In this document: positions 1 through 64,000 of the stretch, one piece after another
Numbering within the stretch: position 1 is the stretch's first letter
Layout of the letters: every line of letters starts with the position of its first letter
DNA from: Candidatus Kerfeldbacteria bacterium
GTDB lineage: Bacteria > Patescibacteriota > Patescibacteriia > UBA10025 > JAHIVO01
Direction: 5' to 3'
NCBI GenBank assembly: GCA_016214565.1
Contig: JACROE010000002.1
Location: 119,654 to 183,653, forward strand
DNA: 64,000 bases
The notes under the pieces: model-generated
The model's database searches: none
The model's input: the letters and a program-made list of their open reading frames with translations, nothing else
What the model was told of the DNA's origin: nothing
Made by a program: the position numbers and the translations under genes

Positions 1-91
1 AACTAAGGTGTTCCACTCTTCCCGAGAAAGATCATATACTTTTGGCTTTCTTGCCATTTGGTCCATCGATGCTTCGCCGCGTTCCATATGA
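1..91 (-). CDS. partial ORF that runs off the window start (minus strand); N-terminal 30 aa MERGEASMDQMARKPKVYDLSREEWNTLV...
   Basis: Open frame from the palindromic catATG at 86-91 to position 1; no identifiable family. Confidence 0.2.
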
Positions 92-209
92 TTATATATT
101 AATAATTATCAATACAATAAGTATAGCGTAAAATTCAGAAAGTCAAAAGTAAAATCACCGCCATCCATATAGAATAGCGGTGATCAAGCGGCAACGATTG
201 ATATTGTGT

Positions 210-662
210 TTATCGAGGAATGGGGTCAGCAGAAAAGATGTGCGTGACCGGGCTGGTCTGAAACCAATAATTGGTCTTCCCCTGTGAGCCAGTGGCATGA
301 AAAAATGCTTGTTCGCCGACTCGTATTAACCCGGTGATAAGACTCTTGGGTCCGTCAACCACCTGAAGCACGCACTCGCCGGAAAAGGAGAAGTCAACCA
401 ACTGAATGATCAATTTTTCCTCACCGTTATGGGTCCAGCAGGCGGGCTCCCGAAGCACCATGGTGGCCAGCTGTAGCTCGCTCATGAACGGAACCGGCTC
501 GATATACCGATATGCCACGCAGCCAAGGGTGCTTGCCTGATGACGAGGGCTATCTCTGAATGTCTGGATCAGATACACGTGGGCACGCGTTGTCGTCCAG
601 ACGACATACCACTGATACGGATCATTGACCGGGTCAATCACCGTAATATTCGAATGTATCAT
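210..662 (-). CDS. hypothetical protein (150 aa)
   Basis: ORF with strong SD (ATAGGAGG, 5 nt before ATG); downstream hairpin plus T-run terminator at about 165-192. Confidence 0.55.
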   Translation of the reverse strand: MIHSNITVIDPVNDPYQWYVVWTTTRAHVYLIQTFRDSPRHQASTLGCVAYRYIEPVPFMSELQLATMVLREPACWTHNGEEKLIIQLVDFSFSGECVLQVVDGPKSLITGLIRVGEQAFFHATGSQGKTNYWFQTSPVTHIFSADPIPR

Positions 663-784
663 GACAATCCTCCTATGGAATATTGATGAAAGTTGCTGTT
701 TTTCTGTTTCGGAATAGCCTCAAAACCTACCACCATTTTCTCAGGCGGTCAAGGCTGTATGCGGCCGATACAAAAATTAAATAC

Positions 785-1885
785 CTACTCGCCCTGGGCT
801 AATTCTTCCAGCAGCTGCTTTTGTTTGCGCGACAATTTTGTCGGCGTCACGACCTGTACGGTCACCAACTGGTCACCACGACCCCGAGAACGCAGGTGCG
901 GCACGCCTTTGTCGCCTAAACGAAATACTTTACCTGACTGCGTGCCAGCAGGAATCTTCAAAATAACCTCGCCGTCTAAAGTTTCTACAGGAACCTTATC
1001 TCCCAGCGCCGCCTGACTGAAACTGATTTCGAGCGTGGAAAGAATATCGTCGTCCTTGCGCTCAAATACCGGATCCGGCTCTACCCGCATGGTGATATAG
1101 AGATCTCCGGGATGCGCTCCCCGACCACCCGCTTCGCCTTTGCCAGACACGCGGATTGATTCACCTTCCTGGATACCTGCTGGAATTTTCACCTTAATCT
1201 TTTCTGAAGCGCGCACCCGTCCATCGCCGCCGCACTGTTTGCACTGCTTACTCGCCTTCTTGCCCTCGCCCTGGCACGAGGAACAAACCGCCGCGGTGCG
1301 AAAAGCTCCCAGTATCGTTTGCTGTACTTGTTCGACTTGGCCACGGCCGCCACAGGTAGAGCAGGTTTCAATCTTTGCACCAGGCTCCGCGCCATTTCCC
1401 TGACAATGATCACACACGACCTGCTTGTATAATTCGACAACTTCTTCAGTGCCAAAAACCGCCTCACGGAATGTAAGTGTCAATGTCGTCTGAATATCTT
1501 GGCCGGCTGATCGGCGCGATCCCCGACCACCCCGACGGCCAAAACCGAAAATGTCCCCAAAGATATCTCCAAAATCGCCAAAGTCATATTCCACCCGCTG
1601 GCCGCCCTGAGCGCCACCTGCGGCTCGTGCAAAGTCTTCCCAGGAAAACCCTTGCCCGCGCGCACCGGCCGCCTGCTCGTACTGGCTGCCAAACTGGTCA
1701 TAGCGCTGCCGACGCTCTGGATCACTCAATACTTGATAGGCGCCATTAATCTCCTTAAACTTAGCTTCGTCACCGCCCTGCTTGTCCGGGTGATGCTGAT
1801 GCGCTAGTTTACGATAGGCTTTCTTTATCTCGTCTTGGGTGGCGCCTTTGGCAACGCCTAATATTTCGTATAAATCTTTTGACAT
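785..1885 (-). CDS. dnaJ: molecular chaperone DnaJ
   Basis: J-domain (DLYEILGV...HPDK), G/F-rich linker, four CxxCxGxG zinc-finger repeats, C-terminal substrate-binding domain. Confidence 0.95.
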   Translation of the reverse strand: MSKDLYEILGVAKGATQDEIKKAYRKLAHQHHPDKQGGDEAKFKEINGAYQVLSDPERRQRYDQFGSQYEQAAGARGQGFSWEDFARAAGGAQGGQRVEYDFGDFGDIFGDIFGFGRRGGRGSRRSAGQDIQTTLTLTFREAVFGTEEVVELYKQVVCDHCQGNGAEPGAKIETCSTCGGRGQVEQVQQTILGAFRTAAVCSSCQGEGKKASKQCKQCGGDGRVRASEKIKVKIPAGIQEGESIRVSGKGEAGGRGAHPGDLYITMRVEPDPVFERKDDDILSTLEISFSQAALGDKVPVETLDGEVILKIPAGTQSGKVFRLGDKGVPHLRSRGRGDQLVTVQVVTPTKLSRKQKQLLEELAQGE

Positions 1886-1944
1886 AGCGTGAATACTCCC
1901 TCTGAACCATGCAGTCTACGGGAAAAAGGACGTATGGTCAAGGC

Positions 1945-3003
1945 TTACAATGATACTTTTTCTACCTCGGTTTGCACCTTCGTCACCTTGAAAAAATGAA
2001 GCCACTTCAGGACATGGTAGAGTATAGCCGCAAATATTTTTATGAGCTCGCGGCAAAAGAGGGCAAACACGTTGAGCAAAAAGAACATGCTCAAGGCAAG
2101 CAAAGCGGGAATAAATTTCTCATACGGACCCACATACCGTGTAATATTTTTCGCCACCACTTTTCGCACTACTGAATCCATCCGTTCATCACCGGTCGCT
2201 TCGATCTCGAATGATTTGAGAAATTCATCGCGCGCTTTGGCAATCACTTCCTGTTCAGCGATGGCAATGCCGGCCTTGATCTGCCGATCGAGCTCCTCAA
2301 TATCTGGCGTCAATTCCTCGATCTCAGACAGTCCCTGCTTCTCGAGATCGCCGATGCGAATAATATTTGCAATAAAGGCGTCTAAACTCATGTCCGGATT
2401 ATACCCCTCTCCGTAGAATTGATTGAGACCCAGATTGACTGCCTCCATACTCGCATCGACCAGGCCATTGATCACATCTGATTCGGACTGCGCTCGATCA
2501 GTGATAAAGCCGAAGTACATAACTGACAGAGCCAAAAGGATTATAGAAACCGTGCTGCGCAAACCCGTGTCCAACGTCTGCCGCGGTTTAAACATGGTGC
2601 GGGTTTTCATGTCATTTGAAATACTGCGACGCCAGATGTACCACCCCGCCGCCATGATCGCCGCCGCCAGCAGACTCCAGATACTCACGCCGAAGAACAG
2701 CAAACCAGTCGCAGCGGCAACTACGCATACGAGCAAAAAATACCAACGCATGGTGACGAAAATTTCTGTGAGGGCAACTACAGAAAACATGAGGCAGAAA
2801 GCTAAAAGAGTCGAGGCGATCGTTACTAAATTACTCAGATGAAATGAAAATTCAACCGAGGTCAAGGCATTGTGCCACGCCAACCAAAACAATGCCGTGG
2901 CCGCAATCACCAAGCCAAACAGCACCATCAATTTCTGCATGGGCTGGGCTGGTTTAAAATCTTTAAGCTTAGGCAATTCTGCTTTCGGTTGTTCGACGCG
3001 CAT
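1945..3003 (-). CDS. hypothetical polytopic membrane protein (352 aa)
   Basis: Several predicted TM helices at both ends and a coiled-coil/acidic middle; no recognised family. Confidence 0.55.
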   Translation of the reverse strand: MRVEQPKAELPKLKDFKPAQPMQKLMVLFGLVIAATALFWLAWHNALTSVEFSFHLSNLVTIASTLLAFCLMFSVVALTEIFVTMRWYFLLVCVVAAATGLLFFGVSIWSLLAAAIMAAGWYIWRRSISNDMKTRTMFKPRQTLDTGLRSTVSIILLALSVMYFGFITDRAQSESDVINGLVDASMEAVNLGLNQFYGEGYNPDMSLDAFIANIIRIGDLEKQGLSEIEELTPDIEELDRQIKAGIAIAEQEVIAKARDEFLKSFEIEATGDERMDSVVRKVVAKNITRYVGPYEKFIPALLALSMFFLLNVFALFCRELIKIFAAILYHVLKWLHFFKVTKVQTEVEKVSL

Positions 3004-3022
3004 AGTAGATCTATTTCAGCGC

Positions 3023-3337
3023 TTAGACGGTCTTGAACCCGACTTCCCCACTACCTGGCGCTTGCGCTTCCTCGATGCTGCCAAACCGATCCTCATATTT
3101 CTTGATATTCTCCTCCAAGGCTTTGTAAATCCGCTTCATGTGTCCAGGACTGGTGATGACTCGCGCAGCCACGATACCGGCGCGCTGATGAGGATACAAA
3201 TTCATGAAGTCAAGCACAAATTCTTCCTTGGTGTGCGAGACACCCATAGCATTTGAATACGCGCCTTTAAGAGTCGTGTCATCAATTTTGATATTAATCT
3301 GCTGCTGGTTTGGTTGGGCTTGCGGTTGTCCATTCAT
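3023..3337 (-). CDS. DUF3467-family small protein
   Basis: About 100 aa; GAYSN...EEFVLDF...P....R...TSPGHMKRIYKALEENIKKYEDRFG pattern matches what I recall for DUF3467. Confidence 0.55.
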   Translation of the reverse strand: MNGQPQAQPNQQQINIKIDDTTLKGAYSNAMGVSHTKEEFVLDFMNLYPHQRAGIVAARVITSPGHMKRIYKALEENIKKYEDRFGSIEEAQAPGSGEVGFKTV

Positions 3338-3512
3338 ATTATTACTTCTTACTATTTACTTATTACTAGTTACTTATCACTACCTACTCAATACTACTAA
3401 CTAATCACTCTGTATATCATATCAGCTCTCGCCGAATTGACAAATCATCCGCTCCCAGGCTAGGGTACAATTAGAACAGAAACCGCTCACCATTAACAAT
3501 CGGAGGCGATAG

Positions 3513-3743
3513 ATGCGATCATTTCGCCGTTCCATCCAGCGCCTGGTTTTGCGCAATAAGCAGTGCATCCTGCACTGTGCCGGTGGCCGTATCGTGCGCA
3601 TTCCAGCTGGCAGCGTGGCAAAAGTCCGCGTCTGCTCCCAGGAGCAAAAGCCCTTTGTCAGATTTGACCAGGGAAAACGCGTGCCCTACATCCATGCGTC
3701 AGAACGCCACGTCCTCTCCTGTTGGGCAACTCATCACCAATGA
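3513..3743 (+). CDS. possible small basic protein (76 aa); coding status uncertain
   Basis: GGAGG 6 nt upstream of ATG; overlaps an alternative 90-aa frame; no homology recognised. Confidence 0.2.
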   Translation: MRSFRRSIQRLVLRNKQCILHCAGGRIVRIPAGSVAKVRVCSQEQKPFVRFDQGKRVPYIHASERHVLSCWATHHQ

Positions 3744-3845
3744 CCACGAGTTGTTGGTTCCTCCACCCCCAGGCGGTTACACTACCCTTTCCGCCTGGGT
3801 TTTCTTTACCCCTGAGGCTCGCTCATGGCCGTGCCTCAACCGGGC

Positions 3846-3874
3846 TTGACAAGGCACGCTCCCTGTGGTAGTAT
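3846..3874 (+). promoter_or_regulatory. σ70-type promoter (TTGACA-17-TAGTAT)
   Basis: Consensus -35 and near-consensus -10 about 40 bp upstream of the 3913 start. Confidence 0.5.
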
Positions 3875-3912
3875 GGTTCGTTCACCACAAAACCAAGAAA
3901 GGAGGTTTCGTT

Positions 3913-4161
3913 ATGAAACCAGTGGTGTGGCTCTTTTTCCTCATCTTGTGCATCATTCCGTTTGCCTTCTTTGGTTGGACTGTCACCGGTCCGTACCAGG
4001 GAATGCTGGCAAACCTCCTGCACCATGGAGCTTTGACCGCTAATTCGCTCTCCCACCTCGGCAACGAGGATGGCCGGCATGCAGCGGTACTGCTCTTCGC
4101 CATTTGGTTCGGTTCTGTCTGCATCATGCAGATCGGCATCGCGCTTAAAAAGGCGCATTAA
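3913..4161 (+). CDS. small membrane protein (82 aa, 2-3 TM helices)
   Basis: AAAGGAGG SD plus ATG at 3913 (the ORF-track start 3865 is upstream of the SD); hydrophobic helices. Confidence 0.55.
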   Translation: MKPVVWLFFLILCIIPFAFFGWTVTGPYQGMLANLLHHGALTANSLSHLGNEDGRHAAVLLFAIWFGSVCIMQIGIALKKAH

Positions 4162-4189
4162 TCATAGGATGATTGCACATCTCTCGTAC

Positions 4190-4219
4190 GGGCTTTCATA
4201 GGATTGAAAGCCCTTTTTT
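4190..4219 (+). terminator. rho-independent terminator
   Basis: GGGCTTTCA-taggat-TGAAAGCCC followed by TTTTTTCTTT. Confidence 0.6.
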
Positions 4220-4486
4220 CTTTACTTTTTTCCCGGGAGTGCTACGCTAATTGTGTCACGCGAATTCCATGAGGGGGAGATCGTGTTGACATTTCACTCA
4301 CTGTGACTTGGGCTGCAGCATTTAACCACATTAGTGGACATTATAGAGAGGACATCACAATCGCTGCAGCCCTCTTTTTTTATTGACAAAATACCCTCGT
4401 TTGCCTAGGATAACGTACTTACCGTTACTATAGAAAATACAAAAAGAACCTACTAATAATAACCTGCGAAATGGTTTGGAGGAATC

Positions 4487-5002
4487 ATGACTACGCTCAA
4501 CAGATCCGCGCATTGGTACGGATTGGATCGATTGTGGATCGACCACGATCGCGACGTACTGATAGTTCAGTCACCTGATGGTCTCGGACAGATGACCGTG
4601 TACATCAACAAGACAGATATCTTGGACGGTACCGCTCGACTCGAAACAGTCAAAGATGGTGATCACCCGCATTTCTTCCACGGTAATACGAATGACGTCC
4701 GTTGTGCGACCATCGTCACAACCGCACAGCGGATTGCTGAAATCGATGAATGGGTCGGCTATGGCGCCGCCTTCCCCTATGAAGAGGTGTGCTACCGCCA
4801 CGGCCGGTATCGCATCAAGATGCCAACATCGAAGATGCCCGATATTCATTTTGAGCCGATTCAGGTCGGCGTCCGCATTCATCTCATTGCCTCAGATGCG
4901 ACGACGGTCACGGTCAACAAAAATGGCACTATCGAACTACGGGGATCGGACGAGCTCCTCCGCAAAATCCGCGAAGGCATGCTGCCCGAAACAACGAGCT
5001 AG
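4487..5002 (+). CDS. hypothetical protein (171 aa, soluble)
   Basis: TTGACA-17-TAGGAT promoter at 4383-4411, SD TGGAGGAA, and hairpin plus T-run at about 5083-5120. Confidence 0.55.
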   Translation: MTTLNRSAHWYGLDRLWIDHDRDVLIVQSPDGLGQMTVYINKTDILDGTARLETVKDGDHPHFFHGNTNDVRCATIVTTAQRIAEIDEWVGYGAAFPYEEVCYRHGRYRIKMPTSKMPDIHFEPIQVGVRIHLIASDATTVTVNKNGTIELRGSDELLRKIREGMLPETTS

Positions 5003-5192
5003 CCAGCCTGCGCTTGGCACCCGCCGCCGATCATTGGCGAACGTCCGTCTCCGCTTGAGACGACACTCGCCTGATTGCACCAAAACCCCGTACACTGACA
5101 TTCGTCGTGTGCGGGGTGATTTATTATTGACAATGACATCAGCAACACGCTACACTGAGATCAGTAAATGTATTAAACATGTTTGGAGGAAC

Positions 5193-5357
5193 ATGGAACA
5201 CGGTCCCCCGTCCTTTTGGCACATTGTTGTCACGATTATCGGAATATTCGCTTGTCTGATACTGCCCTTCTTCAAGATACGCTTGATCCGATGGGCATAT
5301 CTCCATGCCGAACAAACACGGCGAGCCAAACGCGCTCGTCACAAAGCAGTCGGATAG
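5193..5357 (+). CDS. small single-TM protein (54 aa)
   Basis: TTGACA-18-TACACT promoter at 5127-5156, SD GGAGGAA 5 nt before ATG, and a terminator hairpin plus TTTTTT at 5380-5421; it is the 3' part of the long ORF-track frame 4656..5357. Confidence 0.4.
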   Translation: MEHGPPSFWHIVVTIIGIFACLILPFFKIRLIRWAYLHAEQTRRAKRARHKAVG

Positions 5358-5514
5358 CCGCCCCAGGCTATTCCCCAGAAAGCCCGCGCACTTCTCCAAT
5401 TCTTGCGCGGGCTGATTTTTTCTGTCCACGGACTACTTGACGAATCCCGTACCCGACACTAGGATGGGGACAGACAAAAAAACAGTTCTTTTCACATACA
5501 GACTGGAGTGTATT

Positions 5515-6033
5515 ATGATAACGACGTATTTCTTCGATGATGACGAGCCCGTGACCTTTGGTGTCATACTGGGCTTACTGCTCCTGACCGGTATACTGGG
5601 AATTATTGCCATCGTGGTAATCCCCTGTGCCATACTCTGGAGCTGGGTGACTCACCAACCCGAAACTCATTTCAAGCGCAATGCCCCCTACACCGGCGTA
5701 CTCATTTATGGATTGGGGTTATTTCTCTTATTATTCCCCAACCCTCCCATTGCCCTGAATTGGATACGATTGACACTCTTTGGTACTGGCGTCGCTCTCA
5801 CCCTATCCACCGTCTATGCCTGCCGGAACATTAAACTTCGAGTTGCTACGCTGGTGATTATAGTTGGGCTAGAGATTGAAATTGGTCTCAATTTCCTTCA
5901 TCAGTATCATCTCATCGCTGACGAAACAGCCTATCTCCTCGGTGCGCTAACCTACTTCTACCTGATCTACGCCCCCTGGGCACTTATGTTTTTCGGCAAC
6001 CAGTCGAAACAAGAACTGATTACGATACCGTAA
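5515..6033 (+). CDS. hypothetical polytopic membrane protein
   Basis: Very hydrophobic, with more than 5 TM helices; start chosen at the internal ATG after GGAG (the ORF-track start 5437 is also possible); terminator hairpin at 6059-6095. Confidence 0.5.
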   Translation: MITTYFFDDDEPVTFGVILGLLLLTGILGIIAIVVIPCAILWSWVTHQPETHFKRNAPYTGVLIYGLGLFLLLFPNPPIALNWIRLTLFGTGVALTLSTVYACRNIKLRVATLVIIVGLEIEIGLNFLHQYHLIADETAYLLGALTYFYLIYAPWALMFFGNQSKQELITIP

Positions 6034-6106
6034 TCTACCATTTCGTTCACGTCTAACCATCGGCCATTGCACTATTGTAATGGCCGATTATTTATGAATA
6101 ATAAAA

Positions 6107-6134
6107 CCCCATGTCTTGCAGTCGAGACATGGGG
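6107..6134 (-). terminator. rho-independent terminator for the 6162..6686 gene
   Basis: Perfect 10-bp stem CCCCATGTCT/AGACATGGGG followed by TTTTATTATT on the minus strand. Confidence 0.6.
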
Positions 6135-6161
6135 TCGCGCATGATTGGTAGTCATGCGCAA

Positions 6162-6686
6162 TTACAGGAGCAACGAGAGAAAGCAGAAAGCGCCAAGCGG
6201 AAAGTCATTAGCCGCATCAATAGCAGCAGCTGCTATCATCGCGAAATCGGGATTGTCGATAAGCATGACGCCAGTTACGGTGACCGATTGCCCGATCATA
6301 TAGTACAGCCTGCCGGTATCAGTATCCTGACACGTGACAGAGCCATACACGCTGATCACGGAACCAATCTTCACCTTGGCATACTGTTCGTTATCGACGA
6401 CTACAGCGATGACATCCTCTTCAGAAAGCTTGCCCGCTTCAAGTTCCGGCAGCGGCAGGTGCGCAACCACCAGCACGGATCGATTATCCCGCTGGTACAC
6501 ATAGACAACCACCCCATCTGAAAAATTCCTTGTGGAATAATACAGAGATGTCGGACGATCGTCCATGATCTGGCCGAACGTCACGGGCTTTATCGGAGCA
6601 CCGAAGTCATTGCTCAGGCCAACGAAATACAGAATAGTTAGCGCCGCCCACACCCCAATACCCAGGATCAAACATAATCGTTTCAT
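6162..6686 (-). CDS. hypothetical secreted protein with signal peptide or N-terminal anchor
   Basis: Start MKRLCLILGIGVWAALTILYFVG preceded by AAAGAGG; the longer ORF-track start at 6746 is less likely. Confidence 0.5.
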   Translation of the reverse strand: MKRLCLILGIGVWAALTILYFVGLSNDFGAPIKPVTFGQIMDDRPTSLYYSTRNFSDGVVVYVYQRDNRSVLVVAHLPLPELEAGKLSEEDVIAVVVDNEQYAKVKIGSVISVYGSVTCQDTDTGRLYYMIGQSVTVTGVMLIDNPDFAMIAAAAIDAANDFPLGAFCFLSLLL

Positions 6687-6878
6687 ACACAACCTCTTTC
6701 GTTTAACATGTATCAGAATTCGGAATATTCTATTTCTATAGCTCAATTGTAATGTGCGAAAAGAAACAATCCATTATACTCCAAATGGCCGATTTGTCAA
6801 GGCCTCAAGCGTGCATAAAGAAAGCCCGCGTCCTGATACAGGAAGCGCGGGCCGATACAATGTCGTCAGGGTGACGAG

Positions 6879-7382
6879 CTAATTACGATGAAGAAAGTGC
6901 TCTGCTAAGGCTCGAGGATCCGCAAAACGCGGCTCGATATCCTTTCCGGCAAACATGGCACGGAATTTACGACGGACAATACGGTCGGTGACCCCTGCTT
7001 CAGCGGCATAATTGGTAAAGCAGATATCGGTCGACCAGTACGAATCCAGGTACATCACGGGAACGATCATGCGCATACGTTCGCGTGTTGGATGAATGGT
7101 GGTACCCAAATGATGAATCGGGGTAAGAATAAACCCCTCACTCATTTGCTTCAGAGCTCTAGCTAACGTGGCGGGTGATTCCATCTGTGTGGCGACATGA
7201 ATCACCACGTCCAGCTTGTGGCTCATGGGGTAGAGCGCCGCCTTGCCTATGATAGCTGAAAATTCAGCGGTTGCGGGCACGGCGGCCAATTCGGCAAAAA
7301 AGATAGTCAAGTCAGGCGATGCAGCAGTAAAGCTCTGCCGGTATAGGTCAATAGCCTCCTGCATATAATAGTGAAAGTACAT
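6879..7382 (-). CDS. hypothetical protein (167 aa)
   Basis: ORF with a near-perfect 12-bp hairpin terminator downstream at about 6822-6853. Confidence 0.5.
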   Translation of the reverse strand: MYFHYYMQEAIDLYRQSFTAASPDLTIFFAELAAVPATAEFSAIIGKAALYPMSHKLDVVIHVATQMESPATLARALKQMSEGFILTPIHHLGTTIHPTRERMRMIVPVMYLDSYWSTDICFTNYAAEAGVTDRIVRRKFRAMFAGKDIEPRFADPRALAEHFLHRN

Positions 7383-7505
7383 GGGATCCTATCCTCTCTG
7401 TATGTGTGTTTGTGTTTTTATGAGTTGGTCTACCTTAGCAAAAAGGTGTGCCCAAGTCAATCAGCCACCGCTACACTTGACAAGAGAGGTGCAGTGGTGT
7501 ATTCT

Positions 7506-7976
7506 ATGATGTTTAATCAGTTCTTTCATATACAATTTCCGTTCAGCAGTGAAATGCTCAGTAGCTCCGTTACTGGCCGCTTCTCTGCTGAGACGGCAGA
7601 CATTTCTGGAATGACCCAGAAACGTATCCTCAAGACAGGAGATGTCATGGAAAAGATTAATGTAACGCATAGCTTGATGGCGAGCGTCGAATTGACACGC
7701 GCTGCACTGGTGGAGCTCAAGGCTCCGATCACCTTCACACGGATGGACATAATATCCGCCCGGTATAATGATGGTGATACTAATCGATCAGTGTCACTCT
7801 GCATCCATCTCGCGTCTGGAAAAAAAGTCCGGGCGCACTGCATTGTCAACGACAATGATCAACGCTGGGACAACGGAACCTGCGAACTAACCATCAGCAA
7901 TGGCGGTTCGCACACACCAACAGCACGATTCAGTGGTCGAATATTTCATAACGTCTGGGTAGTCGTGGCGCAGTAA
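7506..7976 (+). CDS. hypothetical protein; possibly leaderless
   Basis: TTGACA(7473)-17-TATTCT lies immediately before ATGATG at 7506-7511; the ORF-track start 7371 would include the promoter; terminator at 8003-8042. Confidence 0.4.
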   Translation: MMFNQFFHIQFPFSSEMLSSSVTGRFSAETADISGMTQKRILKTGDVMEKINVTHSLMASVELTRAALVELKAPITFTRMDIISARYNDGDTNRSVSLCIHLASGKKVRAHCIVNDNDQRWDNGTCELTISNGGSHTPTARFSGRIFHNVWVVVAQ

Positions 7977-8002
7977 TTCTGCGACCACGCCCCACCACTG
8001 AT

Positions 8003-8042
8003 AACGCCGGACAGTAGTATCTACTCAATCCGGCGTTTTTTA
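8003..8042 (+). terminator. rho-independent terminator
   Basis: CGCCGGA...TCCGGCG stem followed by TTTTTT. Confidence 0.55.
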
Positions 8043-8191
8043 TTACTCAATTGAATGTACCGAGGCTTGACGAATATCGATTTTTTGTGATACTATCGGT
8101 AATTCCGGCAAACAATAGCTGTCGGAAATTTCACATAAGACCGTTCCTTCGACAACCCATCAACCCCAATAACCACACGGAGGTATTTTTC

Positions 8192-9187
8192 GTGAAACGA
8201 TTTATCATGGCAGTAATCCTGCTTATCATTCCGATTGTGCCGTCACTGAGCACCGCCGGAACCGATGATTCCCTCAAAATCACGTTTGGTCGTGATGAAG
8301 GCCGTGACGCCTTTGAACGCATCATTCGTGAACAGGGATCGTCAATCGCTGCACTTGTCGAGCGCCAACTGGCTGATTCGCTCAGCTGGATCACCGTCAT
8401 CAGCAATTCAGACGGCGTCCGCTATCAGGCGAATCACCGCAAACGCAACACCCTCATGACCGAGGAGCGATCCGTCACCGGCGCGACGCTGCTGGACTAC
8501 TACTGCGCCGACCTGACACGCATTAATGTCGTTCCCCTCAATCATGAAGCCGATACCGGCAATGCAGATCGTTACATCATCTTTATCTTTTCCCGATCCC
8601 ACCCTCGGACCTCTCCGCGTGCCGGCCTGATCGCGCTCAACGGCGCTCGCCTGGAGCCTCCTCGCTTCGATGCGACCTGCCACCCGCCGGCAAAACCGCC
8701 GATGGATCTATCGGACACCTGCTGTCAGGGCACCCAGCTCTGGCTCGGCATCGGCGCATCCTACACGCCACACGAACGCTTAGTTCCCCATGCCCAAGTC
8801 CTCTGGGGCACTGAGGCGGTCCGTATCATCGGTGAAGTTGGTTATTCATTCTATAAGAATGAACGCGTCTTCGCAGATGAGGAATTGGATGTCACCTACC
8901 GGTATGTCTTCGTCGGAATTGCCTGGCGCGCCATCCGCTACAGCCAATTCGACCTGCTCGCTGCCTGGCAGCGCAGCGAAGTCTATTCGACGCATTACGG
9001 ACACTATGCCCGTAAGCTCGAGGGACCCGCAGTCGGCATACGACTGCTGCTCAATGAGCATCTGACGCTGACCGGTCTCTGGACCCCCAGCGAAGAGCAG
9101 CTCCGCGGACGCGACCAAGTCAAGTGGGACAACAACCGATTTTACGTCGGCCTTAACTTCTTCACCGTCATCGCTGGAGGTAAGTGA
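8192..9187 (+). CDS. hypothetical secreted protein (signal peptide; C-terminal half rich in β-strand-like alternating residues)
   Basis: TTGACG-18-TACTAT promoter at 8069-8098; GGAGG 8 nt before GTG 8192; N-terminal hydrophobic signal VKRFIMAVILLIIPIVPSLSTA. Confidence 0.5.
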   Translation: MKRFIMAVILLIIPIVPSLSTAGTDDSLKITFGRDEGRDAFERIIREQGSSIAALVERQLADSLSWITVISNSDGVRYQANHRKRNTLMTEERSVTGATLLDYYCADLTRINVVPLNHEADTGNADRYIIFIFSRSHPRTSPRAGLIALNGARLEPPRFDATCHPPAKPPMDLSDTCCQGTQLWLGIGASYTPHERLVPHAQVLWGTEAVRIIGEVGYSFYKNERVFADEELDVTYRYVFVGIAWRAIRYSQFDLLAAWQRSEVYSTHYGHYARKLEGPAVGIRLLLNEHLTLTGLWTPSEEQLRGRDQVKWDNNRFYVGLNFFTVIAGGK

Positions 9188-9720
9188 TGCATAGAATCAT
9201 GTTTCTTGCCATCATCGGCCTGCTAGCGATACTGGCCAGTTGCGCCGAGAAACTCCCGGCGCCCACGTCGCCTGTCGTAGCCGATACTATCACGGTACAT
9301 GATACGATTCATGACACAACCGCGATACACGATACGACGGAAGTACACGACACCACCACGGTACATGACACTATTTATGACACCACGGTGATTATCGACA
9401 CGATACTGGTTGACTCCTGTACCCTGAAGCCCTCCTGCGGCACACTCGACTGCAAAACCAAGCAGATCAAGTGGTTTATTCCGCTCCAGCCGGGGCAGTA
9501 CACCTTTGACTTTTTCGGCACCACCGAGAAAGACAAGCCCGAGCAGCAGCTCACCGTGCAGATCGGCGCACTGACCTACGATTGGCCGATTGGCACGCAG
9601 AAAGAGCTCTCGCTCGATTACACGACGTCCTCAAGTGGTATCTGGGTGGTGATTACCTCTGATCCGCCGCCCGCTCGCGGGCACGAAATCCAGATCTGTC
9701 TCCAGATCCGGAAAGAATGA
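9184..9720 (+). CDS. lipoprotein with tandem [VI]HDT[TI] repeats
   Basis: Start overlaps the previous stop (ATGA); lipobox LASC; seven or more tandem 5-6-aa HDTT/HDTI units (15-18-nt DNA repeats at 9286-9415). Confidence 0.6.
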   Translation: MMHRIMFLAIIGLLAILASCAEKLPAPTSPVVADTITVHDTIHDTTAIHDTTEVHDTTTVHDTIYDTTVIIDTILVDSCTLKPSCGTLDCKTKQIKWFIPLQPGQYTFDFFGTTEKDKPEQQLTVQIGALTYDWPIGTQKELSLDYTTSSSGIWVVITSDPPPARGHEIQICLQIRKE

Positions 9721-9792
9721 CCAACATCGCTATTTGACTTCAACAAACCTATAACCTACAGGGAAAGCGCCGCCGCTTTCCCTGTTTTTTTA

Positions 9793-9821
9793 TTGACAAA
9801 AAACCGCCGCTCCCATACAAT
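9793..9821 (+). promoter_or_regulatory. consensus σ70 promoter TTGACA-17-TACAAT with an upstream T-tract
   Basis: Exact -35, 17-bp spacer, near-consensus -10; 60 bp upstream of ATG 9886. Confidence 0.6.
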
Positions 9822-9885
9822 GACGCGAAACGAAAACTGCTTTTTGAATTTCGAACTATACACCATATATTGTGGAGGAGGTATC

Positions 9886-10290
9886 ATGACCACGCATACC
9901 AAACTGGGATTGACGGCTCAAGATAAGCCATCAATCTCACTGCAAGACCTGACCAGCGACCAGCGAATCATCGCGGTCACCGGCTGCGACAGTGAAGCGT
10001 GCCTGGTGCACTGCATCGATCGTGCCGACACGCCCGATCAGTACCACTACCGCCAGATTCCCTGCGGCCAGCTCCCGCTGGCACTGGCCGGCGACAAAGC
10101 GAACTGGGCAGGACATATCGGCTGGGATGCTATCCCAAGTCATATGTTCATTATCTCAGCGTCTGATGTGGGTGACATGTTCAATCAGGCGACCAATACC
10201 ATCGTCCTCGGTAAACCGCTGATCGTATTTCCGATGGCCGGCGACCCGGTGACCTTTCCCACGGTCTGCAAACTGGTTCTCCTGTCCTAA
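9886..10290 (+). CDS. hypothetical protein (134 aa)
   Basis: SD GGAGGAGG before ATG 9886 (the ORF-track start 9793 overlaps the promoter); terminator hairpin at 10323-10359. Confidence 0.5.
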   Translation: MTTHTKLGLTAQDKPSISLQDLTSDQRIIAVTGCDSEACLVHCIDRADTPDQYHYRQIPCGQLPLALAGDKANWAGHIGWDAIPSHMFIISASDVGDMFNQATNTIVLGKPLIVFPMAGDPVTFPTVCKLVLLS

Positions 10291-10356
10291 TCGCCTCACT
10301 TCGCGTGATGCACATCAGCTTCCCCCGGTGTTCTCATCAGAACATCGGGGTGATTT

Positions 10357-10376
10357 TTATTGACGCGCGTCAATAA
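10357..10376. promoter_or_regulatory. perfect 20-bp palindrome TTATTGACGCGCGTCAATAA (candidate operator, or divergent -35 elements)
   Basis: Exact reverse-complement symmetry, immediately after the terminator T-run. Confidence 0.4.
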
Positions 10377-10660
10377 TACGCGTATCCTTTTGATACTTGT
10401 TCTTTCCCACCCGTGCCTACGCCGCACACCCCATCGGACCCCCAGGCGGTTGTCCAGGCGCACCAGCACGCTCACGTGCCGGATACTTGTACTCGAGACC
10501 TCGGGTACAACACTATTGGCGGGGATTCGTTAGGATTTCCTATTGCGACCTGTCTTTTCTTCGGAGAAGGCAGGTCAATTTTTATCTATGAGATCCTGAA
10601 CCAAGTTCAGGATGAGGGGTGTTGTTATTGTCCTCATGCTGAATTTATTTCAGCATCTCC

Positions 10661-10748
10661 TGTCATCGCGAGCCTCGAGTAACTACGAGAGGCGTGGCGA
10701 TCCGCCGGATTGCCGCGTCACTCACTCCGTTCGCTCCTCGCAATGACA
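10661..10748 (-). repeat. dispersed palindromic repeat, copy A (inverted relative to copies B and C)
   Basis: Reverse complement is TGTCATTGCGAGGAGCGAACGGAGTGAGTGACG...GATCGCCACGCCTCTCGTAGTTACTCGAGGCTCGCGATGACA; 3'-terminal ~42 nt nearly identical to copy C. Confidence 0.7.
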
Positions 10749-10750
10749 GA

Positions 10751-11230
10751 CTAGAGTCCCAAGACTTTACTCAGTATCGGATACGAAAAATACGCCAACA
10801 CCTTGAACTCGGGGTCAGCTAATTCAATCATCTCCATGTCCGACTTCTCAATCAGTTTGAATCCCGACTGGCCTAAATACTTCTCCTTAAACGCTGGGTA
10901 ATCACGTATAGTAAAATCTGCATCCCCACGCTCTTTTCGTGCCGGGTCTGGTTTGCGTACCTTCACTATTCGCAGCGGCCCAGCCACCGTCTCAATCGCC
11001 TGCTCCAATAGATATACATGACCCATCTTGGTTCCTTTAACCACTCTGCCCATCCCCGCAGCTACTTTGTCCATTTCCTGATATTCCACCTCCGACTGCG
11101 CAAAAATACACGCGTAATTCACTGGCACGCCATTCTCTGCCGTGTGCTTATCTTTTAGCGCTACGGCATCCTTAACAATAGAAAAAATTGTGCTAATGAA
11201 AGACACGCTACTCTGTTTTATCATTATCAC
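10751..11230 (-). CDS. hypothetical protein (159 aa)
   Basis: ORF; its start overlaps the stop of the upstream gene; normal GC content. Confidence 0.45.
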   Translation of the reverse strand: MIMIKQSSVSFISTIFSIVKDAVALKDKHTAENGVPVNYACIFAQSEVEYQEMDKVAAGMGRVVKGTKMGHVYLLEQAIETVAGPLRIVKVRKPDPARKERGDADFTIRDYPAFKEKYLGQSGFKLIEKSDMEMIELADPEFKVLAYFSYPILSKVLGL

Positions 11231-11903
11231 TCTTAAGGTTACTTATAAATCTCCTGGTATTTGACTCTAAATCGTTGTCATTATTTCTAAATGTCATTTG
11301 ATGCACACCACAATTTGAACAGGCTCCAGTCAATGGCGAGATATACCCCTTCCCACAACTGGTACAAAATTCATAGTCACCCATAAGCACCCCAGCATTC
11401 GACATACGGTTATTTGCACTAAACGTTGTCCCGAGTCCGCTGACCGTAGGACTTATTGTAGCGGCACTATACATGCTATGCACTAATTCATTCCTCAATT
11501 TCTTAACCTCCTCCAGAGATCTCGCAAGCTCATCTTCCTTCCTTGCCTTTTTCTTACCCTTTTTTGTCAATTCTTTCTCCCGTTCTTCGAGCTTATGGAT
11601 TAAATCATTTACTCGATCAAAGGCTGAATAAACTTCCTGAAAATATTTATCACTTTTTTGTTTAGTTTCACCATATAGTTTGCTGTATTCAGCTTTCGCT
11701 TTTTTAATTTCTTCAGCGGCCAGTAGATATTGTCTCTCGGCTTCCTTCTTTATCTCGCGTAACTCTTTCAATTCATCTACTGCTTCCTTGCGCAACTTAA
11801 AAGTAATAAAGCCAATAAACGCTAGCACCACGGCTAATAAAATACCATAAATTGTAGCCACAGCACTTATCCAGCTAATTAAATTCCCTACTAAATCTTC
11901 CAT
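11208..11903 (-). CDS. membrane-anchored coiled-coil protein with C-terminal zinc ribbon
   Basis: N-terminal TM segment (ISAVATIYGILLAVVLAFIGFITF), a long K/E-rich coiled coil, and C-terminal CTSCG...CSNCG; AT-rich codon usage. Confidence 0.5.
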   Translation of the reverse strand: MEDLVGNLISWISAVATIYGILLAVVLAFIGFITFKLRKEAVDELKELREIKKEAERQYLLAAEEIKKAKAEYSKLYGETKQKSDKYFQEVYSAFDRVNDLIHKLEEREKELTKKGKKKARKEDELARSLEEVKKLRNELVHSMYSAATISPTVSGLGTTFSANNRMSNAGVLMGDYEFCTSCGKGYISPLTGACSNCGVHQMTFRNNDNDLESNTRRFISNLKSDNDKTE

Positions 11904-12018
11904 ATTATTAACATTAGCAATTATCTAATATTTTCAGTATACCAAAAATTCCCCACTCCCGCCTCTTGAAGATAGTTTGAGGCATATTTATTAAACTTAT
12001 AGAGATCGCTGAAAATTA

Positions 12019-12540
12019 CTAAGCTTCTCTCCACTCAATGCTGGGATCGTTAAAACTCCCGTCCCAATTGACTGATACCATAAATTTTTTTTGGTGCCCT
12101 TGCTTTACATTAAAGTGTATTTCTAACTGAGTCACACCTGGGCTCACTTTTGTCGACTCATCATTGGATCTAAAAACGGCATTGCTTAAACGAAGTTGGT
12201 AGCCATTTGCAATCTGGAAAAGATTGCCTATATCTAACCATCGCGCTTGGTGCATTGGAATATCATTCAACCTTTGATCGCCCTGCCGAAATTGATTATC
12301 CATCCACCAAAGCGGAGATATAATTACTGTTCTTAATTTATCGCCCGGATCAATAATCTTTACCAAATCTGCTTCAATATCATTCGCGTTATTACTCCCT
12401 TCATTTTTTACTTCCACTCTAAGAACTTTTAATTCTCCATTGCCTTGAACATCAACTGATTTGTTGATTATTTTGATATCAGGCTTAAAAATATTTTTCT
12501 TAGCTGAATCCCCAAAAATATTTCCTAGTATACTCCACAT
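12019..12540 (-). CDS. hypothetical protein (173 aa), AT-rich
   Basis: ORF 56 bp downstream of dnaK; no signal peptide and no recognised family. Confidence 0.45.
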   Translation of the reverse strand: MWSILGNIFGDSAKKNIFKPDIKIINKSVDVQGNGELKVLRVEVKNEGSNNANDIEADLVKIIDPGDKLRTVIISPLWWMDNQFRQGDQRLNDIPMHQARWLDIGNLFQIANGYQLRLSNAVFRSNDESTKVSPGVTQLEIHFNVKQGHQKKFMVSVNWDGSFNDPSIEWREA

Positions 12541-12596
12541 ATTTTTCCTATATCAACCAAGAAGCGGGTCCTGAATAGAACCCGCTCTTGTTTTAA

Positions 12597-14525
12597 TTAC
12601 TTTTTAACATCCTCGTACTCGGCGTCGACTGGTCCTTTGTCATTCTTCGGACCGTCTTTCGGCGCTTCGCCTTGTGGATTGGCTCCTGGCTGCCCCTGGG
12701 CGCCCGGTTGTCCCTGTGGCGGCTTCTTATCAGCGTACATGGCTTGGCCAATCTTTTGTACGGTCTGATTCAGATCTTCCACGGCTTTCTTGATGGCCGC
12801 GTCATCATCTTTGTCCTTCACGTCTTTGACCGCTTTGATCTTTTCTTCCACTTCTTTCTTCACGTCGTCTTTGATCTTATCGCCTGCGTCTTTGATAGCT
12901 TTCTCCGCGGTGTAGATAAGGGTCTCGGCCATATTGCGCGTGTCGATGAGGTCTTTCTTCTTCTTATCCTCTGCCGCGTGGGCCTGGGCATCCTGTTTCA
13001 TTTTCTCCACGTCTTCCTTGGAGAGCCCCGATGACGCAGTGATAGTAATGGATTGCTCCTGGCCGGAGGCCTTGTCTTTTGCTTTCACATTCAGGATACC
13101 ATTGGCATCAATGTCGAATGACACTTCCACCTGCGGGACGCCGCGCGGTGATGGCGGAATGCCGGAGAGGATGAAGCGACCCAGTGTTTTATTGTCCGAG
13201 GCCATGGGGCGTTCGCCCTGGAGCACGTGGACTTCCACGGACGTTTGATTGTCAGCGGCTGTGGAGAATACTTGTGATTTGGTTGTCGGGATGGTGGTAT
13301 TGCGTTCGATCAATGGAGTGGAGACACCGCCGAGGGTTTCAATGCCGAGCGTCAACGGAGTGACGTCGAGTAACAATACATCTTTCACATCGCCCTGGAG
13401 GACACCGGCCTGCACCGCAGCACCAACGGCGACCACTTCGTCAGGATTCACACCGATGTGGGGTTTCTTGCCAAAGAATTGCTCCACAGTCTCGAGTACT
13501 TTCGGCATACGGGTCATACCACCAACCATGATCACCTCTTGGATATCTTTGGTTTCTACTTTCGCATCCGCTAATGCTTTCTTGACTGGTTCAATGGTTT
13601 TCTCGATCAAGTCTGCAACGAGTGACTCAAGTTTTGCGCGAGTCAGTTTGAGATTCATGTGTTTCGGGCCACTGGCGTCAGTGGTGATGAAGGGCAGATT
13701 GATTTCCGTTTCATTGGTCGTGGACAATTCAATCTTCGCCTTTTCCGCAGCTTCCTTGAGGCGCTGGAGTGCCATCTGGTCATTACCCAGGTTGATACCT
13801 TGGTCTTTATTGAATTCATCAACCAACCAGTCGATAATGCGCTTGTCAAAATCGTCACCACCCAGGTGGGTGTCGCCATTGGTTGATTTCACTTCCACGG
13901 TGTCCTCTGAGATGTCCAGGATGGAAATATCAAACGTACCACCGCCCAGATCGTAGACTGCTACTTGCTGGTTCTTTTTCTTATCAAATCCGTAAGCGAG
14001 CGCAGCGGCAGTTGGTTCATTGATGATACGGCGCACTTTCAGTCCAGCGATTTCACCCGCGTCCTTGGTGGCTTGGCGCTGTGAGTCATCGAAATAGGCA
14101 GGCACGGTAATCACCGCTTCTTCGATTTTCTCGCCCAGTTTCGCTTCAGCGTCAGCTTTCATTTTCTGGAGAATCATGGCCGAGGCTTCCTGCGGAGTGT
14201 AGAGCTTGTCCACCATTTTCACTTTGACGCCCTCGCCTGCCTGCTCGATGATGTAGGGCATGGTTTTCACGTCATGCTGCACTTCGTCATCGTTCCAGTG
14301 ACGGCCAATCAGGCGCTTCACCGAGAAGACGGTATTCTGGTGATTGGTGACGGCTTGGCGCTTGGCCACTTGGCCGACCAGGCGTTCGCCAGTCTTGGAA
14401 ATAGCCACCACTGATGGCGTGGTGCGATTGCCTTCTTTATTTTCGAGGACCTTCGGCTCACCGCCTTCGATGATGGCCATGCAGGAGTTGGTGGTGCCGA
14501 GATCGATTCCGAGTATTTTTGACAT
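12597..14525 (-). CDS. dnaK: molecular chaperone DnaK (Hsp70)
   Basis: [16 protein letters not shown] and [11 protein letters not shown]-type motifs; 642 aa. Confidence 0.97.
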
Positions 14526-14571
14526 AGTTGTTTGGTTAATTGCTTTCTAAAAATTGTTAGTTATTTTTGTT

Positions 14572-14654
14572 AGTCATTGCGAGGAACGAACGTAGTGAGT
14601 GACGAAGCAATCTCTTCAGATCGCCACACCCCGCAGACGGGGCTCGCGATGACA
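14572..14654 (+). repeat. dispersed palindromic repeat, copy B
   Basis: AGTCATTGCGAGGAACGAACGTAGTGAGTGACGAAGCAATC...GATCGCCAC...GGCTCGCGATGACA, immediately upstream of dnaK. Confidence 0.7.
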
Positions 14655-14662
14655 GGCTATTT

Positions 14663-15031
14663 TTACTTAATAAAATTATCCATCGGGCCTTCAAGTAATT
14701 GATGTAGTGCCAACACATCCTCGCTCTTCACCGGACGATTTCCCTGGAACCGCAGTACTTCATTCTGCTTCAGATCGGTCAGGGCACTGGCGACTTTCAG
14801 TCCAAATGACCCCAGCGCGATCAAGGACATCGCGCCGCTCTGGCACACTGCGCATTTGATATACATCAGCGTAGCGCCGTCCAGCTCTTGGAGCACCTCG
14901 ATGCGATTGAAATCATACATCGTCTGACAGACGGGGCAGCGTGCGTCGATGCGGATGCGTTCCGATCGCCCATTGCCCGGCGTGCCGGCACCAGAGAAGT
15001 GATTGTTTGAAAAATGATTATTAATTGCCAT
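14663..15031 (-). CDS. small zinc-ribbon protein (CPVC...CAVC)
   Basis: 122 aa with two CxxC pairs about 24 aa apart; directly upstream of copy B and dnaK. Confidence 0.45.
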   Translation of the reverse strand: MAINNHFSNNHFSGAGTPGNGRSERIRIDARCPVCQTMYDFNRIEVLQELDGATLMYIKCAVCQSGAMSLIALGSFGLKVASALTDLKQNEVLRFQGNRPVKSEDVLALHQLLEGPMDNFIK

Positions 15032-15115
15032 GTACTTGTCAAAACGTATTATTTACTCTAGAGTGATGAACATTGAACATTCGTTTGGGTTTTTTGTACA
15101 TTCCAGAGGAGGACC

Positions 15116-15410
15116 TATGTGCACCATATCCATGGTTACCGATGAATTCTGGCGGACTCAAGTGAAGGGCGTGGAAGTCTTGATCTCCCGTGTGTTTACG
15201 GAGGGGGAGGCGAAAATTATCGCCGAATACCTTGCCGCTGACGGTGAGAAGATGCATTGCGGCAAACCAGTCGCTGAGCGAATCTCGATACCACGTATCG
15301 TATCGTCTGCGCAGCCTGTCTGCGTTTTCATCAATTTCCCCGCGACCAGCGAGCATGGTCGCCAGATCCAGATCCGGAAGAATTCAGCAGAAGCTGAATA
15401 CGTCGTCTGA
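15116..15410 (+). CDS. hypothetical protein (98 aa)
   Basis: SD GAGGAGG before ATG 15116; stem-loop plus ATTTATTTT at about 15438-15478. Confidence 0.4.
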
Positions 15411-15592
15411 CTCCAGTCGACCCCGACCGTTGTCCCCGAGAGCCCTAAGGTTTACCCTTTGCGGCTCTCATTTATTTTCCATGAAATGTTCAATGGGTTT
15501 CCCCGGTCCGGATATGAAGTGTGCGCTTCCCTATCCGCACCGCGGTGTACCAGCCCCGCACTCAGCGAAAACTGATACTGCCGCTCAAAATA

Positions 15593-16015
15593 CTATTTGA
15601 CGTTAACTTTGATTGATTTCGGTTTGACTTCTTCTGCTTTCGGGATGACAATTTTCAGCATGCCATTCTCGAAGTCGGCCTTGGCATCGCCGCCTTTGAC
15701 ATGGGTCGGCAGTGCCACCGCGCGATAGAAACTACCGGCGCGCACTTCTTTGCGATAATAATTTTTGTCATCCACTTCGCTCTTGTGCTCCATAGAGCCC
15801 TCAATCTTCAAGACGTCATTTTCAATAGTGATTTCGACGTTCTTGGGATCGACGCCGGCTAACGGTGTTTCCACGATGACATTATCTTTGTCCTGGTAGA
15901 TGTCCACTGCTGGAGTGAACGAGTGAATATTTGATGCGACCATTGGCATGTCGTTGAAAAATTTATCGAATTCAGACATGTCCATGAATGGACGCCATTG
16001 CATTAAACCTCTCAT
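15593..16015 (-). CDS. Hsp20/α-crystallin family small heat-shock protein
   Basis: α-crystallin domain with a C-terminal GMLKIVIPKAEE-type strand. Confidence 0.85.
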   Translation of the reverse strand: MRGLMQWRPFMDMSEFDKFFNDMPMVASNIHSFTPAVDIYQDKDNVIVETPLAGVDPKNVEITIENDVLKIEGSMEHKSEVDDKNYYRKEVRAGSFYRAVALPTHVKGGDAKADFENGMLKIVIPKAEEVKPKSIKVNVK

Positions 16016-16067
16016 AATGTTGTCCTTTCATGCCCGTGTTGGGCTTAATGATTAGTGATTCAATAGT

Positions 16068-16157
16068 TGTCATTGCGAGGAAGAGCAGTATGCGATGACG
16101 AAGCAATCCCTAGGAGATCGCCACGCCTCTCATAGTTACTCGAGGCTCGCGATGACA
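16068..16157 (+). repeat. dispersed palindromic repeat, copy C
   Basis: TGTCATTGCGAGGAAGAGCAGTATGCGATGACGAAGCAATCC...GATCGCCACGCCTCTCATAGTTACTCGAGGCTCGCGATGACA. Confidence 0.7.
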
Positions 16158-16173
16158 ATAGTATTGTTAATGT

Positions 16174-16222
16174 TGTCATTCTGAAGGAGCGCACGCGACT
16201 GAAGAATCTCTATGACGTCAGC
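16174..16222 (+). repeat. degenerate partial copy of the same repeat
   Basis: TGTCATTCTGAAGGAGCG...GAAGAATCTCTATGACG resembles the element termini. Confidence 0.35.
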
Positions 16223-16260
16223 TATACGGAACCGAGATGCTTCGGCAGGCTCAGCATCGC

Positions 16261-16776
16261 CTAGGCGGCGACTTTTACCTTCGCCGGTTCCAATACTTTC
16301 CCGTACAAGGTATAGCCTGACTTCACTTCTTCAAAAACGACATCAGCTTTGAAACCGTCTTTCTTTTCCTTGGCCACTGCTTCGTGCATCTCAGGGTTAA
16401 ATACTTCACCGACGGTTTTGATTTCTTCAATGCCCAACTCTTTCAGAAAATCCGTGAATTGCTTTTTAATATGTGCAAGGCCGGTGATCCAATCTGACTT
16501 TTCATATTCAGTCGGGATATGGTTCCAGGCCAGTTTGAAATTATCGAAAATCGGCAATATCTGGAGTATCAGGCCGGCGTTGGCGTATTGAACCATCTCT
16601 TGTTCTTTCTTTTCCGATTCGCGCTTGAGATTGAGATAATCTGCTTTCGCCCGTTTCCAGCCGTTCATGTATTCTTCCATTTTTTCATGCGCGAGTTTGA
16701 GCTCGGCAGAAATCTTTTCCAAATCATGATGGATCGGTGTTGGCTGCTGCTCTTCTGTTTTTTTATGATCGTGCAT
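16261..16776 (-). CDS. grpE: nucleotide exchange factor GrpE
   Basis: GrpE coiled-coil plus β-domain, with conserved DNF, HEAV and YTL.G.VLRPA motifs. Confidence 0.85.
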   Translation of the reverse strand: MHDHKKTEEQQPTPIHHDLEKISAELKLAHEKMEEYMNGWKRAKADYLNLKRESEKKEQEMVQYANAGLILQILPIFDNFKLAWNHIPTEYEKSDWITGLAHIKKQFTDFLKELGIEEIKTVGEVFNPEMHEAVAKEKKDGFKADVVFEEVKSGYTLYGKVLEPAKVKVAA

Positions 16777-16782
16777 AGTATG

Positions 16783-17490
16783 TTACGCGGTTGAAAATAA
16801 TTTCTTTGTATAATTAACCAGGGCAAAGGCGTCTTCATAATCCATCCGCATCGGTCCGAGTACGCCGATCAAGCCGGGCTCGGTGCCTTTCAGCTGATAC
16901 GGACTAAATATCGTACTGCATTCTTTGCCAAATGGATTTTCTGATCCCACGAGAATGCGCGGGGTGTCAGTCACTTTCACGAAGAGCTCCGCAATCACGT
17001 CATCCAAATGATCCACAATCGCTGACAAATGCCGCACCATATCAATGTCCGCAAATTCCGGGTGGCTGAATAAATTTGATAAACCAGTATAGTAGACGTT
17101 GTCGCGAGAAAAGCCGACAAAAACCGCGTTCTGTGATATTTCGGCAAGCGTGCGTGCGACATTCTTAACGCAAACCTGTGTATTTGCTTGGTTTTGTTTG
17201 TTAAGCGCCTTCTCCAGCAGCGTCATCTGTGGCGCAGCAGGCTGCTTTTCTACGAGGAAATTCTCAATGTAGTACTGCCAGCCCTTTTCCGTGGGGATGC
17301 GGCCAGCAGAGGTGTGAGGCTGAAAAATCAGGCCTTCTGACTCTAGGTCAGCCATTTCATTCCGAACGGTAGCCGATGATAATTCGAGTTGATACTTATC
17401 CACAAGAGCCTGAGAAGCAACGGGTTTTCCATTTCCATGGACGTGCTCCTTGATAATTGCGCTAAGTATAGCTCTTTTTCGTTCCTTCAT
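16783..17490 (-). CDS. hrcA: heat-inducible transcription repressor HrcA (short form)
   Basis: N-terminal winged helix (ERKRAILSAIIKEHV...) and a CIRCE element immediately upstream. Confidence 0.8.
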   Translation of the reverse strand: MKERKRAILSAIIKEHVHGNGKPVASQALVDKYQLELSSATVRNEMADLESEGLIFQPHTSAGRIPTEKGWQYYIENFLVEKQPAAPQMTLLEKALNKQNQANTQVCVKNVARTLAEISQNAVFVGFSRDNVYYTGLSNLFSHPEFADIDMVRHLSAIVDHLDDVIAELFVKVTDTPRILVGSENPFGKECSTIFSPYQLKGTEPGLIGVLGPMRMDYEDAFALVNYTKKLFSTA

Positions 17491-17505
17491 ATGCTACGCA
17501 GAGGT

Positions 17506-17544
17506 ATTATAAATCATTTAGCACTCTCACGTCAAGAGTGCTAA
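17506..17544 (-). promoter_or_regulatory. CIRCE operator TTAGCACTC-N9-GAGTGCTAA (17518-17544) overlapping a TTGACG-17-TTATAAT promoter
   Basis: Perfect 9-9 inverted repeat with a 9-nt spacer, 28 bp upstream of the hrcA ATG; the -35 lies inside the spacer. Confidence 0.8.
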
Positions 17545-17567
17545 AGTCGTTCTTTATTACTTCTAGA

Positions 17568-18431
17568 CTAAAGAAAACGGAATGTCTCAATAATTTTATC
17601 CATTCCCTGAAGCAATGCTGACTCTTCCTCAGTAAGGTTATTTCTGTTTATCAACCTTCGCAATTCAGAATCGGTTACACTATCCCAAGCTTGGGTGTCA
17701 TTACTCGTGCAGTCCCATCCCCCATCGGTAAATAATATTGAACTGATAATAAGTCCTTTATAAATCGAATGATCAATGTTCAGCCAACTCTCTCTGATAA
17801 ACATGGGTGAACACTCAGGAGCATCAAAACGTAGTCTATCAAAGGTATTCTGACCTGCCACAGTCTTATTGACGCAGTACGAATAATCCTCAATAACACC
17901 GGGAGTCGAACATTCTTGAGCTAAATTCGCCCCACCATTATATGAGGTAAGTGCAACAAAATCTCGATAATCACTTGAGGATAATCGTATGTTTGGTTTT
18001 GTTGAGTTCTCAAATGTAATATTAACCCCCTGCCCCTCATAATAACTCCGTTCGTCATTTCTATAATCATTATTTGTCACCTTAACGACACCCCAGTTAT
18101 TCGGATATTGAAAACTAATCCCATACTCCTCATTCTCATACGTCAGCCAATCCGACGTATCTACTGTGGTAATATCGGCATTCGTATTGATATTCGAATT
18201 TGCGTTGAGATTTAGATTGACGTTCACATTCTCTATGAATGTCTTGCCATTGATGGTGCACTGCCCAGGATAAATAGCTAAAACCTGACCGACAGCTTTC
18301 GCGCATTCCTCAAAACTATCAACGGAATCGTATTGATGCTGATTAAAATACCATGCAGTGCTAACCATCAAAACCGCCACCAGGGAAATGGCGATAACGA
18401 CGACGATGGCGATAAAACCGCGATTGAGCAT
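17568..18431 (-). CDS. secreted or anchored protein with conserved RGF N-terminus (287 aa)
   Basis: N-terminus MLNRGFIAIVVVIAISLVAVLMV; N-rich linker; Cys-containing C-terminal domain. Confidence 0.55.
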   Translation of the reverse strand: MLNRGFIAIVVVIAISLVAVLMVSTAWYFNQHQYDSVDSFEECAKAVGQVLAIYPGQCTINGKTFIENVNVNLNLNANSNINTNADITTVDTSDWLTYENEEYGISFQYPNNWGVVKVTNNDYRNDERSYYEGQGVNITFENSTKPNIRLSSSDYRDFVALTSYNGGANLAQECSTPGVIEDYSYCVNKTVAGQNTFDRLRFDAPECSPMFIRESWLNIDHSIYKGLIISSILFTDGGWDCTSNDTQAWDSVTDSELRRLINRNNLTEEESALLQGMDKIIETFRFL

Positions 18432-18439
18432 TGTAAGCC

Positions 18440-20065
18440 TTACTTAAGAAATGGGAACTGAATGGTATCCCTTATTTCCAAATAAACACCCAGCAAATCA
18501 TCATAGAACTCAAAATTTGTATAATAAACTATCATTTGATCATCAAAAATTGGAAAACATGTATAAGCAGCAACATCTGTTGTGCCATTATTTCCAATCA
18601 AATATTCCGCTTCAATCCCCGACACACTAATAGTTTCAGTGGTTGACAGACTTTTTACTGATACATTTGCCCAAGCAATTGCTTTGCATTGGTCAAAAAG
18701 TGGCGATGATAAATCATAAGGCTTTACAATGAACTCAATTTGGCGCGCATGATTCTTCTTCAAATTTTCAGTATCGCCTAAGAAAATTCGCGTATCTCTC
18801 CCTATTTGCCAGCTTGCTGGATGATAGAAATTAATGATTACTGACCTGAAATCAGAATAATATTGATCCCAATCCTTATATTGGGGGATAGATGCCGCAT
18901 ACCCAGGTGTCATAACGGTAATGCTCTCGGCTATGCGTAAAAATATTTGCTCGAGTTGTTGATGATTTTCAACATTTGCCCAGCCATCCAACATAAACCA
19001 CCTTCCATCTTTTATAAATCCAATTTGCGTATGATAGGATTCCCGCTTCGCAATACTCCACTTATCTAACGCTACATAACCATTAACGCCGGAAATGACG
19101 CCCTGACTTTGAAATGTCTCTGGATCCCACCACGTTGAAGGTGGTTCAAACTCCCAAGCTTCAATACCAACTGACATTCCTTGCTTGGTAATATGACTAC
19201 TCCACGGACTGGTACCATCGTCTCCAACAACTAAATCAGAACTTTGCGCTACCTTTCTATCATATGAATAGATGTGAGTTGACCCGGCTTCGAGGGTCCA
19301 ATTGCCAGGATATTCGTATGAATATTCACCTCCGGCGGAAATATATTTCTGCCAGGTGCCATTCAATGCTTCATCAATTAGTTCTTGACTCTCACGGTAG
19401 CTGGTTGATCCAGCGGCGGTATTTATTTTTTCATTCGTGTTGAGTGGCTGAGTTGCTTCGTTAACCAGTACCGAAGGCTTAATTTCTGAATAAACTTCAA
19501 ACCGATAAATAACATCCTCTTCCTCTTGTAGCGAAGTATTTGCCGTAACCACGGTAAAAATGTTACCACGGGGTATCAGATAATAATGCCTCATTGTCGT
19601 CCCCACTTCGACACTCGCATGTCGGCCGATAATATGGCCAACCTGGAACTCCTCCCAGGAGGAAATATCAATACTTTCAGACTCATACAAATAGTCTTTC
19701 AATTCACTCTCGCTCAGATTTGCTTGATCAACGATGATATACATAAATCCATCCGCCTGCTTGACCCCAATACTATTAATCACGTTACCAAGAAACATAC
19801 TACTACGATTATCAGAATAATCTTTGATAGCTAACTCTTTGGGATAATAAAACCGATATCCAAATGTATCATTCTGATATATGGCATAATCAACTTTTTC
19901 TGCCTCTGGTATCACTATAGTTGAGTCCTTGATGTTCGGCTGGACTGCCACAACTTCGATATCCCTACTCCCCCGCTCAGTGACCACTGCCACGGTCAGC
20001 ATTAAGATGGAAATCAAAGAAATGGCGATAACAGCCACGATGTGAACAAAGCCTCGCTGATTCAT
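18440..20065 (-). CDS. secreted or anchored protein with conserved RGF N-terminus (541 aa)
   Basis: N-terminus MNQRGFVHIVAVIAISLISILML, paralogous to the N-termini at 17568 and 20948. Confidence 0.55.
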   Translation of the reverse strand: MNQRGFVHIVAVIAISLISILMLTVAVVTERGSRDIEVVAVQPNIKDSTIVIPEAEKVDYAIYQNDTFGYRFYYPKELAIKDYSDNRSSMFLGNVINSIGVKQADGFMYIIVDQANLSESELKDYLYESESIDISSWEEFQVGHIIGRHASVEVGTTMRHYYLIPRGNIFTVVTANTSLQEEEDVIYRFEVYSEIKPSVLVNEATQPLNTNEKINTAAGSTSYRESQELIDEALNGTWQKYISAGGEYSYEYPGNWTLEAGSTHIYSYDRKVAQSSDLVVGDDGTSPWSSHITKQGMSVGIEAWEFEPPSTWWDPETFQSQGVISGVNGYVALDKWSIAKRESYHTQIGFIKDGRWFMLDGWANVENHQQLEQIFLRIAESITVMTPGYAASIPQYKDWDQYYSDFRSVIINFYHPASWQIGRDTRIFLGDTENLKKNHARQIEFIVKPYDLSSPLFDQCKAIAWANVSVKSLSTTETISVSGIEAEYLIGNNGTTDVAAYTCFPIFDDQMIVYYTNFEFYDDLLGVYLEIRDTIQFPFLK

Positions 20066-20094
20066 ATATTTGTATTAGTGATTACCCTCTTATG

Positions 20095-20988
20095 TTACCA
20101 AAAATATGCCGTGATGTAACTAGTGACGGCCGGGATTGAGGTATCACCGGTCACGTCCACCGTATCCAGGGAATCCAATATTTGTACGTGGCCAACTCGG
20201 CGCTCATGGAGGTAATGGAAAAGTACCGACAAACTGGCCGGCGAATCAACATAGATACCTTTGGTCGTCTCCGGATCCATAGTTTTCAGCAGTTCAATGC
20301 TGGCCGCGTTCTGCAGCATAGCCTGCCGATGATTTACATTGTGCGCGAAATCCACGCTGACTAGCACCAGACTATTTTCCGGCAACCGCTGCGCCAGCCA
20401 ATCCCCCAGCTGTGTCAGCTCCTCCGCTGACGTATGCTGCTGGATAGTAATCGGTACGATACTGGCTCGAGGGAAACTGCGACGGATAAAAGCCACTTCA
20501 GAAGTGATGGAATGCTCCACGTCAAAGAGCGACTCATCAATCGTAACCACGCCATCGGCTGCCATCGATTCTATGATGGGCGTGTGCGGATATAATATCC
20601 CGTAAGGCGTGTACCAACTGCCCACCGAGGTGGCGATATGGTAATCACTGCGATTTAAATGGTCAGGTCCGATGAGCACAATGACTTCCGGGGATTGGAC
20701 TGATTCAATCCCCTGAAAAAATTCCGCGATCACATGTGAGGCGATCAAATGATGCGGGATAATGCCGCCGCGAACCATCCCCTCTGGCGCAGGTGGCGTA
20801 TTACGCGTATACGCCAGATCAAAGAATTCTTGCTCCACGAAGAATGACCGGTGCACCACGGTGGATGCTGGCCGGCCATTCACTGCATTACTAAAATATA
20901 TGGCGCTGCCGATCAGGAATAGACTGATACTAAGAATGATAACAACCTTAGCGTAACGCACCGCCCCATTCGACAACAGTAAATCCAT
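20095..20988 (-). CDS. MEMO1/AmmeMemoRadiSam-B family protein with N-terminal TM anchor
   Basis: GGIIPHH...GPDH...SVDFAHN motifs match the Memo/LigB-like fold; start taken at ATG 20988 (the ORF-track start 21021 overlaps the upstream gene by more); hydrophobic N-terminus AKVVIILSISLFLIGSAIYF. Confidence 0.55.
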   Translation of the reverse strand: MDLLLSNGAVRYAKVVIILSISLFLIGSAIYFSNAVNGRPASTVVHRSFFVEQEFFDLAYTRNTPPAPEGMVRGGIIPHHLIASHVIAEFFQGIESVQSPEVIVLIGPDHLNRSDYHIATSVGSWYTPYGILYPHTPIIESMAADGVVTIDESLFDVEHSITSEVAFIRRSFPRASIVPITIQQHTSAEELTQLGDWLAQRLPENSLVLVSVDFAHNVNHRQAMLQNAASIELLKTMDPETTKGIYVDSPASLSVLFHYLHERRVGHVQILDSLDTVDVTGDTSIPAVTSYITAYFW

Positions 20989-23191
20989 CGCGTGCTGGCG
21001 TCCGTATTTCCAGCGGCTCAACGGTAATCGGTTTGTCCAGGCCCTGATAATCCATGAAGACGCGGATAACGCTGTCTGGCCGCGGTGACACAGTCAGTGG
21101 CGCCAGGGTGTCGAAGACCGCCTGGTCAACGAAGGTCACGAAGTAGTACGGCTGCTGCTGCATGCGGGGCACCCAGAACTTTATGAAGTCAGCTGATTCT
21201 TTTTCATTCAATCCGAGCAAGGCTAATTTCTCCTCAAGGAATGACCCAACATCCGCTCGCGCTACCACGAAGCCTTTTTCTGGCGTGACGTAATTAATCC
21301 CCTTTCCTTCCCAGAAGAGATAGGGATAAGTGAGGCCGTCAGCGTAATCTAACGTGCCATCAGGATGCGCAATCACGTTCCATCCACCCACGGGATATAA
21401 TGGATCAGTGATGGAGAACCCGCCATTGGGATCAACTTGCACATTCACCTCCATCGTGGACTGCGGGTACAGGTAAATCACGGGTTTGCCACACTCGACG
21501 GCTGGTAAATAAGTTACCCGAGTAAACCGCACCCAGTGATCCAACGGGTCTTTCCAGAAGAACATCGGACGGTCGGCCACGAAATCATCATAGTCCATCT
21601 TTTCTTCCTGGTAGGGGGCGTAATACATATCATACGCGGACTTCAGTATTTGAGCATCGGTATCCTTAAACGTATATACCTTGTCCCCTGATGACGTCGT
21701 GCCCATCACTTTCAGCGCGCTGATGCCGCCTAATTCTTCCTCGGTATACATGGCGTGGCACGAGGTGGAGCCGCACCCGCCGGCTGGCTCACTGAAAGTG
21801 TACTCATCGTCATTGGTCGTGCCGTCGCTCCAGGTAATCGCGGGGACGGACTGATTTGTTCCAACAGAATATTCGCGTTCCGTAAAATCACGGATGAAAT
21901 CAAGTTTGAGATGATACAGCTTCACCGTGCCATCATCGCGCACGATCAGGTAGCAATCGTCCGCCGGGTCAAAGAATACCGAACCCAAATCGTCATCTTT
22001 AAACGCTTCGCGGGCCTCGGCATGATCAGTATAAAATTCGTTAGTATCAAAAGCTTCAGCTACCAAATCAACATCGCTATTGGGGATATCGATCTCTTCT
22101 GGCGTCACCAGATCGGGAATGGTCGAGCCAATATCATAAGTGAATTTTGAACCGAGATATGACAGATTGTCTGAATATTTCTCGAGGTAGACAAACGTCT
22201 TAGCCGTCTCGTCAAATACCACTCGATACAGATTTGGATAGAATGCCGGACCCTCAGGCCACTCGAGAATAACGACGAGCGCGTCTCCCTCGTACCGGCC
22301 ATTAGTGATTTGCCCCACGTCATAGTAGAATCGCCGGGTATACAGTGACCCGCTGCTGGTTATAACTGGATCAATCAGATTTAATTCTAGTGGTGACTCG
22401 CGCCAAATCACTTCGAGCTCATATCCTTGGCTAGCGGCAATGGCGGTGGTCTTGGTTTCAGCAGGTATGGTAATCAAGGGTAGTGGATCGATGAACCGGA
22501 AACTTTTCCAAATAGTATTGATTGTTCCGCTAACCAGCGCTAGATCGGGCGCATAACCATGAAAAGCAAATTCATACACCCGCTCATCGCCGGCGATAAA
22601 CGCCCAGACCGTCGTGTAGTCGCTGGTATTTTGGGATACGTCCAGCACGATAATCTCGCCTTCAGTACCCTCTATCGTTTTTGGTTCATTGAAGACATAT
22701 TCATCCGCGAATGTCTCTTGATATTTGCTCACCCACGTTGCCAGACTGTCATTGCTCGCATTCTTATGATAGATGACATCTCCGCTGACCCTACTCTCAC
22801 CCTGCGCAATACCATTGACCCATAATAAATAATCATTGTCATTGACGCCCATACTGGAGGAGCCATCATCCCAATCGCTGGGAATATCGATGGCGATTCC
22901 GTGATCAGCCTTCTGATAGGTAATCGTCTGCCAACCGTCAGCCGCCGCAGTGGTGGTCGTATCATGAGGCGCAATATTCACCGGCTCAAGATCAACCACA
23001 TAATTTGCATTATCCGCTAAATACGGATCCTGTGACTGGGGGCCATTGGTTATCGTTATGTTCTGCGATCCACCGTCATTATCCTCAGTATCATTGTACT
23101 CTACGTACCAGGCCGCACCCACCATGACGATTGCTACCAGGACAATGGCAATAACCGGAACAAAATAGACAAAGCCCCGTTGATCTTTCAT
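20948..23191 (-). CDS. large secreted or anchored protein with conserved RGF N-terminus (747 aa)
   Basis: N-terminus MKDQRGFVYFVPVIAIVLVAIVMV; no recognised catalytic motifs. Confidence 0.55.
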   Translation of the reverse strand: MKDQRGFVYFVPVIAIVLVAIVMVGAAWYVEYNDTEDNDGGSQNITITNGPQSQDPYLADNANYVVDLEPVNIAPHDTTTTAAADGWQTITYQKADHGIAIDIPSDWDDGSSSMGVNDNDYLLWVNGIAQGESRVSGDVIYHKNASNDSLATWVSKYQETFADEYVFNEPKTIEGTEGEIIVLDVSQNTSDYTTVWAFIAGDERVYEFAFHGYAPDLALVSGTINTIWKSFRFIDPLPLITIPAETKTTAIAASQGYELEVIWRESPLELNLIDPVITSSGSLYTRRFYYDVGQITNGRYEGDALVVILEWPEGPAFYPNLYRVVFDETAKTFVYLEKYSDNLSYLGSKFTYDIGSTIPDLVTPEEIDIPNSDVDLVAEAFDTNEFYTDHAEAREAFKDDDLGSVFFDPADDCYLIVRDDGTVKLYHLKLDFIRDFTEREYSVGTNQSVPAITWSDGTTNDDEYTFSEPAGGCGSTSCHAMYTEEELGGISALKVMGTTSSGDKVYTFKDTDAQILKSAYDMYYAPYQEEKMDYDDFVADRPMFFWKDPLDHWVRFTRVTYLPAVECGKPVIYLYPQSTMEVNVQVDPNGGFSITDPLYPVGGWNVIAHPDGTLDYADGLTYPYLFWEGKGINYVTPEKGFVVARADVGSFLEEKLALLGLNEKESADFIKFWVPRMQQQPYYFVTFVDQAVFDTLAPLTVSPRPDSVIRVFMDYQGLDKPITVEPLEIRTPARDGFTVVEWGGALR

Positions 23192-23209
23192 ATAATAATT
23201 ATTCAGTAA

Positions 23210-23815
23210 TTAAATATCACTAAAAACTTTTTGGCAAAAACCACTGACACAGGCTGCGGTGTAATCCTCATTGTCATTGTCAGGGCATTGCGGTGGCGAA
23301 TATTGCGGGCAGAGCACGGCCGCGCATGCCCCGGTGGCTATCTCAGCGAGCGCTTCATAGGCCGCGCCGCTGACCGCCATATAATCATCACTTGAGTAAT
23401 CAGTGCACGTCGGCGCAGCACAGCAGTCGCTTGAATCATGCGTCACATCCACCAAACGGCAACCCGTATCGCTGGTACACTGAGTCGAGGCCTCACCGTT
23501 TGCAGTCGTGACCATAGTCGCGCTATTGGTATTCGCATTAGTATTTGACAATGTCGGATACTCGCAGTCCGCCGGGCAATAATGCGTTATACACGGCTGG
23601 CACAGAGCTTCGTCAGTGCACTCGCTCGGTACGCATGTCTGCTCTGTTACCGAACAAATGTCATCACCACAAACAACCGTACTGACCACCTCGGATCCGT
23701 CACCCGGCTCAAAAAGATAACTGAACAGTACGGCATTTAACGCTACCAGCGTGATGAATACCAAGGCAAGCCACGTGATGACGTGCCGTTTATGATGCTG
23801 ATCCCCCGTCGTCAT
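23210..23815 (-). CDS. cysteine-rich secreted protein (201 aa, about 22 Cys)
   Basis: N-terminal TM anchor; N/T-rich linker; many CxxC and CC pairs. Confidence 0.5.
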   Translation of the reverse strand: MTTGDQHHKRHVITWLALVFITLVALNAVLFSYLFEPGDGSEVVSTVVCGDDICSVTEQTCVPSECTDEALCQPCITHYCPADCEYPTLSNTNANTNSATMVTTANGEASTQCTSDTGCRLVDVTHDSSDCCAAPTCTDYSSDDYMAVSGAAYEALAEIATGACAAVLCPQYSPPQCPDNDNEDYTAACVSGFCQKVFSDI

Positions 23816-23830
23816 ACAAAAATTATAATA

Positions 23831-24400
23831 TTAATCGCCGACGTACGTTTCGGCAGCCACATACACGTTCCAAGTGGCTTTCCCACCAGGTACGTAGACT
23901 GATGCCCCAGCTGCTCCCGTCATCTGCGCGGTTTCAATGACCACGGTGTACGCCTGGACTGTGTCACCATCTATGGTTCTAGCCTCAGCAAACGTGTACG
24001 TCGCAGTTTTCGCGTCTTCACTGAAGGAAATGGTGGCCGGCACCTTCTCCTCAACCCCCTGTAGTACATAGAAATTTTCCTGGCTGATCGTCGTCGAATC
24101 AATCGGTTCGCTAAACGTAATCGTAACCGCCGATAACTCGTCCACCGTGCTACCTGCCTGCGGCGTCGCATCCACCAGGGCAATATCAGACCGGCGATTA
24201 GCATTCACCGTATTGGCGTTACCATTGACCGTCGGTGCTTCTGCCGGACTGACAAACACCACATAAAAAGCAATGATAAAACCAATAACCACAATGGTAC
24301 CGACGCCAAGCCATAATTTGAGTTTAGCCTGACGGACTGGATCCGGTGCTGGTTTCGTATTCATAGCCATGCTCATAGTATACCAAAAACCGCGCGGCAA
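23831..24400 (-). CDS. membrane-anchored protein with an Ig-like (Big/SbsA-like) extracellular domain
   Basis: TM segment LGVGTIVVIGFIIAFYVVFV, then a β-rich domain with a TITFSEPID-type motif; the start may be the internal Met at 24376. Confidence 0.45.
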   Translation of the reverse strand: MPRGFWYTMSMAMNTKPAPDPVRQAKLKLWLGVGTIVVIGFIIAFYVVFVSPAEAPTVNGNANTVNANRRSDIALVDATPQAGSTVDELSAVTITFSEPIDSTTISQENFYVLQGVEEKVPATISFSEDAKTATYTFAEARTIDGDTVQAYTVVIETAQMTGAAGASVYVPGGKATWNVYVAAETYVGD

Positions 24401-24432
24401 CGCACCACGCGATTTCCTGCAATATAAAAACC

Positions 24433-25248
24433 CTACTCAGCTCGATTGAAGCTCCAGAATGCCAAAATGAACATAACCATACCAAAAGCAATAATAATAC
24501 CCATATCCATGCTAGCACTGTGGTTGATGATGCTATCCCGCAGCTGCTGCGGTGCGTCGCTAAAGACGATATTGCGCAAACCGTCCACGGCATAGGTCAA
24601 TGGATTCACCGTAGACAAAATCTCCATCCATTTCGGCACATTGGTCAGTGAAAAAAATGCGCCGGACAGAAACATCATGGGGAAAAAAAGAAACTGGAAA
24701 ACGAATTGGAAACCTTCGGCATTGCGCATGCGCGAAGCGATGAAGAGCCCCAATGCCGTCACGGCAAACGATAAGAGGAAGGAAAAGAAAAGAATGCCGG
24801 GAATGGTTGACCAAACGATTTCTAGCCCGAAGATCGGCGACAACACAATCAAGAGAATTGCTTGAAATAAACCAATCACAATGCCGGACAAAATCTTTCC
24901 AAACATTATTGATGCGCGCGAGACCGGTGCCACCAATATTTCTTTGAGGAATCCAAATTCTCGGTCAGTCACGATGGAGATGGAGGTATTGAGAGCCACG
25001 CCAAGCGTCGTCGTAGCAATAATCCCAGGAAACATAAATTGAACAAAATTAAAGCCAACCCCCGGCCCCCCACTCATATTGAGAGTTGCCTCAAGCCCAA
25101 CGCCAAAAATGCCAAGAAAGATTACCGGCTGCATCACCGAGCCAATGATACGCGCCTTATCTCGAAAAAAGCGCAGGATGTCACGGATAAAAATATTTCT
25201 CACCGAGCGGAGTTCAAGCGCAAAACCGGTTGTATAGTTTGTATGCAT
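24433..25248 (-). CDS. ABC-2 type transporter permease
   Basis: Six TM helices, ABC-2 family signature, directly downstream of the ATPase gene. Confidence 0.85.
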   Translation of the reverse strand: MHTNYTTGFALELRSVRNIFIRDILRFFRDKARIIGSVMQPVIFLGIFGVGLEATLNMSGGPGVGFNFVQFMFPGIIATTTLGVALNTSISIVTDREFGFLKEILVAPVSRASIMFGKILSGIVIGLFQAILLIVLSPIFGLEIVWSTIPGILFFSFLLSFAVTALGLFIASRMRNAEGFQFVFQFLFFPMMFLSGAFFSLTNVPKWMEILSTVNPLTYAVDGLRNIVFSDAPQQLRDSIINHSASMDMGIIIAFGMVMFILAFWSFNRAE

Positions 25249-25252
25249 AGTA

Positions 25253-26242
25253 TTAACGTCTAAATCCTCTGGTTCTTAAAAATCGTTTCGATTTTTCAGC
25301 AGCACTCGGCGCTTCATCCCGAATTTTTGAACCAGTGAGTTTGATAAACACATCATCCAAGGTCGGCTGTTGAAGCGCAATGCTCAATACTTTCTGCGGC
25401 AACTCACGCACCAATTTTGGCAATACCTCATTGCCATCTTTAACCACCGCAACTACCTGGTCATCTTCGATCCGCACATTTTCTGAAAAATGCGCCTTAG
25501 TATAATCCAATGCCGCAGCGTTATCATCTGTTTTCAAACTAATGATATCTCCGCCTACGCCTTCTTTCAGCTGAGTGGGGGTATCCAACGCTACGATCGT
25601 ACCATGGTCAATCACGGCGATCCGATCGCAATACTCCGCCTCATTGAGATAATGGGTGGTCATAAAGAGGGTAATTCGCTCCTGTTTGGCAATTTTCAAT
25701 ATGTACTGCCACATAGTGGCACGGGTTTGGGGATCGAGGCCGATCGTCGGCTCATCGAGGAATAATATTTTCGGATAATGCAGCATGCCACGCACGATTT
25801 CTAAGCGACGTTTCATCCCGCCCGAAAAATCGCGCACCGGTTTCTTTGCCCGATCTTTCAAATCAACTAATTCGAGTAGCTCATCCACTCGGGGTTTATA
25901 AATACTGGAGGGTACTCCATAAAATTCCGCATGGAACCGTAGATTTTCATACGCGCTTAATTCTTCGTCCAAAGTAGGCTCCTGGAACACCATGCCGATG
26001 GATTTCCTGACAGCGATCCGATCAGTCTTGACCGAGTACCCGGCAATGCGGGCCTCACCGCTGGTTGGTTTCAGTAACGTAGAGAGCATCTTTATCGTCG
26101 TCGTCTTCCCTGCGCCATTGGGGCCAAGAAAACCAAATACCTCCCCCTCTTTCACCGTGAAACTAACCCCCTTCACTGCTTGGAAATCCCCAAAAAATCG
26201 AACCAAGTCGCTTACTTCAATAATTGTATTCGCTTCATTCAT
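25253..26242 (-). CDS. ABC transporter ATP-binding protein (DrrA-like)
   Basis: Walker A GPNGAGKTT, signature FSGGMKRRLEI, Walker B LFLDEPT. Confidence 0.9.
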   Translation of the reverse strand: MNEANTIIEVSDLVRFFGDFQAVKGVSFTVKEGEVFGFLGPNGAGKTTTIKMLSTLLKPTSGEARIAGYSVKTDRIAVRKSIGMVFQEPTLDEELSAYENLRFHAEFYGVPSSIYKPRVDELLELVDLKDRAKKPVRDFSGGMKRRLEIVRGMLHYPKILFLDEPTIGLDPQTRATMWQYILKIAKQERITLFMTTHYLNEAEYCDRIAVIDHGTIVALDTPTQLKEGVGGDIISLKTDDNAAALDYTKAHFSENVRIEDDQVVAVVKDGNEVLPKLVRELPQKVLSIALQQPTLDDVFIKLTGSKIRDEAPSAAEKSKRFLRTRGFRR

Positions 26243-26514
26243 GATTTCTTTTTAGTAATTTTCTTTAATTGTTTAACTGACGCTTGCGCCTGCTTCAAAT
26301 GTGATTCGAATAGGGTAATCATTGAACCGGCGTCCTGCTCGCGGATGAGACCAATGATTGAATTATGTTTCGTGAAAACAATCAATGAATCCCCTGGCTT
26401 AATTCCCAATTGTTTGCGCAGTTTCGCTGGTATAACAATCTGCCCCTGGCTGGCAACGGTGACCGAACCGTGGATTTCAGGGCTGATGTGATGAGTAAGT
26501 GGATGGGTAACCAT
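26239..26514 (-). CDS. AbrB/MazE/SpoVT-family DNA-binding protein
   Basis: Looped-hinge helix motif GQIVIPAKLRKQLGIKPGDSL; 4-bp overlap (ATGA) with the ABC ATPase gene. Confidence 0.7.
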   Translation of the reverse strand: MVTHPLTHHISPEIHGSVTVASQGQIVIPAKLRKQLGIKPGDSLIVFTKHNSIIGLIREQDAGSMITLFESHLKQAQASVKQLKKITKKKS

Positions 26515-26518
26515 CGGT

Positions 26519-26547
26519 ATCTATAGAATTATATATATTCTATAGAT
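26519..26547. promoter_or_regulatory. 10-bp-arm inverted repeat ATCTATAGAA-N9-TTCTATAGAT at the abrB-like promoter (candidate operator)
   Basis: Perfect inverted repeat 5 bp upstream of the start codon; the spacer TTATATATA is -10-like. Confidence 0.45.
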
Positions 26548-26721
26548 AGGATACTCCCCGACTGCCTGCCTGTCAAGTACGACAAAATCAGCGCTGTAGA
26601 AAAGCGCCTGATGAATACGTTTGCTACCACATACAATCGTTACTCCCCGCAGCCACAGCTACCGCCGCACGGGCAGTCACCGCCGCAGCACTGAAGTCCA
26701 CGGATATGCATCAAAATAATA

Positions 26722-27801
26722 CTATTCATGGTTATCTGATTCATGGATGGATGTGACCGCTGCCGGTGTCTCTTGGCCATTGCCATTCACCGGGATAGCG
26801 TCTACCTTTTTTGCAAACATGGTTTCCCCGAGAGTCAAACCAAATCGGGATAAGTAGAACAACCCGATGCCGACCTTAACGAGATCAACAGAACGAAATA
26901 TTAGACTAAAAACAACACCTTGCTCAGCTGGATACCCAATCAAAGTAAAAATCAACGCCAGTCCAGTTTCAGTAGAGCCGATTGAGCCCGGGATTGGCAA
27001 AAGGAAAGTGATGACCGTTAACGTTGAAATCAAAATGATGTCCAGAAATGACGTACTCATGCCGATAAACCGGGTAATCAGCCACATGGCGGTCAGGGTA
27101 GACAAACCGCCCGCGATTGATAACCCAATTCCCTGCCAAAATACCCGAGTATGATTTTTGAAAAACTCAACAATAATCTGCTCAAAGTTCGCAATTTTCT
27201 GCATGGCTTTTGCCATGAAAGAAAAACGATGCAACTGTACAAATCGAATGATGCCACCAAAAAAATGTCGACGAGTCAGTGTACGATAATAAAAGAGTCC
27301 AAGTAAAAAGATAAAAGTGCCACTCACCGCAATCAGACCTAATACGATCTTTGCAGACAAATCAAAATAGATGAGGGCATAAAAAATGCTAAAAACCAAA
27401 AAAGGCAACGCATAAGAAAAATCCATCACTTTGTCCAAAATGATCGAAGCAAGCCCCTGCGCCATAGGCACACCGGTCCCCTTTTTCAAAACAAGGGCGC
27501 GAATCGCTTCACCGCCAATATTCGGTGACGGAGTAAGATAGTCACCGGCAAAACCGACGAGCCGAGAAGCGAACAGCTTCTGGGTAGGAATATCATACCC
27601 CTGACTTTTCAAAATCAAATGCCAGCGATACAGCGTAACGTAGAGTGCCAGGGAATAAAAAAAGACGATGACAAGCCATTTCCAGAGCGTGAATGATTGG
27701 ACGGCAATGAATATCGAATCCCAGCCTAACCGCCAAAAAACGCCGACAAATAATGCGATGCCGACCAGTAAGGAAATACCAAAGAATATTATTTTCTTCA
27801 T
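26722..27801 (-). CDS. flippase-like/LPG-synthase-TM (UPF0104) family membrane protein
   Basis: About 8 TM helices; resembles the TIGR00374 flippase-like domain from memory. Confidence 0.5.
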   Translation of the reverse strand: MKKIIFFGISLLVGIALFVGVFWRLGWDSIFIAVQSFTLWKWLVIVFFYSLALYVTLYRWHLILKSQGYDIPTQKLFASRLVGFAGDYLTPSPNIGGEAIRALVLKKGTGVPMAQGLASIILDKVMDFSYALPFLVFSIFYALIYFDLSAKIVLGLIAVSGTFIFLLGLFYYRTLTRRHFFGGIIRFVQLHRFSFMAKAMQKIANFEQIIVEFFKNHTRVFWQGIGLSIAGGLSTLTAMWLITRFIGMSTSFLDIILISTLTVITFLLPIPGSIGSTETGLALIFTLIGYPAEQGVVFSLIFRSVDLVKVGIGLFYLSRFGLTLGETMFAKKVDAIPVNGNGQETPAAVTSIHESDNHE

Positions 27802-27878
27802 CGATGCCTAAAAAAACGAGTGAACTACCTCACCCCCCTAGTATACTCCGAAATGAACTGGTTAATCAATCCTATGAC

Positions 27879-28688
27879 CTAGTCATTCGGATAGACGACC
27901 ACAATTGCCTTCCTGCCGTTATCCACGTCTCCCCCGTTCCAATCATGCATGGCGCTCATCACCACGTCGATATCATATATGTAGTTTTCGCCCTTACGGG
28001 TGCCGACGTCATTGGTAACAAACGTATCAGCCGTATATCCTCGTACCACAAACATATGATACAGCGGTCCGCCATTGCGAAAATTTGGATTGCCCAGTTG
28101 CTTGCCTGCTGCCGGAATAATAACGGGGCGCCCAGCGGCCACGTGGCGCTTAATCTGATCTATCGTCGGATCATATTCTACATCTACTCGCTGATATCCC
28201 CAATACTCCTTAATCACCCGAGCGGTTTCCTCGGCAGTAGTATCTTTATAGTATCCAAGGATGTCTTCCTCCCAGGCAACCAAGTCCAAAATTTCGCGGT
28301 CAGCAATTTCCGCGGAGAATGTTTTTTGTGCGTAGTAATAATGCACGGTTAATGCCGAGGCTTCCTCGCAGGCTTCCTGATACGGATAATCCCAATTCGC
28401 AAACGGTGCCTGAGTAGTAAAGGGTAAAGCCAGATTAAATTCATTTGGGATAGTGGTAGGTTCAGTGACGACTGAGGCAGTATTAATATTCTGATTTGCC
28501 TCCGAACCCGCATTGGCATTGAGGGCGCGTTGCTCATTGACAATCTCAGAAAATGAAACCGGCTCAGGCGCTGGCTCTGACATCCAATTATCCCAGACTT
28601 CAACAACCCGGTGCCGACCTAAATAAGCCAGACCGGCAACGATAAAAACAATCAGCAGTAAATTAAAGGTAAATAGGCCTTTTCGCAT
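27879..28688 (-). CDS. secreted protein with C39-like (peptidase_C39_2/YvpB-like) domain
   Basis: Signal anchor; Cys in QEACEEASALTVHYYY and His in HMFVVRGY, consistent with a papain-like C39-like fold. Confidence 0.5.
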   Translation of the reverse strand: MRKGLFTFNLLLIVFIVAGLAYLGRHRVVEVWDNWMSEPAPEPVSFSEIVNEQRALNANAGSEANQNINTASVVTEPTTIPNEFNLALPFTTQAPFANWDYPYQEACEEASALTVHYYYAQKTFSAEIADREILDLVAWEEDILGYYKDTTAEETARVIKEYWGYQRVDVEYDPTIDQIKRHVAAGRPVIIPAAGKQLGNPNFRNGGPLYHMFVVRGYTADTFVTNDVGTRKGENYIYDIDVVMSAMHDWNGGDVDNGRKAIVVVYPND

Positions 28689-28748
28689 ACGATAAAAATG
28701 GCGCTTATTAACTTCGCACTATACGCCTCTCTCAAATTTTAGTCAATA

Positions 28749-29705
28749 TTAAAACCAATCCTTGCGCTTAAAATACAACGCTAAGACATACACTGACACG
28801 ACCATTGAACCGATCGCCAACCAAAAACCAAAATGGGAATTCAGCATCGGGATATCCTGAAAATTCATTCCGAAAATGCCCGCGATCAAGCTCGGCACGA
28901 GAATAATAGCGCCCCAGGAAGTGACGCGCTTCATGGTCACATTCAGGCTATTTGATATCGTGGTCAAATGAATCTCAATGGCTGACGTCAAAATATCACG
29001 GTAAGTCGTCACCATTTCAATCATTTGGACAATATCGGAATTGAGTTCGCGAAAACCGGCCAGCTGATTTTGATCAAGGAAGGTGGCATACTCTTTTTCA
29101 ATGCCGGCAATCACGTCGCGATTCGCCACTAACGCCTTATGAATATAAATCATGCTTTTTTTAGTAATGAACGTTCGCTGCATCACCTCTTTACTACGGG
29201 TATAATCGAACATTTCTTCCTCAATTCGCTCAATCCGGTCGCTCAATTCGTCAATGCTCAGAAAATACGTATCCATAATCTCATCTAAAATTGCAGATAC
29301 TAAATGCGTAATTCCTTGCTTAAATATCCCATGCAGCCGTTGAGCTGAATAGGCGTAAATCCGATTAATACCTATACTTTCACGTTTGTGTACCGAAATA
29401 ATATCATGTCGACTTTTTGAGACAAATAAAATAAGCGGTGTGGTTCGCCAGGTATGCTCCACTGATTCTACGATATGTACAATAATTAATGAGTAGTGCT
29501 CCAGATTGCGCACTAGCGGCCGTTGTTTACGTTGTAACATCTGCCCAATCTCATCCTTCGATAATCCAACAAGTGCTCCAATCCGCGTCAATTCTTCATC
29601 CGTCGGAGCCACCACATCAACCCAAGCTGGAACATGCCCTTTGAGTGCGTCAAAATCAGCGGCTGCTACCGCCCCATCGCGTAATACTTTTGCCGTAATT
29701 GCCAT
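28749..29705 (-). CDS. corA: Mg2+/Co2+ transporter CorA
   Basis: C-terminal two TM helices with the YGMNF signature. Confidence 0.85.
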   Translation of the reverse strand: MAITAKVLRDGAVAAADFDALKGHVPAWVDVVAPTDEELTRIGALVGLSKDEIGQMLQRKQRPLVRNLEHYSLIIVHIVESVEHTWRTTPLILFVSKSRHDIISVHKRESIGINRIYAYSAQRLHGIFKQGITHLVSAILDEIMDTYFLSIDELSDRIERIEEEMFDYTRSKEVMQRTFITKKSMIYIHKALVANRDVIAGIEKEYATFLDQNQLAGFRELNSDIVQMIEMVTTYRDILTSAIEIHLTTISNSLNVTMKRVTSWGAIILVPSLIAGIFGMNFQDIPMLNSHFGFWLAIGSMVVSVYVLALYFKRKDWF

Positions 29706-29715
29706 AATGGTAATG

Positions 29716-31614
29716 TTATTCTACCACAACTCCGCTATTTCCGAGGAGTCCCCACATCCAGAGGAAATGACTCAGCGACAAATAACGCTCACCCGCTAAT
29801 GGATCCATAACAATGATTTTCGTCGGCGCGGCGGCAGAGCCGACAAATCCCGTCACCACAAACGTGTGCTCGCCATTCACCGCGATAATATCTTTTCCTT
29901 CCGGCGTTTTCCAGTCAATTCGTGTTCCACTCCCGGCTGTTCCCCAGATAACGATGGGATGACCCTTCTGTATTTCACCTATTAAGTGGCCAAGCTCTCC
30001 GCCGGTAAAAGCGCGCGTGGTGCGATACGCCGATCCGGCTGCCGCAATCGGATCCCAATACACTCCATATCCCGTTGATGGCTGGTGGCCGTCGATATCG
30101 CCGACAAATGCTTCATAGGGATCACCCCAAATACCATTTGATTTTGGTGTAGGATCAAAACCAATTGCGTCAATCAATTCCTGTTCACCGACGTTGGCTC
30201 CGAAATAATTGAGCGCCATTTTCAGGGTGGCTACTTCACAGCTTAAATTATGGTCTTGGTGATCATAAACCACGCCTAATTTAGTAACGGAAAGTTCAGT
30301 AGAAAATGAAGATGAATAATCTGATTCGAGCGTCAAGCCGCCGGTTCCCTTCACCCCAGCGGCAATGGTGGCCGTATAGGTAGTATTGAAATCAAATGGT
30401 TCGCCAGGGGTGAATATCATCGTATTCTCATCCCAGCTCACGGTTCCGTCTACGGATGGGCTAAGCGACAATTTGGCTTCGGCCGATGCATGATCCACTG
30501 CCTGATTGAACCCAAACTGCAATCGGGCATTGACGCTGACACCGGTACTATCCGAGGTTGGTGTAGAGATAGCCACGCGCACCGGTCCGATCGTGGTGAA
30601 ACTATGCGTAGCGCTTTCCGTCAGGTAACCGCCGGTGAAGGTAGGCAGCCCTTCTGTAAGCGTCACCGTATACGTCATATCACGCTCTAATTTTTTTGGA
30701 GTAAAGGTTACGGTTCGATAATCAGTCGTTGCCCACGCTCCATCAATGCTGGGATCAAACGTCACATATGCAGGCAGCGATTCCATATCAATATTTTCTG
30801 AAAACGTGATCGTGATCGGCGTATTCAGCGGTACACCAGTGCCCTGCGGTGCAAATGAATCAATGCCCGGCGCTTCGCGTACCGTCCACGATTGTTTGCG
30901 AGCTACCACCGGTTCAGTTCGTGCGGCAATCTCATTGGTGCCAAACAAATATCGCAGTGTTTGCTGGCTGACGATCATCGTATACTGCGCACCCTGGGAT
31001 AATTTGCTTTTTGGCGTTACCACATAGGACTCCTGATCGCTGCCGGCTACCATATCAAATTCAATAGCCGGTTCGAATCGAACCGACCAGCTGCTCGTTG
31101 TTTCGATTGGTTGGTCAAAAGCGATGGTCCAGGAACCGTCAGCACGAAAAGGCTCATCGCTATTCGGCATAATGCTCGTGACAGCCTGGGCTGGAGGAGT
31201 TTTGAACGTCAACACATAGTCAGTCGGTTCAGTAAAAGACGGGGTAGCGCCGTGGACCGCGTGCAACGTAATTTCATAGGTTGTATCCGGCAGCCAGGTT
31301 AATTCCGGGGTGAACACCAGTGTGCGAACCAATTGATCGCGAATCACCGCTTCATCGTAACTGACGGTGCCAAATACCTGCGGGGTAATCGATACTTCCA
31401 CATCACGCGCAATCGGCCAATCAAAATTAATAACCAATGATTGATCAAGCGGCTGTATATCATCGACAATACTGATGATAGTTGGTTGCGGCGATTTACC
31501 CCCCATGACCACGGCGATTAACCCAACAAAGAGCATCGCGCTGACGATGCTGATAATAATGTAATGGGTATGGGTAAGTATAATTTTTTTTGTTTTTGTT
31601 TGGAAAACTTCCAT
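29716..31614 (-). CDS. large surface protein: N-terminal anchor, tandem Ig-like (Big/SbsA-like) domains, C-terminal C39-like peptidase domain
   Basis: Repeated β-rich TITFSE/LQFGF-type segments; C-terminal LSCEVATLKMALNYFG...EHTFVVTG (Cys/His); extended -10 promoter TGTTATAAT at 31632-31642 (minus strand). Confidence 0.55.
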   Translation of the reverse strand: MEVFQTKTKKIILTHTHYIIISIVSAMLFVGLIAVVMGGKSPQPTIISIVDDIQPLDQSLVINFDWPIARDVEVSITPQVFGTVSYDEAVIRDQLVRTLVFTPELTWLPDTTYEITLHAVHGATPSFTEPTDYVLTFKTPPAQAVTSIMPNSDEPFRADGSWTIAFDQPIETTSSWSVRFEPAIEFDMVAGSDQESYVVTPKSKLSQGAQYTMIVSQQTLRYLFGTNEIAARTEPVVARKQSWTVREAPGIDSFAPQGTGVPLNTPITITFSENIDMESLPAYVTFDPSIDGAWATTDYRTVTFTPKKLERDMTYTVTLTEGLPTFTGGYLTESATHSFTTIGPVRVAISTPTSDSTGVSVNARLQFGFNQAVDHASAEAKLSLSPSVDGTVSWDENTMIFTPGEPFDFNTTYTATIAAGVKGTGGLTLESDYSSSFSTELSVTKLGVVYDHQDHNLSCEVATLKMALNYFGANVGEQELIDAIGFDPTPKSNGIWGDPYEAFVGDIDGHQPSTGYGVYWDPIAAAGSAYRTTRAFTGGELGHLIGEIQKGHPIVIWGTAGSGTRIDWKTPEGKDIIAVNGEHTFVVTGFVGSAAAPTKIIVMDPLAGERYLSLSHFLWMWGLLGNSGVVVE

Positions 31615-31717
31615 ACTGATGTGAATTATAACACGTTTTTATACAAAAGTAAAGAGAAACCCCGCCATCAAGAAATGATAACGGGGTTAAAGGCTAACAA
31701 ACGATTTTAGAAAATGT

Positions 31718-33109
31718 TTAGGAAATAGGCACGCGCGGCCGACGGTTAGAATCAAGCAACCGATACGGTAAATGTTCGCTCGGATATGATCCAAGCGTCC
31801 AACGAACCATAAAGGTCACCGCAGTCATGCCACCGCCAAATGCCACGAACTCAACCAGGTCGCCCTCTTCCAATTCGCCGCACTGCCAGGCTTCATCCAG
31901 ACAAAGTCCACCAGACGCTGAGGTAGTATTACCAAAGCGTTCGATATTATTATGAACTTGACCGGCAAACCCAAACTCACGCATCAATTGAATTGGCGGA
32001 TTAATAATCCGCAAATTCGCCTGATGCATGGCGACAAAATCAATATCCGGAAATAACAGGCCAGCACGCTCTGCGGCCTCTGCCATGAGTCCGACCAGCC
32101 GGGGGAGTTCCCCATCGGTCTTCTTCTGCAGCAGCATGCGCTCGGCGCGTTTACGGACGGTATGTCCATCCATAAACATTAAATGTCGTTGATCAAAGGG
32201 ATCGATTATCATTTCCGGAGAAACCGGCAAAGCTGATCCGCCAGCTGGAACGACTATGAGGTCCCCCAGTGATGGGTCAGATCGAGCGAAGAACCCGCCC
32301 GGGATAAATGCGTTCTGCGCAATTGGGCATGCCTCAAGCACGGCACAAAATGCGCCATCCCCGAGGACGATGCGAAGATTCCGATTGTACGGACTGGCCG
32401 TGCCCGACATGACGTCAGCGCCGATCACCAGGCCTGATTTGTACTGGCCTGACGCAATCAACCCATAGGCCACCTGCATCGCCGAAGCATAACTGGTGCA
32501 TGCGGCAGTTACGTCAATGCAGAAAACATCCGGATTCTGAATACCGAGCTTCCCCTTGATCCGCGTGGCGGTCAAGGGAGTCTGTGGATGATCCGGCGTC
32601 GTTGTCGCGACCATGATGAAGCCGACGGATTCGGGATTAAGTCCAGAAACTGCAAGTGCCTGCTCCGCCGCCTGCTTTCCTAAATCGCTAGTTGCTACTC
32701 CAGGCAGTGCCCAGTACCGAGAACGGATGCCGGTCAAATCAAAAATCTTGTCCGGCAAAGCATCAAACTGAATCCATCGAGGATCTGCGTCCGTGGGAAT
32801 ATTCCCCCGATACTTCTGCCACAGCACCAGTGCCGTGATCTGATCGTCGGGGTTCAGCTGTCGCCAGTCAGCACTATCGTAGAGCGGCGCCTGATCGACG
32901 ACTGACGAAGGCGAAGCCTCCCAATTTCGTAAAAGCTGAAAGAGCCCTCGAAAGTACCGTTCATGACCAGCTAACGATTCGCTGATAGCTGGATTTGATA
33001 CAGCCCGGACCTTACACTGTTCATGTTCTGGATCAATAATATGCGACCCAACACCAGTGATCTCCACGCCCTGAATGACGAGCATGGATTCTTTCTGAAT
33101 GTGTGCCAT
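31718..33109 (-). CDS. FabH-like 3-oxoacyl-ACP synthase III family protein with about 60-aa N-proximal insertion
   Basis: Thiolase fold: active-site Cys in DVTAACTSYASAM, HQAN motif, GNTTSAS; 463 aa versus about 320 for a canonical FabH. Confidence 0.65.
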   Translation of the reverse strand: MAHIQKESMLVIQGVEITGVGSHIIDPEHEQCKVRAVSNPAISESLAGHERYFRGLFQLLRNWEASPSSVVDQAPLYDSADWRQLNPDDQITALVLWQKYRGNIPTDADPRWIQFDALPDKIFDLTGIRSRYWALPGVATSDLGKQAAEQALAVSGLNPESVGFIMVATTTPDHPQTPLTATRIKGKLGIQNPDVFCIDVTAACTSYASAMQVAYGLIASGQYKSGLVIGADVMSGTASPYNRNLRIVLGDGAFCAVLEACPIAQNAFIPGGFFARSDPSLGDLIVVPAGGSALPVSPEMIIDPFDQRHLMFMDGHTVRKRAERMLLQKKTDGELPRLVGLMAEAAERAGLLFPDIDFVAMHQANLRIINPPIQLMREFGFAGQVHNNIERFGNTTSASGGLCLDEAWQCGELEEGDLVEFVAFGGGMTAVTFMVRWTLGSYPSEHLPYRLLDSNRRPRVPIS

Positions 33110-33267
33110 TCGCTACTCCTCTCAAAAAAAGTTTTCAAAAGTTCCTTATTTCTATTGTATTCTCCAAAAAATGGAGTTTCATCATCTTAACCCTGCTGGA
33201 TTAATTGGTCAAATAAAAATAGCCGCCGGGATGACCCCGCCGCTCACACTCAATGATTGAACAATAA

Positions 33268-33606
33268 CTACTTTTTCGTGATCGCGTTCGTAAACCACGA
33301 CATCACCCACATCGCCAGACCGCCCAACAGTGCGGCAATAAATCCTTCGACCTCAAACCCTGGCAAAAATGATGCTACCACCCAGATCAATAATGCATTA
33401 ATTACGAAAGTGAATAGCCCAAGCGTCAGGATAGTGATGGGTAAGGTAAAGATGATCAGAATTGGTTTAATAATAGCATTCACCAGCCCCAGCACTACAG
33501 CGGCAATCAGTGCATACCAGAAACTATCTACCTCAAATCCCGGCACCACATAGGTGACGGCAATGAGTGCGGCGGCATTGAGAATTAATCGAATGATGAG
33601 ATTCAT
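33268..33606 (-). CDS. four-TM membrane protein, phage-holin-4_2/DUF360-like
   Basis: Repeated GFEV(D/E)(S/G)F motif and four TM helices; ATG at 33606 preferred over the TTG start at 33645 shown in the ORF track. Confidence 0.45.
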   Translation of the reverse strand: MNLIIRLILNAAALIAVTYVVPGFEVDSFWYALIAAVVLGLVNAIIKPILIIFTLPITILTLGLFTFVINALLIWVVASFLPGFEVEGFIAALLGGLAMWVMSWFTNAITKK

Positions 33607-33738
33607 AGAAACAAACTTGAATGCCGAGCTTCGGATTTCCGCCAAAGGCGGATCTGCCTATGGCACGATATTCCGGGCGAGGCATACTATTGAAGGGAAA
33701 AGATGCAATGAAGGAAAACCGCAGGTGTTCCTTCATAC

Positions 33739-33816
33739 TGGTACCGCTATGGGGATTCGAACCCCAGTTTCATCCGTGAGAGGGATGCGTCCTGGACCGG
33801 GCTAGACGATAGCGGC
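33739..33816 (-). tRNA. tRNA-Glu (anticodon CUC)
   Basis: Folds into a cloverleaf: acceptor GCCGCTA/TAGCGGT, 11-nt D-loop, anticodon loop CU-CUC-AC, T-arm TGGGG-TTCGAAT-CCCCA, encoded CCA; closely resembles bacterial tRNA-Glu. Confidence 0.85.
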
Positions 33817-33907
33817 CTAATCGGTGTGCTGCAGTATAAATAACTTTTCCCTATTAATCAAGCGCCCGCCTATGGTGCCCGCATCCCCTTGTGCATGACC
33901 AATATAC

Positions 33908-34087
33908 TTACATCTTATTGTTCGCCTTTTCGAAGTACAAGCCGGCTAACATCGAAAGGATACCCATCTGCAGATAGAACGATGACGGAATGATAATAAC
34001 CGTATTATTGACCTCAGTAAAGAACGCAAAAACACCACACATCAAACCAAACACAGCGAATGACATGGAAAAATATTTCGATTTCAT
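33908..34087 (-). CDS. small membrane protein (59 aa)
   Basis: AAGGGGGTG SD before ATG 34087; two hydrophobic helices. Confidence 0.4.
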   Translation of the reverse strand: MKSKYFSMSFAVFGLMCGVFAFFTEVNNTVIIIPSSFYLQMGILSMLAGLYFEKANNKM

Positions 34088-34122
34088 GGTATCACCCCCT
34101 TTCGTTGATATAGATAAGTATA

Positions 34123-35127
34123 CTACGCAGAACCCATTATTTCCAGGGCTAATTGCACTAATGTATGCGAGTACCCCCATTCATTATCATACCAGGCAAT
34201 CACTTTCACCAGATTTCCATCCACCACCTTGGTCAAACTCAAATCAATGATCGAAGCATGTGGATTGCCCACTATATCTGACGAAACGATCGGATCTTCA
34301 GTCACCGTCATCACACCAGCAAATCGCGATTCGGCAGCGGCTTTCCGAAATGCCTCATTGACCTCATCGACAGTAACCGTGCGATTCAGCAATACGGTCA
34401 TGTCTGACAGCGAACCAACCAGCGTCGGTACCCGCACCGCCAAGCCATCAAATTTACCCTTAAGTGCCGGAATGGTCTCTGCCGTGGCAATTGCCGCACC
34501 GGTCGTTGTCGGCACAATATTCACCGCCGCCGCTCGCGCCCGCCGCAAATCCTTATGCGGTCCATCCACTAAATTTTGATCAGCGGTGTACGAATGGATC
34601 GTAGTCATCATAGCCTTCTTGATGCCAAAAGCTTCCTGCAGCACCTGCGCCGCCGGCGCAATGCAATTAGTCGTACATGACGCATTTGAGACGATCGTTT
34701 GATTGCCCAACGCGTCACTATTCACGCCCATCACGAACGTCTGCACTTCACCGCCTTTGGGTGGCGCGGAAATAACAACCCGCTTGGCGCCCGCGTCGAT
34801 ATGGAGCTGGGCTTTTTCCTGGCTCAAGAAATGTCCGGTTGATTCAATCACCACGTCTACCTTTAGTTTCTTCCAGGGTAGGTTGGCTGGTTCCTTTTCA
34901 GAAAAAACGGGATAGGTTTTTCCCTCAACGACGATCGCCGAATCGGTATGCGTTACCTTCTTCGGAAACACGCCATAGGCAGTGTCGTACTGCAATAAAT
35001 GCGCCAGCGTCTTGGTATCAGTCAAATCATTTAGGGCTACAACCTCAACGCCTTTTTTTTCAAGTGCCACCTTAAACGCCGCACGTCCGATGCGGCCAAA
35101 TCCATTGATTGCTATACGAATGCCCAT
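34123..35127 (-). CDS. gap: glyceraldehyde-3-phosphate dehydrogenase
   Basis: NGFGRIGR NAD-binding site and active site ASCTTNC. Confidence 0.95.
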   Translation of the reverse strand: MGIRIAINGFGRIGRAAFKVALEKKGVEVVALNDLTDTKTLAHLLQYDTAYGVFPKKVTHTDSAIVVEGKTYPVFSEKEPANLPWKKLKVDVVIESTGHFLSQEKAQLHIDAGAKRVVISAPPKGGEVQTFVMGVNSDALGNQTIVSNASCTTNCIAPAAQVLQEAFGIKKAMMTTIHSYTADQNLVDGPHKDLRRARAAAVNIVPTTTGAAIATAETIPALKGKFDGLAVRVPTLVGSLSDMTVLLNRTVTVDEVNEAFRKAAAESRFAGVMTVTEDPIVSSDIVGNPHASIIDLSLTKVVDGNLVKVIAWYDNEWGYSHTLVQLALEIMGSA

Positions 35128-35168
35128 ACACGTGTATTAGAAATTAGTAATTAATAATTGGAACTTCA

Positions 35169-36047
35169 TTACACTATTTCATCCGCCATACCGACGCTGC
35201 CAAACATGGTCATTTTTTGTTCAACCACATTTCGCATAGCTTCGATAGACGGGGTCAAAATTGACCGCGGATCAAATTCGTCAGGATCATTGATAAGCGT
35301 TTCTCGCAGGGTATTGGTAAACGCCAGCCGCAAATCAGTATCAATATTAATAATCGCGATCCCCCGCTGCACGCCTGCCAACACTTGCTTTTTAGGCACG
35401 CCAGAGGCGCCGTGTAAAACAAGCGGTGTATGAGGAATCAATTTATGAATAGCTGCCAGCCGTTCGAGATCCAGTCCAGGATTGCCCTTTTGCATTTTAA
35501 TAATGCCATGCACATTGCCCACGGCCACGGCTAGCGTATCGATCCCCGTTTTTTCCACGAATTCCGCTGCCTCTTCCGGTTTTGTCATCAGTGCCCGGCG
35601 GTCTTCTTCGCTCATTTCTTCCAGGCCCTTCACCACCCCCAGCTCTCCCTGAGCATAGACGCCTTTGCGGTGAGCGAAATCAACTGCTTGCTTGGTGAGA
35701 ATAATATTTTCAATCAAGGGCATGTCAGAAGCATCCATCATAATCGAGGAAAAGCCCGCCTGCACGCATTCAGCCACCGAGCGGAATGATCGGCCGTGAT
35801 CTAAATGCAGCGCAACAGGAATGTTCCCTGCTTGAATGGTCGCAACCGTATGCACGATATTCGTGATCGAACGCAAACCAGCATACTCAATGCTCCGCTC
35901 TGACACTTGGAGAATCACGGGGGATTTTTTCCGCACCGCCGCCTGAACCACCGCCAGCGTGGTTTCTAAATTTTCTACGTTAAACGCGCCGAGTGCATAG
36001 CCATTCTCGTGCGCATGCTGAACTAATTTGGAAAGATGGACGAGCAT
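35169..36047 (-). CDS. fba: class II fructose-bisphosphate aldolase
   Basis: Class II aldolase motifs (LHLDHG, GELG), 292 aa. Confidence 0.9.
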   Translation of the reverse strand: MLVHLSKLVQHAHENGYALGAFNVENLETTLAVVQAAVRKKSPVILQVSERSIEYAGLRSITNIVHTVATIQAGNIPVALHLDHGRSFRSVAECVQAGFSSIMMDASDMPLIENIILTKQAVDFAHRKGVYAQGELGVVKGLEEMSEEDRRALMTKPEEAAEFVEKTGIDTLAVAVGNVHGIIKMQKGNPGLDLERLAAIHKLIPHTPLVLHGASGVPKKQVLAGVQRGIAIINIDTDLRLAFTNTLRETLINDPDEFDPRSILTPSIEAMRNVVEQKMTMFGSVGMADEIV

Positions 36048-36050
36048 AAC

Positions 36051-36839
36051 TTAACGGGGTGATGAATGATAAGCCTGTATCACGCGGAAAAAAGATTGTG
36101 GATCAACACTGGCTCCTCCGACGAGCACGCCGTCAATGTCATCCATCGCGGCAAAACCAGCAACATTTTTTTCATCGACAGAGCCGCCGTAGATAATTCG
36201 CATCTCAGTCGCTACATGCGCATCGTACAAATCAGCGATGGTTCGACGAATTAATTTATGAATGACTTGCGCTGATTCGGGAGTATCGGAGACTGGCTGA
36301 GCGAGTTCTGTGCTGGTGCTAATCGCCCAGAGCGGTTCATAGGCCAGAAGGATTCGACGCGCGTCCGCGGAACGAACATCCTGCAGCGCCGCAACAATAC
36401 GCTCATAAATCACCCGCTTCGTCTCCCCAGCTTCCTTCTCGGCATAACTTTCACCGAAACAAATAATCGGGCGCAGTCTTCGGGAGAGCGCAGCATGCAC
36501 TTTCCGATTCACCGCTTCATCAGTTTCTCCAAAAAATGCTCGCCGTTCTGAATGGCCAATGATGACATATGAGCATCCAGCATCAGCTAACTGTCGCGCG
36601 GAAACCGCTCCCGTAAAAGCGCCGCGATCTTCCCAGTAAAGATCTTGCCCAGCAACGGCAATTTCCTTTTCCGGCACGGCCGCGCGCACCGCAGGAATAA
36701 ATACATACGAGGGAGCAATCAGCACGTGAGACGCCGCCACCAGCGGATCAGCCACAGGAAACATGTTCATGAATCGTTCCACAGCACTGCCATCGAGATT
36801 CATTTTCCAATTTGCGATAATATAGGGCTTTTCCGGCAT
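36051..36839 (-). CDS. tpiA: triosephosphate isomerase
   Basis: IIANWKMN, AYEPLWAI, IIYGGSV. Confidence 0.92.
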   Translation of the reverse strand: MPEKPYIIANWKMNLDGSAVERFMNMFPVADPLVAASHVLIAPSYVFIPAVRAAVPEKEIAVAGQDLYWEDRGAFTGAVSARQLADAGCSYVIIGHSERRAFFGETDEAVNRKVHAALSRRLRPIICFGESYAEKEAGETKRVIYERIVAALQDVRSADARRILLAYEPLWAISTSTELAQPVSDTPESAQVIHKLIRRTIADLYDAHVATEMRIIYGGSVDEKNVAGFAAMDDIDGVLVGGASVDPQSFFRVIQAYHSSPR

Positions 36840-36848
36840 AGCGAGTCT

Positions 36849-37760
36849 CTATTCTTCCCTTAGTCTAGCGTATTTTTCTTGTTCTGTAAAAATTGATTTG
36901 ATAAATGGAAGTTCAGCCCATTGAATCAGGGCTCCGGCTTGGCTAAAACGCTCATCGCTCGACCACTGGCGGAGCAGGACGACCAACGTCCCGGCCGGAG
37001 ACAAACTGGCGTAGGTATACCCCGCTTCATCGAGATAGCCCGTTTTGGCGATGACGCCAGCATCCAATAGCGCGTTAGTGCTTTTAATACGGTGAAACTT
37101 TCCCTTATCAATCGTTACTAAATCGTGGACGGGCGTTTGAAGCGCGGCATGGATGCGGGGCTCGGCAAACGCCGCCTGGGCAAGCCGTGCGACATCTGCT
37201 GCACTGGCCTGATTGCGTGGATCGAGTCCGGTCACTTCATAAAAAATGCTGTCCGTCATACCAAGCGCCGCGGCTTTCTTGTTCATTCGCCGGACAAATG
37301 CATCAGTCGATAAGCCAGTGGCGCGAGCCATAGCCCGTGTCGCGTTATTGGCCGAACCGACCAAACTGGTGTAAAACAAATCCTGAAGTGAAACTATCTC
37401 ACCTTCACCAACATATAATCTACTCCCCTCAATCGAATCATTATCATCCGGCAAAATAGTGACTGGCATATTCCAGTCAGGATTGAGATCTACCAGAACA
37501 AGCGCGGTCATCAGTTTTGAAAGACTCGCAATGGGCATCGGCTCATTGGGCAATCGCGACCAGCGCACACCATTCGTGATGGTATCAATCACAATACCCG
37601 CATGCGCACTTATGGCGACATCCGGAAAAACGAGTGCGGGCGCCTCGCGGTTAAGCCCGGTGATTATCTCTACCTGGGCTGCACTCGAAAAAGAATGCAA
37701 TAAATCCGGCCGATCAATATCCTGCAGGGCAAATAAAAAACCCAGCAACAATGTGAACAT
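36849..37760 (-). CDS. D-alanyl-D-alanine carboxypeptidase (S11, PBP5/6-like)
   Basis: SxxK (SLSKLMT), SxN (SAN) and KTG (KTGYL) motifs. Confidence 0.85.
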   Translation of the reverse strand: MFTLLLGFLFALQDIDRPDLLHSFSSAAQVEIITGLNREAPALVFPDVAISAHAGIVIDTITNGVRWSRLPNEPMPIASLSKLMTALVLVDLNPDWNMPVTILPDDNDSIEGSRLYVGEGEIVSLQDLFYTSLVGSANNATRAMARATGLSTDAFVRRMNKKAAALGMTDSIFYEVTGLDPRNQASAADVARLAQAAFAEPRIHAALQTPVHDLVTIDKGKFHRIKSTNALLDAGVIAKTGYLDEAGYTYASLSPAGTLVVLLRQWSSDERFSQAGALIQWAELPFIKSIFTEQEKYARLREE

Positions 37761-37762
37761 AC

Positions 37763-38329
37763 TTATTCACTGACTGCTTCAGTCTGATTCGTCATTTTTT
37801 CCTGGAGCAACTTGCGTAAATTTTCATCGCTATTCAGTTTGCCGTAGTCGGGTAATTGAGAAACACGATCAATTCCGAGGAATTGCAGGAAGTCAAACGT
37901 TATGGTGTACACGGTCGCCATTTTTTCTTTGTCATCATGCGCCTCGATCAATCCTCGAATCATCAGGTTACGTAAAATCAAGCTGCAATTAACGCCGCGA
38001 ATTTGCTCTAATTCCGCTTTGGTAATCGGCCCCCGATACGCAATAATGGTGAGCGACTCGAGCGCCGGCTTGGTTAACTCGCCGGTTTGCTCAGATTTAA
38101 TAAATTCTTTAATCACCGTCGAATACTTTGGACTGGTTGCCATTTGATATGATTGGCCGACTTTTTGCACATGAATACCTCGATCGGCAGTGTTATATTC
38201 CGCCATGAGGGCTTCCGCAGCTACGGTAATATCTTCCGTTTTTTCTTTCAAAATCTCCCCTAATTTCTGAGCGGATAATGGTTTGCCTGAAATGAAGAGC
38301 AGGCTTTCGATAAGGTAGCGAAGTTCCAT
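37763..38329 (-). CDS. scpB: segregation and condensation protein B
   Basis: Tandem winged-helix ScpB pattern (LESLLFISGKPLS...). Confidence 0.85.
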   Translation of the reverse strand: MELRYLIESLLFISGKPLSAQKLGEILKEKTEDITVAAEALMAEYNTADRGIHVQKVGQSYQMATSPKYSTVIKEFIKSEQTGELTKPALESLTIIAYRGPITKAELEQIRGVNCSLILRNLMIRGLIEAHDDKEKMATVYTITFDFLQFLGIDRVSQLPDYGKLNSDENLRKLLQEKMTNQTEAVSE

Positions 38330-38335
38330 GGTTGA

Positions 38336-39061
38336 TTATTCGATTACGTCAGTCGGTGGCTCTTCTGCCCGCTGGACGACGATCTCGTCGAAAATGCCGT
38401 CTTGGACGACCGCAACGGCGCGCTGTTTAACCAGCTCAAGCAGGGCTAAAAAGGTTACGATGACTTCTACTTTGTTATTAGATGATTTAAGTAATTCTGA
38501 AAAATGTATTTGCGCCCGATTGGAAATCAATTGCTGGATGCTGTCGATCCGCTCACGGATCGAAGCGGTCCGGGCAATCTGTTCTTGCGGCAGCGATACC
38601 CAGACGGATAGTTCCTGAAGTACTCCCACGAATAATTGGCGCATGACGTCCTGATTCAGCGTTGTGGGTGGATTAAATATCTTATCAATCTTAATGATCA
38701 TTTTCTGCCGGGGGAAAAGGAACTTCTTGCGATTCAACATTTTTTGCAGCACCTTCGATGCTTCGTAAAATTCACGATACATTTTTAGCTGAAATTCTAG
38801 ATCAACACCTTCATCTCCGGTTTCCTCGGCTAATTGTGGCAGGAGCTGTCGGGATTTAATCAGTAATAACTTAGCGGCCACCACTAAAAAGTCAGCTAAC
38901 TCCTCAGTGGCAATATCGTCCGTGTTTTGTAAATGTTTTATGTACTGGTCCGTAACATGAGCTAAGGCCACCTGGGTAATATCAAGCTCCTCCTGCTCAA
39001 TCAGTTGGAGCAAGAGGTCAAGCGGTCCTTCAAATTTTTCTGTTTTAAATTGGTAGGCCAT
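38336..39061 (-). CDS. scpA: segregation and condensation protein A
   Basis: ScpA kleisin N- and C-terminal domains; adjacent to scpB. Confidence 0.85.
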   Translation of the reverse strand: MAYQFKTEKFEGPLDLLLQLIEQEELDITQVALAHVTDQYIKHLQNTDDIATEELADFLVVAAKLLLIKSRQLLPQLAEETGDEGVDLEFQLKMYREFYEASKVLQKMLNRKKFLFPRQKMIIKIDKIFNPPTTLNQDVMRQLFVGVLQELSVWVSLPQEQIARTASIRERIDSIQQLISNRAQIHFSELLKSSNNKVEVIVTFLALLELVKQRAVAVVQDGIFDEIVVQRAEEPPTDVIE

Positions 39062-39063
39062 GC

Positions 39064-39549
39064 TTATTTTTTTGTGGCGTCGCGCTTGGCAATCACCGCA
39101 GTCTGCAAATTATCCCCCTCAAGCTTCATGTAATCTTTGACTTTCATGCGCACGCTCTCGGTAAAGCTGCCTGCGCCAAATAACGCGCGCTGTGCCTTCA
39201 ATAATGCTTTGTCCATAACCACGCCGACCTTATGCACTGTGCCAAACGCAGTAATCGCGCCTGGTTTTACATTGAACTTCTTCTTCATTTCTCCTTCGCG
39301 AGCAATCTGCACTTTTTTTGCCTTGAATAATTTTTTTACTTTGGGTAAATCAAGTTTGTAATGCGCGGGTATAACCACCAGATAATAGGCAGAATCAACT
39401 TTAACCAAGAGGGTCTTGGCAATTTCCTGCATTTTCATCTTCAGCGTCTGCGCCAGATCGTACGCGGTATATACCGTCCGATGCTCGACGACCTCAAATG
39501 CCGCTTTGCCTTTTTCAAGCATGGTGATTACTTTCTTTGATAGTGCCAT
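39064..39549 (-). CDS. YbaK/ProX-type aminoacyl-tRNA deacylase domain protein
   Basis: 161 aa; YbaK-like fold pattern (…VKPGAITAFG…). Confidence 0.6.
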   Translation of the reverse strand: MALSKKVITMLEKGKAAFEVVEHRTVYTAYDLAQTLKMKMQEIAKTLLVKVDSAYYLVVIPAHYKLDLPKVKKLFKAKKVQIAREGEMKKKFNVKPGAITAFGTVHKVGVVMDKALLKAQRALFGAGSFTESVRMKVKDYMKLEGDNLQTAVIAKRDATKK

Positions 39550-39561
39550 ACAAGTATATGG

Positions 39562-39861
39562 TTAAGGTTTAAAGGGTAATTGCTGCTGGGTATTAAACAT
39601 TTTTTTTGCGTATCGGCGTCCCGGTACGGTCATGCGCACTTCGTCAATAAACCATTTCTCCGGCGTGCGGCGGCCGTAACCGATGAGAAGTCCCCGCTCA
39701 ATCAAACGCTCGATGCTCCGACTGATAATGCGCTGTTGGTCATCCGCCGAGGGTTTCTTCTTTTGGCTCGAATAAAACTGTTTCAACCTTGTACGCTGCA
39801 GCCTCCCCTTGGCGTCATAGGCGCTCGTTAGGATGAATCGCTGGAGCGGAGAAATGATCAT
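39562..39861 (-). CDS. hypothetical basic protein (99 aa)
   Basis: 4-bp overlap with aspS; lysine- and arginine-rich; no recognised family. Confidence 0.4.
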   Translation of the reverse strand: MIISPLQRFILTSAYDAKGRLQRTRLKQFYSSQKKKPSADDQQRIISRSIERLIERGLLIGYGRRTPEKWFIDEVRMTVPGRRYAKKMFNTQQQLPFKP

Positions 39862-41264
39862 GCTTTTTTCTTGTCAGTTATGGAGATATGGAGATCCTTC
39901 AGCTGTTTTGCCGACACGTTACTTGGCGAGCCGGTCATTGGTTCTCGATTATCACCGGTCTTGGGGAACGCCACCACTTCTCTGATGCTCGATTCATTGA
40001 AGAGAATCATCAATAACCGATCAATCCCCGGGGCAATGCCGCCATGAGGTGGAACGCCATAGGTAAACGCTTCTAACATATGCCCAAATTGCTCTCGCGC
40101 CTCATCCTTCGTAATGCCCACCAATTCAAATATTTTTTCCTGAATCTTCGGATCAGTGATCCGCAGGCTGCCACCGGCCACCTCATATCCATTGAGGGCG
40201 ATATCGTGCTGCCAGGAGCGAACCTTTTGCGGTTCTGTAGCGAGCAGTGGAATATCCTCAGTTTTTGGTGCGGTAAACATATGGTGTGCTGGAGCATAAT
40301 GACCATCTTCTTTTTCTGGTTCGAAGAGCGGCCAGTCAACTACAAAACAAAAAGCAAGTTCATGCGGATCATTTTTATTTTTTCGCAAATCAGGCTTGTC
40401 ATTGCCGTATTTCTGCATCGCCTCATCATACGTCAAACGCGGCCAGGGGGAATAAGTTATGTGCTTTTCGGGAAATAGCGTCTTCACCAGATTGGTATAC
40501 AGCGTCTCAATCAATTGCAAAATATCCTCCTGCGTGACGAATGACATTTCGATATCCAACTGATAAAACTGATCCGGCGACCGATCACCGCGGGAATCCT
40601 CATCACGGAAACAAGGCGCTATTTGGAAATACTTATCCAGCCCCGCAACCATGAGCATCTGCTTATACTGCTGAGGAGACTGGGGTAGTGCATAAAACTT
40701 GCCCGGATAAACTCGGGATGGAACGAGATAATCTCGCGCACCTTCAGGAGTTGATTTGGCTAGGATAGGCGTCTCTACCTCGATGAAGCCAAGCTTGTGC
40801 AATTCAGCGCGAATAAATTGAATGACTTTGGACCTCATGATCAATTGCCGCTGCTTACGCGGACGACGCAAATCAAGGTAGCGATATTTATAGCGCAACT
40901 CTTCCCCCACTTCCGCCTTATCAGTATCCACGATTTCAAACGGAGGAGTTTGGGATTCTGAAATGATTTCAAGTCCGGTAGCCTGAATCTCGACTGTGCC
41001 GGTTGGATAATCATGATTCACTAATTTCTCTGGACGGGCTTTGACAATACCGGTGACGGCCACCACAAATTCGGGACGAAGTTTCTTGGCTGTTTCGAGA
41101 ACTGCTGCATCGTCCGGAGTAAACACAATTTGCACAATCCCCGTTACGTCGCGCAATTCAACAAAAACCATCTTGCCTAAACGACGCGTGACATGTATCC
41201 AGCCTTTAAGTTCGACGGTATCGCCGATCTGGTTTATTGTATTTCGAATGTATGAACGTGACAT
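39858..41264 (-). CDS. aspS: aspartyl-tRNA synthetase (compact archaeal/eukaryal-like type lacking the GAD insertion)
   Basis: N-terminal OB fold, class II motifs, FRDEDSRGDRSP signature; 468 aa. Confidence 0.88.
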   Translation of the reverse strand: MSRSYIRNTINQIGDTVELKGWIHVTRRLGKMVFVELRDVTGIVQIVFTPDDAAVLETAKKLRPEFVVAVTGIVKARPEKLVNHDYPTGTVEIQATGLEIISESQTPPFEIVDTDKAEVGEELRYKYRYLDLRRPRKQRQLIMRSKVIQFIRAELHKLGFIEVETPILAKSTPEGARDYLVPSRVYPGKFYALPQSPQQYKQMLMVAGLDKYFQIAPCFRDEDSRGDRSPDQFYQLDIEMSFVTQEDILQLIETLYTNLVKTLFPEKHITYSPWPRLTYDEAMQKYGNDKPDLRKNKNDPHELAFCFVVDWPLFEPEKEDGHYAPAHHMFTAPKTEDIPLLATEPQKVRSWQHDIALNGYEVAGGSLRITDPKIQEKIFELVGITKDEAREQFGHMLEAFTYGVPPHGGIAPGIDRLLMILFNESSIREVVAFPKTGDNREPMTGSPSNVSAKQLKDLHISITDKKKA

Positions 41265-41271
41265 AAGCGTA

Positions 41272-41886
41272 TTACAGTGTTACCGTCGCCAGTATCTGCG
41301 CGCTGGCTTCATTAAATTCTATTTCAAATAAGTTATTGGCATTGATGAAAAAAAGATTGTCTTCATTTGGATCACCGGAGGTCTGCCGATACACCGTTGC
41401 GATTTCATCAGCGACCTTTTCGGTGTACGATTGATAAATATTTGGAGAAACGCCAGTCAAACGCTGATAAATTTTCCCCACTGGCGTTTCATCCTCGATT
41501 TCACCCGGCGTCAATGGAAAAGCTTTAAAGCTCAAAGAATCCGCCGCATCAGCAGCGCGCAATTCAATGAGTGTCCCCTCATACACGCCGTAGGCAATTG
41601 AATCCTCAAAAAGCGTGTAATCATCAGGGTATTTGAATGCTATGCTCAGTTCGTCCGATGTATACTGCTGCCAGCCGGACGTATCGACAGATTCAGGAAT
41701 GCGGACAACGTTCGAGCGAAATGTTTTAATAATTAAAATATTTGAAGTTGGTGTAGGATTCTCAATCCAGAAGAAATACAAAATGTAAAACACAAATAAG
41801 ACGATGGTCACCTCCATCAGAATGATAGAGATCCCCCAAAATGTCGAAATGCCTCGCTGTGCGAAAAAATTCATACTTAAATGCAA
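41272..41886 (-). CDS. hypothetical TM-anchored protein (204 aa)
   Basis: Single N-terminal TM helix; no recognised family. Confidence 0.45.
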   Translation of the reverse strand: MHLSMNFFAQRGISTFWGISIILMEVTIVLFVFYILYFFWIENPTPTSNILIIKTFRSNVVRIPESVDTSGWQQYTSDELSIAFKYPDDYTLFEDSIAYGVYEGTLIELRAADAADSLSFKAFPLTPGEIEDETPVGKIYQRLTGVSPNIYQSYTEKVADEIATVYRQTSGDPNEDNLFFINANNLFEIEFNEASAQILATVTL

Positions 41887-42248
41887 AGGTTATGAGTCAA
41901 GCATGTTTGGCCTGCCGCGATACGTTCATACGCATCGCAACTCGGTGATTCAGCCCCACCAAACGTAGTATAGCCGCACCAGAGAATCGTTTCGCCAGAT
42001 GCCTTCACCACGACATCACCGACGCCAACGCAGGTGCTGCGCAATACATAATGATCGGCACAGCCAAATACCTGATCTACCTGGCATTCGATGGGATATT
42101 GCGCATGCCGCTGCCCACAAAATCGTTCAGCTATTTCCTTATCAGGGTTGGCCTGATTAACGTTAATAGCGATGCCATTCAGTAGCACTAATGACAAAGC
42201 TAAAAGACCGAATAAAATAATCCATCGTGCTGATATTCCACCATGCAT
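41877..42248 (-). CDS. hypothetical secreted Cys-rich protein (123 aa)
   Basis: Signal peptide and 8 Cys. Confidence 0.45.
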   Translation of the reverse strand: MHGGISARWIILFGLLALSLVLLNGIAINVNQANPDKEIAERFCGQRHAQYPIECQVDQVFGCADHYVLRSTCVGVGDVVVKASGETILWCGYTTFGGAESPSCDAYERIAAGQTCLTHNLCI

Positions 42249-42252
42249 ATGT

Positions 42253-43554
42253 TTAGGGTCGCAAACGATTTAATAATCGAGGAAAAGGTATAGTTTCGCG
42301 CACATGATCCAGGCCGCACAGCCACGCCACTGTCCGCTCAAGCCCGATACCAAATCCTGAGTGCGGCACGGATCCGTATTTCCGTAAATCTAAATACCAA
42401 CCAAAATCAGATTCTGACAGTTTGTGCTCTTTCAGCCGTGAACGCAATAATTCATAATCCCAAATGCGCTCCGACCCACCAATGACTTCCCCATAGCCCT
42501 CGGGGGCAAGCAAATCAGCGCACAAAGCAAATTTTTGATTCTCCGGGTCTGGCTGCATGTAAAAGGCCTTTATCGCAACTGGGTAATGGGTCACAAACAC
42601 GGGCTTGTCGTATTGCTTCATTAACATCGTTTCATCGTCAGCCCCGAAATCATCACCGTGCTTAATATCTGAACCTAACTTTTGTAGTGCCACGATGGCA
42701 TCGTCATAGCGCAGGCGAACAAATGACCCCTGTACTTTTTGTAACGCCGCTACATCACGCTCGAGAATTTGTAATTCTGCCGCACGATTGGCTAATACTG
42801 ATTGCACAATATGCGTCACCAAGCGCTCTTGGATTTGTAAATTTTCTTCATGCTGGACAAAGGCCGCCTCAGCATCCAGCATCCAAAATTCCATCAGATG
42901 GCGCCTCGTTTTTGACTTCTCTGCTCGGAAGGTCGGTCCGAAATCATAGACTTTCCCAAGCGCCATGGCGAGCGCCTCAAGGTATAATTGCCCCGACTGG
43001 GATAAATACGCCTTTTCTTCAAAATAGTCAGTGGCAAAAAGCGTGGTCGTCCCTTCACAGGCAGTTGGCGTCAAAATGGGCGTATCAGTCAGCGTGTACT
43101 GTTCTTGACGGAAAAACTCACGCATGGACCAGATAATCTCATCTCGGACACGCATAATCGCCCGCTGCCGTTCAGCACGTAGCCACAAATGCCGATGGTC
43201 GAGCAAAAAATCAACGCCATGCTCTTTCTTGCCAATCGGGTATTCCTCAGCCCGATGAACTAATACGACTGACGAAACGTGCAATTCATAGCCAAATGGC
43301 GAGCGAGTATCAGCTCTGACCGTACCCGAAACTTCCACGCTTGATTCAAGTGTCAGCTGCTCGCAAGCAACCCAGCTCTGCTCGTCAACGGTTTCACGGC
43401 TAACCACCCCTTGAATTCGGCCAAATCCATCTCGAATTTGTAGAAAATATATCTTGCCTGAACTTCGAAAATTAAAAACCCATCCACGGATGGTTACTTG
43501 CTCCCCTTCATGCGACTTGAGCTGCGAAAGATGGATAGGTTTCATAGAGTGCAA
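42253..43554 (-). CDS. asnS: asparaginyl-tRNA synthetase
   Basis: [21 protein letters not shown] motif 2 and class IIb architecture. Confidence 0.92.
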
Positions 43555-43612
43555 AAATTATACCACTTTTTTCCCATAATGGCAAATGACACACGTTCAG
43601 TATTTCTCAATT

Positions 43613-46318
43613 TTATGCCTGCTGAACTCGCCGAATCCTGGTCTGAAACACCGTTTTAAGCAATTCAATAATTGCAATTGCACCAAAACCAGTAGGCATG
43701 GCAATCAGCCAATCGGTAAGATTAAGCGGCACAGTTTGAAATATTTCCTGCAAAGCCGGCATATAGATCACGGGCAACTGAAGTAAAATGCCTACTAGAA
43801 CTCCGAGCAATAAATAGCGGTTGCTAAACGGATTTCGTTCCCATACATGATGACGTATGCTCCGGTATGCAAAAGAATACATCAAAGTGCCGATTGCCCC
43901 CGCTACAAATGTGGTCGAACGGGCTCGTTCCAAATCACCGGTTATTTTCCACTGCAGATAAAATACACCCAATAGCAAAAATCCAGTCAGTACGCTGACT
44001 GAAGCGATTAATAATTTTGTTTTTCGATCCACGATGGGTTGCGTACGGGGCACGGGAGGCTGTTGCATTGCATCTGGCTCACCAGGCTCCATTGTCAAAC
44101 CTATGCTGGGAAAGGAATCAGTTACTAAATTAATCCAAAGAATCTGTGCGGCCAACAGCGGCAGTGGCCAACCAAAAAATAATGACAAGACCACCAAGAT
44201 CATCAACGTAAAGCTATCTGAGAGTAAAAACAATACTGACTTTTTAATATTGTCGTATAAGATTCTCCCCTGCTCCACAGCATGAACAATGGTACTGAAA
44301 TTATTTTTCAGTAGCACCATGTCAGCCGTTTCTTTCGCGACATCGGTTCCGGAACCAAGCGCCACACCAATGTCAGCCGATTTTAATGCGGGAGCATCAT
44401 TTACACCATCACCAGTCATCGCCACGACCTCACCACGTTCTTGCCACGCATCAATTATGCGCAGCTTATCAGCAGGCGTGACGCGTGCATACACCGAAAT
44501 AGAGCTAATCCGAGCCATAAGCTCTTCGCGCGACAATTGAGCAAAGGCCGCGCCTTCAATAATATTTTCATCCGCATGCGGCAGGCCAATTTCTGCAGCA
44601 ATCGCTCGAGCCGTCAACCGATGATCGCCGGTAAGCATAATCGGTCGAATGCCCGCCGCCTGACACCGTCGAATGGTTTCACTGGCGTCACTCCGCAGCG
44701 GATCTTTGATAACCGCAAATCCCACAAAGATCAAATCGGCTAACGCCGCTTCGCCCTCAGGAATTTTCTTCAGTTTAGAATCAGCGGGAGTATACGCCAA
44801 TGCTAACAATCGCAAACCTTGACTGCTCAAATCTTGATACTGATGTTGTAGAGTGTCGCGCATCCGCTTGTCCAATGCGCGCTTCTTACCATCTAAATCA
44901 ACAAATTTCGCATGACGTAAAATAATTTCCGGTGCGCCCTTGATATTAAGCATGGCGCCATCGGTTGCGTGCGCATTCAGGCTCACCATGAATTTTGTAC
45001 TGGAATTAAACGGCGCAACATCCAGACGAGGATGCTGTCGTCTGAGTGCCACCAAATCAATTCCCGCCTGAGAAGCAACTAAAATCAAAGCTTTTTCAGT
45101 CGGGGTGCCGATGACGCTCCGATGCTCAATCGCCTCATCGGGATTCTCAATCGATGCATCAGAGGCCAGCACACCGACCTGCAATGCCGTAAAAAAACTC
45201 TTAGCCGGTGCTTCGTCCGCTTCACTGATCGCGTGAGTGGCGACATCATTATCAAAAGTAATAATCCGAACGACTCGCATTTCCCCTTCAGTTAAGGTAC
45301 CAGTCTTATCAGTACAAATGACGGTTATGGAGCCAAGCGTTTCGGCTGCTACTAATTTACGCACTAAAGCGCGCTTTTTTAGTATCTGCTGCATGCCAAT
45401 CGCCAGCGTCACCGTGACCACCACTGCCAAGCCTTCGGGAATAGCCGCGACGGCGAGAGCCACTGCCGTGGCGAATGTTTCTCTCAGCTCATACCCGAAG
45501 AGCAATCCAATCAAAAAAATGAGCAACGCTGCTCCCAATACAATATATCCAATCAATCTACCTAAACCAATCAGCTTCTTTTGCAATGGCGTTTGCTCCT
45601 CTGGCGCTGCAGCAATCATGGCCGCTATTTTGCCGAGTTCGGTTTGCATGCCGGTGTGCACTACCACTCCCGCACCCGATCCCTGCACCACCGTCGTACC
45701 CATAAATGCCATGTTGCGTTGTTCAGCGAGGAGAACAGAAGATGGCAATGCTTCGGTTATTTTCTTAATGGGTGCGGATTCACCGGTCAGGCTTGACTCA
45801 TTAATCGCTAGATCCTCGGCAGTTAACAAACGGATGTCAGCTGGCACCGTGTCGCCACTACTCACATAGACAATATCTCCGATAACAACCTCAATGGCAT
45901 TGATACGAATGCGTGTGCCATTACGGCGAACAACTGCGTACTGAGTGACAACACTGCGCAATCGTTCCAGTGAACGCTGCGCCCGATACTCCTGAATAAA
46001 CCCCACGAGAACATTAACGCCAACTGCAGCTAAAATAACAAACGTATCAATATGATCATTCAGAAGATACGTGATACCTGCTGCAACGAGCAAGATGACT
46101 ATGAGCAAACTTTTGAATTGCTCGGCTAAAATCCGGGGTGCGGCAATTCGATCGCGGCTGGCGATTTGATTGGCCCCATGAGTGGCTAAGCGACGTGTCG
46201 CTTCTGGCACCGTCAATCCCTCAGCCGTGGTTGCGACTGAACTGAGTACATGCGCAATTGATTGAGTAGAATATGATTCGCTCATAGGCACTTCTATACT
46301 ACCATACCTGAAAAACAA
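43613..46318 (-). CDS. P-type cation-transporting ATPase (P2/P3-type)
   Basis: DKTGTLT phosphorylation site, MLTGD, GDGVNDAPAL, ten TM helices; 901 aa. Confidence 0.93.
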   Translation of the reverse strand: MFFRYGSIEVPMSESYSTQSIAHVLSSVATTAEGLTVPEATRRLATHGANQIASRDRIAAPRILAEQFKSLLIVILLVAAGITYLLNDHIDTFVILAAVGVNVLVGFIQEYRAQRSLERLRSVVTQYAVVRRNGTRIRINAIEVVIGDIVYVSSGDTVPADIRLLTAEDLAINESSLTGESAPIKKITEALPSSVLLAEQRNMAFMGTTVVQGSGAGVVVHTGMQTELGKIAAMIAAAPEEQTPLQKKLIGLGRLIGYIVLGAALLIFLIGLLFGYELRETFATAVALAVAAIPEGLAVVVTVTLAIGMQQILKKRALVRKLVAAETLGSITVICTDKTGTLTEGEMRVVRIITFDNDVATHAISEADEAPAKSFFTALQVGVLASDASIENPDEAIEHRSVIGTPTEKALILVASQAGIDLVALRRQHPRLDVAPFNSSTKFMVSLNAHATDGAMLNIKGAPEIILRHAKFVDLDGKKRALDKRMRDTLQHQYQDLSSQGLRLLALAYTPADSKLKKIPEGEAALADLIFVGFAVIKDPLRSDASETIRRCQAAGIRPIMLTGDHRLTARAIAAEIGLPHADENIIEGAAFAQLSREELMARISSISVYARVTPADKLRIIDAWQERGEVVAMTGDGVNDAPALKSADIGVALGSGTDVAKETADMVLLKNNFSTIVHAVEQGRILYDNIKKSVLFLLSDSFTLMILVVLSLFFGWPLPLLAAQILWINLVTDSFPSIGLTMEPGEPDAMQQPPVPRTQPIVDRKTKLLIASVSVLTGFLLLGVFYLQWKITGDLERARSTTFVAGAIGTLMYSFAYRSIRHHVWERNPFSNRYLLLGVLVGILLQLPVIYMPALQEIFQTVPLNLTDWLIAMPTGFGAIAIIELLKTVFQTRIRRVQQA

Positions 46319-46345
46319 AAACGACTCAGATTGAGTCGTTTTTGA
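46313..46345 (-). terminator. rho-independent terminator
   Basis: AAAACGACTCA-gat-TGAGTCGTTTT plus T-run on the minus strand. Confidence 0.55.
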
Positions 46346-46366
46346 TGCGTTATAACGCGAATTGGT

Positions 46367-46729
46367 TTAGCTGGTCACGGTGTCTGCCGTATTGACGACA
46401 AAAGTCACAATTGCCCAAGCTAAGAGTACAACGATTAAACCGACAACTGCTGCGCTGATAATCTTTTTGGCGGTGCCTACTTTATCCTCATTGCCACCAG
46501 CCGTAATCCAAACGAAGCCTCCGTACAGAATCATGATAACCGCGATCAAACCGAGGAAGCCGAGTACCCATTGAACGATGTTAACAACGGTTGATTCGAG
46601 GTCAGCAGTTCCGAGACCGAAGGTGTTGCCATAGTTACCAATATTCACCTGAGCTGAGGCTACCACTGGCATTACCAAAACGACGGCCAGAGTAAGAGCG
46701 GTAATAATTTTTTTAGTCATTCCATTCAC
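46367..46729 (-). CDS. TrbC/VirB2-like (T4SS-type) pilin candidate
   Basis: Signal peptide, then two TM helices with ...LGFLGLIAVIMILYGGFVWITAGGNEDKVGTAKKII..., the pattern I recall for CPR T4SS pilins; SD AAGGGGGTG. Confidence 0.5.
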   Translation of the reverse strand: MNGMTKKIITALTLAVVLVMPVVASAQVNIGNYGNTFGLGTADLESTVVNIVQWVLGFLGLIAVIMILYGGFVWITAGGNEDKVGTAKKIISAAVVGLIVVLLAWAIVTFVVNTADTVTS

Positions 46730-47187
46730 CCCCTTTCATGTGTTCCATAACGTTTGCGCTATGAATAAATTACTTACTGAAGTTTTCCTTTTGTATAAAA
46801 ATAAAAAAATGCCCCAAAAATGAGAAGTAGTATAATAATGAAGATTTGACCGCCAGTTGAATCCATATTAAATCATCTCATTGTATACCCGGGGACTGAA
46901 CACGTCAATGTGTAACTATATAGTCAGAAGTCTCTACTAAAATCCCGGTTTCTATTGGCATTTCTCGTGAATTATAGCAAAATAGACGCAAAATGGCAAG
47001 TTGCTTGCTTTTTCCCTTACATTTGATAGTATTTGTTGCATACCTCCTATATTTATTGGGGAGAGTTCATAATATTCTTACACCGAGCCGCGTAGAATTT
47101 TTACGCGGCGAGGAAAAGGAAAAACGCGTGCGAAGGCGGAATGACCGATGATAATCGGACACGAAGCCGATAGCACCGTTTGGACGC

Positions 47188-47263
47188 GCGCGCATAGCTC
47201 AGTTGGTAGAGCAGTGGCCTTTTAAGCCAACGGTCGGGGGTTCGAATCCCTCTGCGCGCACCA
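47188..47263 (+). tRNA. tRNA-Lys (anticodon UUU)
   Basis: 76-nt cloverleaf: GCGCGCA acceptor, TAGCTCAGTTGGTAGAGC D-arm, CTTTTAA anticodon loop, GGGTTCGAATCCC T-arm, encoded CCA. Confidence 0.9.
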
Positions 47264-47422
47264 AACGAAGTGCAGGAGCAAGCAGAACGACACACCAATG
47301 TGTGTCGTGTAGGGATGAGAAAGCCGCAGCGATGCGCGAGTTCCCCGAGCCTGTCGAGGGGAGGCGAGCGCCGCGAGGCGGGGTCGACCGCAATTGCCGT
47401 CAGGCAATTGACGGGTGACCAA

Positions 47423-47441
47423 AATCCCTCTGCGCGCACCA
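47423..47441 (+). repeat. exact 19-nt duplicate of the tRNA-Lys 3' end (AATCCCTCTGCGCGCACCA)
   Basis: Identical to 47245-47263; about 30 nt of imperfect similarity including a T-arm-like hairpin. Confidence 0.8.
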
Positions 47442-47452
47442 CCTCAAGAGTG

Positions 47453-47477
47453 CCGCGGTAATACCGCGGTATTTTTG
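47453..47477 (+). terminator. rho-independent terminator after the tRNA-Lys/duplicate segment
   Basis: CCGCGG-taata-CCGCGG followed by TATTTTTGTTT. Confidence 0.6.
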
Positions 47478-47583
47478 TTTATTGCTAAACAGGTGGAAAA
47501 CATGTGTATGGCCCACGGCTTGATTTAGGGTAGCTTTCAGGATACACTGATAACCACCGAATAAACGCTTTATTCCCCTATCT

Positions 47584-48951
47584 ATGGCTAAAAAAGCCGC
47601 TGGTATTGAAAAATTACCACCACAAAACCTTGAGGCAGAACAGTCTGTTTTAGGGGCTTTATTGATTGATAAAGACGCAATTATCCGAGTAGCAGATATA
47701 GTTACCCCGGACGATTTTTACAAAGATGCCCATCGCGCTGTCTTTGAAGCTATGCTCACCCTCTACGAAAAGCGTGAACCAATTGATGTATTGTCACTTT
47801 CAAATCAACTCGAAAGCGAACACCGTCTCGAGGAAATTGGTGGCAGAAGTTACCTAGCATCACTGGCAAATGCCGTACCAACCGCCTCCCACGTCACTAA
47901 CTACGCACACATCGTTCAGAAGAAAGCAACCCTACGCCGGTTATTGACGGTCGCCTCTCGCATTACCGAGTACGGCTATGATGAATCAGAAAATATTGAA
48001 GAGCTGTTGGACAAGGCCGAACAGGCAATTTTCGGCGTTTCCCAAAAATACCTCAAGCAAAACTTTATTCCAATAAAATCAATTTTAACTGAAGCATTCG
48101 ATCGTATTGATGAATTGCATCGCGAAAGCGGCAAGCTCCGCGGTATTCCAACGGGCTATGCTGACCTCGACAACATATTGGCGGGCCTACAGAAATCAGA
48201 TCTGATTATTCTTGCAGCCCGGCCGTCAGTTGGTAAAACAACCCTGGCGCTGGACATTGTTCGACAAGTAGCGGTGAAATCAAAAGTTCCCGTTGGAATA
48301 TTCTCACTGGAAATGTCAAAAGAACAACTCATTGATCGTTTTCTTTGTGCCGAGGCGGGCGTTGATCTCTGGCGCATGCGGAGCGGAAAATTATCCTCTG
48401 ACGAGGACTTTACCAATATTGGCAATGCCATGGGTATCTTGTCCGAAGCGCCTATCTATATTGATGATTCGGCCTCAGCGAATATTATGGAAATCCGAAC
48501 TAAAGCACGTCGGCTACAATCGGAACACAATCTTGGCCTGATTGTCATTGATTATCTCCAACTTATGCAAGGTACGTCCGGTACTGATAACCGAGTACAG
48601 GAAATCAGTGAGATCACGCGTTCACTCAAAGCTATTGCCCGTGAACTGAACGTCCCCTTAATCGCCCTATCCCAGCTCTCGCGCGCTGTGGAGTCCCGCA
48701 CTCCCCCAATCCCGAAACTGGCTGACCTCCGTGAATCCGGATCAATCGAACAGGACGCCGACGTGGTACTTTTTATTTATCGCGAAGCGATCTACAAAAA
48801 AGATATTGACCCAGCGCGCAAACATGTGGCGGAAATCCACGTTGCGAAACATCGCAATGGTCCGACCGGTGAAATTCAACTATACTTCGACGAGAATCGA
48901 GTCAGCTTCCGCAATCTTGATCGCAAAACTAGCGATATCCCCGCCTTTTAA
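47584..48951 (+). CDS. dnaB: replicative DNA helicase DnaB
   Basis: N-terminal DnaB domain, Walker A ARPSVGKTTLAL, and RecA-like motifs; TTGATT-17-TACACT promoter upstream. Confidence 0.95.
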   Translation: MAKKAAGIEKLPPQNLEAEQSVLGALLIDKDAIIRVADIVTPDDFYKDAHRAVFEAMLTLYEKREPIDVLSLSNQLESEHRLEEIGGRSYLASLANAVPTASHVTNYAHIVQKKATLRRLLTVASRITEYGYDESENIEELLDKAEQAIFGVSQKYLKQNFIPIKSILTEAFDRIDELHRESGKLRGIPTGYADLDNILAGLQKSDLIILAARPSVGKTTLALDIVRQVAVKSKVPVGIFSLEMSKEQLIDRFLCAEAGVDLWRMRSGKLSSDEDFTNIGNAMGILSEAPIYIDDSASANIMEIRTKARRLQSEHNLGLIVIDYLQLMQGTSGTDNRVQEISEITRSLKAIARELNVPLIALSQLSRAVESRTPPIPKLADLRESGSIEQDADVVLFIYREAIYKKDIDPARKHVAEIHVAKHRNGPTGEIQLYFDENRVSFRNLDRKTSDIPAF

Positions 48952-49001
48952 ACCCCATCTAAAAACTACTCACTTATTAACTACCTACTACTTACTCCCC
49001 A

Positions 49002-49297
49002 TGTTCAATAAAATCAAAGAACTCAAACACTTACGCGACCAAGCGCATCAAATCAAAACAATGCTCAGCCAAGAAACGGTTCATACTGACGCCGCCCACG
49101 GCACTGTACAGCTCGTCATGGATGGTAATCAAGAAGTGCTCAGCATTGATATCAACCCCTCACTTCTCGCCCCTACTGAAAAAGAAAAACTGGAAACCGC
49201 GATACGTGAAGCAACGAATGACGCCATTAAAAAAGCGCAGCGTATTATGGCGGAAAAACTGAGGGGCATGGGTGGACTAAACATGCCTGGCATGTAA
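49002..49297 (+). CDS. ybaB: YbaB/EbfC nucleoid-associated protein
   Basis: 98 aa; YbaB pattern (...DAAHGTVQLVMDGNQEVLSIDINPSLL...AIREATNDA...). Confidence 0.8.
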
Positions 49298-49301
49298 TTG
49301 C

Positions 49302-49910
49302 ATGAACACATATCCTGATTCTATAAAAAATGCGATTGCTGCGCTCTGCCACCTTCCGGGCTTGGGGCCAAAATCGGCTGAGCGACTCGTTTTTTATCTC
49401 ATAAAAAATGGTAATGGCATGGCGGACGATTTGATAAAGCACCTAACTGCCATCAAACGCGACATACAAGTGTGTAACATCTGCGGCAATATAGCTACCA
49501 CCAATCCCTGCACCCTTTGTACCGATCCAAAACGCGACCAGAGCACACTCTGTATCGTCGCCGAGCCGCAGGATATTATTATCATCGAAAAAACCGGTGA
49601 TTTTCGGGGACGCTACCATGTTCTGGGAGGATTATTGAATCCCGTGGACCAAATCACTCCCGAAAAACTTCGCATTCAGCAATTAGTGGATCGCGTCAAA
49701 AACAATAATCCAGCCTTCAAAGAAATTATTATTGCCACGAATCCGGATCTCGAGGGCGAAACCACCGCGCTGTATATTAAACGCCAGCTCCAAGAACTGT
49801 CAGTCGTAGTGACCCGCCTTGCGACCGGCTTACCCATGGGAGCCACGATTGAGTACGCCGATGAAGTAACTCTCTCCAGCGCCTTCAAAGGACGCCAACG
49901 GATGAATTAA
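49302..49910 (+). CDS. recR: recombination protein RecR
   Basis: HhH motif, C4 zinc finger (CNICGN...CTLC), Toprim domain. Confidence 0.92.
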   Translation: MNTYPDSIKNAIAALCHLPGLGPKSAERLVFYLIKNGNGMADDLIKHLTAIKRDIQVCNICGNIATTNPCTLCTDPKRDQSTLCIVAEPQDIIIIEKTGDFRGRYHVLGGLLNPVDQITPEKLRIQQLVDRVKNNNPAFKEIIIATNPDLEGETTALYIKRQLQELSVVVTRLATGLPMGATIEYADEVTLSSAFKGRQRMN

Positions 49911-49930
49911 ACCATATTCAAAGATAAAAC

Positions 49931-49961
49931 AAAATGTCCCCGATATCGGGGACATTTTTTT
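49931..49961. terminator. bidirectional rho-independent terminator between recR and rplU
   Basis: Perfect palindrome AAAATGTCCCCGAT/ATCGGGGACATTTT with T-runs on both strands. Confidence 0.65.
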
Positions 49962-49970
49962 GTATTGAAA

Positions 49971-50285
49971 TTAAGCGATAATTTTTTGAATCATCACCTG
50001 GGTCTGGAATTGGCGATGACCACGGGTACGTAAATACCGAACTTTATTCTTGAATTTTACCACCAAAATCTTCTTCGATTTCTTCTGGACCATAACCCGA
50101 CCCTCTACTTTCACATTCGGTAAGGTTGGCTTGCCAAATGAGGTGGTTTTTCCATCAGCATACAGCAAAACGTCTGGAAAAATAACGCTTCCCCCGACCG
50201 CTTCGGGTAATTTTTCGATTGTCAGCACCTGTTTCTCGTGAACGGGGTACTGCTTTCCTCCAGTGCGGATAATTGCGAATTTCAT
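49971..50285 (-). CDS. rplU: 50S ribosomal protein L21
   Basis: MKFAIIRTGGKQYPV... L21 signature; no rpmA (L27) adjacent. Confidence 0.88.
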   Translation of the reverse strand: MKFAIIRTGGKQYPVHEKQVLTIEKLPEAVGGSVIFPDVLLYADGKTTSFGKPTLPNVKVEGRVMVQKKSKKILVVKFKNKVRYLRTRGHRQFQTQVMIQKIIA

Positions 50286-50362
50286 AGGTTACGTAATGAT
50301 ATAGATATAATGCCGCACTGATTTCGGGCTATCAGTGGGTATACCCCATACTAGCAAAGCGG

Positions 50363-50845
50363 CTAATCCCTGTCAAAGGTGATACTGACGGTATCCCCGA
50401 TCTTCCAACCACGTGCCGCTGCACCGCCACTCGTAATCTCGAGTACATCAGTAGCGATAACCTGCGGGTTGATCAATTCCACTCCCGGTTGTGCTCGATG
50501 TTCAATATGTACAATAGCCCCCTCATTAATCCAAATAATGTCCAAAGGAATCTTGGTATCCCGCATAGTGAAGATATATTGTCCGGCTACGGTAAAGGTA
50601 AAGAGCATCCCCTTCTCATATGGCAAATAGTTCCGGTGGGACAAGCCGGTCTGCTGAGTCTGAGACGTCCGCGCGATCTCTACCAATACCCGATCATCAC
50701 CAATTTGTACTACGCCAGTTTCATCGCGCAGCCGATGCCAATAATATGGCGCCATTGACAAAGCTCGATCGCCGCCGACTGACCACAGCGTGATACCAAG
50801 AACGATAGCTATTAATATAAAGATCCATAAACTTCGACGATTCAT
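50363..50845 (-). CDS. DUF192 (COG1430) family protein with N-terminal TM anchor
   Basis: GMLFTF...IPLDIIWI...VLEITSG motifs typical of DUF192. Confidence 0.65.
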   Translation of the reverse strand: MNRRSLWIFILIAIVLGITLWSVGGDRALSMAPYYWHRLRDETGVVQIGDDRVLVEIARTSQTQQTGLSHRNYLPYEKGMLFTFTVAGQYIFTMRDTKIPLDIIWINEGAIVHIEHRAQPGVELINPQVIATDVLEITSGGAAARGWKIGDTVSITFDRD

Positions 50846-52011
50846 ACGGTCTCCCCTTTCTCCCGGCGATGATACCGGGCGACGATTAATGCAATAAGCA
50901 AAAGCATGACCGCCGCGAGTACCAACAAAGCGGTTAATTTCTGCTCGCTGTTGCTGATAAACACAGCTGCTCCCCCAAAAACGATAGAGAGAGCGTACAG
51001 GCTTACTACTGCCAGCCGCGGTGACATACCGATATCCAGTAAACGAAAATGTAAATGCGAAAGATCAGCGGTGCGAAACGGCGATGCTCCGCGCCACAGG
51101 CGCCGGACGATTACCCACGCTACATCCAGGATAGGAATGCCCATGACGAGCATGGCGGTGGCAATTTTCGCTCCAGAAATTATCGCCAGCACGCCCAACA
51201 TAAAACCAGTCAAGACGCTCCCCCCCTCGCCCAGATAGATGCGGGCGGGATGAAAATTAAAAATGAGGAAGCCAGCACAGGCGCCAGCTAAAATAACGGC
51301 AAGGAGCGCAGTTTCCGGTTGCGCCACATCCTGATGAATACTGAGAAAGAAAAGCACACAGGCTCCGATCGTCGTAATACCAGAAACTAAACCATCCAAT
51401 CCATCTAAAAACTTCGTAGTGTACATCATGCCCATCAACCAAACGAAAGCAAAGAGGTCAGCGAGCACCACAAAATAATACGGGATATGACTAATAGAAA
51501 AGAGTTGCAACTTAATAGTATCGAGCGCGACAGTGCCGCCAAAGGGATTGGTAATATAGGTGACACCAATACCCGATCCAATTACAATTAAACACGCCAA
51601 AACCGGCCAAATAATTTGCTTACCGGGTGTCAGATGAAATCGATCATCGAGATAGCCACCGATCATAAGTAGTAACCCGGCCACCGCCATGCCGATCAAA
51701 TATTTTGGCAGCATATACCCACCCAAAACCCGATCGGTAAAAAACGCATAGCCGCCCACTACTAATAGTAACGTACAAAAAATAGCAACACCACCAAGCA
51801 AGGGGACGGGTTGCGATTGTCGCTTACGATCAGGTGCTTCCTCCGGACGATCAACGATGCCACGCCGTATCGCGAACCGCCGTACCACCACGGTGCAGAG
51901 CATCGAGACGGCACAGGCTACACCAAAAGGAATGATATATGCATTAATACTCAGCAGGTCCATAGGTTCGCTCAAGATATGTTTGTAATATTTCCTGGGC
52001 AGCAATTGCAT
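50842..52011 (-). CDS. MraY/WecA-family polyprenyl-phosphate N-acetylhexosamine-1-phosphate transferase
   Basis: Ten-TM protein with the DGLDGL motif; an alternative start at 51963 reduces the overlap with ruvX. Confidence 0.75.
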   Translation of the reverse strand: MQLLPRKYYKHILSEPMDLLSINAYIIPFGVACAVSMLCTVVVRRFAIRRGIVDRPEEAPDRKRQSQPVPLLGGVAIFCTLLLVVGGYAFFTDRVLGGYMLPKYLIGMAVAGLLLMIGGYLDDRFHLTPGKQIIWPVLACLIVIGSGIGVTYITNPFGGTVALDTIKLQLFSISHIPYYFVVLADLFAFVWLMGMMYTTKFLDGLDGLVSGITTIGACVLFFLSIHQDVAQPETALLAVILAGACAGFLIFNFHPARIYLGEGGSVLTGFMLGVLAIISGAKIATAMLVMGIPILDVAWVIVRRLWRGASPFRTADLSHLHFRLLDIGMSPRLAVVSLYALSIVFGGAAVFISNSEQKLTALLVLAAVMLLLIALIVARYHRREKGETV

Positions 52012-52369
52012 CCAATGCTCCCCGCGATGTACGCGTCGTGGTATGCGTCTGCATCCGCTGCTGCGATATACGTGAAGTCATCCGTTCATCTTGGTAAGCA
52101 ATAGAGTGGTGACTTACTTGCCCCAGCTGCTCGCCAAACTGACGCACACGACCGGCCATTAAACCTTCATCGCCGTTCTGATCAAGCGGTAAACCTATCA
52201 CCACCCCATCAATATCCTCGGAGTCAATCAATTGCTTGAGCTGGCGCACTGCATCCGCATCATGAGTCACCGACAGTATCGTATGGGGAAATGCCGAATG
52301 TTTTGCTTCATCAGACAGCGCCGTGCCGATTCGTTTGGTGCCATAATCAATACCTAATACTCGTCCCAT
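51944..52369 (-). CDS. ruvX: Holliday-junction resolvase-like YqgF/RuvX
   Basis: LGIDYGTKRIGTALSD RNase H-like N-terminal motif; 141 aa. Confidence 0.85.
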   Translation of the reverse strand: MGRVLGIDYGTKRIGTALSDEAKHSAFPHTILSVTHDADAVRQLKQLIDSEDIDGVVIGLPLDQNGDEGLMAGRVRQFGEQLGQVSHHSIAYQDERMTSRISQQRMQTHTTTRTSRGALDAIAAQEILQTYLERTYGPAEY

Positions 52370-52373
52370 AAGC

Positions 52374-53120
52374 TTAAGCGCGGGTTAAAATCTCTGGATC
52401 ACCATCAGTAATAGCGACGGTATGCTCAAAATGCGCTGACCAAGCTCCATCATGCGTAACAATTGTCCACCCATCAGGCATAGTCTCAACCGCTGCACTC
52501 CCGAGATTGAGCATGGGCTCAATGGCAATCACTAATCCAGGAATAAGCTGAACGCCCGTACCGGCTTTGCCGAAATTCGGCACCTGGGGAGGCTCGTGCA
52601 CCTGATATCCGACACCATGCCCCACCAGCTGTCGTACCACAGAAAAACCAAATCCCTCCGCATACTGCTGCACGGCATAACCAATATCTCCAGTTGTACT
52701 ACCTGCGCGAGCCGCACGGATACCTTCATACAACGAAGCACGGGTAACTTCTAATAATTTTGCAACCTCCGGATCAAGCGTACCTGCACCCACGGTCACG
52801 GCCATATCCGTAAATAATTTCTGATACACCAAACCAAGATCCACGCTCACGATATCGCCCGGCTGTATCACGGTCTGCTGGCGAGGAATGCCATGCACCA
52901 CTTGCTCATTTACCGAAATGCAAGCAACGTTTGGATACCCATTATAACCAAGAAAAGCTGGCGTCGCATCGTACCGTTTGATTTCTCGTGCCGCAATTGT
53001 ATCCAATTCCAGCGCCGTCACGCCCGGACGCACCGCATCCGCGACAATCTGAACCACCGCAGCCAGCCGCTTCCCACCCTCGCGCAAAACTGCAATTTCC
53101 TGCGGTGATTTTATCTTCAT
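52374..53120 (-). CDS. map: type I methionine aminopeptidase
   Basis: Pita-bread fold with conserved metal ligands (D, D, H, E, E). Confidence 0.92.
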   Translation of the reverse strand: MKIKSPQEIAVLREGGKRLAAVVQIVADAVRPGVTALELDTIAAREIKRYDATPAFLGYNGYPNVACISVNEQVVHGIPRQQTVIQPGDIVSVDLGLVYQKLFTDMAVTVGAGTLDPEVAKLLEVTRASLYEGIRAARAGSTTGDIGYAVQQYAEGFGFSVVRQLVGHGVGYQVHEPPQVPNFGKAGTGVQLIPGLVIAIEPMLNLGSAAVETMPDGWTIVTHDGAWSAHFEHTVAITDGDPEILTRA

Positions 53121-53124
53121 GAAT

Positions 53125-53691
53125 TTATTTGAAACGAGTTAAGATAGCTCGAGTTACCTCGGGGATTGTTGGTTCGCCGTTAACGGTCGCCAATACGCCT
53201 CGTCGGCGGTAGTGATCTATCACGGGCTTAGTTTTTTTACGATAGGTCGCCAGACGCTTGGTAATAGCCGCCGGCGTATCGTCTACCCGACCACGTCTCG
53301 CCAAACGAGCGATCGTAGTACGCGTAGAAATCGGAAGATAAAAAGCATGAGTAATTGTTCGACCCGAACTGCGTAAAATGCGATCAAGCGCAGTTGCCTG
53401 AACCTGATTGCGAGGAAAGCCATCGAAGAGAATCCCAGCTGATCGAGGAATTTGAGTTAGGGCTCGTTGCAAAATTGCCAATACAAGTGTCGTTGGCACT
53501 AATCCTTTCCCTTCGTTCATGATCTGTTGGACGCGTCGTGCCTGAGAATGACGCGATGCTGCAAATGAGCGCAAGAGTGCGCCCATATCAATATGGCGCA
53601 GCTTGAACCGACGAGCAAGCGCTTCGGCTTGAGTGCCTTTGCCGGAACCCTGGGGCCCGAGAATAATAATGATATACGGTTGTTTGTTCAT
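53125..53691 (-). CDS. adk: adenylate kinase (short form)
   Basis: P-loop GPQGSGKGTQA. Confidence 0.92.
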   Translation of the reverse strand: MNKQPYIIIILGPQGSGKGTQAEALARRFKLRHIDMGALLRSFAASRHSQARRVQQIMNEGKGLVPTTLVLAILQRALTQIPRSAGILFDGFPRNQVQATALDRILRSSGRTITHAFYLPISTRTTIARLARRGRVDDTPAAITKRLATYRKKTKPVIDHYRRRGVLATVNGEPTIPEVTRAILTRFK

Positions 53692-53720
53692 AGTAATGCC
53701 TCACTAGTATACTCAAATTC

Positions 53721-53745
53721 ACATAAAAAAACGAGCCAGGCTCGT
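53721..53745 (-). terminator. stem-loop plus T7 tract between secY and adk (internal attenuator or terminator)
   Basis: ACGAGCC-a-GGCTCGT followed by TTTTTTT on the minus strand. Confidence 0.45.
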
Positions 53746-53776
53746 CTCCGATTCATATCAGACTCCCCAGTAAGCA

Positions 53777-55051
53777 CTAAAAACCCTCGTAATTTCGCAT
53801 TACCAGCTGGGACTCAACCTGTTTAACAATCTCGATGACCACCGAAACGACGATGAGCAGCCCGGTGCCGCCAATAACCAACGATTTCACGGACGTCGTT
53901 GCCTGAATGATATTTGGTAAAATCGCAATGATACCGAGGAATAATGCACCGCCTAAAATAATACGATTACTCACGTAGCTCAGGAAATCAGCGGTTGGAT
54001 TTCCTGGTCGAATGCCCGGAATAAAGCCGCCCTGTTTCTGTAAATTTTCTGCGATTTGCTGCGGGTGAAAAATAACTGCAGTATAAAAATAAGAAAACGC
54101 CACCACCAACACAAAATACAATGCCGCATAGAGAACCTGATTAGCAAACAAATCAACGATAAAAGCGGCTCCGCTGGCAAGCCAGCCAATCGATGAATTG
54201 ATAAAAAACTGCGCTATCATGGGCGGAAATAAAACAATCGAAACAGCGAATATAATTGGAATAACGCCAGCTTGATTGACCCGTAATGGCAAGTGAGTAT
54301 CAACACCGCCATACATGCGCATGCCGCGGATACGCTTCGCATACGATACGGGGATGTTTCGTTTGCCTTCTGTCACAATAACCACGGCGGCAATCGTGAC
54401 TAGCCCGACAAGCAGAAATGCAATGTAAAGCGGTATTTGAGACGAATCAAATGTAGCAATAGTCTGCTGAAGTGACGTCGGAACGCGAGAAACGATGCCA
54501 GCAAAAATAATCAATGAAATGCCGTTACCAATTTGTTTTTCAGTAATCAGCTCACCTATCCACATCAAGAAGATAGTACCAGCGGTAATGGTAATCAAGG
54601 TGATTACTAATTGAAAACCACTGACGTCAGTTAAAATACCCTGACCCGATTGGCGCAAAAAAGTAATCATGCCATAGCCAGACATGGCTGCGAGCGGTAC
54701 AGTCAGCAATCGCTGATACTGATTCAGTTTGGCACGCCCAGCTTCGCCTTCCTTCTGCATCTCTTCCAGCTTTGGGATAACCATGGTTAAAAGCTGGAAA
54801 ATAATAGAAGCAGTGATGTATGGCGCGATGCCCAACATAACTACTGAAAAATTCTCCATGCCGCCACCCGAAAAAATATTTAATAAACCAAGTAGTTGAT
54901 TGCTAGAAAAAAGATTCTTCAGGTTCTCTATGTCCACACCGGGAATAGGGATATGGGCGACCACACGAAAAATAATCAACATTCCCAAAACAAAGAGAAT
55001 CTTATTGCGTAATTCCTTTATTTTCCAAATTTGTCTCAGTTTTTCCCACAT
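53777..55051 (-). CDS. secY: preprotein translocase subunit SecY
   Basis: Ten TM helices and the SecY signature. Confidence 0.95.
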   Translation of the reverse strand: MWEKLRQIWKIKELRNKILFVLGMLIIFRVVAHIPIPGVDIENLKNLFSSNQLLGLLNIFSGGGMENFSVVMLGIAPYITASIIFQLLTMVIPKLEEMQKEGEAGRAKLNQYQRLLTVPLAAMSGYGMITFLRQSGQGILTDVSGFQLVITLITITAGTIFLMWIGELITEKQIGNGISLIIFAGIVSRVPTSLQQTIATFDSSQIPLYIAFLLVGLVTIAAVVIVTEGKRNIPVSYAKRIRGMRMYGGVDTHLPLRVNQAGVIPIIFAVSIVLFPPMIAQFFINSSIGWLASGAAFIVDLFANQVLYAALYFVLVVAFSYFYTAVIFHPQQIAENLQKQGGFIPGIRPGNPTADFLSYVSNRIILGGALFLGIIAILPNIIQATTSVKSLVIGGTGLLIVVSVVIEIVKQVESQLVMRNYEGF

Positions 55052-55059
55052 AGCGATAA

Positions 55060-55560
55060 TCAGGCTTTTGCGGCGGCTGCCTTCCGTTTCGCTGCTTGTT
55101 TATAGGGAATTGATTTTTCTAATGAAATAATCGTGGCAGTGCCACCGGCAGCGGTAATAGCAGTACGGGCAGTTTCTGAAAAAGCATGCGCCCGTACAGT
55201 CAATTTCTTGTCGAGCTTACCGGCACCTAATATTTTAATCAATTTATTGGTTTTCGTCAGGTCCTGCTTATGCATCCGTTCTGGGGTTACTACGCTTCCA
55301 TCGGCAAATACGCGATTCAAATCAAGAATATTAACCGTGCTAAACACGGTGTGAGGACTGCGGAAACCACGAAGTTTAGGAATTTGCTGCAAAAATTGTT
55401 TCACGCCACGGCGCTGCAATCCTGAACGGCCACCGGAACGTGCACGCTGGCCTTTATTGCCACGACCGGCATAGGTCCCCTTACCCGACCCTGGACCGCG
55501 TCCCACCCGTTTGGCTGTGCGATAGGGTGCTGCTTGCAAATGTGATAACGATAATGCCAT
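55060..55560 (-). CDS. rplO: 50S ribosomal protein L15
   Basis: RVGRGPGSGKGTYAGRG motif. Confidence 0.9.
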   Translation of the reverse strand: MALSLSHLQAAPYRTAKRVGRGPGSGKGTYAGRGNKGQRARSGGRSGLQRRGVKQFLQQIPKLRGFRSPHTVFSTVNILDLNRVFADGSVVTPERMHKQDLTKTNKLIKILGAGKLDKKLTVRAHAFSETARTAITAAGGTATIISLEKSIPYKQAAKRKAAAAKA

Positions 55561-55569
55561 ACAAAAAAA

Positions 55570-56085
55570 TTATGAACGAAGTGCTTTAATAAATTTCATG
55601 TCTTTCAGTTTTTCCAGGGCAATCAAGGTTGCCTTAATATTATTAGCCTTATTCTTTGACCCAAGCATCTTTGAAACGACATTCTTGACACCGGCTAATT
55701 CGAGGACGGCGCGTACCGCGCCACCGGCTAAGATACCGGTGCCTTTCGGCGCTGGCTTCAACAAGACGTGCGCACCACCATAATACTCCTCGATGCGATG
55801 CGGAATGGTATCATTGATGATGGTAACTCGAATTAAATTTTTCTTTGCCGCGGCCACTGCTTTATTGATTGCAATGGATACATCGGCGCCTTTGCGAAGA
55901 CCCATGGCCACTCGGCCTTTACGGTCACCAATGACGACGCAAGCACGAAAATTCATGCGTTTGCCACCAGCCATCACGCGGGTCACCCGAGCGACTTCAA
56001 TCATCTTCTGATCAAATTCTTTTTCGACTCGCTCATTGCCACGAGTACGTGGTCGGCGTTCTTTGCGTTGTTCTTGTGGTGTCAT
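55570..56085 (-). CDS. rpsE: 30S ribosomal protein S5
   Basis: S5 dsRBD plus C-terminal domain; immediately followed by rplO with no L30 gene. Confidence 0.93.
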   Translation of the reverse strand: MTPQEQRKERRPRTRGNERVEKEFDQKMIEVARVTRVMAGGKRMNFRACVVIGDRKGRVAMGLRKGADVSIAINKAVAAAKKNLIRVTIINDTIPHRIEEYYGGAHVLLKPAPKGTGILAGGAVRAVLELAGVKNVVSKMLGSKNKANNIKATLIALEKLKDMKFIKALRS

Positions 56086-56091
56086 ATAGGG

Positions 56092-56454
56092 TTAAAACAT
56101 TAATCCTTTCGCGCGCATGCCGTCTGCCAGGGCTTTTACTCGACCATGGTAGGCATGTGAGCCTCGATCAAAAATAACGGTGGTAATGCCTGCTTTTTGC
56201 GCGGCGGCCGCAACTGCTTCACCGACGGCTCGGGCTACATCCGTTTTAGTCTGGCCTTTGCTGCGTTTGATTTTTACGTCTGAGGCGGCTGCCAGTGTCT
56301 TGCCGTTCTGGTCATCAATGAGCTGTACGCTGATATGTTTCAGGCTGCGCTTCACTGACGCCCGCGGCCGCTCTGCCGTGCCAGAGATCTTAGCCCGGAC
56401 CCGCAGTGCTCGGGCGGTGCGTTTAAAAAGATTTTTTTTGCGAATATCTACCAT
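56092..56454 (-). CDS. rplR: 50S ribosomal protein L18
   Basis: L18 signature. Confidence 0.9.
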   Translation of the reverse strand: MVDIRKKNLFKRTARALRVRAKISGTAERPRASVKRSLKHISVQLIDDQNGKTLAAASDVKIKRSKGQTKTDVARAVGEAVAAAAQKAGITTVIFDRGSHAYHGRVKALADGMRAKGLMF

Positions 56455-56468
56455 ACAATTATTATTGG

Positions 56469-57020
56469 TTATGCGGCACCAGCGCTCTTCACGACTTTAC
56501 CGGCTTTGCGGCGAATCGTTTCGGTGGAATACTTAATTCCTTTTCCTTTATACGGCTCTGGTTTGCGGTAATCACGTATTTGAGCGGCGATTTGTCCTAC
56601 CTGTTGTTTATCAGCGCCAGAAATAGTCAGTACATTTTTCTCTACCGCAACGGTAATGCTGCTGGGCACCTCAAATTCGATAGGATGAGAGTATCCAAGA
56701 TTGAGCGTTAATTTTTTACCAGCGGCCTGAGCGCGATATCCGACACCATTAATTTCTAACTGTTTTGTAAATCCGGTAGTAACGCCGGTCACCATGTTTG
56801 CCAACAGCATGCGTGAAGTACCCCAGAGGGAACGGGCTAATTTTTCCTCTACATGATCGACGGTTACCTCAAGCGTATCTCCGACTTGGGTAACATGCAC
56901 CCAGGGATGGAAATTTTGTTCGAGGGTACCTTTCGGTCCCTTAATAGTCACGTGGCTGCCCGCAATGGTAATGGTCACCCCCGCACTGATAACTACTGGT
57001 TTTTTTCCTACTCTCGGCAT
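56469..57020 (-). CDS. rplF: 50S ribosomal protein L6
   Basis: L6 two-domain signature. Confidence 0.92.
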   Translation of the reverse strand: MPRVGKKPVVISAGVTITIAGSHVTIKGPKGTLEQNFHPWVHVTQVGDTLEVTVDHVEEKLARSLWGTSRMLLANMVTGVTTGFTKQLEINGVGYRAQAAGKKLTLNLGYSHPIEFEVPSSITVAVEKNVLTISGADKQQVGQIAAQIRDYRKPEPYKGKGIKYSTETIRRKAGKVVKSAGAA

Positions 57021-57026
57021 ACGTAT

Positions 57027-57437
57027 TTAATAAATTTCACACAATACTTCACCACCGACTTTCTTTTCCTTGGCTTCACGATTTGTCAGAATGCCCTGAG
57101 GTGTTGATACGATCAATACACCAAGCGATGGTAATGTTTTAGGAATATCGCGGTAGCCATAATAAACACGGCGACCGGGGGTGCTCACGCGCTTTAATCC
57201 TGAAATAACTGAACGGCGCTCTTTGTATTTCAAGGCAATGCGCATAACGGGAGTTAATACACGGCCGTGATCATCAACGGGAGGCGTTACCTTATCCACG
57301 CTGGTAATAAAACCCTCGCGCGCAATTAACTGAGCGATTTCAAATTTTGTTCGAGAATACGGAACCACCGTTTCCTGCTGGCGAGCCATCAGGGCGTTGC
57401 GGATTCGAGTTAACATGTCTGCGATTGGGTCTGTCAT
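57027..57437 (-). CDS. rpsH: 30S ribosomal protein S8
   Basis: MTDPIADMLTRIRNA start. Confidence 0.92.
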   Translation of the reverse strand: MTDPIADMLTRIRNALMARQQETVVPYSRTKFEIAQLIAREGFITSVDKVTPPVDDHGRVLTPVMRIALKYKERRSVISGLKRVSTPGRRVYYGYRDIPKTLPSLGVLIVSTPQGILTNREAKEKKVGGEVLCEIY

Positions 57438-57476
57438 ACGATAGTGTTACGGGTCAGAAACATTCATTAAATATTA

Positions 57477-57662
57477 TTACCAGCTTGATTTCTTGATTCC
57501 AGGGATTTCGGCGTTATTTGCTAATTCCCGGAAACAGATGCGGCACATATTGAAATCACGCATATACCCACGGCGACGACCACAGCGCCAGCATCGTCTC
57601 ACGATGCGACTGGAAAATTTCGGCTTCTTCTTTGCGCGGGCGATTTGTGATTGTTTTGCCAT
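57477..57662 (-). CDS. rpsZ: 30S ribosomal protein S14 type Z (zinc-binding)
   Basis: 61 aa; CxxC...CxxC. Confidence 0.9.
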
Positions 57663-57680
57663 ACGTCGGTTAAGGTAAAC

Positions 57681-58229
57681 TTAAGCTTGATTCTTTTTAA
57701 AGGGTATTCCCATTGCTGTCAATAACGCCAGTCCTTCCGCTTTTGTTTTGGCGCTAGTAGTGATAATTACCTGCAAACCATGAATTGACTCTACCTCATC
57801 AGATCGAATTTCCGGAAAAACAGTGTGTTCCTTGAAGCCGATGGTGAGGTTACCACTGGGATCGACGCTCTTCGGATCAATCCCCTGGAAGTCACGAACA
57901 CGAGGCAGTGCAATATTAATTAATTTCTCAAGGAAATGATACATTCGTTTTCCGCGCAATGTGACTGCCACACCAACCACGAGTCCCTCGCGAATCTTAA
58001 ATGCAGAAATTGACTGGCGTGCCTTAGTGCGAATAGGGCGCTGGCCGGAAATGCGCGTTAAGGTATTCACCACTACTTCAAGTAATTTTTCGTTCACGAG
58101 CGCCTTACCAGTACCGCTATTGAGCGTAACCTTGGTCACTCGAGGTACTTGCAGATTATTGGTAAAACCAAATTGCTTCCGCAATTCCGGTACAATTTGA
58201 GTTCGATATTGTTCAAGTAGTGATTTCAT
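57681..58229 (-). CDS. rplE: 50S ribosomal protein L5
   Basis: Start MKSLLEQY...; the ORF-track N-terminal extension rejected. Confidence 0.92.
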   Translation of the reverse strand: MKSLLEQYRTQIVPELRKQFGFTNNLQVPRVTKVTLNSGTGKALVNEKLLEVVVNTLTRISGQRPIRTKARQSISAFKIREGLVVGVAVTLRGKRMYHFLEKLINIALPRVRDFQGIDPKSVDPSGNLTIGFKEHTVFPEIRSDEVESIHGLQVIITTSAKTKAEGLALLTAMGIPFKKNQA

Positions 58230-58239
58230 GATGTCGTTA

Positions 58240-58545
58240 TTAAGAGGCCTTAGTCGGTGATACTGGTTTTGCAGCCTTGGCTGACGGTTTCTTGGCAGTC
58301 GTGACCGCAGCCGCTTCAGTCGTAGTGCGCTGCACATTAGAAATATGGATCGGGGCGTTATAGCGAACCACTTGACCCTTCTGGCCTTGCTGTTTCGGCC
58401 GAACATTCTTCACGGTCATATTAACGCCTTCAACCACAACCTTGTTCAATAAAGGAAAAACTTGAAGCACTTTTGCTTTCTTACCGCGGTCTTTCCCAGT
58501 AAGAATGCGTACCATATCACCTTTTTTTACATGCATCTTCGCCAT
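58240..58545 (-). CDS. rplX: 50S ribosomal protein L24
   Basis: KOW motif. Confidence 0.9.
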   Translation of the reverse strand: MAKMHVKKGDMVRILTGKDRGKKAKVLQVFPLLNKVVVEGVNMTVKNVRPKQQGQKGQVVRYNAPIHISNVQRTTTEAAAVTTAKKPSAKAAKPVSPTKAS

Positions 58546-58549
58546 ATGT

Positions 58550-58921
58550 TTAGAGTACTTCAGGGGCTAATGAAATAATTTTCATAAATCCTTTGGTGCG
58601 CAACTCACGAGCGACTGGCCCAAAAATACGACTGCCTCGAGGCTCTTTAGTCTTCATGTCTATGATAACACCAGCATTTTCATCGAACCGGATGTAGGAA
58701 CCGTCCGGACGGCGTAATTCTTTGCGCTGCCGAACAATCACCATATGTACCACTTCGCCTTTTTTGACCATTGCGTGAGGCACTGCCTCCTTAATGCTAA
58801 CCGTAACAATATCGCCGATGCGGGCATAGCGCTTTTTATAGCCGCCCAACGCTCGAATAACGGCGACTCGCTTCGCACCTGTGTTATCGGCTACTTTTAA
58901 TATTGTTCGTAATTGAATCAT
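58550..58921 (-). CDS. rplN: 50S ribosomal protein L14
   Basis: [17 protein letters not shown]. Confidence 0.95.
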
Positions 58922-58935
58922 ACAAATACAACGGC

Positions 58936-59178
58936 CTAGTTCAATTTAGTTAAAACTTTCCAGCGCTTATCTCGGCTTAATGGGCGCGTTTCTACAAACT
59001 CAACCCGGTCCCCAACGTGAAATTCGTTTTTCGGATCGTGTACTTTGAAGGTGTTGCGGGTCATATACTGCTTGCGGTATTTCGGATCACGTTTGACTGT
59101 TTCAACTGAAACCACGATGGTTTTATCCATTTTGTCACTCATGACCACACCGATAAATGTTCGCTTTGTTCGTGCCAT
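58936..59178 (-). CDS. rpsQ: 30S ribosomal protein S17
   Basis: S17 OB fold. Confidence 0.9.
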
Positions 59179-59181
59179 ATA

Positions 59182-59418
59182 TTATTTCTTAGGAGTAGAC
59201 GTCTGCGAATGAACGCGCTGGTAATCGGCGATTACACGTTTTTCTTTCAATACCGAGAGGATGCGGGCAATCGACTTCTTGGCGTCTCGGATTTCGCGCA
59301 CATCTTTGTGCTGCTTATTAGCAATGCGGAATCGCAAATCGCGAACCAGCTCACGCTGCGTTTTCACGAGCAACTGCAATTCTGATTCTGATTTTTTGCG
59401 CAATTCTGCAATGTCCAT
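59182..59418 (-). CDS. rpmC: 50S ribosomal protein L29
   Basis: L29 helix pattern. Confidence 0.85.
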   Translation of the reverse strand: MDIAELRKKSESELQLLVKTQRELVRDLRFRIANKQHKDVREIRDAKKSIARILSVLKEKRVIADYQRVHSQTSTPKK

Positions 59419-59420
59419 AA

Positions 59421-59828
59421 TTATACTTTAGTAACGAGTTTAGTGCGCACTGGCAATTTATGAGCCGCCAAACGAAACGCTTCTTTGACAACTGATTCAT
59501 CAACGCCATCCATCTCAAAAAGAACGGTACCTGGTTTCACCACTGCAACATAATGGTCCACGCTCCCCTTGCCGCCACCCATACGCACTTCAGAACCGTG
59601 ATTGGTGATAGGCTTATCGGGAAAAATACGAATCCATACTTTGCCACCTTTTTGGATATAACGAGTCATGGCACGGCGAGCTGATTCGATTTGCCGGGAG
59701 GTCACCCAGCCGCGACCCATTGATTTGAGGCCATAGCTACCAAAAGCAACTGAATTGCCCGACATAGCCCGCCCGTACATGCGGCCTTTCTGCCATTTTC
59801 GATGTTTAACTTTTTTTGGAATTAACAT
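59421..59828 (-). CDS. rplP: 50S ribosomal protein L16
   Basis: [16 protein letters not shown]. Confidence 0.93.
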
Positions 59829-59834
59829 AATGGT

Positions 59835-60494
59835 TTAGCTGTTTGCCTGATTAACATCTTTCTCAAAAACTTCTCCTTTATAGATCCAGACTTTGACACC
59901 AATCATGCCATAGGTAGTATGAGCGGCGCCACGAGAGTAATCAATGTCAGCGCGAAGCGTGTGCAATGGCACTGATCCTTGGCCAAACTTTTCATCTCGA
60001 GCAATTTCTGCACCATTCAAACGGCCTTTGATAATTATTTTGACGCCCTTTGCGCCAGCCTGCATCACTTGCTCAATGGCGCGCTTGCCAGCACGGCGGA
60101 AAGGAATGCGCTTCTCCAGCTGTTCGATAATATTATAGGTGACTAACTGCGCATCAAGGAATGGGTGGGTAACTTCATGAATATTCAAAGTAACTTTAGT
60201 ATTCTTATTAAGAAATTTTTTCTGGATCTCTTTCTTTAATTCTTCTGCGCCAGTACCGCCACGACCAATCACCACTCCCGGTTTTGAGGTATGCACATTG
60301 ACCGTAATACCGCTAGCCGATCGCTCAATAGTGGTTTCGGCAATTCCTGCCTCACGCAACTTTTTGAGGAGGTATTTGCGAATCTTCACATCTTGCTCAA
60401 GCTGCATGCGATAATCCTTGCGGGAAAACCATTTTGATTTCCAGCCGTGTAAGATGCCGATTCGAAATGCTCGTGGATGTACTTTCTGTCCCAT
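59835..60494 (-). CDS. rpsC: 30S ribosomal protein S3
   Basis: Start [13 protein letters not shown] with SD GGAGA; the ORF-track 5' extension rejected. Confidence 0.93.
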
Positions 60495-60495
60495 A

Positions 60496-61050
60496 TTAGT
60501 TTTCTCCTGAACGTCGGTTAAATGTTTCTTTACCCGCCGGTGCCGCACGACGATGTTCCGGAGCAACTTCTGAAGCGCTATCATCGGCATGGTCAGTAGA
60601 GCGACCTTTGCTGGTATGTTTAATATCTTTATAATCAACCACTGGTCGGTCTGCCTTATTCACTTTTGCTGGTTTTTCTTTTTTTGTCGCCCCTTTTGGC
60701 TTGCGGGCTGTACTTGGGGTCACTTCATCCAGTACTAATGTGATATGCGCAGATCGCTTGCGAATTTCAGCCGCACGGCCGAAAGCTCGCGGACGGTAAC
60801 GCTTCAATACCGGACCCTGGTCAACAAAAACGCTTTTTACAAATAGATTCTCCTTTTTCAACTTATTATTATTTTCCGCATTAGCTATGGCTGACTTGAG
60901 CAATTTAAGAATCGGCAGAGCGGCGTCACGGGACATATACTGCAATTGATACTCGGCGTCCTCAACTTTCAAACGACGAATCAAATCCACAACACTGCGG
61001 ACTTTTCGAGGGGCCATGCGGAGAAATCGTAATCGTGCTCGAACTTCCAT
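60496..61050 (-). CDS. rplV: 50S ribosomal protein L22 with about 65-aa K/R-rich C-terminal extension
   Basis: L22 core ([16 protein letters not shown]...) plus a basic low-complexity tail. Confidence 0.85.
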
Positions 61051-61056
61051 AATTGA

Positions 61057-61386
61057 TTATTTAGCTGGCGTCGGAGCTGGGGCAGCTGGTTTCTGAGCTG
61101 CTGCAGCGGCCGCTTCTTGTTCTTTTTGCATTCGACCACCATGGGCGACAAATTTGCGCGTTGGAGCAAATTCGCCCAATCGATGACCTACCATATCTTC
61201 AACGACATTGACCGGAAGATGTGTTTTACCATTATGCACTCCAAAGGTAAAGCCTACCATCGCTGGTGTAATAACTGATGAGCGCGACCATGTCTTAATC
61301 ACGGTTTTATCACCAATACGAACTTTTTCTAATTTCTTGATGAGATTTGGATCGGTAAACGGTCCTTTTTTAAGGCTGCGTGACAT
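61057..61386 (-). CDS. rpsS: 30S ribosomal protein S19 with Ala/Pro-rich C-terminal tail
   Basis: S19 core plus [19 protein letters not shown] tail. Confidence 0.92.
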
Positions 61387-61395
61387 ATATGTTGA

Positions 61396-62229
61396 TTATC
61401 CGCGACGGCGCTTAATAATAAACTTATCTGATTGATGATGGCTGCGGCGGGTTTTGACGCCATGTGCCGGCTTGCCCCATTTTGTCTTTGGATGTTTCAA
61501 ACCAATTGGGCTATGACCTTCACCACCACCATGTGGGTGATCAACGGGGTTCATAGATTTACCGGTCACAGACGGTTTTACACCGCGCCAGCGGGTCTTA
61601 CCAGCTTTGCCGACACGAACATTAGCGTGATCAATATTTGAAACTTGGCCAATAGTTGCCATACATTCTTTAACAAACATGCGGATCTCACCAGAGGGTA
61701 ATTTAACCTGTGCAAACGGTCCCTCCACCGATTGGATCAAGGCGCTGGATCCAGCAGAACGGACAATAGTGGCTTTACTCTCAGGTTTAAATTGCAAATC
61801 ATGCACCATTACGCCAACCGGAATTTTATCCAACGGCAATCGATTGCCAGTTTTAATTTCCGCTTTAGTCTTAGAGGAGACGACGGTATCCCCTGCTTTC
61901 AATCCCGTCGGGGCGATGATGTACCGTTTTTCTCCATCACCATATTCAACTAGCGCAATCCAGGCAGTACGATTCGGATCGTATTCAATAGCACGTACGG
62001 TGGCAACCTGATCAAATCGCTCGCGCAGACTATCAATAATTCGATAAAATTTCTTATGGCCGCCCCCATGGTGACGTACGGTAATTTTACCCTGGGCATT
62101 TCGGCCTGCACGACGGCGCTTCGGTTCGATCAACGATTTTTCCGGACGCTTCTTGGACAGCTCAGAATAATCTACCACTGAGGCAAAGCGGCGACCGGGC
62201 GTTGTTGGTTTGTAAGAATGAATTCCCAT
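61396..62229 (-). CDS. rplB: 50S ribosomal protein L2
   Basis: HPHGGGEG motif. Confidence 0.95.
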   Translation of the reverse strand: MGIHSYKPTTPGRRFASVVDYSELSKKRPEKSLIEPKRRRAGRNAQGKITVRHHGGGHKKFYRIIDSLRERFDQVATVRAIEYDPNRTAWIALVEYGDGEKRYIIAPTGLKAGDTVVSSKTKAEIKTGNRLPLDKIPVGVMVHDLQFKPESKATIVRSAGSSALIQSVEGPFAQVKLPSGEIRMFVKECMATIGQVSNIDHANVRVGKAGKTRWRGVKPSVTGKSMNPVDHPHGGGEGHSPIGLKHPKTKWGKPAHGVKTRRSHHQSDKFIIKRRRG

Positions 62230-62238
62230 GGAAGTAGA

Positions 62239-62733
62239 TTATAGTCCTTCTTGAATTTCAATTTTCTGGCCTTCGGGCAAACTAACAATAGCTTTTTTCC
62301 AATTCTTTGTTCGTCCTTGGGTTTTGCCATAGCGCACTGATTTCCCCATTACCGTCACGATGCGTACCTTAACTGGATCAACGCCGTACACCGCTCGGAT
62401 CGCTTTCTTTACTTCAATTTTGTTGGTGCGAAGGGCGACAGCGAACATATATTGATTGTAGGCGCCAAGATACGAGCCTTTTTCAGTAATCAACGGATGA
62501 AGTAATACTCGGTATGCTTGTCCAGTATCCGATTTCTTTCCCTTGGCTTCAGTCGCTTTTTTTTCTTTGGTGCCCGTCGTTTTCTTCGCATCGCTCGCCT
62601 GAGCTACTGCCGAAGATGATTTCTCGGACAGCACAGCAGAACGACGGCTCGCCGTATCCTTTTTTTCAGACGAGACCGCTGTGTCAGCGGGCTTGTCGGA
62701 TTTCTTCCGTTTAAGTGAATCGAATAATCCCAT
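62239..62733 (-). CDS. rplW: 50S ribosomal protein L23 with about 80-aa Lys/Ser-rich N-terminal extension
   Basis: L23 core at the C-terminus (YRVLLHPLITEK...), N-terminal low-complexity extension. Confidence 0.8.
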   Translation of the reverse strand: MGLFDSLKRKKSDKPADTAVSSEKKDTASRRSAVLSEKSSSAVAQASDAKKTTGTKEKKATEAKGKKSDTGQAYRVLLHPLITEKGSYLGAYNQYMFAVALRTNKIEVKKAIRAVYGVDPVKVRIVTVMGKSVRYGKTQGRTKNWKKAIVSLPEGQKIEIQEGL

Positions 62734-62735
62734 AA

Positions 62736-63365
62736 TTATGCGAGTAACGTTTTGCTAATAACCTCGAGGCTTGCTTTCGGCATGACCAATGTCTCATGAC
62801 CAAGCACCGCTTCGGTGTTCAGACTGTTTGCTTGAATAGTCGTAATCTGAGGTATATTACGTGCTGATTTGATAACGGTAGTCTGAACCGAAGGGAGTGC
62901 GAGCAAAGTATGCTTCCCTACCGGCAACTTTTTCAGCAATGCAGCAATTGTCTTGGTCTTAATTTCTGATAATTCTAATGATTCCAATATAATAATTTTC
63001 TTTTCTTGTGCTTTATCAGAAAGCGTCATGCACAGTGCTTTGCGGCGGGCTTTCCGATTCATCTTCAATGTAAAGTTTCGTTCTTTTGTCGGACCAAAGG
63101 TTACGCCACCGCCCGACCATAACGGTGATCGGATTGAACCATGGCGAGCCCGGCCAGTGCCTTTCTGAGCCCACGGCTTTTTACCACCACCGCGTACATC
63201 TCCGCGGCCCTTGGTATGCGCAATCGCTATTCGGCGGTTTGCCTGCTGGGTACGAATCGCTTGCTGAACAACAATGGGATTAACGGCAATATCAAAAATC
63301 TTCTTTTCCAAATCAATATCACCCGTCTTTTTCCCTTCTAGATTGTATACTGGTGCTTGTGCCAT
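62736..63365 (-). CDS. rplD: 50S ribosomal protein L4
   Basis: L4 signature GGGKKPWAQKGTGRAR. Confidence 0.9.
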   Translation of the reverse strand: MAQAPVYNLEGKKTGDIDLEKKIFDIAVNPIVVQQAIRTQQANRRIAIAHTKGRGDVRGGGKKPWAQKGTGRARHGSIRSPLWSGGGVTFGPTKERNFTLKMNRKARRKALCMTLSDKAQEKKIIILESLELSEIKTKTIAALLKKLPVGKHTLLALPSVQTTVIKSARNIPQITTIQANSLNTEAVLGHETLVMPKASLEVISKTLLA

Positions 63366-63374
63366 GATTGTAAA

Positions 63375-64000
63375 TTATTTCTTTTCTTCAGCTACCGGAG
63401 CTGCGTCAGTCGGTGCGGCAGGAGTTGATGCTGGGGTCGCGGTGGTCTCGGCAACCGGTGTTGCCACTGGTTCAGCGGCCTTGGGTGCCTCAAGTTTCAT
63501 TTCGCCTTCTGCAGAAAGAAGCACTAAACCGTTACGAGCACCCGGAACTCCGCCTTTTACATACAAAAGATTATTTTCGAGATCAACGTCGACAACGGTC
63601 AGATTGTGAACAGTCACCTGCTCATCGCCCATGTGACCTCCCATACGACGCCCCTTCCAGACGCGCTGGGGTGCGGTAGAACCAATGGATCCCGGCATGC
63701 GTAATTGGTCTTTGTTACCATGCGTTGCGCGAGAACCTTTAAATCCATGTCGGCGAACCACGCCCTGAAACCCTTTACCTTTTGACACGCCGGTCACAGC
63801 GAGTTCATCGCCGGCGCTAAATGCAGCTACCGTAATTTCATCTCCCCGCTTAAGCGTGCCAGCGTCTTCCACCCTGAATTCTCGGAGAAACTGCGGCTGA
63901 ATCTTCAGATCCTTGACCTGGCCAGCCACTGGTTTGGCGAGGCGACGTCGGTGGCCATAAGCAATTTGCACAGCAGCATACCCGTCACGATCCGCAGTTT
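63375..64000 (-). CDS. rplC: 50S ribosomal protein L3 (partial; N-terminus beyond the window end), with Ala/Pro/Thr-rich C-terminal tail
   Basis: L3 core motifs (FKGSRATHG, GHMGDEQVTV) and an open frame continuing to 64000. Confidence 0.85.
   Translation of the reverse strand, partial: TADRDGYAAVQIAYGHRRRLAKPVAGQVKDLKIQPQFLREFRVEDAGTLKRGDEITVAAFSAGDELAVTGVSKGKGFQGVVRRHGFKGSRATHGNKDQLRMPGSIGSTAPQRVWKGRRMGGHMGDEQVTVHNLTVVDVDLENNLLYVKGGVPGARNGLVLLSAEGEMKLEAPKAAEPVATPVAETTATPASTPAAPTDAAPVAEEKK

What the first reader, a model, noticed from the sequence alone, without database searches (positions are those of the whole stretch)
47188..47477. tRNA-Lys followed by a 19-nt exact duplicate of its 3' end flanking a GC-rich, hairpin-dense 160-bp segment
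AATCCCTCTGCGCGCACCA occurs at 47245-47263 as the tRNA 3' end and again at 47423-47441. The second copy sits in a stretch with about 30 nt of tRNA-like similarity, and a strong terminator follows immediately.

The intervening 158 bp is about 62% GC and full of stem-loops: GACACAC/GTGTGTC, CCGTCA/TGACGG and GCGG/CCGC. The six-frame ORFs over it are overlapping junk.

Direct repeats of a tRNA 3' end are the classic attL/attR signature of integrase-mediated insertion, but the enclosed element is far too small to encode anything. Two readings are possible. One is the scar of a decayed or recombined integrative element. The other is a tRNA-linked structured small RNA carrying its own tRNA-like, CCA-ended 3' terminus.
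Basis: seen in the sequence. Interest (0 to 1): 0.65.

Follow-up and report, generated by a model that had tools for sequence, protein, structure and literature searches.

The report
Displaced tRNA-Lys end beside hairpin-rich insert
A lysine tRNA gene in an ultra-small (Patescibacteria) bacterium is followed by a 159-bp GC-rich stretch and a perfect second copy of the tRNA's last 19 bases; this is most likely the non-coding leftover of DNA that once inserted into the tRNA gene, not a new RNA gene.

Summary
tRNA-Lys(UUU) lies at 47188-47263. Its last 19 nt recur exactly at 47423-47441 (0 expected by chance). A 159-bp, 62% GC insert separates the copies, and a strong terminator follows at 47445-47477.

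The genome is a Patescibacteria (CPR) genome. The sister lineage (DnaB 86% identical) carries the same module: tRNA, a partly homologous insert, copy 2 and the same terminator. There it is inverted relative to dnaB. A closer relative (90%) lacks it.

Partial copies of the resident tRNA-Lys lie within 1.5 kb in 8 of 10 lineages of this clade, against 0 of 25 other tRNAs. Downstream repeats start in the T loop in six lineages. Some relatives carry pseudo-tRNA-Lys copies with GC hairpins in every loop, plus small GIY-YIG genes or a 1.5-kb cargo insertion at the same spot.

Each insert folds very stably (z = -7.5), but only one helix is shared between lineages. No Rfam family, protein family, integrase or second copy was found.

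Best reading (about 0.5): the footprint of insertion at the tRNA T loop, that is, a regenerated tRNA plus its displaced old 3' end and terminator, now a decayed non-coding remnant. A functional tRNA-linked RNA is not excluded (about 0.15).

The parts
47188..47263 (+). Intact tRNA-Lys(UUU) gene with encoded CCA (the 'regenerated' or functional copy)
   Evidence: ARAGORN. Rfam RF00005, 73.8 bits, full length.
47245..47263 (+). Direct repeat copy 1. It runs from the last three bases of the T loop through the T-stem 3' strand, the acceptor 3' strand and the discriminator to CCA.
   Evidence: Exact 19-mer. Position within the tRNA read from the Rfam alignment.
47264..47422 (+). 159-bp GC-rich (62%) non-coding insert. 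It contains a hairpin at 47288-47307 (CGACACAC-CAAT-GTGTGTCG), a long irregular helix at about 47324-47381 and a hairpin domain at about 47382-47420.
   Evidence: Composition. MFE and centroid folds, z = -7.5 and -7.9. No Pfam hit for the overlapping ORFs. No Rfam hit.
47311..47316 (+). AGGGAT, complementary to ATCCCT (47424-47429) of copy 2. This is the 5' strand of helix P1, a pseudo-T-stem that encloses about 105 nt of the insert. It resembles the reverse complement of the T arm.
   Evidence: Folds. The equivalent helix is present in L089, L173 and L176. Match to rc(T arm) is 11/17 here and 13/17 in L089.
47423..47441 (+). Direct repeat copy 2 (the 'displaced' tRNA 3' fragment), ending in ACCA
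   Evidence: Exact 19-mer. Copy 2 plus terminator is 93% identical over 58 nt to the sister lineage L089, whereas the insert is only partly alignable. An independent assembly, L001, covers this part.
47445..47477 (+). Intrinsic terminator. It is probably the tRNA's original terminator and now ends the tRNA + insert transcript.
   Evidence: 15-pair stem, 7 G-C pairs, T run. Conserved in L089/L090/L091.
47083..47187 (+). GC-rich structured leader upstream of the tRNA (hairpin 47087-47109). It belongs to the same unusually structured block. It is lineage-specific.
   Evidence: Composition. Fold. One of only 5 perfect GC-rich hairpins of 8 bp or more in 64 kb. Present in L284, absent in L089.
47584..48951 (+). 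dnaB, the syntenic anchor gene used to find related loci. It is not part of the element.
   Evidence: Pfam DnaB/DnaB_C in precomputed hits.

Best explanation
The 19-nt repeat is the footprint of DNA insertion or recombination in the T loop of the tRNA-Lys(UUU) gene. The upstream copy completes the working tRNA. The downstream copy, with its terminator, is the tRNA's displaced old 3' end. The 159 bp between them is a decayed, non-coding, hairpin-rich remnant (or miniature form) of what was inserted.

**Shown**
- The repeat is exact and begins in the T loop.
- The same module, with a partly homologous insert, exists in the sister lineage.
- This tRNA-Lys locus is a clade-wide hotspot where partial copies of the resident tRNA accumulate and cargo comes and goes.
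- The insert has no coding capacity, no known RNA family and no conserved internal structure.

**Inferred**
- The agent was a site-specific recombinase of the tRNA-targeting (tyrosine integrase) kind, acting in trans or since lost.
- Nested events and deletions produced the present remnant.
- In the window the remnant is simply co-transcribed as a structured 3' trailer of the tRNA, up to the old terminator.
- It has no function of its own.
For: 1. **Repeat geometry.** The exact 19-mer runs from the T loop to CCA, and copy 2 is followed directly by a strong terminator. This is the 'regenerated target plus displaced fragment' geometry described for tRNA-gene islands (Islander, PMC4383910). A T-loop attB is documented for phage Ms6 (PMC1762012).
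2. **Sister lineage.** L089/L091 (DnaB 86%) have tRNA, a roughly 180-nt insert, copy 2 (16 nt) and the same terminator. Copy 2 plus terminator is 93% identical to the window over 58 nt, while the insert is only patchily alignable. That fits a host-derived flank versus dispensable inserted DNA.
3. **Repeat boundary.** The left boundary of the downstream repeat lies in the T loop in six lineages with different tRNA sequences: window, L089, L093, L095, L173 and L176.
4. **Hotspot.** Partial copies of 12 nt or more lie within 1.5 kb in 8 of 10 Patescibacteria tRNA-Lys/dnaB lineages, against 0 of 25 other tRNAs.
5. **Polymorphism.** L090 has the same DnaB as L089 but carries an extra 1.5-kb cargo with a PsbP-like ORF exactly at the tRNA 3' end. 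L083-88 (DnaB 90%) lack the insert, copy 2 and the terminator. The module's orientation relative to dnaB flips between lineages.
6. **Inverted arm.** The insert's left part carries an inverted T-arm-like sequence, as recombinase core sites do. Genuine att-type sites found in viral contigs show GTGCAGG-tcag-TCCTGCAC.
7. **No sign of its own function.** No Rfam family, no Pfam family, and the consensus structure with L089 is only -19 kcal/mol, with helix P1 the main shared feature.
Against: - No integrase or other recombinase was found in any of about 10 related loci (precomputed Pfam), nor among 12 mid-sized window ORFs.
- All inserts seen are 1.5 kb or smaller. No complete element was found.
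- No precise empty site (tRNA directly followed by the terminator) was seen. L083 looks like an imprecise deletion.
- Copy 2 matches the resident tRNA perfectly in lineages whose acceptor stems differ at many positions. L089 carries the same C72>T change in both copies. A one-off ancient integration does not predict this. It needs recurrent events, concerted evolution or selection.
- 5' fragments upstream of the tRNA (L176, L002, L281) and pseudo-tRNAs with hairpins in the D, anticodon and T regions (L281, L174) are not expected from T-loop crossover alone.
- The inverted arm lies about 105 nt from copy 2, not 4-7 nt as in a true core site.
- The extreme fold stability (z = -7.5) is unexplained by a purely neutral remnant.
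Confidence: 0.5

Rival explanations
1. Break-repair or duplication debris rather than integrase att sites. The locus carries decaying segmental duplicates of the tRNA-Lys gene. They were generated by homing-endonuclease (GIY-YIG) cleavage and repair, unequal recombination or fold-back/template-switch synthesis. tRNA stems then seeded progressively longer perfect hairpins. The window's copy 2 would be the last recognisable piece of such a pseudo-tRNA.
For: - L281 has two 106-nt tandem pseudo-tRNA units, then the intact tRNA, then a GIY-YIG ORF. A near-complete tRNA-Lys copy follows, with GC hairpins inserted in the D loop, the anticodon loop and the T-stem/acceptor junction.
- L174/L175 have a GIY-YIG (pseudo)gene and the real tRNA flanked by two pseudo-tRNA halves that share a 30-nt repeat.
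- L176 and L002 have 5' fragments upstream.
- L095 has a 68-nt repeat around an AT-rich 85 bp, which looks like a simple duplication.
- The helix P1 5' strand looks like a reverse-complement copy of the T arm.
- No integrase was found anywhere.
Against: - No GIY-YIG gene or remnant is found at the window, L089, L173, L176 or L093 loci.
- These 89-aa GIY-YIG proteins have no demonstrated homing activity.
- In the window itself, neither the insert nor the leader aligns to the tRNA better than shuffled sequence, so 'pseudo-tRNA' is shown only for relatives.
- The regular T-loop boundary and the terminator after copy 2 fit site-specific insertion better.
Confidence: 0.27
2. A functional tRNA-linked structured RNA. 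The insert plus copy 2 would be an RNA of about 130-180 nt. Its base helix (P1) is a pseudo-T-stem, and its 3' tail mimics the acceptor 3' strand and CCA of tRNA-Lys. It might act as a decoy, regulator or processing element for tRNA-Lys or for enzymes that recognise it.
For: - Each insert folds very stably: window z = -7.5/-7.9, L089 -5.6, L174 -6.1, L281 -5.6, L173 -3.7.
- P1 is kept in four lineages with compensated positions. One of these (U-A to C-G in L173) lies outside the ancestral T stem.
- Copy 2 always equals the resident tRNA's 3' end, although acceptor stems differ between lineages.
- A terminator follows copy 2 in the window, L089, L093 and L176.
- A -10-like box precedes the insert in L173 and L176 (read).
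- Purine-rich motifs (GAGCAAGCG, AACGAAG, AGCGA) recur in the inserts.
Against: - Internal helices are not conserved even between the window and its sister lineage.
- Architecture differs: a three-way junction in the window, nested helices in L173 and L176.
- The recurring motifs sit at non-equivalent positions.
- The L093 insert is not structured (z = +0.5).
- No Rfam hit even at E = 10.
- The element is absent from a 90%-DnaB relative and from L099, L282 and L283.
- Whether it is co-transcribed with the tRNA is not conserved.
- Part of the mimicking tail is buried in P1.
Confidence: 0.15
3. Chance repeat or assembly artefact.
For: Short-read (Logan) contigs of this organism break inside the tRNA and inside the insert, so the region is hard to assemble.
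Against: - A 19-nt exact repeat is not expected by chance.
- L001 and L284 independently reproduce both flanks base for base.
- The same architecture is present in two independent assemblies of the sister lineage, the NCBI MAG L089 and the Logan contig L091.
Confidence: 0.03

Closest known systems
Genomic islands and prophages integrated in tRNA genes by tyrosine integrases ('regenerated target + displaced fragment'; Islander, PMC4383910; T-loop attB of phage Ms6, PMC1762012)
   Same: - An intact tRNA is followed by inserted DNA and a direct repeat of the tRNA's 3' part.
- The repeat starts in the T loop and runs to the 3' end.
- The original terminator sits after the displaced fragment.
- The site is a polymorphic hotspot.
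   Different: - The insert is only 159 bp and non-coding.
- No integrase is present here or in about 10 related loci.
- No precise empty site was seen.
- The inverted core-like arm lies about 105 nt from the repeat.
- Relatives also have 5' fragments.
CIMEs (cis-mobilizable elements): att-flanked remnants of ICEs/IMEs that lack recombination genes (reviewed in PMC5704250)
   Same: Two att-like direct repeats flank DNA that has no integrase or mobilisation genes. It plausibly derives from a larger element by deletion.
   Different: - Known CIMEs are kilobases long and sit next to, or are mobilised by, a cognate ICE/IME.
- No cognate element or integrase was identified here.
- The host is a CPR bacterium.
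Group I introns in Patescibacteria tRNA genes (PMC13011429)
   Same: Same phylum. Both are extra structured sequence associated with tRNA genes that standard annotation handles poorly.
   Different: - Those introns interrupt the anticodon loop (35/36 and others) of tRNA-Asn/Asp and self-splice.
- Here the tRNA is intact and uninterrupted.
- The extra sequence is downstream, too short for a group I core, and matches no Rfam intron model.
- A term search of that paper found no mention of tRNA-Lys or the T loop.
Free-standing GIY-YIG homing endonucleases in phage tRNA gene clusters (SegB of T4-like phages; PMC13096335, PMC2988022)
   Same: Small GIY-YIG genes sit directly beside tRNA genes, with local duplication or rearrangement, in relatives L281 and L174.
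   Different: - There is no GIY-YIG gene at the window locus.
- The setting is a bacterial chromosome, not a phage.
- Activity is untested.

Membership tests
tRNA-gene-integrated genomic island (tyrosine integrase type) | Intact (regenerated) tRNA gene plus a displaced 3' fragment as a direct repeat bounding the insert | tested here: met
   19/19 exact repeat running from the T loop to CCA. The same holds in L089, L093, L173 and L176.
tRNA-gene-integrated genomic island (tyrosine integrase type) | Integrase gene inside the island, next to one att site | tested here: not met
   - The insert is 159 bp and its ORFs have no Pfam hit.
- No integrase appears in the neighbours of related loci.
- None was found among 12 mid-sized window ORFs. 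The rest of the genome was not searched.
tRNA-gene-integrated genomic island (tyrosine integrase type) | Precise empty site (single tRNA 3' end joined to the original downstream flank) in related genomes | tested here: not met
   The nearest relative without the insert (L083-88) also lacks copy 2 and the terminator, and keeps about 10 nt resembling the start of the insert. This is an imprecise absence.
tRNA-gene-integrated genomic island (tyrosine integrase type) | Core-type inverted repeats closely flanking the crossover region | tested here: inconclusive
   An inverted T-arm-like arm exists (AGGGAT, 47311-47316) but lies about 105 nt from copy 2. Att-type sites seen in viral contigs have a 4-nt spacer.
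CIME (att-flanked non-autonomous remnant) | att repeats flanking DNA without recombination or transfer genes | tested here: met
CIME (att-flanked non-autonomous remnant) | A cognate ICE/IME/phage whose integrase recognises the same att site | not testable with these tools
   - Only 64 kb of the genome is available.
- Viral-contig scans for the att sequence gave only tRNA genes and chance hits.
- There is no phage or plasmid BLAST match.
Known structured RNA families (Rfam 15, including tmRNA, group I intron, small ribozymes and Y-RNA-like RNAs) | Match to a curated covariance model | tested here: not met
   Only the tRNA itself scores. Nothing covers the insert except a non-significant hit at E = 9.9. 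ARAGORN finds no tmRNA.
Conserved structured ncRNA (generic) | Secondary structure conserved with covariation across lineages | tested here: not met
   RNAalifold on window vs L089 gives -19 kcal/mol, mainly helix P1. The folds of L173 and L176 have a different architecture. Only 2-4 alignable sequences were available, so the power is low.
MITE / IS-derived miniature transposon | Multiple dispersed copies with terminal inverted repeats and a fixed-length target duplication | tested here: not met
   - There is no second copy of the insert motifs in 64 kb, even with 3 mismatches allowed.
- Repeat length varies from 16 to 68 nt between lineages.
- The inverted arms are tRNA-derived and lineage-specific.
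Group I intron in a Patescibacteria tRNA | Intron interrupts the tRNA, which is undetectable without splicing, and matches a group I core | tested here: not met
   The tRNA is uninterrupted at 73.8 bits. There is no Intron_gpI hit. The insertion sites reported in PMC13011429 are in the anticodon loop.

The most novel reading that the evidence does not exclude
This Patescibacteria clade maintains, beside its tRNA-Lys(UUU) gene, a family of tRNA-Lys-derived, hairpin-expanded RNAs. Their pseudo-T-stem and 3' tail are kept identical to the resident tRNA. That would make them a tRNA-mimicking decoy, regulator or recombination substrate that co-evolves with the tRNA. Alternatively, the insert is a new kind of miniature mobile element that targets the tRNA-Lys T loop and copies the host's own 3' end at each insertion.
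Probability: 0.13. Interest if true: 0.75.

Novelty: new variant of a known kind. Interest (0 to 1): 0.36.

Why it matters
On the best reading this is an ordinary kind of object, a displaced tRNA fragment marking an old insertion. The setting is less ordinary.

- **Insertion hotspot.** It shows that ultra-small CPR genomes keep an active insertion and rearrangement hotspot at one tRNA-Lys gene. This gives a landmark for finding their poorly known mobile elements.
- **Annotation.** Annotation pipelines should expect tRNA-like fragments and hairpin-invaded pseudo-tRNAs at this locus.
- **If the minority reading holds.** A tRNA-mimicking RNA that tracks its tRNA would be a new class of tRNA-linked regulator or decoy. 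That matters because tRNA-Lys(UUU) is a frequent target of anticodon nucleases in phage-defence systems (general knowledge, not tested here).

Tried and rejected
- **Rfam:** scanned at gathering threshold over the whole window and at E <= 10 over 46500-48000. Only the tRNAs scored.
- **Integrative element with a matching attP:** viral-contig scans for the window-type and L176-type tRNA-Lys 3' ends returned real tRNA genes, typical proteobacterial att sites and chance hits. These included an antisense 20-nt match inside a tmRNA gene (L182) and a tRNA-Lys segment with an expanded T loop inside an ORF of a GC-rich viral contig (L286). None was CPR-related or carried the insert. A scan for an insert motif gave 88 hits that I did not inspect; with only 15 specified bases I assumed they were chance matches.
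- **BLAST:** the insert has no match in phage or plasmid collections.
- **Replication origin:** rejected. GC skew does not switch at the locus.
- **Dispersed repeat (MITE/REP):** rejected for this window.
- **Guide-RNA readings** (TnpB omega-RNA or a homing crRNA with a 19-nt guide equal to the tRNA end): considered from memory and set aside.
  - No nuclease gene is adjacent.
  - The scaffold/guide junction is not conserved.
  - Part of the 'guide' is buried in helix P1.
  - It would target the cell's own tRNA gene.
- **Primer-binding site for tRNA-Lys on the minus strand:** set aside. No reverse transcriptase gene appeared among the locus genes or the window ORFs tested.
- **Mapping the window insert onto a tRNA skeleton** (as is possible for L174 and L281): local alignment of the tRNA to the insert or the leader is no better than shuffles, so the claim was dropped for the window.
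- **Searches for related loci by DnaB** in genome and metagenome collections returned mostly distant taxa. The informative loci came from exact-protein look-ups (vs 13-15, 31-33, 52-55, 76).

Full report
**1. The observation**

ARAGORN and Rfam agree on a tRNA-Lys(UUU) gene at 47188-47263 on the plus strand, with CCA encoded. The 19-mer AATCCCTCTGCGCGCACCA occurs exactly twice in the 64-kb window, at 47245-47263 and 47423-47441. None of 100 shuffles gave a match, even with two mismatches allowed.

In the Rfam alignment the repeat begins with the last three bases of the T loop. It runs through the T-stem 3' strand, the acceptor 3' strand and the discriminator to CCA. The intervening 159 bp is 62.3% GC, against 47.9% for the window.

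A 15-pair terminator with a T run lies at 47445-47477, three bases after copy 2. The trailer 47264-47477 folds at -106.5 kcal/mol (z = -7.5). The whole block 47080-47480 has z = -7.9. Perfect GC-rich hairpins of 8 bp or more are rare elsewhere, with five in 64 kb. ORFs over the insert hit no Pfam family.

Only the '30 nt of similarity' is generous. It amounts to the 19 exact bases plus 3 of the preceding 11.

**2. Organism and context**

The downstream gene is dnaB, followed by ybaB and recR. Its closest homologues are from Patescibacteria (CPR) metagenome genomes. Upstream lie a T4SS-pilin-like gene and a P-type ATPase, by synteny with the annotated relatives. GC skew does not switch here, so this is not an origin of replication.

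**3. The sister lineage**

L089 and L091 are two independent assemblies with DnaB 86% identical to the window. They carry the same module: an identical tRNA body, a roughly 180-nt insert, a 16-nt copy of the tRNA 3' end followed by CCA, and the same terminator.

- Copy 2 plus terminator is 93% identical to the window over 58 nt. The insert aligns only in patches.
- The whole module is inverted relative to dnaB.
- In L089 the tRNA gene itself lacks CCA, has a terminator-like hairpin directly after it, and carries C72>T. Copy 2 carries the same C72>T change.
- L090 has an identical DnaB but carries an extra 1.5 kb exactly at the tRNA 3' end. This encodes a PsbP-like 392-aa protein, is bounded by GTATA, and ends in degenerate T-arm-like pieces.
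- L083-L088 (DnaB 90%) have the tRNA in the window's orientation but lack the insert, copy 2 and the terminator. The first roughly 10 nt after CCA resemble the start of the window's insert, so this is an imprecise absence, not an empty att site.

**4. The wider clade**

Look-ups of further DnaB homologues (64-82% identity) showed that partial copies of the resident tRNA-Lys are the rule.

| Locus | Arrangement |
|---|---|
| L093 | tRNA without CCA, 89 nt, then AGGTTCG-[38 nt]-AAATCCTGCACGGCTCACCA plus terminator |
| L095 | 68-nt repeat starting at TTCGAATCC, around an AT-rich 85 bp |
| L173 | tRNA plus terminator, an AT-rich spacer, a GC-rich core, then an 18-nt copy |
| L176 | 19-nt 5' fragment plus a 66-nt GC-rich block upstream; the same block (94% identical) plus a 34-nt 3' copy with terminator downstream |
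| L002 | upstream 5' half with a hairpin replacing part of the anticodon stem |
| L174/L175 | two pseudo-tRNA halves whose anticodon and T arms are replaced by GC hairpins; they flank a GIY-YIG (pseudo)gene and the real tRNA |
| L281 | two 106-nt tandem pseudo-tRNA units, the real tRNA, a GIY-YIG ORF, then a near-complete tRNA-Lys copy with hairpins in the D loop, anticodon loop and T-stem/acceptor junction |

A uniform count of same-strand exact matches of 12 nt or more within 1.5 kb gives 8 of 10 distinct lineages. It gives 0 of 25 other tRNAs in the fetched loci, including the window's own tRNA-Glu. In every lineage the copy matches that lineage's own tRNA, although acceptor stems differ at many positions between lineages.

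**5. Anatomy of the insert**

In the window, L089, L173 and L176 the copy's T-stem 3' strand pairs with a short segment 60-105 nt upstream. I call this helix P1.

- Window: AGGGAT/ATCCCT
- L089: GAGGGAT/ATCCCTC
- L176: CAGGGATC/GATCCCTG
- L173: TGGGAC/GTCCCA

The upstream segment resembles the reverse complement of the resident T arm at 11/17, 13/17, 11/17 and 9/17 positions. The pairing extends 2-4 nt into what was the T loop.

Inside P1 the helices differ between lineages. RNAalifold on the window and L089 retains P1 and a few short pairs, at -19 kcal/mol, whereas each sequence alone folds far more stably. Purine-rich motifs (GAGCAAGCG, AACGAAG, AGCGA) recur but at non-equivalent positions. 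This was read from the sequences.

In the window itself, neither the insert nor the GC-rich leader aligns to the tRNA better than shuffled sequence. Demonstrably tRNA-derived material there is limited to copy 2 and, arguably, the six-base P1 arm.

**6. What it is not**

- No Rfam family matches and ARAGORN finds no tmRNA.
- There is no phage or plasmid match.
- There is no second copy of the insert motifs in the window.
- There is no GIY-YIG gene at this locus.
- No integrase was found in related loci or among the window ORFs tested.
- Group I introns are common in Patescibacteria tRNA genes. They interrupt the anticodon loop of other tRNAs (PMC13011429). Here the tRNA is uninterrupted.

**7. 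Interpretation**

The geometry matches the standard footprint of insertion into a tRNA gene, in which the element restores the gene and displaces its old 3' part (Islander, PMC4383910). The matching features are:

- a repeat from the T loop to the 3' end;
- the old terminator after the distal copy;
- a dispensable, fast-evolving middle;
- strain-level cargo polymorphism at the same point;
- orientation flips between lineages.

T-loop crossover is documented, for example for phage Ms6 (PMC1762012). Att-flanked remnants without recombination genes are known as CIMEs (PMC5704250). I therefore take the segment to be a decayed or miniature non-coding remnant. In the window it is co-transcribed as a structured tRNA trailer up to the old terminator.

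That transcription, the nature of the recombinase and the nested history are inferences.

The weak points are these:

- no integrase was found anywhere;
- no precise empty site was seen;
- the copy perfectly tracks each lineage's tRNA;
- relatives have 5' fragments and hairpin-invaded pseudo-tRNAs;
- the inverted arm is distant from copy 2;
- the fold stability is unexplained.

These points keep two rivals alive. One is duplication and repair debris, possibly driven by GIY-YIG endonucleases; there is precedent for such genes beside tRNA genes in T4-like phages (PMC13096335, PMC2988022). The other is a functional tRNA-mimicking RNA.

**8. Verdict**

The thing is a known kind of object in an unusual, clade-wide and hairpin-rich variant. 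Interest is moderate to low as it stands. It would be high only if the minority reading (a tRNA-tracking RNA or a new T-loop-targeting mini-element) were shown by RNA data, long reads or a large covariation analysis.

Noticed in passing
window 47492-47506; also L083 ~52-68, L089 ~2920-2935, L173 ~477-492, L281 ~2904-2920, L283 ~2901-2917: The motif GGTGGA(A/C)AA(A/C)ATGTG lies about 80-90 nt upstream of dnaB. It is conserved across lineages whose other intergenic DNA is unalignable. It is possibly a regulatory or DnaA-box-like site.
   Followed up: no
L281 2107-2860; L174/L175 ~1180-1720 (minus strand): Pseudo-tRNA-Lys copies have long perfect GC hairpins (for example CCCCGCCC-GTAA-GGGGCGGGG) inserted in, or replacing, the D, anticodon and T arms. 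The connecting tRNA segments stay intact. Small GIY-YIG genes are wedged between these copies and the real tRNA.
   Followed up: partly
L090 ~1290-2790 (minus strand) vs L089: Two genomes with identical DnaB differ by a 1.5-kb insertion exactly at the tRNA-Lys 3' end. It encodes a PsbP_2-like 392-aa protein and is bounded by GTATA. Its distal end carries two degenerate T-arm-like pieces. The window also encodes a PsbP_2-like protein, at 17568-18431.
   Followed up: partly
window 47083-47187: The roughly 100-nt leader upstream of the tRNA is GC-rich, purine-rich and structured (hairpin 47087-47109). It is present in L284 but absent from the sister lineage L089. Its origin is unknown, and it is no more similar to the tRNA than shuffled sequence.
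   Followed up: partly
L182 3577-3596 (IMG/VR contig, inside tmRNA gene 3483-3788 on the minus strand): A 20-nt exact match to the window's tRNA-Lys 3' end lies antisense within a tmRNA gene. It is probably chance, given the database size.
   Followed up: partly
L286 ~350-408 (IMG/VR contig, GC-rich, not CPR): A tRNA-Lys 3' segment (variable loop to CCA) has an 18-nt expansion of its T loop containing CGCAACGAAAGCTTGCG. It is embedded in a 122-aa ORF. This parallels the T-loop expansions seen in the CPR loci.
   Followed up: no
L284 end, L083 start, L001 start: Short-read (Logan) contigs of this organism and its relatives end inside the tRNA-Lys gene (at ...AAGCCAACGG | TCGGGGG...) and inside the insert's palindromic hairpin. 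This may be because another tRNA-Lys isoacceptor shares the 3' half.
   Followed up: no
tRNA-Lys/dnaB loci: window, L083, L173, L176, L093, L281 (+) vs L089, L174, L095, L002 (-): The orientation of the tRNA-Lys module relative to dnaB flips repeatedly between related lineages. This suggests recurrent local inversion.
   Followed up: no
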